Assembly: GCF_001194135.2 (NCBI RefSeq) | Contig: NC_069003.1 | Location: 9,779,613 to 9,843,612 of the forward strand | Length of the DNA stretch: 64,000 nt | From: Octopus bimaculoides | Lineage: Eukaryota | Direction of reading: 5' to 3' | Shown here: one piece after another, positions 1-64,000 of the stretch | How positions within the stretch are numbered: the stretch's first letter is position 1 | Layout of the letters: the number at the start of each line of letters is the position of its first letter | Program-made: the position numbers and the translations under genes | The notes under the pieces: generated by a model | Database searches by the model: none | What the model was told of the DNA's origin: nothing | Seen by the model: only the letters and a program-made list of their open reading frames with translations

Positions 1-280
1 CTACAACATCACTATTCTCTCTCCTACACTGTCTTGCAACCCGAAATACCTCGAGTCTTTGGTCCTCACGGCGCAGAACATTGGCAAATCTTTCCTTATC
101 TGCTTCCCCTCTGGCTAAATAAACCTGTCGCCTAGCCTCCCTTCTGGCACATTGGTACAATTCCCTGCTACCACCGTTCTTCCAGTCCTTCCAAGCTTGT
201 TTCTTTTGTCTAATAGCCCTGTCTACCTCCTTGTTCCACCACCACGTTACTCTGGGTTGGGAGGGGACCTTACACCACCC
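1..280 (-). mobile_element. RTE-clade LINE ORF2 fragment (EN-RT linker), truncated by window edge
   Basis: Minus strand reads ...PRVTWWWNKEVDRAIRQKKQAWKDWKNGGSRELYQCARREARRQVYLARGEADKERFANVLRREDQRLEVFRVARQ, the WW-N linker typical of RTE ORF2. Confidence 0.75.
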
Positions 281-1190
281 ACAAATCTGGTCGGTGGCTT
301 TCAACCCTATATGCTGATATAGGGTGAAATTAATAATTAATAATTTCACCAAGTAGTTTGGTATGTTAAAAGAACCATTATCGGTAAACTTATACAAAAA
401 TTTTATAATTATAAGCATAATTATAATTAGGGTTCAGCAAAATTGCTTCACCACATACCAAAATTTAGAAATAGCAGTTAAATACTATTCCAGTGCTTTT
501 ACGTGCCACTAGCACAAGGACCAGTCAGGCGGTTCTGGCAACGACTGCACTCAAAAGGTGTTTTTTAGCATTGTCATTCTAGCCTTTTTTCATACAATCA
601 CATATAATTCATCCCAAAAAACCAGCCTTTACATAAGAGTTTAACTTCCACTAGCGGAAGCTATACACATCTTTCAGAAAGTTCCATAGCAATATAACTT
701 TATGCAGCATTCACTGTTAGTTTAAGTGCAGGCTATGATGCAAGACAGAATAAAGGGGCTTTTGTTAGCTTATCTCTCCGAAAAAATAGCTCCCTTTGCT
801 AATGAATAAAATAAACTCACAGAGGGGAAATTCCAGCATCTTCCTTCAATTTCCTTACACCATTTATGTGGCTGTTTCTGACAAGAAATTTCGCTTTCAT
901 GTAAAACAACTATATTTTGTAGTCATTATCCATAATCTATTCCCAAAACACTTCAGTAGTTCTACTTTGCATCACTTGCAAATTTATATGTTTTATGATC
1001 ATTAAAGTACAACAACCTCCACAATAACCAGTCTTCAATTTGGTTTTCTGTTCCTAGGTTAATCAGAGACATAGATTGCTGTGCTACTCATAAACCTTCC
1101 CAGTAGTTCAATTATTTGGTGAAAAAAATACCACCAAAGCAACTTAAACCATCCAAAAGATGGGTACATTTGATGATAATGATATACACC

Positions 1191-1645
1191 TTGAAGTATA
1201 TTTACCACTTAAATGTGGCTAACCACTAAGGGTGGATGCTACTTTAGCTTGTAGCCCCAGGAGGACACTTTCTCCAGCTGGCTATTGACACGCATTCTGT
1301 GCCCTATCAGTATTTGCAAAGGGAAGCCATCCTTCCCATCGTCGACCTGACGTGATATGCACAGACCTGGGTTTCTAGGTATTTACCCATCATCAGCGCA
1401 CAACAATCACCGGTCTTCGATGCGAAGGGGTCCCAATGCATATACATATATCCTTTTTCCAGTGACGCAAATTCACTGATCTCGAAAAAGTGTAAACAAG
1501 CAATAATAAATCTCTGAACGAAGTATAAACAGTAGCTGCACGACAACGTGAAGTATATTTGCCACTTAAATGCGGCTAACCACTAAGGGTGAATGCTACT
1601 GTAGTTTGTAGCCCTCAGAGAACATCTCCTCCAGCTGGCTATTGA

Positions 1646-1681
<36 letters not shown>

Positions 1682-2069
1682 NNNNNNNNNNNNNNNNNNN
1701 NNNNNNNNNNNNNNNNNNNNNNNNNNNNNNNNNNNNNNNNNNNNNNNNNNNNNNNNNNNNNNNNNNNNNNNNNNNNNNNNNNNNNNNNNNNNNNNNNNNN
1801 NNNNNNNNNNNNNNNNNNNNNNNNNNNNNNNNNNNNNNNNNNNNNNNNNNNNNNNNNNNNNNNNNNNNNNNNNNNNNNNNNNNNNNNNNNNNNNNNNNNN
1901 NNNNNNNNNNNNNNNNNNNNNNNNNNNNNNNNNNNNNNNNNNNNNNNNNNNNCAAATTCACTGATCTCGAAAAAGTGTAAACAAGCAATAATAAATCTCT
2001 GAACGAAGTATAAACAGTAGCTGCACGACAACGTGAAGTATATTTGCCACTTAAATGTGGCTGACCACT
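1191..2069 (-). mobile_element. Tandem array (~2.5 units, 357-nt period) of a hammerhead-containing non-coding repeat; candidate non-LTR retrozyme
   Basis: gaagtatattt(a/g)ccacttaaatg(t/c)ggct recurs at 1193, 1550 and 2035; 1469-1585 is nearly identical to 1953-2069; hammerhead at 1352-1410; N-gap 1682-1952 hides part of unit 2. Confidence 0.8.
1352..1410 (-). ncRNA. Type I hammerhead ribozyme (copy 1)
   Basis: RC = gtgattgt tgtgcg CTGATGA tgggt aaat accta GAAA cccagG TC tgtgca t atcac; core CUGAUGA/GAAA/GUC intact; predicted cleavage between 1364 and 1363. Confidence 0.8.
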
Positions 2070-2071
2070 GT

Positions 2072-2282
2072 ATTATGCCATCTTCCCAACTCATAAATAT
2101 CTTTTCACCAACTTTAAAGAATCTTGCTATGTCTTCCCTGGCACTTTTTCTTTTCTTGCCAGGTAGCAATTTATCAAAGACTGATTTTACTTTCCTTGCA
2201 AACATCAACTCTGCTGGTGAGCTGCCTGCTGATGTATTTGGATTTCATGTCACATGGTACACTTAAAAATTGTTGAAGGTTT
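2072..2282 (-). mobile_element. Gypsy LTR retrotransposon integrase C-terminal fragment
   Basis: LQQFLSV(fs)YHVT*NPNTSAGSSPAELMFARKVKSVFDKLLPGKK...FKVGEKIFMSWEDGII, matching the YRxTP...GxSPAELMFGR integrase tail. Confidence 0.75.
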
Positions 2283-2532
2283 GCTCGTACCTTCTGTAGT
2301 ATGATGCTTCAAAGGTAACTCCTTTATCAGGTTCATATTTGAACTCTGTCATGGAGTTTTCTGGTGAGAACACTTTTTCTGAATTTCCTGACGACTTCAT
2401 TAATTGCAGCATTTGTTGCTGTAATAGTACTTGCTGTTCTTCTTCTTCTTTCAGTTGTTGTTGTTGTTGCAACCAGAGCACATCAACCAACAAAATTTCC
2501 ATAATTTTTACAATTTTCTTCATAACATTCAC
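2283..2532 (-). mobile_element. Gypsy gag N-terminal fragment
   Basis: Q-rich start then NSMTEFKYEPDKGVTFEASYYRRYE, resembling the gag N-terminus of Mag/Cer-type Gypsy elements. Confidence 0.6.
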
Positions 2533-2669
2533 ACAACAAAACTCTGTGATTTTCTCAACTTCTCATGAGTTGTTAATTCCTCATAGAGTTTCTTAATTCC
2601 TCGTAGAGTTGTGTAAATCCTCGTCGAGTTTATTAATTCATCATGAGTTGTTTAAATCCTTATCACCAT

Positions 2670-2857
2670 TGTTATAATACTTTTAAATGTTGGACTGTTA
2701 TAACGCCTACTTCAGTATACAGAATATTTAGTGAAACCAGTGAAGACACAACTATCTCTGACTGCCTACTACATACTCTGGTACTTCCTGTACTTCTCTT
2801 TACTTATAATGACTAGGTTATTCCATTCATTATGTGAGAGGGGTGTACCCTACAACA
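2670..2857 (-). mobile_element. 5' LTR (188 bp) of the Gypsy remnant, followed by a PBS
   Basis: TG...CA ends with short inverted termini (TGTTGTA...TATAACA on minus); immediately followed by TGGTGATAAGGAT (2668-2656), a TGGCGACGAGGAT-like PBS. Confidence 0.7.
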
Positions 2858-3165
2858 TAATAAAAAAATAAAAAAATAATCGATTTTCAGACACGATAAC
2901 TATAGCAGCATCTGGCAACGCAGACCTCCCTCAGACCCAGGTATCCTATGCTTGCTCCTTTCTCTCATTCAGTTGCTTTCAAGCCTCAGTTGCTTTAGAA
3001 TGAAAATAATGCTGAAAAATAAAAATCCGACATATGACCAGATTGACTTACGACTTGTCATTTGGAGTGGAACTCGGTTTTAAGTCAAGAAAAAGGTGTA
3101 GATTCATTTAAACCCAAACTCAACGATATTTTTTGCACAAGACCATCAATATCAAAGGCAGGGTA

Positions 3166-3493
3166 CCATATTTTCCGGTCTATAAAACACATCAATATTT
3201 AAGCCACAGGGCTGAATTTAGGGGAAAATTTTGGTTTTATCCACACATAAAGTACACCAGCATTTAAAGCACACTGGTGTTTAAAGGATTTAAACAGCAT
3301 AAATGAATCCATGGTCTGTTCATGGCACAAAAAAGAATATTCACAACTGACCAAAAAGACCAAAAGAGCAAATCATGGCAAGAAAGCGAGATGGCCAGTC
3401 CTAGAAAAATACATACATTAGGCGCACCATTCTATAAGCCACACACTAAATTTCCCAGGTAAAAAGTAGTGGCTTATATACTGGAAAATACAG
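3166..3493. mobile_element. Tc1/mariner-superfamily (pogo/Tc2-like) MITE
   Basis: Imperfect 25-bp TIRs ccatattttccggtctataa / ttatatactggaaaatacag, flanked by TA on both sides (3164-3165, 3494-3495). Confidence 0.65.
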
Positions 3494-3769
3494 TAAGTCA
3501 ATTACACAAAAGTATGGAGAAAAATACCTCCAACCATAGACTGCTGTCTACAATTCTCCTCTTATCATCAAACAATAAACCTGACCTTTTCTTTAATGGC
3601 AGATCATTTTCAGAAATATTCTTGAATCTTGAGATTATCTCCTTTTTTCAAGCGGAACTAGTTGTAACTGCCATGGGATGTCCCCTAGAACTGGAGAGAA
3701 CTTTACTAAATGGATTTATGTTGTATGGTATTTAATACACCTGTATATTAAATGCAACTGGCATCCGTA

Positions 3770-3975
3770 CTGGTGGCAGATAAAAGTACCTGTTACACCC
3801 TGAAAAGTGGTTGGCATTAGGAAGGGCATCCAGCTGTAGAAAACCATGCCAGATCAGACTGGAGTCTGGTGCAGCCTTCCAGCTTACCAGCCCTGTTCAA
3901 ACCGTCCAACCCATACCAGCATGGACAACAGACGTTAAACAATGATGATGATGACGACAACAACGATGATGATGT
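3770..3975 (+). mobile_element. RTE-3'-tail-derived repeat (family D) ending in (GAT)n
   Basis: gtggttggcattaggaagggcatccagctgtagaa...gacgttaaacaatgatgat; many homologues in window. Confidence 0.7.
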
Positions 3976-4329
3976 TGTTGAAGATGGCGATGATATGGCT
4001 ATGCAGTCTTTCCATATCTTTCAGCACCTCTACAAAAGTTATATTCTTCCAGCGAAATACATTTAGATAACATTGTGTGTTACTGAACAAACAAGTATCG
4101 AAACTTGAATCTTTATCATTAGCACTGGTGTGATTTTGGTTTAGAAATCCTGGCACAGTGTGAATTTACAGTTCCATGCACACATGGTATCTCAAGTTTA
4201 AATAATGCTATCGCTTCGAGTAATAGAGAAACTGTGTTTTGTCGGTAATATCTTCATGAAAATATCTACCGAAATAAAGATATTTCCACATCTTTAACTT
4301 TGAAGATTTCAACTACATCTTAAATTTAG

Positions 4330-9120
<4,791 letters not shown>

Positions 9121-9585
9121 AAAACAGATAAGATTATTAGTTCCAATAGTTTCAATTTATACCATAGAATGTATACTAAGGACATTGATTTATCTCAAGT
9201 GAGTCTTCATTGGTTGGTTAGTTCTGTTGGCATGGTAACTGGCAGATGACTTATGATTGGTATTTCAGTCCCTCATCTCACTTATTCTATCTCTCACCCT
9301 CTATCTCCCCATTTATCTATCCACCATCCCATCTATCTGTCTATCTATCTATCTCCCCATTCATCCATCCATCGATCTACCTATCTATCAATCTATCTCT
9401 GTTAATCTATATGTCTGTCTTTCTTAGTTTCTCTCAAGCTTCTCTCTGATTGAAATATTTTATCGATCTATCTATCTACCTATATAGATCTATCTATCTA
9501 ACCAACCATACATCATCTGTGATGATGTATATGTATATATATATGAATATATATATACACATATATACATATAGTCACAAGCATG

Positions 9586-9730
9586 AGTGGCTGTGTGGTT
9601 AAGAAGGTTGCTTCCCAACCATGTGGCTGTGGGTTCGTTCCCACCATACAGCACATTGGGTAAGTGGCTTCTACTATAGCCCAGAGTTAACCAAAGTCTT
9701 GTGAGTGGACTTGGTTGGCAGAAAGTGAAA
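9586..9730 (+). mobile_element. SINE family B (CORE-like) 5' part, host of a nested SINE
   Basis: gagtggctgtgtggttaagaagg...ttgggtaagtggcttctactatagc...gtgagtggacttgg. Confidence 0.75.
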
Positions 9731-9961
9731 GGCGGCGAGCTGGCAGAAACGTTAGCACACCGGGCGAAATGCTTAGTAGTATTTCATCTGCCGTTACGTC
9801 CTGAGTTCAGATTCCACCAACGTCGACTTTGCCTTTCATCCTTTTGGGGTCGATAAATTAAGTACCAGTTATGCACTGGGGTCGATCTAATCGACTTAAT
9901 CCCTTTGTCTGTCCTTGTTTGTCCCCTCTATATTTAGCCCCTTGTGGGCAATAAAGAAATA
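9731..9961 (+). mobile_element. SINE family A1 (tRNA head, Deu/Nin-like core), full length, 11-bp TSD
   Basis: ggcggcgagctggcagaaacg...gcctttcatccttttggggtcgataaattaagtacc...aataaagaaata; TSD agaaagtgaaa at 9720-9730 and 9962-9972. Confidence 0.9.
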
Positions 9962-10016
9962 AGAAAGTGAAAGTAGCTCAGCATGGAAAAAGGGATGTTA
10001 AATGATGGTGATAATG

Positions 10017-10083
<67 letters not shown>

Positions 10084-10112
10084 ATATAAGGCTAGTTCTT
10101 CAGGTGGGATAA

Positions 10113-11590
10113 AGCTGAGGTAGCAACACTGACTGCTGGATGCTACATGAGTCATCTGAGAGAGGAGCAATGTCACCTGATTGCTTGTTGCCTTAGCTGT
10201 GGTAGCAACATTGATTGCTGGATGCTACACGAGTCATCCGAGAGAGCAATGTCACCTGATTGCTTGTTACCTTAGCTGAGGTAGCAACACTGACTGCTGG
10301 ATGCTACATGAGTCAGTTGTGGAAGCTGATTGCTTCCTGAGCTAAATGCAACAGTAAAATCATCTGATTGCATGAGAATACAACAGTGCTCTATCAGCAG
10401 CCTTTGTTGAGATAGAGATGCTGATTGCTAAATGATTCATCTGAGAGATTAATATCACCTGATTGCTTGTCGATTCAGCTGACATAACACTGTTGATTAC
10501 TAGCTGAGTCATCTGAGTTAGCAATGTCACCTGATTGCTTGCTGACTAAGCAGCAGTAACAATGTTGATTGTTAGTTAAGAAGGCAAGCTGGCAGAATCA
10601 TTAGCACACTGGGCAAAATGCTTAGTGGCATTTCATCTGTTTTTATGCTCTGAGTTCAAATTCTGGCGAGGTCAACTTTGCCTTTCATCCTTTCAGGGTC
10701 GATAAATTAAGTACCAGTTGCGTACTGGGGTCAATCTAATCCATTTAATCCCTTTGTCTGTCCCCTCTATGTTTAGCCTCTTGTGGGCAATAAAGAAATA
10801 AGAAACGTGAGCATGCTGGGCGAAATGCTTAGCGGTATTTCACCTGTTTTTACATTCTGAGTTCAAATTCCGTTGAGGCCGACTTTGCCTTTCATCCTTC
10901 CGGGGTCGATAAATTAAGTACCAGTTGAGTACTGGGGTCGATCTTATCGACTGGTCCCCCTCACCCAAAATTTTGGACCTTGTGCCAAGAGTAGAAAAGA
11001 ATGTTATTTGCTTTTTGAGTTAGATGAGATAAGAAATTCACCTGAGTCAGCCAAAGCAACAAAGACATGTAGTTACCACATATGTCAGCTGAAGAGGTAA
11101 TGTCACCTGATTGCTTGTTAATTTAGCTGAAATAACAATGTTAACTGCTAACAGCTACCTGAGATAACAAAGTCGCCCGATTGCTAGTTTACTCAGCAAC
11201 ACCAGTGGCTGGTGCCTTCTTGAATTAACTGGGACAGGAAGATCACCTGATTGCTAGTTGAGTTAGCAATGTTGATTGCTGGTTGCTTCTTGAGTTTACT
11301 GAGACAGCAGAGTTTCCAGATTACTTGTTAGGTGAGCAACATTGATTCGGCTCTCATTTGCAGTAACAATGTTGACTGCTCTTTGCTTTCAAAGTTTTTT
11401 TCTTTTATATGTTTCAGCCCAAAGACTGTGGCCATGCTGGAGCACCACCAGTAGGACTATAAATAGTCCAGCTATTTATTAAAAATCCATCAATTAAACA
11501 TCGCCAGTTGAAACAGCAAAATCACCTGATTGCTTGTTGAGAAAGCAATGTTGATTCAGCAATTTTAATTGCTGGTTGCTTGATATATCT
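10113..11590. repeat. Degenerate ~80-bp minisatellite rich in tcacctgattgct, split by SINEs
   Basis: Units start at 10113, 10195, 10274 (periods 82 and 79); the motif recurs to ~11535. Confidence 0.8.
10581..11000 (+). mobile_element. SINE A1 followed by or nested in SINE A2
   Basis: Two consecutive tRNA-head/core units; first tail aataaagaaataagaa, second tail ccccaaaattttggaccttgtgcc. Confidence 0.85.
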
Positions 11591-12046
11591 TTGTAATTTG
11601 AGGCAGCAAATTTGGCAGAGTCATTAGAGTATAATTCAGAATGCCTTGTAATATTTGATTAGAATCTTTGAGCTCTAAGTTCGAATCTCACAAAGGTTAA
11701 ACTTTACCTTTCGTCCTTCTGGGGTTAGTAAAGTATCATTCTAGTGGTTGGCTGGTTGAATTGGTGAAACTGTTAAAATGTTGATCACAATACCTTGCAG
11801 TTTTTGTTCCAGCTCTTTGCATTCATATGGCAATTTCTTGTGACAACATTGTTGCCTTGCCTTCTCTGGTGATTGCATCAGGGCAAAAAATTAAGTGACT
11901 TTGTCATCTGTCCTTTGGAGACCCCCATCAGTTGTGGGGAGAAACCACAAAGTCTTTGATCCAGAGGTCGTTCACAGAGATCCAAAATATGAAGTGCAAG
12001 AGCTTGGCATAGTAAAGCACCATTGGTGAGCTCTGGGGAAAAGCTG

Positions 12047-12274
12047 TTCTTTCATTCTTTTATTTGTTTCAGTTATTTGACTGCAGCCATGCTGGAGCAC
12101 CACCTTTAGTCGAACAAATAAACCCCAGGACTTATTCTTTGTAAGCCTTATACTTTTTCTATCGGTCTCTTTAGTTACAGAGATGTAAACACACCAGCAT
12201 TGGTTATCAAGCAATGGTGAGGTGGGGACCAACACAGACACACAAACATATACANNNNNNNNNNNNNNNNNNNN

Positions 12275-12305
<31 letters not shown>

Positions 12306-12460
12306 TGACAGGCTTCTTTCAGTTTCCGTCTACCAAATCCATTCACAAGGCTTTGGTTGACCCGAGGCTACAGTAGAAGATACTTGCCCAAGATGCCATC
12401 CAGTGGGGCTGAATCTAGAACCATGTGGTTGATAAGCAAGCTATTTATCACACACCCACT
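12047..12460 (-). mobile_element. SINE family B with internal microsatellite
   Basis: ttgtttcagttatttgactgcagccatgctggagcacc...(TA)n...ggcttctttcagtttccgtctaccaaatcc. Confidence 0.9.
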
Positions 12461-12709
12461 TTTGTTGGATATGATTTTTTTTTTTTTCTTGTTAGGGGCC
12501 ATCAAATGATGACGATGATAATATAGCAATCTTATTGGCTGGTGAACACTGAGATTTAAGGGATTTTAACCAAAGATACAGAACAATGCAGGTAATCAGA
12601 TAAGAACCCCCACAATAACATCAATGGCAGGAAGAGAAAAGTAAATATGTATGGCCAACGGCTGGTCTTATGAAAAGCAAAAAGAAAAAAACTCTGCTTA
12701 GACTTACCC

Positions 12710-12750
12710 CACAAAGAGGTATTTCCTAGCTGCAGATAATCAGATTGTCT
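12710..12750 (-). CDS. Possible small internal exon (unassigned)
   Basis: Minus strand ttgatttcttttaaag|41 nt|gtaagt; one open frame (QSDYLQLGNTSLWG); no homology evidence. Confidence 0.2.
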
Positions 12751-13761
12751 TTAAAAGAAATCAAGGACCAAAGAGTTAACCATAGCATATGTCAAAGCGT
12801 TGACAAATTACTAGTTGATTGAATTTAAGTATTTATGTAATAGCATTAAATTTTCAATTGACGAGGTATCAGTCTATGTCCTAACAAGGATATAACAATT
12901 TATATAAATTACGAACATGTCAAATATCAAATATCGCATTAGCTAGAAATCTTCAGGGAAAATGGTTTTATTGATTTGTAATATGGTAAATGCTTCCGAT
13001 AATTATTTTGATAATATCCTTTGAATAATCATGCCTACATTTGGTTTTGATGGCAAGTATATCAAACGTTTCTGTGGGGACCAAATATATGAATGGTTTT
13101 TGTTGGAAACGTCTGTCGCAATTAGCTTTAGATTATTTTAAATCGCTTTAAAACAACCAGTTTATGTAAAATAAAGAGGAATATTAATACAGAGAAATGT
13201 TTCAGATAATTGCTTTTGAAAAACTCAAATAAAGGAGCGGCAAAATTTTAGAAATATATTCCTAGTGATTGAATATTATTAATTCATATTAACCATTCCC
13301 CATCGGCCATTTATTTTTCTCCTTCCGATAGCATCCATTTTGTTTCATTTTTGTATGTATTTTCGAATCCAAATTTTTATATCTTGTTAATTTATATTAA
13401 CATCTAGTCTAATTACTGCCATTAATTTCTCACTGGAACAGTGAAAATAACATAAAAATATGGAAATAAAGCTATCAACTAAACTAAGAAACTTTATATG
13501 GTTCTTGTTTTTGATATAGTGAGTTCCATGAAAACTGTGCAATGTCAAAAAGCAGACGATATCCATGTGCATAATTTTATCAACATTGAACAATTGTTAT
13601 TCAAATGTTTATCTAAAAGTGATCCAGTGAAAGTGTGAGCAGAGAAAAATAACAAAAACCCTTTGGTGTTAAGTTTCAAGCACTGAGCATGTTATTTCCT
13701 TCTATATATCATATTCATTGACTCACTAACAAAACTAAATAACAAGCCGTGTTTACTGACT

Positions 13762-14105
13762 AGGCGTGGCTGTGTGGTAAGAAGCTTGCTTCCCAACCAC
13801 ATGGTTCCAGGTTCAATCCAACAGCATGGCACCTTGAACAAGTGTCTTCTACTATAGCCTCAGGCTGACTGAAGTTTTTTAGGTAGATTTCGTTGATGAA
13901 AACTGAAAGAAGTTCATTGCATATGTGTGTGTGTGTGTGTGTGCTTATGTTCCTGTAACTTAGTGGTTCAGCAAAAGAAACTGATAGAATAAGTACTAAG
14001 CTTAAAAATAAAGTTAAGTCATAAGGTCAGTATGTTCTACTAAAAGCCCTTCAAGGTGGTGCTCCAGAATGGCCTCAGTCAAATGATTGAAACAAGTAGA
14101 AGAAA
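13762..14105 (+). mobile_element. SINE family B
   Basis: ggcgtggctgtgtggtaagaagcttgcttcccaaccac...gactgattgaaacaagtag-like tail. Confidence 0.85.
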
Positions 14106-14123
14106 TAAAATACTACATATCGA

Positions 14124-14495
14124 TGCAGGCCTGGCTGTGTGGTTAAGAAGTTTGCTTTGCACTCACACAATTTCAGGTTCAGTCCCACTGTGGGGCAACT
14201 TAAGTAAATGTCTTCTATTATAGCCCTGTGAGTGAATCCGGTTGATGGAAACTGTGTGGAAACCCATCGTGTGTATGTGAGTTTGTAAGTATGTCTATCT
14301 TTGTAATTGTTTCCCACACTGCTTGATAACCAATGCTGGTTTGTTTACGACCCTGTAACTGAGCAATTCAGAAAAAGAGACCAACAGAATAAATACTAGA
14401 CATTTTGAAAGAAATATATACTGGGATCGATTTGTTCAACTAAAACCCTTCAAGGTGGTGCCCCAGCATGGCTGCAGTGCAATGACTGAAACAAG
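14124..14495 (+). mobile_element. SINE family B (second tandem copy)
   Basis: Same head, core and tail as the preceding copy. Confidence 0.85.
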
Positions 14496-14889
14496 GATCT
14501 TGGGTTCGTATCTTGCTACCACTATTGTTCTGTATCTTTGATTAAAATCCCTTAATTTTCAGTATTCACCAACCAGTAAAACAGATACTGTAAAATGGAT
14601 ATATTATTATTATTATTATTATCATGATTTGGTGACCCCCCACCCACCCAACAGAAAAAAATAAATCACACCCCACAGCTCTTCTCCAGAGCTCACCAAC
14701 TGTGTATTACTACACTAAGATCTCGCACTTCCTATTTTGCATACCCATGCTAGCATGGAAAGTGGACGTTAAATGATGATGATGATGTCAGTGACAACTG
14801 GATCAAAGACTTTGTGGTTTCTCCTTCCAACTGGTGGAGATCTCCAAAGGACAAATGACAAAGCTACCTCACTTTTTGCACTAAAGCAA

Positions 14890-15085
14890 TTTCCAGAAGC
14901 CAGTTCCACATAAAAGCACCCAGTACACTCTGTAAAGTGGTCGGCAGTAGGAAGGGCATCCAGCCATAGAAACCATGCCAAAACAGACAACTGGAGCCTG
15001 GTGCAGCTCCCAAGCTGGTTATCTCCTGTCAAACCATCCAACCTGTGCCAACATGGAAAACAGACATTAAATGAAGAAGATGATG
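14890..15085 (+). mobile_element. RTE-tail repeat (family D)
   Basis: taaaagcacccagtacactc...gaagggcatccag...acattaaatgaagaagatg. Confidence 0.7.
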
Positions 15086-15279
15086 GTGTTACTTCACTCT
15101 TTGTGAGGCAAAAGTTAAAATCTCATAAATTCATTTCGGTGTTGGATGCATTTTCTATGAAAGATTTTCTGCTCTGTATAGAAGTTAACTATAACAATCA
15201 GCTAATCACTTTTGAAGCTTTTTATGAAGTGTTGATGTCTTTCAACTGTACAAGACAACTGACTCAACAAAAACATCAG

Positions 15280-15430
15280 CATCATCATTTACTGTCCGAT
15301 TTCCATGCTGGAATGGATTAAACAGTTTGACAGGGGCTAGCAAGGTTGGAGAGCTGCCCTGAGTTCCATGTCTGTTTTGGCATGGTATCAACAACTGGAT
15401 GCCCTTCCTAATGCCAATCACTTTACAGAA
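15280..15430 (-). mobile_element. RTE-tail repeat (family D)
   Basis: catcatcatttactgtccgatttccatgct...ctggatgcccttcctaatgccaa. Confidence 0.7.
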
Positions 15431-27870: not shown

Positions 27871-28499
27871 CTGCTACAGCAGCTGCAGCTTAGTTTTTGA
27901 GATGTTCCTATATTCAGCAAAGACATTTCTTCACTCTTCAATTAAGTCTTATCACAAGAAGTTGTTCCAGATATGAAAGCTTAAACAGACGAACACTTAT
28001 TTATCGAATTACAATGGAAAGATAATATAAGCTGTGTGTTATAGTTGAATCTTCTGTTAGACATTGTAAACAGCAACAACAACCATAACAACAACAACTC
28101 CAATCATCATCATCAACAACAATAGCTAATACACATAAATGACTCAAAAATGAATGTATTTGTGTATATGTATCATCTGTGTGTGTGTGTGTGTGTGTGT
28201 GTGTGAGAGGATATTTGAATGGATGGTTGGATATCCCACTAAATATATTTGTATACATATATAACGAAGTAATTTTGATAACAGTATGAAATCAACGATG
28301 TAAAGAAATGAGAAATGAAATTCGAACATCGTCTTTTTTTTTTTCTTTTCCTTTTGTATCGGTTTTCAGGCAATTGAAAGTTGAACAAATCCCCACAACC
28401 ACTACCAAAGAAAAACAAAAACAAACAAACAAGAAAAAAAAAAATAAAAGATTATTAAAGTCAAAGGTTGATTTATATTTTGATTGGAATTCTTATGTT

Positions 28500-28532
28500 T
28501 TTTTGGCGCCAACCATTTTGAAGGCGCCAATA
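28500..28532. promoter_or_regulatory. E2F-like (TTTGGCGC) and CHR-like (TTTGAA) motif cluster
   Basis: ttttggcgccaaccattttgaaggcgccaa in unique sequence with several CpGs. Confidence 0.3.
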
Positions 28533-28694
28533 TCTCTGAGCTGTTTCAATCGCGGTTAATATTGATGTGTTGTGTTGGTGAATACAGCAGTTGTGGATAG
28601 TGAGATACGATTGATATGACTAACAAACATTCCACATAATGCAGAGTGATAAATCTTCTTATTCACAGTGAATCATCGCAGACGACAGCCATAC

Positions 28695-28730
28695 CAAAAT
28701 GGAGTCAAACTTTAACACTTCTGCTGCCAT
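28695..28730 (-). CDS. Possible first coding exon (MAAEVLKFDSIL)
   Basis: attATGG Kozak context, 12 codons, then GTATGG donor-like site; no homology evidence. Confidence 0.2.
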
Positions 28731-29353
28731 AATCAAATATTAGCTATTCTTTCGCTTTCTCTCCCTCGTATTTATTTATTACGGACGAGTTGTCGACACG
28801 TACTAACGTTCTTCTAATATTCTTGTAATACTGATAAACTGATAACCGTACAGGTTCCGGTAAATATCCTTAAAAATATTGTAAAATAAATTGAAACCAC
28901 GTGGAAGTTACACAGCAAGCTTCAGATGACACCAAATTTAATTTTCATTGTCAAGGCAGTTATAATTTGATCAGAGGTAAAAGGAATTCGATATGTGTTA
29001 TTCTTGTTCACCAAAGCAACCACGACCTGCTAGAAATAGTAGCTAATTCTCCTTCTGATCACGCCTGACTGTCTAAAAGAAGAAATAACATACAAAATAA
29101 TACAATGTTACCCAAGATATACTAAGCCTAAATGAATAGAAGGACCTTTCATAGATATTGCAAAATGAAAATGCTTTTGATCAAGGTCTACTCAATCGCA
29201 GCTAACCGAAGGGTTGCTACCAGCACTAGATTTACATATGGGCCAATATGGAAAGGGCTCTGGGACTCCCAGTTTTGGGTAGACCCTGCTTTTATCTCTC
29301 TTACAATTTATTTATTACAGATGAGTTGTCTGATGTTCTATGCTACTGTAAAC

Positions 29354-29624
29354 ATGTGGTTGTGTGGTAAGAAGCTTGCTTCTCAACCACATGGTTCCAG
29401 ATTCACCTTGTGCAAGTGTCTTCTACTACAGCCATGGGCCAGCCAAAGCCTTGTGAGGGGATTTGGTAGATGGAAACTGAAAGAAGCCTATCGTGTGTGT
29501 ATATATATATACACATACATACAAAAGGCTTCTTTCAGTTTCCAGCGTTTAGTTTTGCTATATATATATATATATATATATATACACGCACACACACAAT
29601 AGGCTTCTTTCAGTTTCCAATGTT

Positions 29625-29659
<35 letters not shown>

Positions 29660-30150
29660 NNNNNNNNNNNNNNNNNNNNNNNNNNNNNNNNNNNNNNNNN
29701 NNNNNNNNNNNNNNNNNNNNNNNNNNNNNNNNNNNNNNNNNNNNNNNNNNNNNNNNNNNNNNNNNNNNNNNNNNNNNNNNNNNNNNNNNNNNNNNNNNNN
29801 NNNNNNNNNNNNNNNNNNNNNNNNNNNNNNNNNNNNNNNNNNNNNNNNNNNNNNNNNNNNNNNNNNNNNNNNNNNNNNNNNNNNNNNNNNNNNNNNNNNN
29901 NNNNNNNNNNNNNNNNNNNNNNNNNNNNNNNNNNNNNNNNNNNNNNNNNNNNNNNNNNNNNNNNNNNNNNNNNNNNNNNNNNNNNNNNNNNNNNNNNNNN
30001 NNNNNNNNNNNNNNNNNNNNNNNAGAATAAGTACCAGACTTTTTTTTTTAAAAATAAGCACTGGGATCAATTCATTCGACTAAAATTCTTCAAAGCAGTG
30101 CTCCAGCATGGCCACAGTCTGATGGCAGAAACAAGCAAAAGAACAAGAGA
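29354..30150 (+). mobile_element. SINE family B spanning an N-gap
   Basis: Head at 29354, tail agaataagtacc...gctccagcatggccacag after gap 29660-30023. Confidence 0.75.
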
Positions 30151-30584
30151 CAGAAAATCCTTTAAAATATTGAAAAATTACATTGAAACAACTTGGAGTA
30201 ACACTGCCAGCTTCAAATGACACCAAATTTAATTTTCTTTCTCAAGGAAGTCATAATTTGATGAAAGGTAAAAGAAATCCAAAAGTTTTATTTTTGTTTG
30301 CCAAAGCAACCATAATATGCAAGACAGAGTAACTGAATTTCCTTGAAAGATACACTACCGTCTAAAGGAAGAAATATCAAATAAGATAAGACATGGTTGT
30401 CATTGACATACTACACCTAAATAAAGAGAAATGTCTTGTGAAAAATAATGGTGGAAAATAGAAACATCTTTGATTTTAGATCAGTCTAGTCACTGCTAAC
30501 TTGAGGACTTTTACCCATGTAAATATGAGGGCTAAACATGGGGTGCTACCCTTGTAAATACGAGGGCTAAACAAGGACTGCAGT

Positions 30585-30688
30585 TTCTTTTGCGAAGCTG
30601 CTAAGTTATGGGGATGTAAACACACCAACATCGGTTGTCAAGTGATGGTTGGGGGGGGGGGACAAACACAGACACACAAACATACATA

Positions 30689-30768
<80 letters not shown>

Positions 30769-30924
30769 GCTTCTTTCAGATTCTGTCTACCAAATCCACT
30801 CACAAGGCTTTGGTCGGCCCCGAGGCTGTAGTAGAAGACACTTGCCCAAGGTGCCATGCAGTGGGACTGAACCTGGAACCATGTAGTTGGAAAGCAAGCT
30901 TCTTACCATACAGCCATGCCTGCT
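30585..30924 (-). mobile_element. SINE family B
   Basis: ctaagttatggggatgtaaacacacc...(TA)n...cagccatgcctgc. Confidence 0.85.
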
Positions 30925-30934
30925 TCATGGTTAG

Positions 30935-31225
30935 GGTATTTGGCTGGTGATCAGAAAGTCAAGTGTTTGGTTCCTGGCAGCACATTGTGTTCTTGAGCAA
31001 GTCACTTTACTTCACATTGCCCCAGTCCACTCAGTTGGTAAAAACAAGTTATATCTGTTATTCAAAGGGGCCAGCCTTGTCCCTATTCTATATCACATTG
31101 AATCTTCCTTCCCGAGAACTATGTTAAGGGTGTGCATGCTTGTGGAATACTCAACCACTAGCAGATGTATTTCACGAGCAGGCTGTTCCGTTGACCGGAT
31201 CAACCAGAACATATGTCAGCATAAC
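30935..31225 (+). mobile_element. SINE family C variant
   Basis: tgtgttcttgagcaagtcactttacttcacattgc...gagcaggctgttccgttgacc. Confidence 0.75.
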
Positions 31226-31239
31226 CAACAGAGAACCAG

Positions 31240-32260
31240 TTTAATAAGCTTTCATATGTTGTACATATTAGATACAAAATTTAATAAATTGCCATGTTGC
31301 ATTCCATCAAGATGATGTGCACTGAATATTAAAGGTGGCCAATGAAGCAATTTTAGGAAAAAATTCATTGATATCTCAAACAACTTCATCTAGAATTGAC
31401 AATAGACATAACTCTAAACAGTAAATTTCTTTGATACAACACTAAACTTAAGCAGTGGCAACTACCACCCCTTCAGAAAACTCAAGAAATGGTTGCTATT
31501 CATTTAATGCTGTTTATGGGATTTTGTGTTATTTGAGATGTTTGTGATCTATTGAATTTTATCTTTAATGTCACTTAGCCTCAGAATGTTGTTGTAATAT
31601 TCATTGATAGAAACTCCAGCCATCTGCACTTCATTCTCAAGATTATAGTCAAGAATATAGTCAGCATATCTTCAAATGAAGCCACTTTCACTTCTATACT
31701 GAAATGAAACCTATTTCATTACATCACCTAAATATTACAACACTCTTATGCTGCTAAGTGACATTAAAGGTAAAATTCAATCGATATCAAACATCTCAAA
31801 TAACACAAAATGCCATAAACAGCATTAAACAGCCCCCAGCTCAATTTCAATGTCAGAAAAATTCACTAATAAATGTCTCACTCTGATACAATTACATTGA
31901 CCTTAAAATGTTCAACAGACGCGATGTTAAGCTAAATTAGAGCTGCATCATATAGCAAGCAACAGTGACATAAATGTATTACATAACAACAACATGGACA
32001 CCTTCCAATGTGCAGTTGTACTAACCCCTACAAACTGCCAACTCAACTATTGATGCCTTAAAAAAAATCAATAACATACCACATATATGTATGCACTAAT
32101 AACATACCACAACCTACAATGATTTAACAGAGAATACTTTTAAAAAGAAGATTCTACCAACACACCTACGCCTTCAGAAATATTAACAGAAGAACTGTCC
32201 AAATGCATGTGACTGCTGAAAGCTCAACACCACTAAGAGGAGAAAAATGTTAGTATACCA
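31240..32260 (+). mobile_element. Penelope-like element: decayed RT C-terminus and GIY-YIG endonuclease
   Basis: 31418-31483 TVNFFDTTLNLSSGNYHPFRKL; ~31941 SCII*QATVT; ~32110-32225 TTYNDLTENTFK(fs)RRFYQHTYAFRN...LSKCM*LLK. Confidence 0.75.
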
Positions 32261-32549
32261 AGCAGAATGAAAATTGCAGTCTGTGTACTGTAAAATAGAC
32301 TATATTGCTCCATTCTACAGAAGTCAGTATTAAAGCTCCATTCTGAACTCAAACTCTGATTTGAACTCCTTATGTATACATAGGTCCAAGTACCTCCTCA
32401 AAAACTTTAAAACCAACAGTGTTATCATCTACCTGCTTTAACACCAACTGAATAGGACATCATATATGTACCCACATATCAATAGCCTCCTACATAACAC
32501 CCACAGTGCACATCCAGACATTTCATATTACGTTTTAATATCCATAATC

Positions 32550-32735
32550 AAGATGGCAGAACCGTTAGCACACTGTGCAAAATGATTAGCAGCATTTCGT
32601 CCAACTTTACATTCTGAGTTCAAATTCCGTCAAAGTCAACTTTGCCTTACATCCTTTCGGGATCAATAAAGTAAGTACCAACTTAGCACTGGGATCGATG
32701 TAATTGACTTACCCCACTGGCCTTGTGCCAACAAA
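32550..32735 (+). mobile_element. SINE family A2
   Basis: gatggcagaaccgttagc...ttctgagttcaaattcc...ggccttgtgcc. Confidence 0.85.
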
Positions 32736-32782
32736 TCAAAAAATACCTTAGAAATGAGAACCCAGGTTCAAAATTTCCCCAA

Positions 32783-32828
32783 GACACCTGATGAAGGTTG
32801 GAAGGTATATCGGCTGAAACGTTGTGTT
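32783..32828 (+). ncRNA. Minimal (dimer-type) hammerhead motif in a PLE pLTR-like segment (~32745-32900)
   Basis: gacac CTGATGA a ggttg gaaggtatat cggct GAAA C GTT gtgtt; stem I GACAC/GUGUU; palindromic AACGUU replaces stem III; stem II has three G-U pairs. Confidence 0.65.
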
Positions 32829-33139
32829 AACAACAAACAAGATGAGGACAAATATCCATCAAATGTAAATGTACGTAATTCCTCATCTCTTAAATATAGA
32901 AATGTACATATATGTACATATTATTTTTTTACTTGTTTCAGTCATTTGAATGTGGCCATGCTGGAGCACATCACTTTTAGTCGAACAAATCAACCCCAAG
33001 ATTTATTCCTTGTAAGCCTAGTACTTACTCTATTGGTCTTTTTGCTGAACCACTAAGTTACGTGGAACATAAACACACCAGCATCGGTTGTCAAGTGATG
33101 GTGGGGGGACAAACAGACACACAAATGCATACATGCATT

Positions 33140-33292
33140 CCATATTTTAATGTCTATAAGGAACCCATTTTGGTCAAAAATTAGGTTTAAAAATATGGGA
33201 GTTTCTTATACATCATAGTATTATAATCCCTTACAAAACCCTTTACAAATTTTAAGCCCCAAAAATTAGGGGGCTCCTTATACATGTTAAGA

Positions 33293-33297
<5 letters not shown>
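33140..33297. mobile_element. Tc1/mariner-type MITE, degenerate
   Basis: ccatattttaatgtctataag ... cttatacatgttaagatacag-TA; same TIR style as 3166-3493. Confidence 0.5.
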
Positions 33298-33323
<26 letters not shown>

Positions 33324-33342
33324 ACAGGATTTTTTCAGTTTC

Positions 33343-33560
33343 TTATTTCTTTACTGCCCACAAGGGGTTACACAGAGGGGACAAACAAGGACAGAAAAAT
33401 GGATTAAGTCGATTAAATCAACCCCAATGCATAATTGGTACTTATTTAATCGACCCCGAAAGGATGAAAGGCAAAGTCGACCTCGGCAGAATTTGAACTC
33501 AGAACGTAGTGGCAGATGAAATACTTCAAAGCATTTCACCCGGCGTGCTAACGTTTCTGC
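33343..33560 (-). mobile_element. SINE family A1
   Basis: ttcttatttctttactgccc...cggcgtgctaacgtttctgcc. Confidence 0.9.
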
Positions 33561-34375
33561 CTACCAAATTCACTCACAAGGCTTTGGTTGGCTCGAGGCT
33601 ATAGTAGAAGACACTTGCCCAAGGTGCCACACAGTAGGACTGAACACCAGAACCATGTGGTTGAGAAGCAAGCTTCTAACCACACAGCCACTCTTGCGCT
33701 TACGTATGTTATAATAATGAAGTCAAACCAAATAGTGATATATACTATAAAGCCATTTAATACACAAGTTTCAGGCCTACATAAATTCTGATTCATTTAT
33801 GTATATATTTATGCATTTAATGAAGCTTTTTACCCAATTTTTGATAGATTTTTCTTTGGTTCATAATTTATATAATCCTTAGAATATCTGCTGTAATGAC
33901 AAGCTTAAGTATTTAACCTTTCCCTACACATTTCCAATGAACATCGACCACTCCTTAAATAACTGCAAAACAATTCTTCTTTACATTCTATGTTTATTTG
34001 TATCACTGTTTCCATGAAGTCTCTATTTACACAGCTTCATCCACCACTTCCCTCTATGCATGTCTACAGTGATTAAACACCCAAATGGTTTTATATATTA
34101 ATGTACGAATGTAGTTTCGTGTACACAAGCATTTGCATAACTTTCTGGGCATCCATATATTTTGTATCTAGTTGTTTTTATATTCCTTGTATCTTTTAGA
34201 TTTTTGGCAATTTTTTTTTTTGGGGGGGGGGTATTTTGTATTATTCAAACATCCGTTCTTCATGCATTGATGCAGATTTACATGCAGATATGCAGATTCA
34301 CGTGTCCATGCGAGGAGGAATGCACTACAATTTGTGTGTAGATTTATGTGCATGCATGCAACCATACAGACCTGA

Positions 34376-34427
<52 letters not shown>

Positions 34428-34594
34428 GCATATAAAATTGTGGATATGTGTGTGTGTGAGTGTCCATGCAATTGCTTGCATGTGCAGCAGAATATTCATA
34501 GAATGTCTAAGTATACATGCATGTGTTTGCATATATATTTCTATAAATGCATGTGTGTACACAAGCGTGTCTATATGTGTGTGTGTGTGTGTGT

Positions 34595-34601
34595 ATAGAT
34601 G

Positions 34602-34656
<55 letters not shown>

Positions 34657-34707
34657 GCAGAATTAGAGAAAGAGACAGATAGCTAGATAGATACAGAGCT
34701 AGGTAGG

Positions 34708-34750
<43 letters not shown>
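34595..34750. repeat. (GATA)n microsatellite
   Basis: Directly visible. Confidence 0.95.
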
Positions 34751-34944
34751 GTGTGTGTGTGTGTGTGTGTGTGCAACATTATGTAGTAAAAAATTTGCTT
34801 CCCAACCACATGGTTCCAGGTTCAGTCTCACAGCATGGCATTTTGGGTAAGTGTCTTCTGCTGTAACCTCAGGCCAACCAAGGCCTTGTGAACAGATTTG
34901 GCAGATGGAAACTGAAAAAATCCTGTCATGAGTGGATACATCGT

Positions 34945-35200
34945 TGTCGTCGTCGTCGTTTAACGTTCGCTTTCCATGCTAGCATGGGTTGGACGATTTG
35001 ACTGAGGACTGGTGAAATCAGATGGCTACACCAGGCTCCAGTCTGATTTGGCAGAGTTTCTACAGCTGGATGCCCTTCCTAACGCCAACCACTCAGAGAG
35101 TGTAGTGGGTGCTTTTACGTGTCACCCGCATGAAGGCCAGTCAGGCGGTACTGGCAACGGCCACACTCATCTCGCTCGAAAAACCTCATGTGTCACCCGC
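34945..35200 (-). mobile_element. RTE-tail repeat (family D), well preserved
   Basis: gtcgtcgtcgtttaacgttcgctttccatgctagcatggg...ggccagtcaggcggtactggcaacg. Confidence 0.8.
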
Positions 35201-35497
35201 ACAAGAGCCATATATATATATATGTGTGTGTGTGTGTTTGTACAATATGTGTATGTGTGAATATATATGCATGTATGATGTTGGAATTCAGAATCTGAAT
35301 GTGTGGATAGAGGTTGACACATTATTCTTGCCAGTCAGGACACCTGTAAGCCCCTAGGTAGGGGATTTTTTTTTGCGTCAATTTTTATCTACAGGAATGT
35401 TCTCCTAAAGAGAAGAATGGAACCTTTAGATTCCTAACTTCGAAACTGCAATAAAGAATTAACCTTTTGTTTTTAAGCTTTGAATTTTATGTCATTT

Positions 35498-35605
<108 letters not shown>

Positions 35606-35736
35606 TGCATACACTAACATATATGTATAAATATATGTTACTGTACACAAATATGCTTCTCTGTCTATATACAAATATATATATATACTTCCTGGTAATT
35701 AATCGATATTAATTAATATATGATTTTTACCCCATG

Positions 35737-35790
<54 letters not shown>

Positions 35791-36128
35791 TAGATAGATA
35801 TGTAATTGTCTCTGTGCATATGTGTGAAGGTGTGCATGTCTGCAACAGCAACCACACAGTACAATTTTATACACACATGTGACTATGCAGCCTAGACCAA
35901 AATGAAGGTCAACTGATTCCCTAAATACAGCTCAAAAATGGTGACCCCTCATCACTTTTCCATTGTTTCATTGCCAAGACATTAAGACATAATAAGTTCT
36001 GAATGTGAAATAATAGATTTAATATTAAGATTGCTTCCAAGCTTTCCTCGAGGCCAAGCCTAATAGCCATCATCACCACTAGTATGATCATCATTATTGT
36101 TGTTGTTGTTGTTATTATTGTTATTAGG

Positions 36129-36566
36129 GCAACAAGTTGGCAGAATTGTTAGCGTGCCGGGTTAAATGCTTAGCGGTATTTCACCCGTTGCTACATTCTG
36201 TGCTCAAATTCCTCTGAGGTCGAAGCTTGCTTCCCAACCGCATGGTTCTGGGTTCAGTCTCAATGCTTCGTGCGTTGGGCAAGTGTCTTCTACTTATGAT
36301 TGAATTTGGCTGACAGAAACTGAAAGAAGCCAATCATTTATACGTATGTGTGTGTGTGTGTGTGTGTGTGTTTGTTCTCTACCACTGCCTTACAAGCAGT
36401 GTTGGTTTGTTTATGTGCCTGTAACTTAGTAGTTCAGCAGAAGGACCCAATAAAATAAGTACCAAGTTTAATAAAAGAAAAGTACTGGGCTTGATTCATT
36501 CAATTAAAATTCTTCAAGGTGGTGCCACAGCATGGCCACAGTCTAATGACTGAAATAAGTAAAAGA
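36129..36566 (+). mobile_element. SINE A fragment fused to 5'-truncated SINE B
   Basis: ggcagaattgttagcgtgcc...gaggtcg|aagcttgcttcccaacc...gactgaaataagtaaaag. Confidence 0.75.
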
Positions 36567-37049
36567 TTTTTAAAAATGGTAAGGTATATATATGTATATG
36601 TGTACATGTGTGTGTGTGTATACACATACATGCAAGCATATACATACATATATGCACACACGTACATACACACACACATAAACTCACATGCCCACATGCA
36701 ATTATACACACACACATACAGACATCCACACACACATGCACACATGCAAATATATACACATGCACACACACACAAGCATGTACATGCTCACATACATGCA
36801 TACACATGCACACACACAAGTGCACACACATGCATGTACATGCACACATACACACACACACATGCACGTACATGTTCATATACATGCACACACACGCATG
36901 CACACGCACATGCATGTACATGCACACACACACACACACACACGCACGCACGCACACACACGCATTTGGCAAAAAAAGTTACAAAAGTGACTTTTGTAAT
37001 TCACTGCCAAATGAAAAAAAAAAACAGAAAGAAACCTCTCTGCATTTGG

Positions 37050-37485
37050 TACGAGGCCTAAAATTTCGGGGAAGTGGACGGGTCAATTCCATTGACCCCA
37101 GTGCTCGACTGGCAATTACTTCATTGACCCTGAAAGGATAAAAGTCAAAGTCGACCTCAGTGGAATTTGAACTCAGAACCAAAAGATGGCCAAAATGCAG
37201 CCAAGCATTTTATCCAGCACATTAACCATTCTTATTTCTTTATTGGTCACAAGGGGCTAAACATAGAGGAGACAAACAAGGAGAGACAAAGGGGTTAAGT
37301 CGATTACATCAACCTCAGTACGTAACCGGTACTTAATTTATCGACCCCGATAGTATGAAAGGTAAAGTCGACCTTGGCGGAATTCGAACTCAGAACGTAG
37401 CAACAGACGAAATACTACTAAGCATTTCGCCCGGCGTGCTAATGTTTCTGCCAGCACATTAACCATTCTGCCAACTCACTGCTTT
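37050..37485 (-). mobile_element. SINE A1 nested in the head of an older SINE A2, 19-bp TSD
   Basis: ccagcacattaaccattct duplicated at ~37214-37232 and ~37451-37469. Confidence 0.85.
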
Positions 37486-37900
37486 CTGCCGATTAAAACG
37501 AATAAAAAATATATATATTCTAATGTATTGAGCTCTTTTTATCCTGTTTGTTCCAACAAACCTATAAACAAACACACACACACACACATATATATACACA
37601 TATATAGCTGTATATACAAATATACATATTTATGTATTATACATAATATATATATATACAATATATATATATATATATATATATAAATTATAGAAAATGC
37701 ATATATATTTTTATATACTTGGGCATATATATGTAATATGTGTGTGTGTGTGTGTGTAAATATTCATGTATATATAAGTATCTATGTGTGTGTGTGTGTG
37801 TGTGTGTATAGATATATATACATATATATATATGCATATATATGCGCATTTGTGTGTATATATATATGTATATAAATGTATGTGTGTATGTATGTATAAA

Positions 37901-37946
<46 letters not shown>

Positions 37947-39360
37947 CGTATGTGTTTGTGTGTGTATATATTATATGTATAAATATATACACACACACAC
38001 ACATATATATATATATTTTATAGTTAAAAAATGTTTGTGAAGAGACAAAAATTACTCAAAACATGAAAAAAAAACATGTTATCTTCAACAGCAAATGAAG
38101 AAAAGATACAAAAACACCTTTACAACAACAACAACAAGTATATCAAGCAAAACAAACACATTGTCATGTGCAACATCTCCAATACGAAAAAAAAAAAAAA
38201 AACATCATCATCATCATCAACAACAATTTTAGAATCAACATTAGCATCAAGACCAGACCATCAACAGCAACAATAAGAAGAACGAAAAAGGTGTGTGTGT
38301 GTGTGTGTATAAAGAGATATTTGCTATCGTCTGCAAAATGAAATAGTAACTTGACTGTTTGATATTTTACTAACGACAAACTACAAGCTCTCGGTTTAGT
38401 TTCTTTAACGAGCTGACATCATTGTCATTGTCGCCACCATTATCATTAATGTAATTTATTATTAATTTCTTTTTGCATGCCATGAGAACCCCCAAGATGT
38501 TGGGCGTCGATGCAAGGATGGAATTGTACAAAAGAAAACGATACAAGAAAGAGGAGGGGCGAGAGGGGTAAATGAATGGGAGGTGGCCCGAGATCAATAG
38601 AGACACAATAAGTAAATGACTATGAATAATAATAATAATAATAATAAGAGAAGCACAAAATTTTATGGGATTTTCCTATTCAAATGGATAAGAAGATAGA
38701 ATATAATAGACCAGACATAATAATTGATAAGGAAAAATTAAATTGCTTACTAATTGATCCATCATGTCCGTTTGATTACAGGATTGAGGAATTCCAACCA
38801 CGTTTTGTGGTTCGCTACCTCAACAGCTCCTTTATAGGATCCAGTGACTAAACACATCATCAGGAGGAACCATGTCCAGTTTCGGCCCCTACTCCCCTAC
38901 TGTTTTCGATTTTGCACCCTGCTCCTTTCGGAGGTGTCTTCAGCTCTGGTGTTGAGTGCATTTCTTCTTTCTCTTTTTTTCTCCTGTTCCCTGGCCTCTT
39001 CGATGCAGAGTGTAACAATGCTGGGCCTTTGAAATACTGGTACAACTCATTTTTGCCAGCTGAGTGGACTGGAGCAATGTGAAATAGAATATTTTGCTGA
39101 AGGACAAAATGCGTTGTTGAGAATTGAACTCATGACCTTCCGATCGTGGCCTGAATACCCTTAAACCATCCACCGTCGCCCTACATACATACATCATGTG
39201 CAAATATAACCAATTGATAAATCATTGTTTGGGAGAGAGACAAGAAAATGTATGTTGCTGTCATAAAGATCAGCTGTCCTAGTGATGTGAATATCTCTTC
39301 GTAAATCAAAGAGAAAAAACGATAACTGCAGATAATTGCTTCAAAAGCTTCAGCTTCTGT

Positions 39361-39742
39361 GGTTGGCACTCCGTCGGTTTCAACGTCAAGGGTTCCAGTT
39401 GATCCAATCAACGGAACAGCCTGCTCGTGAAATTAACGTGCAAGTGGCTGAGCACTCCACAGACACGTGTACCCTTAATGTAGTTCTCGGGGATATTCAG
39501 CGTGACACAATGTGACAAGGCTGACTCTTTGAATTACAGGCACAACAGAAACAGGAAGTAAGAGTGAGAGAAAGTTGTGGTGAAAGAATACAGCAGGGTT
39601 CACCACCATCCCCTGCCGGAGTCTAATGGAGCTTTAGGGGTTTTCGCTCAATAAACACTCACAAAGCCCGGTCTGGGAATTGAAACCACGATCCTACGAC
39701 CGCGAGTCCGCTGCCCTAACCACTGGGCCATAGCACCTCCAC
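39361..39742 (-). mobile_element. SINE family C, full length
   Basis: ttggcactccgtcgg...gagtccgctgccctaaccactgggccatagcacctccac. Confidence 0.9.
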
Positions 39743-40396
39743 TGTACCTAGTTTATAAATTCACATTTCCATCAATTATAACTGGTGCACTTGGTTTTTT
39801 TGCGAGTAAATGCTTAAGTGACAAGCTGGATAAGCTAAGGTTTTCATAAAAAGAAATCAACCAATGATTTTGCACATTACAAAATAAAATCTGTAAGCGG
39901 GAACAATAAAAGTATATAAGACATTTCTCAAGTTTAAAATGTGAATATGTTTTTGTTATCTACTTTTCAAAAATGGAGTTTTTTTAATCTTTATTAAAAG
40001 CCATCTCCTTCTTGACAGGAAGACATCAAATAATGGAAGATAAAAGAGGACATACAAACATAGAAACAATATATATCATACAAAAATAAACACACACACA
40101 CACAAATATTAATTGAAGGTTCACTCAATTTTCCCAGTAGATTATCACATTTGTTTTTATTTTTACAAAGAAAAGGCTTGACAGCAACTTGGAAATCTCA
40201 CTTTTGTTAGACCAACGGATGAAGGTAACTTAAAGGAAACTTTGAAGTCGTTGTCAACCTTTTCCAAGTAAATACACAAATATTCACAGACACACATTAA
40301 ACTCAACACAGTTCTCCATCTTGTTGAATCTGTCAAACCATCTAACCTCTGCCAGAACAGAAGACAGATGTTAAATGATGATAAGCGAGGAGGAGG

Positions 40397-40484
<88 letters not shown>

Positions 40485-41987
40485 CACACACACATATGTA
40501 TGTATATATACATGTGTGCATANNNNNNNNNNNNNNNNNNNNNNNNNNNNNNNNNNNNNNNNNNNNNNNNNNNNNNNNNNNNNNNNNNNNNNNNNNNNNN
40601 NNNNNNNNNNNNNNNNNNNNNNNNNNNNNNNNNNNNNNNNNNNNNNNNNNNNNNNNNNNNNNNNNNNNNNNNNNNNNNNNNNNNNNNNNNNNNNNNNNNN
40701 NNNNNNNNNNNNNNNNNNNNNNNNNNNNNNNNNNNNNNNNNNNNNNNNNNNNNNNNNNNNNNNNNNNNNNNNNNNNNNNNNNNNNNNNNNNNNNNNNNNN
40801 NNNNNNNNNNNNNNNNNNNNNNNNNNNTATATATATATATATATATGACGGGCTTCTTTCAGTTTCCGTCTACCAAATCCACTCACAAGGCTTTGGTCGG
40901 CCTGAGGCTATAGTAGTAGACACTTGCCCAAGGTGCCATGCAGTAGGACTGAACCCAGACCCATGTGGTGAGGAAGCAAGCTTTTTACCACACAGCCACT
41001 CCCACATGTATGTATACTTTCTTTTTATACTTTCATTAGTTCCATTTGAGGGCTGAGGCCATGCAAGGGCACTTCATATGTCCTTAATGTATCTTTATAT
41101 ATCTTCACTGTTGCAGCCAATATGAATCTGTTTTCCTTTAAACCAGACAGACTTGCAGAGTTTTAAGGGTAAATATAACGCAAACTAAATTAATTTAGCC
41201 TAACACCATTTTTATTTTTATTTCTTTTAGTGCCAACAAGTCGCTGGGGCAATATTTCAGTCTTGGCGCTAAATTAAATTAATAAGACTGATAATTAAAT
41301 AAAACCTAATGATTAAAAGATAATTATTTTCTCGTATGAAGTGACGCTACTGAAACCTTGAGACTGGAATCTTACTATAAATAGAGCTAATAGTTTCTTT
41401 CCCTCAAGTCATTCGACATTACCATTGTTATAAGTATGCTGTCACTTGGCATTACATCATTAATACAGAACACATGGGTTCCCTGGTGGCGCTGTGTTTA
41501 TACATTCTGGACTTCTCTTGCTGTATTCCTTAGCAGTCGGGACGAATTATTAGATTAGTAGACTCTTTTATTTTCCCTTTGTCTCCGTCCGTTGATTGCA
41601 GCCATACTGGGGCCACTGGCTTGGAAGGTTTAGTCAAACAAATCAAAACTAGTATTTATCCGGTTTTTTTTTTTTTAAATGTCTGATATTTATTTTATTA
41701 GGATCTTTTGCTGAACTGCTTAGTTACAGGGACAGAAATGAACCAACATCAGTTGTTTCATGTGTCTTTGTTTGTCCCTAGACCTTCTCTTTATAAATGT
41801 TCTGAAAACTATTCACAGCTTTGGATTTTTTTAATCATATTCTGTTAATTTTTATATATATGCATGCTAATACACGACCTACGTTAGACTCCACATTTGT
41901 ATCATTATCGAACCTGGAGCTTAACTATAGTCTGTCCATAGCACTTACTCAGCATTACCTGACACCAATACTTCTCATACCCTATAT

Positions 41988-42200
41988 ACTCTTTTACTTG
42001 TTTCAGTCGTTTGACTGCGGCCATGCTGGAGCATCACTTTTAGTCGAAGAAATCGACCCCAAGACTTATTCTTTGTAAGCCTAGTGCTTATTCTATCGGT
42101 CTCTTTTGCCGAACTGCTAAGTTATGGGGATGTAAGCACACCAGCATTGTCAAGCAATGTTGGGGAACAAACACAGACACACAAACATATACACACACGC
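41988..42200 (-). mobile_element. SINE family B 3' half
   Basis: actcttttacttgtttcagtcgtttgactgcggccatgctggagc. Confidence 0.85.
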
Positions 42201-42654
42201 ACGTCATACACAGTCGATGATTATCAGCAGAACTGAACTCATAATAATCGCCGTCATCATCATTTAAAGTCTGTTTTCCATGCTGGAATGGGTTGGATGG
42301 CTTGACAGGAACTGGTAAGGCCAGGGGCTACACCAGGTCCTGTTGTCTGTTTCAGCTTGATTTCTACAGTTAGATGCCCTTCCTAATGCCAACCACTCCA
42401 CAGGGTGTACTGGGTGTGTTTTGTTGTTATGTGGCACCATCACAGGTATTTTTTAAGTGGTTCCAGCAATGGTGCTTTTTACGTGACACCTTCATTTTAG
42501 GATCACAATTCTGCTGGTGTGGACAGGTTTTCTCAAGTACAGCAATGTGCCACATATCTCAGTCGTCTGTAAATGCGTTGTTAAAAGCTTGGTGAAACTC
42601 CAGACAGTAATATTCAGGGGTCGTTTATGGTGATGAAAAAAAAATCATTGATGA

Positions 42655-43268
42655 GCAAAGGCACAATGGTTAGAGCTGCCGGGCTCATAATCATAAGGTA
42701 GTGAGTTCAATTCCTGGACTGAGCTGTATTGTGTTCTTGAGCAAGACACTTTATTTCACGTTGCTCCAGTTCACTCAGCTGGCAAAAATAAGTTACAACG
42801 TCATTGGTGCCAAGCTGTATCGGCCTTTGCCTTTCCCTTGGATAACATCAGTGGTGTGAAGATGGGAGGCTGGTTTGCATGGGTGACTGCTGGTCTTCCA
42901 TAAACAATCATGCCTAGACTTGTGCCTAGAAGAGTAACTTTGTAGATGCAATCCCATGGTCATTTGCGACTAAAGGGAGTCTTTGCAAGTTCAATTCCCA
43001 GACTGGGCTGCGTGTTGTGTTCTTGAGCAAGACACTTTATTTCACGTTGGTCCAGTTCACTCAGCTGTAGAAACAAGTTGGAACATCACTGGTGCCAAGC
43101 TGTATCAGCCTTTGCCTTTCCCTTGAATAACGTCGTTGGTACAGAGAGGGGAGGCTGGTATGCATGGGTAACTGCAGGTCTTCTATAGGCAACCTTGCCT
43201 GCACTTGTGCCTCAGAGGGGAACTTTCTAGGTGCAATCCCATGGTCATTTGTAACTGAAGGGGGTCTT
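42655..43268 (+). mobile_element. Two tandem tRNA-derived SINEs (C-related variant)
   Basis: tgtgttcttgagcaagacactttatttcacgttg...gtgcaatcccatggtcattt twice. Confidence 0.8.
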
Positions 43269-44599
43269 TTATTTTATATTGATGAAACCACCACTCTGCT
43301 CCAGTAGTTTTCCTGGTAGTCATTCGTTTTCTCAATTCCTTAATTCCATATGTAAAAGGTTAATGAGGTCATTTACATAATTAAAATAGAATCGCTAACA
43401 TTGAAATCTAGCTGAGGAATTTATTATAATTCCTTCTCTTCTCAAAGAATCTACACTTCTATATTTAGTGCATGAAATAGATTGTATCCAAAGTTGATTT
43501 AACAAAATAAGGTTGGTTCTTTTGTTATTGTTTCTTTTGGGGGGGGGGCTTGTTTGTGTGGTGACAGTAATGGTGGGTCCCGATCAAAATATTGCTTTCT
43601 TCAATAGAAGGAACTATTGCTGTTTCTGTTGCGACAGCTGTAATCGCTGTTGTTGTTTTTCTATGTTGATTAACCAAGTGAATAACCAATTAAATATTGA
43701 TGGTTGCAGGAGGAGGGGAGGGGAGAGAANNNNNNNNNNNNNNNNNNNNNNNNNNNNNNNNNNNNNNNNNNNNNNNNNNNNNNNNNNNNNNNNNNNNNNN
43801 NNNNNNNNNNNNNNNNNNNNNNNNNNNNNNNNNNNNNNNNNNNNNNNNNNNNNNNNNNNNNNNNNNNNNNNNNNNNNNNNNNNNNNNNNNNNNNNNNNNN
43901 NNNNNNNNNNNNNNNNNNNNNNNNNNNNNNNNNNNNNNNNNNNNNNNNNNNNNNNNNNNNNNNNNNNNNNNNNNNNNNNNNNNNNNNNNNNNNNNNNNNN
44001 NNNNNNNNNNNNNNNNNNNNNNNNNNNNNNNNNNNNNNNNNNNNNNNNNNNNNNNNNNNNNNNNNNNNNNNNNNNNNNNNNNNNNNNNNNNNNNNNNNNN
44101 NNNNNNNNNNNNNNNNNNNNNNNNNNNNNNNNNNNNNNNNNNNNNNNNNNNCAGAAAGAGGGGCAGAAGAGAGATGAGGGAGAGGTAACAGAGGGGGAGA
44201 GACAGAAGGTGAGAGGGAAAGGGAAAGAGAGACAGACAGAGGGAGAAGCAGACAGACAGGAGAGAGAGAGAGAGAGAAATAGGAAACTTATATATAGTTG
44301 TTCAATCTGCAGAAAAATAGCAGCTAATTTTTCCCTCAGATCAAACCCCTGCTCTAAGCATTTTAAACAAGACACGTCTCATTGAAGATTATAATCTTAG
44401 ATAACTCAAAAAGGTTGGATGGTCACAGTTGGAATATTCTTACTCATAGTTTACTCTGAATCAAGGTTTGACCTAAGGATAAAAAAACAGCATCAACACT
44501 AGCATATATTCAAATGTGTGAAATCCGAACATGTGATTGGCTGCAAACTGGTAGGAACCTCTAGAATTCTTTGTATGAATGAGGAACAGAATGAGACTA

Positions 44600-45832
44600 G
44601 ATGAAATAATGTGGCTTTGTTCCAGAGAGAAGCACCACCGATGCTATTTTCATAGTCTGGCAACTTCAAGAGAAGTATTTAGCAAAGAACAAACCATTGT
44701 ACTTGGCATTTGTTGATCTAGAGAAAGCCTTCGGCAATGTACCTCACTCAGTGATATGGTGGGCTCTGAGGAAGCTAGGGGTAGACAAATGGCTTGTGAA
44801 AGCAGTATGGGGGTACTGTTTGTAAGGTAAGAGTTAGCCATGGGTACAGTGATGTATTTAGTGAATTTAGAGTACAGGTAGGTGTTCACCAAGGTTTGGT
44901 CCTCGGCCTTCTTCTATTAATCATCTCCAGACCATAACAGAGGAATTTAATACTGGAAGCCCATGGAAACTACAATATGCTGATGATCTGGCCTCATACC
45001 AGAATCTGTAACAGAATTAGAAAAGAAATTCCAGGCCCAGAACCTGGAAGGAAATGGTCTTAAAGTTAACTTGGTAAAGACCAAGATCCCAGTAAGTAAG
45101 AAGTTGAACAGAATCCTTCACCCTTCTAGTAAATAGCTCTGCTTGATATGTATGAAGGGTGTAGGCAGAAATTCCATTCAGTGTACCCAGAGAAAACTAT
45201 GGACACACAAGAGGTGCAGTAGAATAATAGGAAGTTTAACAAGTAGTGTTTGTATATGGACGATGTACAGGAGCCATAAAGACCACAGATACACAGGAAA
45301 ATGATTTCCTCAAATGTCCCAGAGGCTCTCTGGATGTTGTAGATAATTCTTGTTACGTAGATGATCTAATTAGCAGTGGGGGAGGTTGTGCATAGTGTAA
45401 TTGCTAGAATGAGAATAGGATAAAGTTCAACCTCTCTCTCTGAGAGAAAGGAAGATTGTAGGATGCATGTATATGAACTGCAATGTTACAGGGTAGTGAG
45501 ACACGGGCCCTGAATGCAGAGGATATGCAAATGCTAAAGAAGAATGAAGCTGGTACGTTCTGCTGGATGTACAATGTCAGTGCACAAGTGTGGATAGCAC
45601 AAGAGTATTGAGAGAAAGTTAAGCATAAGATAAATTATATGCAGTGTGCAAGGGAGGAGACTGGTTGGGTCATGTGATGCAGATAGATGAGGACAGATGC
45701 ATAAACACAAATGTTGATCACTAAAAGTGGAGGGACGATGTTGGAGAGGAAGACCCAGGAAGACATGGGGTGAAGAACTGAAGACCAATCTCAAAACGAT
45801 GGGCCTTACAAAGGAGATGATAGAAGACTGTC
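44600..45832 (+). mobile_element. RTE-clade LINE, decayed RT domain to 3' end of ORF2
   Basis: QLQEKYLAKNKPLYLAFVDLEKAF; GVHQG; YADDL-like tatgctgatgatctgg at ~44976; C-terminal EGRCWRGRPRKTW. Confidence 0.85.
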
Positions 45833-46062
45833 GTGTATATATATATATATATATATGTATTTGTGAGTCTGTGTTTGTCCCCCCACCATTGCTTGACATC
45901 CGGTGTTGGTGCATTTATGTACCCGTAACTTAGCGGTTCAGCAAAATAAACCGATAGAATAAGTACTAGGCTTACAAAGAATAAGTCCTGGGATTGATTT
46001 GTTCGATTAAAGGTGGTGCTCCAGCATGGCAACAGTGAAATGACTGAAACGAGTAAAAGAAT
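45833..46062 (+). mobile_element. SINE family B 3' half joined to LINE end
   Basis: gtcgtgtatat...tttgtccccccaccattgcttgacatc...gactgaaacgagtaaaag. Confidence 0.85.
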
Positions 46063-46519
46063 ATATATGNNNNNNNNNNNNNNNNNNNNNNNNNNNNNNN
46101 NNNNNNNNNNNNNNNNNNNNNNNNNNNNNNNNNNNNNNNNNNNNNNNNNNNNNNNNNNNNNNNNNNNNNNNNNNNNNNNNNNNNNNNNNNNNNNNNNNNN
46201 NNNNNNNNNNNNNNNNNNNNNNNNNNNNNNNNNNNNNNNNNNNNNTATATATATATATATTATGTGTATGTGTGTGTGTTGAAGATTTAGTCATTGTGTT
46301 TTGTTTTACTTTTTACCCAGTCAAGATGCAAGTGGAACATTTTTATTTTCCTCTCCACACTGAAAAATATGAGCTAACAATAGCACCTCTACATAGTCTT
46401 CTGACCCACAAAAGCCAAATCTCCTTAACAGCTAAATCTCCTTAAAATCTCACCCTACCGTAACATTAAAAAAAAAAAAGTTAAAAGTGGCTTCAGCCAT
46501 CATTTTCACGGGGGTTAAA

Positions 46520-46955
46520 TAATCCATCTTTGCTATAGGTACAAGGACTGAAATTTTGAGGGGGAAGGAGTAAGTCGATTACATCGACTCCAGTACGCAA
46601 CTGGTACTTAATTTATCGACCCCCAAAAGGATGACAGGTAAAGTCGACCTCGGCGGAATTTGAACTCAGAACGTAGTGGCAGACGAAATACCACCATGCA
46701 TTTCGCCCAGCACTCTAACGATTCTTATTTCTTTATTGCCTACAAGGGGCTAAACATAGAGGGCAGACAAAGGGATTAAGTCTCGATTGCACCGACCCCA
46801 GTGCGTAACTGGTACTTATTTAATCGACCCCAAAAGGATGAAAGGCTAAGTCGACCTCGGCGGAATTTGAACTCAGAACGTAACGGCAGACGAAATACCG
46901 CTAAGCATTTCGTCCGGTGTGCTAACGATTCTATTCTGCCAGCTCGCCGCCTTAC
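46520..46955 (-). mobile_element. SINE A1 nested in SINE A2
   Basis: ctaacgattct duplicated at both A1 ends; head gccagctcgccgcctt at ~46939-46954. Confidence 0.85.
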
Positions 46956-47589
46956 ACGGAGTTAAATAGTAACGACAATAGCAATAAAAAAAAGGCCACA
47001 TTGAATAATATAATTCTAGATACATTAATAATGAGTAACAAACGGAATGGTCAAGAGTGGAGCTTTTAAAATTATAATTATGACTTATAAGTCATGGCCT
47101 GAATGGAGAAGAGGGCGATGGCCAAACAAGAACAACGACGTCTACGCCGATCTCTGTTCACAGTGAATTCCAAAATGTTGTAGGGAAGATAATTCCTGAA
47201 TAGTAAGGGAAATAATTAAGTGAAGGGAAATAATTAAGTGAAGGGAAATAACTCTTGTAAAGAAATTGCATCAAATGAAATATGTATTTTTGTTACAAGA
47301 TAAATCGTTTTGCGAGTGCTCTGGGATATAGCGTCAGCGACGTTTCTAGGGCCTCAGAGGTTTTCGAGTCTTTCAACATCAGACTCCTTCGTCCCAGCTA
47401 CAATCCCAATTGTAGCAAACCACTGTACTGCCCTCTTTCTCTAATACCACTAGCCACCTGGCGGCTTTCTCTATTGTTTCAGTGATAGAACTTATAGCCA
47501 TCCTCTTTGATGCACCATTAACACCAAGCCCGATTTTTTATTTTCTTTATACGAAGTAATATTTTTCGAAAGGGTGCTGACCTTTCTGT

Positions 47590-47848
47590 AAAAAGAAGTT
47601 ACGACGACGAGGGTTCCAGTTGATCCGATCAACGGAACATCCTGCTCGTGAAATTAACGTGCAAATGGCTGAGCACTCCACAGACACGTGTACTCTCAAT
47701 GTAATTCTCAGGGAGATTAAGCATGACACAAAGTGTGACAAGGCTGGCCCTTTGAAATACAAAACCAACAGAAACAGGAAGAAAGAGTGAGAGGAAGTTG
47801 TGGTGAAAGAGTACAGCAGGGAAAACATCTGAAGTTCGTAGAGCTTTA
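47590..47848 (-). mobile_element. SINE family C 3' part
   Basis: gacgacgagggttccagttgatccgatcaacggaac...gagtacagcagg. Confidence 0.85.
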
Positions 47849-47859
47849 GATTGTTTTTG

Positions 47860-48060
47860 CAGCATTTAGATGTATTCGCAGCATTCCTAGCCAGGCGAAT
47901 ACTACGCTGCTCATCGTTTTCCATTGCTCTTGCAGTAGTTAATACATGCAGCATTTTGTGATTGTCAAATTGAAGTCTCACGTGCCAATTCATTTGCTCT
48001 CCTTCTTTTCAATTTGTCTGCAGTTGCTCGACCAATGGCGGATCTCCTCTTTGGCGACAT
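47860..48060 (-). mobile_element. Helitron-like RepHel N-terminal fragment
   Basis: MSPKRRSAIGRATADKLKRRRANE(fs)...ARAMENDEQRSIRLARNAA; resembles the R/E-rich RA.E..EQR..RL repeats of animal Helitron N-termini. Confidence 0.5.
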
Positions 48061-48161
48061 TAGGCCAAGAAATATGACGTAATAAACTAAGATGACAATT
48101 ATACGTCAATGGAAAAAGGTAAATAATATCAATGTCTTAGCAAATTTTATTAAAAGTTACC

Positions 48162-48769
48162 GGATCTATTTCAAAACGGGGGCACCAGTTTTCATTTATG
48201 TTTTATGTAGTGTTTTTGGTACCGAAAGACTTTCAAACTTCGTATACTTATCTATTTTGTGTTATAGAACAGAAAAAAATTTTTGTATTCGAATTTATTT
48301 CATGTAAAAATTTTGTCTTATTTCGATAATTTCTACTAATCACTGACGTCTATTCAGTTAAAAACAGTTAGCGCTGTAACGGTGTATATCGTATTAATCC
48401 CCTAACCCTAACTCTAGAATCCAAACTCTAAAATTGTTACACACATAGATACGCACAGCGTAATTTATTATATAAACAATATATGCGTATAAATTACGAT
48501 TAAACCGGATGAAATATGTCACAGGGAATAACATTTTTATGACCGCCCAGCAGTAACTCTATTCAGCTGAATAGATGTCAGTGATTGGTTGAAATTACAG
48601 AAATGCGACAACTTTAACATGGAATAACTTGCGATGTACGTTTTTTTGTTAAGAAGACTAAGAGTAAAAGATGTTTTATATGACACATTCTACCAGTGTC
48701 CCAAGTTTCAAAGTGTTTCGTTAGTGTTTCGTTAAGAAAATACTGGTGCCCCCGTTTTGAAATAGATCC
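48162..48769. mobile_element. MITE with perfect 28-bp TIRs and 8-bp TSD (Merlin-like; hAT or P not excluded)
   Basis: ggatctatttcaaaacgggggcaccagt / actggtgcccccgttttgaaatagatcc; TSD aagttacc at 48154-48161 and 48770-48777. Confidence 0.9.
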
Positions 48770-48954
48770 AAGTTACCTTCTCCAAAGTAGTTGTACTTAC
48801 CCTAGGAAAGGGGGATTTCTGGCCCATTACTCATTATGTGAAAAAAATTAAGTCTAAAACCATCTCTGGAACATAAGTAATGCATGTTCCCAGTTTGAAG
48901 AAAATCAGTTGTGAACATCAGACGTTATGCGGGTTTACACACATACGGACACAC

Positions 48955-49210
48955 GGTAATCTTCAAGTTTAGGGGGATAAAAAAATAAATAAAAATATTC
49001 AAGGGAAATAACTGAACGACTTACCAGTATTATCCGTTTTCTTCTAGCTGTTTATAAATAAATCACACCCTAACCCTAATCTTAACCCTAACGTCAATGA
49101 AATCACGTGTGTGATTTATTTATAAACAGAGATGTACGGAGAATACTGGTAAGACGTTCAGTTACTTCCCTTGAATATTTTTATTTACCCCCCTAAACTT
49201 GAAGATTACC
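48955..49210. mobile_element. Foldback MITE with ~110-bp arms and 9-bp TSD (MULE-like)
   Basis: ggtaatcttcaagtttagggg... / ...ccctaaacttgaagattacc; TSD cggacacac at 48946-48954 and 49211-49219. Confidence 0.85.
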
Positions 49211-49227
49211 CGGACACACATACTTAG

Positions 49228-49888
49228 ACAGACAGATAGAACAGATAGAATAGATAGACAGATAGAATAGATAGACAGATAGAATAGATAGACAGATAGA
49301 ATAGATAGAACAGATAGACAGATAGATAGATAGATAGAAAAGATAGATAGATAGATAGAAAAGATAGATAGATAGATAGAAAAGATAGATAGATAGATAG
49401 AAAAGATAGATAGAAAAGATAGATAGATAGAAAAGATAGATAGATAGATAGAAAAGATAGACATATAGATAGATAGAAANNNNNNNNNNNNNNNNNNNNN
49501 NNNNNNNNNNNNNNNNNNNNNNNNNNNNNNNNNNNNNNNNNNNNNNNNNNNNNNNNNNNNNNNNNNNNNNNNNNNNNNNNNNNNNNNNNNNNNNNNNNNN
49601 NNNNNNNNNNNNNNNNNNNNNNNNNNNNNNNNNNNNNNNNNNNNNNNNNNNNNNNNNNNNNNNNNNNNNNNNNNNNNNNNNNNNNNNNNNNNNNNNNNNN
49701 NNNNNNNNNNNNNNNNNNNNNNNNNNNNNNNNNNNNNNNNNNNNNNNNNNNNNNNNNNNNNNNNNNNNNNNNNNNNNNNNNNNNNNNNNNNNNNNNNNNG
49801 ATAGATAGATAGAAAAGATAGATAGATAGATAGATAGAAAAGATAGATAGATAGATAGATAGAAAAGATAGATAGATAGATAGATAGA

Positions 49889-49935
<47 letters not shown>
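49228..49935. repeat. (GATA)n with GACA and GAAAA interruptions, spanning a gap
   Basis: Directly visible. Confidence 0.9.
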
Positions 49936-49937
<2 letters not shown>

Positions 49938-50037
49938 CTTCTAGAATGGTATATGAATATAAACTCACTAACTTAAAGTTCAGAAACAAATGTGATCAAT
50001 GATTAAAGTCCGATATCTTCCATCCTCGTGTTATGTT

Positions 50038-50072
<35 letters not shown>

Positions 50073-50533
50073 CTGAGTGTCTGTAAGGCAACAGAAAAGC
50101 ATCCTCAACAAGAAACTTTGAGCAGTTATATTTTTCTGTTGTTGAGTAGAACATCCTAACCAAAACTGTAAATTTACCTTCAACAGTGAAGAGGTTATGT
50201 GCTTCCAGACGACAGATTTGATGAGTCATCTCTATTGCTCTTTACGTTCTGAGTTCAAATTCCACTGACGTTAACTTTGCCTTTCATCCTTCTGGGATCA
50301 GTAAAGTAAAGTCCTGAGGTTGAGGGTCAATGTATTTCACTTGTCCTTCCCCTCAAAATTACTGGCCTTGTGTTAAAATTTGCAACCGTTATTATCATTA
50401 AATTGGACTGACTTCTGTCTTGTCTTTCATCCTTTCGAGGTCGATAAATTAAGTACCAGTGAAACGGTGGGGTTGATGTAATCGACTAGTTCCCTCCCCA
50501 CAAATTTCAGGGTTTGTGCCTGTAGTAGAAAGG

Positions 50534-50566
<33 letters not shown>

Positions 50567-51066
50567 GGATCTTTTTTAAAACGGGGGCCACATTTTTCAT
50601 TAACGAAACACTTTGAAACTTGGAACACTGGTAGAATGTGTCATATAAAACATCTTTTTCTCTTAGTCTTCTTAAAAAAAAAAGAAATCCATAAGTTATT
50701 CCATGCTANNNNNNNNNNNNNNNNNNNNNNNNNNNNNNNNNNNNNNNNNNNNNNNNNNNNNNNNNNNNNNNNNNNNNNNNNNNNNNNNNNNNNNNNNNNN
50801 NNNNNNNNNAAGGTATGGAGATTAAATACGCTTTACATCGCTTAATCAGCCAAAGGAGTAAATATAAACAACTGAATACTTGTCAGTGATTGGTTGAAAT
50901 TATCGAAATAAGACAATTTTTTACATGAAATAAATTCGAATACAAAAATATTTTTCTGTTCTATAACACAAAATAGATAAGTATACGAAGTTTGAAAGTC
51001 TTTCCGTACCAAAAAGACTACGGAAAACATTAATGAAAAATGTGGCCCCCGTTTTAAAATAGATCC
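50567..51066. mobile_element. Second copy of the 8-bp-TSD MITE, opposite orientation
   Basis: ggatcttttttaaaacgggggccacatttttcatt / aatgaaaaatgtggcccccgttttaaaatagatcc; TSD ttattatt at 50559-50566 and 51067-51074. Confidence 0.85.
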
Positions 51067-51289
51067 TTATTATTTGTGTCTGGAACTGTCGGCCAAGTGT
51101 TCGGAGGGCTGTTAAATTTTCTTCAAATTTGTTGTTTTGCTGTTTGTTTTTTAACAGTAATTTTGTTAACAGGGCTTGCCATAAGCAAGGCCAGCTGGGG
51201 TGGTAAAAATTCGCCCTTAAAGGAAGAATTTTGACTTTTAAGAACTCAGAATTCCATATTTTGCAAAATAAAAACTGCAACAATGGCTT

Positions 51290-51545
51290 CTCGAGTGGAG
51301 CGCGTCGACGTTCTTTGTAACAACTTCTGTAAAATTTCGTTCCCTCCGCTACGTAACGTTGTTGAGAGGAAGAGCAGTAGCAACAACAGCATCATCACCA
51401 CCATCAATATTGACGGAGGGAAGAAGGAGGAGAACACTGACACCGCTACCACCACCGCCATCACGACGACCAGTCAGAGCAACGACAGCTGAAGAGGTGA
51501 AGAGAAAGAAAAAAAATTTCTTTCGCGCAAGACAATTAGCAAAGC
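51290..51545. promoter_or_regulatory. CpG-enriched, UTR-like patch with E2F consensus TTTCGCGC (51521-51528)
   Basis: Locally high CpG; motif match only. Confidence 0.25.
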
Positions 51546-51559
51546 ACGGACGACAGTTG

Positions 51560-53205
51560 CTTTTTCTAAGCAAATACATTGTCAGTAAAAAAGAATAATG
51601 TAGGTCGTCCGCTTTTTAAAATCGTCACCTACACAGACCACAAATTTGTCATCTTTACGGTCGACTTGAATTTGACTACGTAGACAGGGACCCGATTTAC
51701 TGGAAGCTGAACGAGTCACTCAAGGCGTGCCAAGCTTATTAGAGACCGGATTAGTGAATTAGTTAAGCAGACATTAACGAGGTCAATTCTTAACAATAAA
51801 TGGTGGTACGCCCTGAAAATAACAATCAGAATAGAATCGATTAGATTGAGTAAGGAACAAGCGATAGAAAAAAATTAATACAGAGGGAAAGCTAGTTAGA
51901 AACTTAGAAGAGGCACTTAGGATAGGCATTGCAACTGCTGGGGGTGAGTTTGGTCCCCGACCAAGTTTTCAACGCGAAGTTCGAAGGATGAATTGTCAGA
52001 GCTAAGGCAAGTGCTCTAAGAAACGAGGCACTTAAAACTGCTGGATGGTCCCAAGTGGCAATGGCTCAACGTGGCAACAAAGCCATAAAGTGAGCGCATG
52101 ATACTTGAGCCCAAGTAGATGTGCGGTATTTCAGCAGCACTTCACCCAACAGTTTGGGACGAATGGTGAGCCAGAACGCAGGACGGACTTTATTGCCTAC
52201 CTCGACGGCATGCCACGACTCTCGGTGGTAGGTGAGGCGAGGTGTTGCGAAACGCTGATAAGAGCCATGGAAATACGGGATACGATAATGTGCTGCACGG
52301 TGGGCAAATCGCCTGGTTTGGATGGTGTCTGCCCTACGAGTTTTACTATTATATGCCAGACTTGTTTGGCGATCACTTAGTAGATATCTACCGCAACTGG
52401 CAACAGAACGGGAGAATCCCTAGCTCTGTGAGCCGAGGGGTGGTGGCACTTCCGAGAAAGGACCCAAACAAGGGGGATCGAATAGAAAATTTTAGGCCCA
52501 TAATGCTGCTGAAATCAGACTTCAAAATTTCGGCCAAGGTGCTAGCAAAGAGATTGGCGTCGTCGAGGAACTGATTGGTGATGCGCAAACATGCATCATC
52601 CCAAGCAGATCCATCCACGACAACCTCCACTTCATACGACACGTCATTGACAGGGTGTGTAATGAAGCTGGCATGGGTGGGGCTTTGATCAATTTGGATT
52701 AATCTAAAGCCAATACTTGGTGGCCGTTCTCACAGCAGCCGGTTTCGGTCCTATTTTCCGTGGCTGGATCGCAGCAATGTACAGCGACATCTCCTCAGTA
52801 GTTCAGGTTAATGGTTACCTATCGGAAACATTCAGCATCATGCATTCGGTCCGTGAAGTGTGTCCCCTCTCGTCTTTCCTATATGTAATGTCTCTAGAGC
52901 CACTACTGGTGAAATTGGAGGCGTTGAGAGGCATTCCGCGTTAACAAGAACGTGGGAGAACCGTGTTGGCATACGCAGACGATATCACCATCGTAGTGTC
53001 GAATAGCAGGCACATAGATCTGGTTGGTACCACTCTAAAAGAATACGAGGCGATGATTGGAGCAAAAATTAATCAAGAGAAGTCAGTGGGCCTGCAACTC
53101 GGCACCTGGGGTGGCAGGTCCATGCCTTTCAACAGCGTCATGGGACGCTGGGCGGAAGGACCGGTTAAACTGCATGGAATCTGGTTCAGTCCAGATCTCC
53201 ATACT
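51560..53205 (+). mobile_element. Tx1/L1-clade LINE ORF2 remnant (APE C-terminus plus RT)
   Basis: YTDHKFV, YWKLNESL, KSPGLDG(fs)LPYEFY, NFRPIMLLKSDFKISAKVLAKRL, CPLS, LAYADDITIVVS, GAKINQEKSVGL. Confidence 0.9.
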
Positions 53206-53244
53206 ATACTGTGTAGTCGACAAAATCAAAAACAAACAATGTGA

Positions 53245-53301
<57 letters not shown>

Positions 53302-64000: not shown

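What the first reader, a model, noticed from the sequence alone, without database searches (positions are those of the whole stretch)
1191..2069. Tandem 357-nt hammerhead repeat: candidate cephalopod non-LTR retrozyme / circRNA element
Seen: a non-coding unit repeats head-to-tail with a 357-nt period (1193 to 1550; a third partial copy after the gap) and contains a complete type I hammerhead on the minus strand; two more dispersed copies occur at 18.5 and 22 kb in opposite orientations, so the family is mobile. Known: tandem type I hammerhead repeats of a few hundred nt in amphibians, cnidarians and bivalves self-cleave to monomers that circularise (non-LTR retrozymes), and PLEs are the proposed mobilising partners. 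Inference: read-through transcription of this array would release a ~357-nt monomer or circRNA. I am not aware of a description in octopus but cannot search. The second ribozyme is predicted to lie in the N-gap (1682-1952).
Basis: partly seen in the sequence, partly recalled or inferred. Interest (0 to 1): 0.92.

Follow-up and report, generated by a model that had tools for sequence, protein, structure and literature searches.

The report
Hammerhead-ribozyme tandem repeat (retrozyme-like)
A 357-base non-coding repeat carrying a small self-cutting RNA motif (a hammerhead ribozyme) sits head-to-tail here, with two scattered copies nearby; this kind of mobile element is already known in mussels, corals and salamanders, so it is a new example, not a new kind.

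Summary
A 357-nt unit repeats head-to-tail at 1193-2069, and two more copies lie at 18510-18781 (+) and 21936-22164 (-). On the window's minus strand each unit carries a type I hammerhead: window 1410->1352, predicted cut between 1364 and 1363.

Rfam's hammerhead models do not report it. Three other tests support it:
- A structural descriptor finds only this family in the window, and nothing in 300 shuffles.
- A covariance model built only from four experimentally cleaving retrozyme hammerheads (coral, mussel, two axolotl) ranks the two complete copies first and second in 64 kb (E about 5e-4 and 0.02).
- The copies differ by pair-preserving changes in helix I and keep helix III palindromic.

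The unit is non-coding, 44.5% GC and strongly self-paired, and no Penelope-like ORF is in the window. The best reading is a partly decayed non-LTR retrozyme family.

Not shown: a second ribozyme (it would fall in the N gap), the true array length, self-cleavage, circular RNA, and the host species. The one readable array ribozyme carries weakening changes. This is a new member of a known kind, of moderate interest.

The parts
1193..1549 (-). Complete 357-nt unit (copy 1). Non-coding, 44.5% GC. In unit coordinates u (u1 = first base after the predicted cut) it covers u172-357 followed by u1-171.
1352..1410 (-). Type I hammerhead of copy 1. Closing stem GUGAU/AUCAC, internal loop, 6-bp helix I, CUGAUGA box, 5-bp helix II (U10.1-A11.1), GAAA, 2-bp helix III inside the octamer ACCCAGGU, GUC. 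Predicted cut between 1364 and 1363.
   Evidence: 16.5 bits, E 0.021
1411..1495 (-). About 85-nt segment (u226-310) present only in the tandem unit. It supplies the outer 5' strand of a long helix that pairs the two ends of the monomer RNA.
1550..1648 (-). Partial second unit (u73-171), 87-88% identical to copy 1. It is joined head-to-tail to copy 1 inside uninterrupted sequence, and its sense-5' end abuts (TA)n.
1649..1681 (.). (TA)16.5 microsatellite that is not part of the unit. It interrupts or bounds copy 2 at u72/73.
1682..1952 (.). Assembly gap of estimated length. If the array is continuous, the missing u253-357/u1-72, including a second hammerhead, would fall here. This is unverifiable.
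1953..2034 (-). Unit tail (u172-252), 100% identical to 1468-1549.
2035..2069 (-). Terminal 35-nt partial unit (u137-171) at the sense-5' end of the array. It repeats the last 35 nt of the array's sense-3' end and is similar in length to the 30-40-bp 'tail' of Penelope-type insertions.
   Evidence: PMC8557442, PMC11167929
18510..18781 (+). Dispersed monomer copy (u311-357, u1-~224), flanked on both sides by (TG)n(TA)n. Its hammerhead at 18510-18568 is intact, with the perfect palindrome ACCCGGGU. Predicted cut between 18556 and 18557.
   Evidence: (22.2 bits, E 4.7e-4)
21936..22164 (-). Dispersed copy (at least u329 through u204) cut by the gap at 22165. Partial hammerhead at 22124-22164 with the palindrome ACUCGAGU and an A-A mismatch at 10.1/11.1. 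TA/TG microsatellites lie on both sides.

Best explanation
This is a family of short non-autonomous retroelements of the non-LTR retrozyme kind. The unit is 357 nt, non-coding, and its sense strand (the window's minus strand) encodes a canonical-style metazoan type I hammerhead.

Inferred mechanism, by analogy with the coral, mussel and axolotl elements:
- A read-through transcript of two or more units folds two neighbouring ribozymes into a double hammerhead through the palindromic helix III.
- Each ribozyme cuts after GUC, releasing a unit-length RNA with 5'-OH and 2',3'-cyclic phosphate ends.
- A long helix holds these ends together, so they can be ligated into a circle.
- The RNA is copied back into DNA by a Penelope-like element's RT/endonuclease. 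This gives more-than-unit tandem insertions and 5'-truncated solo copies, preferentially at TA/TG microsatellites.

Shown here: the repeat architecture, the ribozyme motif and its covariation, the lack of coding capacity, the self-paired fold and the association with microsatellites.

Inferred only: transcription, cleavage, circularisation and the mobilising partner.

The copies in this window are old (12-18% diverged). The one readable array ribozyme looks weakened, so this particular locus is probably a decaying copy, not an active source.
For: - Tandem junction and period 357.
- All core nucleotides and three helices are present in two complete copies. The descriptor finds only this family and gives 0 hits in 300 shuffles.
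- A covariance model built only from four published, experimentally cleaving retrozyme hammerheads (PMC7229834 supplement; model) ranks the two complete copies 1st and 2nd in the whole window with filters off: 22.2 bits (E 4.7e-4) and 16.5 bits (E 0.021). The next hit scores 12.4 bits and lacks the core.
- 97.7% of pair cells are standard pairs. The helix I inner stem has 2 double-sided and 3 single-sided pair-preserving changes between copies. Slid registers give at most 60% pairing.
- The helix III octamer stays palindromic through a double change, ACCCGGGU versus ACUCGAGU. That only makes sense for the dimeric helix III described for metazoan hammerheads (PMC4209133).
- No core position differs between copies that are 16-18% diverged overall. 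My arithmetic gives a chance of about 0.01.
- Cofolding two 18k-type ribozymes gives the domain-swapped double hammerhead at -41.1 kcal/mol, against a dimer MFE of -42.1 and two separate monomers at -37.2.
- The monomer is 44.5% GC and folds with z = -3.3 (linear) or -4.0 (circular), with its ends paired.
- No ORF homologue, no tRNA-like head, and no PLE ORF by tblastn with the Poseidon_Ac protein.
- 5 of 7 copy boundaries abut TA/TG runs, binomial P about 9e-5. This matches the PLE microsatellite bias (PMC8557442).
- U at 10.1 also occurs in the active axolotl HHR_Amex2.
Against: - Rfam's curated hammerhead models report nothing, even at E<=10 on 81-nt slices.
- 10.1-11.1 is U-A instead of the near-universal G-C.
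- Covariation rests on only two complete copies and one partial copy. The 3' strand of helix I is UG-rich and can pair in shifted registers. The monomer MFE uses such a register and pairs helix II with helix III sequence.
- For array copy 1 the active folds are poor: monomer hammerhead -8.5 against MFE -19.5, and double hammerhead -25.2 against -42.7.
- Only one ribozyme in the array is readable, and spacing across the gap is 485, not 357.
- The right-hand contig may duplicate the left-hand junction (98% identity).
- There are no expression data, no additional genomic copies and no partner element.
- The microsatellite flanks could instead have grown from a TA-rich stretch inside the unit (window 1441-1455).
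Confidence: 0.7

Rival explanations
1. The unit is the pseudo-LTR, or a solo fragment, of an autonomous Penelope-like element. The short array would be a by-product of the partial-tandem insertion typical of PLEs, not an independent non-autonomous family.
For: PLEs carry hammerheads in their pLTRs, insert as partial tandems or inverted copies, add 30-40-bp tails and prefer microsatellites (PMC4209133, PMC8557442, PMC11167929). Here there is a 35-nt terminal extension, sense-3' ends 33 nt apart (u171 versus u204) and microsatellite flanks. A 2026 preprint finds vertebrate retrozymes to be sister to pLTRs.
Against: Two unit-to-unit junctions (1549/1550 and 2034/2035) join 357-nt units directly, with no room for an ORF. 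No RT/GIY-YIG similarity exists anywhere in the window. The ribozyme has a 2-bp helix III with a loop, a 6-bp helix I and a 5-bp helix II. That is the retrozyme style, not the PLE min-HHR style, which has no loop 3, a 7-8-bp helix II and a 4-5-bp helix I.
Confidence: 0.12
2. An ordinary short interspersed or satellite repeat happens to contain a hammerhead-like string. There would be no ribozyme activity and no RNA-circle biology.
For: Rfam models are silent. The U-A pair at 10.1-11.1 is non-canonical. Helix I is UG-rich, so pairing comes cheaply. The monomer MFE is not the hammerhead fold. The copies are old and the array copy is degraded.
Against: 0 of 300 shuffles give any descriptor hit. 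An independent covariance model ranks the two copies first and second. The helix III palindrome is kept through a double substitution, and helix I through five substitutions. The motif has the exact layout of the cleaving mussel ribozyme. There is no Pol III-type head.
Confidence: 0.13
3. The tandem arrangement is largely an assembly artefact. One copy plus allelic or collapsed contig ends would have been scaffolded across a TA microsatellite.
For: 1953-2069 is 98% identical to 1468-1584, while true neighbouring units differ by 12-13%. The gap sits next to a TA run. The window has 21 gaps.
Against: The 1549/1550 junction and the following 99 nt of a diverged second unit lie in one uninterrupted stretch, so at least 1.28 units in tandem are real. 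The right contig differs at 2 positions and then continues into unique flank.
Confidence: 0.05

Closest known systems
Non-LTR retrozymes of Mytilus galloprovincialis (Cervera & de la Pena 2020, PMC7229834)
   Same: Both are mollusc-type tandem repeats of 350-390 bp (357 here), non-coding and low in GC. The type I hammerhead has the same layout: 6-bp helix I, CUGAUGA, a short capped helix II, and GAAAC followed by a 4-nt palindromic loop and GUC. Both lack the archetypal loop1-loop2 contact nucleotides. The monomer RNA is highly self-paired.
   Different: There is no sequence similarity outside the core. Helix II here starts with U-A, not G-C, and is 5 bp. Only about 2 units and 2 solo copies are seen here, against about 5000 copies in mussel. 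No cleavage or circRNA data exist. The array copy is degraded.
Axolotl/newt satellite-2 type hammerhead repeats (HHR_Amex2, 350-bp repeat)
   Same: Both have U at position 10.1, a 2-bp helix III with a palindromic tetraloop, and a predicted dependence on dimeric (double-hammerhead) folding. Repeat length is about 350.
   Different: Axolotl has U-U at 10.1/11.1, whereas the pair here is U-A. Axolotl has about 60,000 copies with proven cleavage and circles. The host lineage differs.
min-HHRs in pseudo-LTRs of Penelope-like elements (Cervera & de la Pena 2014; Poseidon_Ac, Frangieh 2024)
   Same: Both are type I with a palindromic 15.x/16.x region. Both show tandem or inverted insertion, microsatellite or AT-rich targets and a 30-40-bp tail signature.
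   Different: PLE min-HHRs lack a loop 3, have a 7-8-bp helix II, a bulged base before 10.1 and a 4-5-bp helix I, and they flank an RT/GIY-YIG ORF. None of these applies here.
Rfam Hammerhead_1 loci annotated in the giant squid genome (PMC6962438)
   Same: They are type I hammerhead motifs in a cephalopod genome.
   Different: Those loci reach the Rfam score and were only counted, not characterised. This motif does not reach Rfam thresholds, and its host species is unverified.

Membership tests
Hammerhead ribozyme, type I | Catalytic core: C3 U4 G5 A6 N7 G8 A9, G12 A13 A14, A15.1-U16.1, H17 | tested here: met
   CUGAUGA ... GAAA ... GUC is present and unchanged in copy 1 and the 18k copy. All visible core positions are unchanged in the 22k copy.
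Hammerhead ribozyme, type I | Three helices around the core, with helix I open and helices II and III capped | tested here: met
   Helix I is 6 bp plus an internal loop plus a 5-bp closing stem. Helix II is 5 bp with a 4-nt loop. Helix III is 2 bp with a 4-nt loop. 97.7% of cells are paired, and there are pair-preserving changes in helix I.
Hammerhead ribozyme, type I | G10.1-C11.1 base pair | tested here: not met
   The pair is U-A in copy 1 and the 18k copy, and A-A in the 22k copy. A cleaving axolotl retrozyme ribozyme has U-U at this position, so this is not disqualifying.
Hammerhead ribozyme, type I | Reaches the gathering score of the curated Rfam hammerhead covariance models | tested here: not met
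   No hammerhead match at gathering score or at E<=10 on 1.3-kb and 81-nt slices.
Hammerhead ribozyme, type I | Recognised by a covariance model built from experimentally cleaving retrozyme hammerheads | tested here: met
   Model R1 was built from coral, mussel and two axolotl ribozymes. The 18k copy scores 22.2 bits (E 4.7e-4) and copy 1 scores 16.5 bits (E 0.021). These are ranks 1 and 2 of the window with filters off. E-values are rough.
Hammerhead ribozyme, type I | Site-specific self-cleavage | not testable with these tools
   Needs in vitro transcription or RNA end mapping.
Non-LTR retrozyme | Head-to-tail tandem repeats of about 150-450 bp | tested here: met
   The period is 357, and the junction at 1549/1550 lies in uninterrupted sequence. 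Array length is uncertain, from 1.3 to at least 2.1 units.
Non-LTR retrozyme | A hammerhead in every unit, so that a monomer is flanked by two cut sites | tested here: inconclusive
   Only one ribozyme is readable in the array. The second would fall in the N gap at 1682-1952, and spacing across the gap is 485 as written.
Non-LTR retrozyme | Non-coding, with no LTR/PBS/PPT and low GC (<45%) | tested here: met
   ORFs have no homologues. GC is 44.5%.
Non-LTR retrozyme | Highly self-paired monomer RNA | tested here: met
   MFE is -114.8 kcal/mol, with z = -3.3 linear and -4.0 circular. The ends are joined by a long helix.
Non-LTR retrozyme | Expressed as linear and circular unit-length RNA | not testable with these tools
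   No transcriptome access.
Non-LTR retrozyme | Co-occurrence with autonomous PLEs in the same genome | not testable with these tools
Papers report Penelope elements in octopus and squid genomes (PMC8967140, PMC8557442), but the window's species is unverified.
Penelope-like element pseudo-LTR | Repeats flank an RT + GIY-YIG ORF | tested here: not met
   Units join directly. tblastn with the Poseidon_Ac protein finds nothing at E<1. No GIY-YIG or PLE-type RT was found in ORFs of 70 aa or more.
Penelope-like element pseudo-LTR | Insertion signature: microsatellite or AT-rich targets and a 30-40-bp tail | tested here: inconclusive
   5 of 7 boundaries lie next to TA/TG runs (P about 9e-5). There is a 35-nt terminal extension, and sense-3' ends lie 33 nt apart. 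The number of loci is small, and a microsatellite seed inside the unit is an alternative explanation.
tRNA/5S/7SL-derived SINE | Pol III-type head related to a small RNA | tested here: not met
   ARAGORN finds no tRNA-like sequence, and there is no Rfam small-RNA match at E<=10.

The most novel reading that the evidence does not exclude
This would be the first characterised retrozyme family of a cephalopod. Somewhere in the genome, intact arrays with the perfect palindromic helix III would be transcribed, cut by double hammerheads and ligated into abundant 357-nt RNA circles. Penelope-like elements would reinsert these at TA/TG microsatellites. The microsatellite and tail signature seen here would then be direct genomic evidence for the retrozyme-PLE partnership in an invertebrate.
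Probability: 0.3. Interest if true: 0.5.

Novelty: new member of a known kind. Interest (0 to 1): 0.35.

Why it matters
If confirmed, it adds another lineage to the animals carrying hammerhead retrozymes. In the full-text library searched, no paper describes retrozymes in cephalopods.

It also gives a concrete unit and cut site (GUC|UGUGCA) to look for in RNA-seq as a small circular RNA.

The insertion features point to mobilisation by Penelope-like elements, which has so far been argued mainly from co-occurrence and pLTR similarity in vertebrates. These features are microsatellite-flanked copies, a 35-nt terminal extension and ends 33 nt apart.

It is also a practical warning. Rfam's hammerhead models miss this variant, so Rfam-based counts underestimate such elements.

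Tried and rejected
- Rfam scans at gathering score and at E<=10 on 1.3 kb and on two 81-nt slices found no hammerhead. Only chance snoR118 and ES173 matches appeared.
- My first manual placements of the cut site, at the downstream GUC triplets (ACGUC|A and GGUC|G), gave no helix I and were dropped. The descriptor scan found the correct GUC eight bases after GAAA.
- I tried to fetch more copies through ORF translations of the unit. No candidate was found in the protein database.
- Exact-pattern scans of metagenome and viral contigs with a conserved 24-mer gave 0 hits. The hammerhead box pattern hit 3 metagenome contigs. They are one conserved coding gene, so this is chance.
- Species identification failed by exact look-up of a window ORF and by homologues of a LINE ORF fragment. 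The host remains unverified.
- nhmmer with a family profile found no further copies in the window.
- ARAGORN found no tRNA-like head.
- Pfam on flanking and other ORFs, and tblastn with a Poseidon PLE protein, found no PLE. They found only LINE-type RT fragments and a weak DUF7083 hit.
- The inverted-repeat scan shows that the 18k and 22k pair shares only the unit, not a larger palindrome.
- A nested-bracket evaluation of a non-swapped double hammerhead was invalid because it is pseudoknotted. I replaced it with the domain-swapped topology.

Full report
**1. What is in the sequence**

Reading 1-3600, BLAST of 1191-1550 against the window and the repeat finder show the following layout:
- One complete 357-nt unit at 1193-1549.
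- The first 99-100 nt of the next unit at 1550-1648, 87-88% identical, at a spacing of exactly 357.
- A (TA)16 run at 1649-1681 that is not part of the unit.
- The N gap at 1682-1952.
- After the gap, the unit tail at 1953-2034, and the first 35 nt of another unit at 2035-2069.
- Unrelated sequence follows.

TRF did not report the array because of the gap.

The scan's program asked for a test of continuity across the gap. Both sides are on the same strand and in the correct unit order, with unit position 100 on the left and 278 on the right. However, homologous points are 485 nt apart as written, not 357. Register holds only if the gap estimate is wrong or the TA run is longer.

In addition, 1953-2069 is 98% identical to 1468-1584, whereas the neighbouring unit heads inside the left contig are only 87% alike. 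The right contig may therefore be an allelic or duplicate assembly of the same junction. What is certain is at least 1.28 units in tandem within uninterrupted sequence.

Two further copies lie at 18510-18781 and 21936-22164, in opposite orientation and 82-84% identical to the unit. The second is cut by the gap at 22165. A family profile finds no others in the window. The inverted pair shares nothing beyond the unit.

**2. The hammerhead**

Rfam found no hammerhead at gathering score, nor at E<=10, even on 81-nt slices. My first manual attempts, using the downstream GUC triplets, failed.

A simple descriptor scan then found the motif on the minus strand, 1410->1352:

GUGAU-UGU-UGUGCG-CUGAUGA-UGGGU-AAAU-ACCUA-GAA-AC-CCAG-GU-C|UGUGCA-U-AUCAC

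The parts are:
- Helix I: 6 bp, an internal loop, and a 5-bp closing stem.
- Helix II: 5 bp with a 4-nt loop.
- Helix III: 2 bp with a 4-nt loop.
- Cut site: after GUC, between window positions 1364 and 1363.

The 18k copy has the same motif at 18510-18568. The 22k copy keeps its 3' two-thirds.

With thresholds of helix I >=5, II >=4 and III >=2 bp, the window has two hits, both in this family. Three hundred dinucleotide shuffles had none.

This is the layout that Cervera and de la Pena give for canonical metazoan type I hammerheads: helix I of 6 bp, helix II of 4 bp, and helix III of 1-2 bp capped by a small palindromic loop (PMC4209133). It matches the experimentally cleaving mussel retrozyme ribozyme almost element for element (...GCGUCA-CUGAUGA-GUCU...AGAC-GAAAC-GCGC-GUC|UGGCGU; PMC7229834 supplement).

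As an independent test, I built a covariance model from only the four published cleaving retrozyme hammerheads, from coral, mussel and two axolotl repeats. I searched the whole window with filters off:

| Hit | Bits | E-value |
|---|---|---|
| 18k copy (rank 1) | 22.2 | 4.7e-4 |
| Array copy 1 (rank 2) | 16.5 | 0.021 |
| Next best (lacks the core) | 12.4 | 0.34 |

The E-values are rough.

**3. Covariation**

On the three-row alignment, 97.7% of pair cells are standard pairs. The inner stem of helix I differs at five of six 5'-strand positions between copy 1 and the 18k copy. All six pairs are kept: two by double-sided changes and three by single-sided changes. Sliding the partner strand drops pairing to 60% or less.

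The octamer spanning helix III reads:
- ACCCGGGU in the 18k copy, a perfect palindrome.
- ACUCGAGU in the 22k copy, also a perfect palindrome, reached through a double change.
- ACCCAGGU in copy 1, with one break.

Positions 15.3/16.3 cannot pair within a monomer because the loop would be 2 nt. Their covariation therefore argues for the intermolecular (double-hammerhead) helix III that is known for such ribozymes.

No core position differs among copies that are 16-18% diverged. By my arithmetic the chance of this is about 0.01.

Caveats:
- Only two complete copies are available.
- The 3' strand of helix I is UG-rich and can pair in other registers.
- The monomer MFE is an alternative fold.
- 10.1-11.1 is U-A, not G-C. 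The active axolotl HHR_Amex2 also has U at 10.1, and it showed 22% cleavage as a monomer and efficient cleavage as a dimer.

**4. Energetics**

| Ribozyme | Domain-swapped double hammerhead | Dimer MFE | Two separate monomers | Monomer hammerhead fold | Monomer MFE |
|---|---|---|---|---|---|
| 18k type | -41.1 | -42.1 | -37.2 | -10.2 | -18.6 |
| Array copy 1 | -25.2 | -42.7 | -39.0 | -8.5 | -19.5 |

All values are in kcal/mol. For the 18k type, the dimer MFE is itself a variant of the double-hammerhead topology.

Copy 1 carries three weakening features:
- G-to-A in loop 3.
- C-to-U at 11.2.
- Three G-U pairs in helix I.

The family's ribozyme therefore looks functional as a dimer, but the only readable ribozyme of the array looks weakened.

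**5. The unit as a whole**

The unit is 44.5% GC. As RNA from cut site to cut site it folds to -114.8 kcal/mol, with z = -3.3 (linear) and -4.0 (circular). The two ends are paired in a long helix that extends helix I.

Part of that helix comes from an 85-nt segment (window 1411-1495) that only the tandem unit has. In the solo copies, microsatellite occupies that position.

The unit has no protein homologues, no tRNA-like head and no other Rfam family.

**6. Mobilisation signature**

In unit coordinates (u1 = first base after the cut) the copies are:

| Locus | Content |
|---|---|
| Array | [u137-171][u172-252 ... gap ... (TA)n][u73-171][u172-357, u1-171] |
| 18k copy | u311-357, u1-~224 |
| 22k copy | at least u329 through u204 |

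Five of seven boundaries abut pure TA/TG runs. The chance for a random position is 8.7%, giving a binomial P of about 9e-5.

The array carries a 35-nt terminal extension. Two of the sense-3' ends are 33 nt apart.

Penelope-like elements are reported to insert into (TA)n/(CA)n, to form partial tandems and inverted copies, and to leave a 30-40-bp tail that corresponds to two RT start sites (PMC8557442; PMC11167929). The fit is suggestive, but it rests on three loci. A TA-rich stretch inside the unit could also have seeded the flanking microsatellites.

No PLE is in the window:
- ORFs of 70 aa or more and Pfam show only LINE-type RT fragments and a weak DUF7083 hit.
- tblastn with the Poseidon_Ac protein finds nothing.

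**7. Comparison and novelty**

The element meets the structural definition of a non-LTR retrozyme (PMC7229834). It is a tandem 150-450-bp unit, carries a type I hammerhead, is non-coding, has low GC and gives a self-paired monomer.

Three things remain untested: a ribozyme in every unit, cleavage, and circular RNA.

It is not a PLE pLTR by the features tested, and its ribozyme is of the retrozyme style, not the PLE min-HHR style.

In the full-text library, no paper describes retrozymes in cephalopods. A giant squid genome paper counts 235 Rfam hammerhead-1 loci without further analysis.

The window's species could not be verified.

**8. Verdict**

This is a real hammerhead-bearing, retrozyme-like repeat family and a new member of a known kind. 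The locus itself is probably a decaying copy.

Confidence is about 0.7 for the family assignment and about 0.25-0.3 that such elements currently yield circular RNA in this organism. Interest is 0.35.

Noticed in passing
window 10113-10315, 10418-10570, 11208-11347: Three short tandem arrays (periods 79, 72 and 70) share a hairpin-like core GCAAUnUCACCUGAUUGC. A relaxed hammerhead scan hit at 11089 in this region is not a hammerhead: helix II has only 3 bp and there is no helix I.
   Followed up: partly
window 42704-43269 and about 21780-21870: A 285-nt SINE-like unit is repeated twice in tandem (84% identical). A related fragment lies directly beside the 22k retrozyme-like copy.
   Followed up: no
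window 44610-44822 (+), 52236-53241 (+), 61293-61592 (-), 2-433 (-): These are LINE-type reverse-transcriptase or ORF2 fragments. Two hit Pfam RVT_1 just below threshold. None resembles a Penelope-like element.
   Followed up: partly
window 2070-2562 (-): The array abuts LTR-retrotransposon debris. There is a weak DUF7083 hit at 2266-2562, and by eye an integrase-C-terminus-like peptide at 2070-2208.
   Followed up: partly
window 1468-1584 versus 1953-2069: The stretch right of the gap is 98% identical to the copy 1/copy 2 junction left of it, far closer than neighbouring units are to each other (87%). This suggests an allelic or duplicated contig end, or recent conversion.
   Followed up: partly
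whole window: The window has 21 assembly gaps (4305 N). About 6% of bases lie in pure TA/TG/CA runs, so the assembly around repeats is fragile.
   Followed up: yes
L001 7531-7556, L002 1816-1841, L003 6382-6407: Metagenome contigs that match the hammerhead box pattern exactly turn out to be one conserved protein-coding gene. This is a chance match, not a ribozyme.
   Followed up: yes
window 1358-1402 (-), 18519-18561 (+): Rfam 15 hammerhead models miss this variant entirely, whereas a 4-sequence model built from published retrozyme ribozymes finds it. Rfam-based counts of animal hammerheads are likely underestimates.
   Followed up: yes
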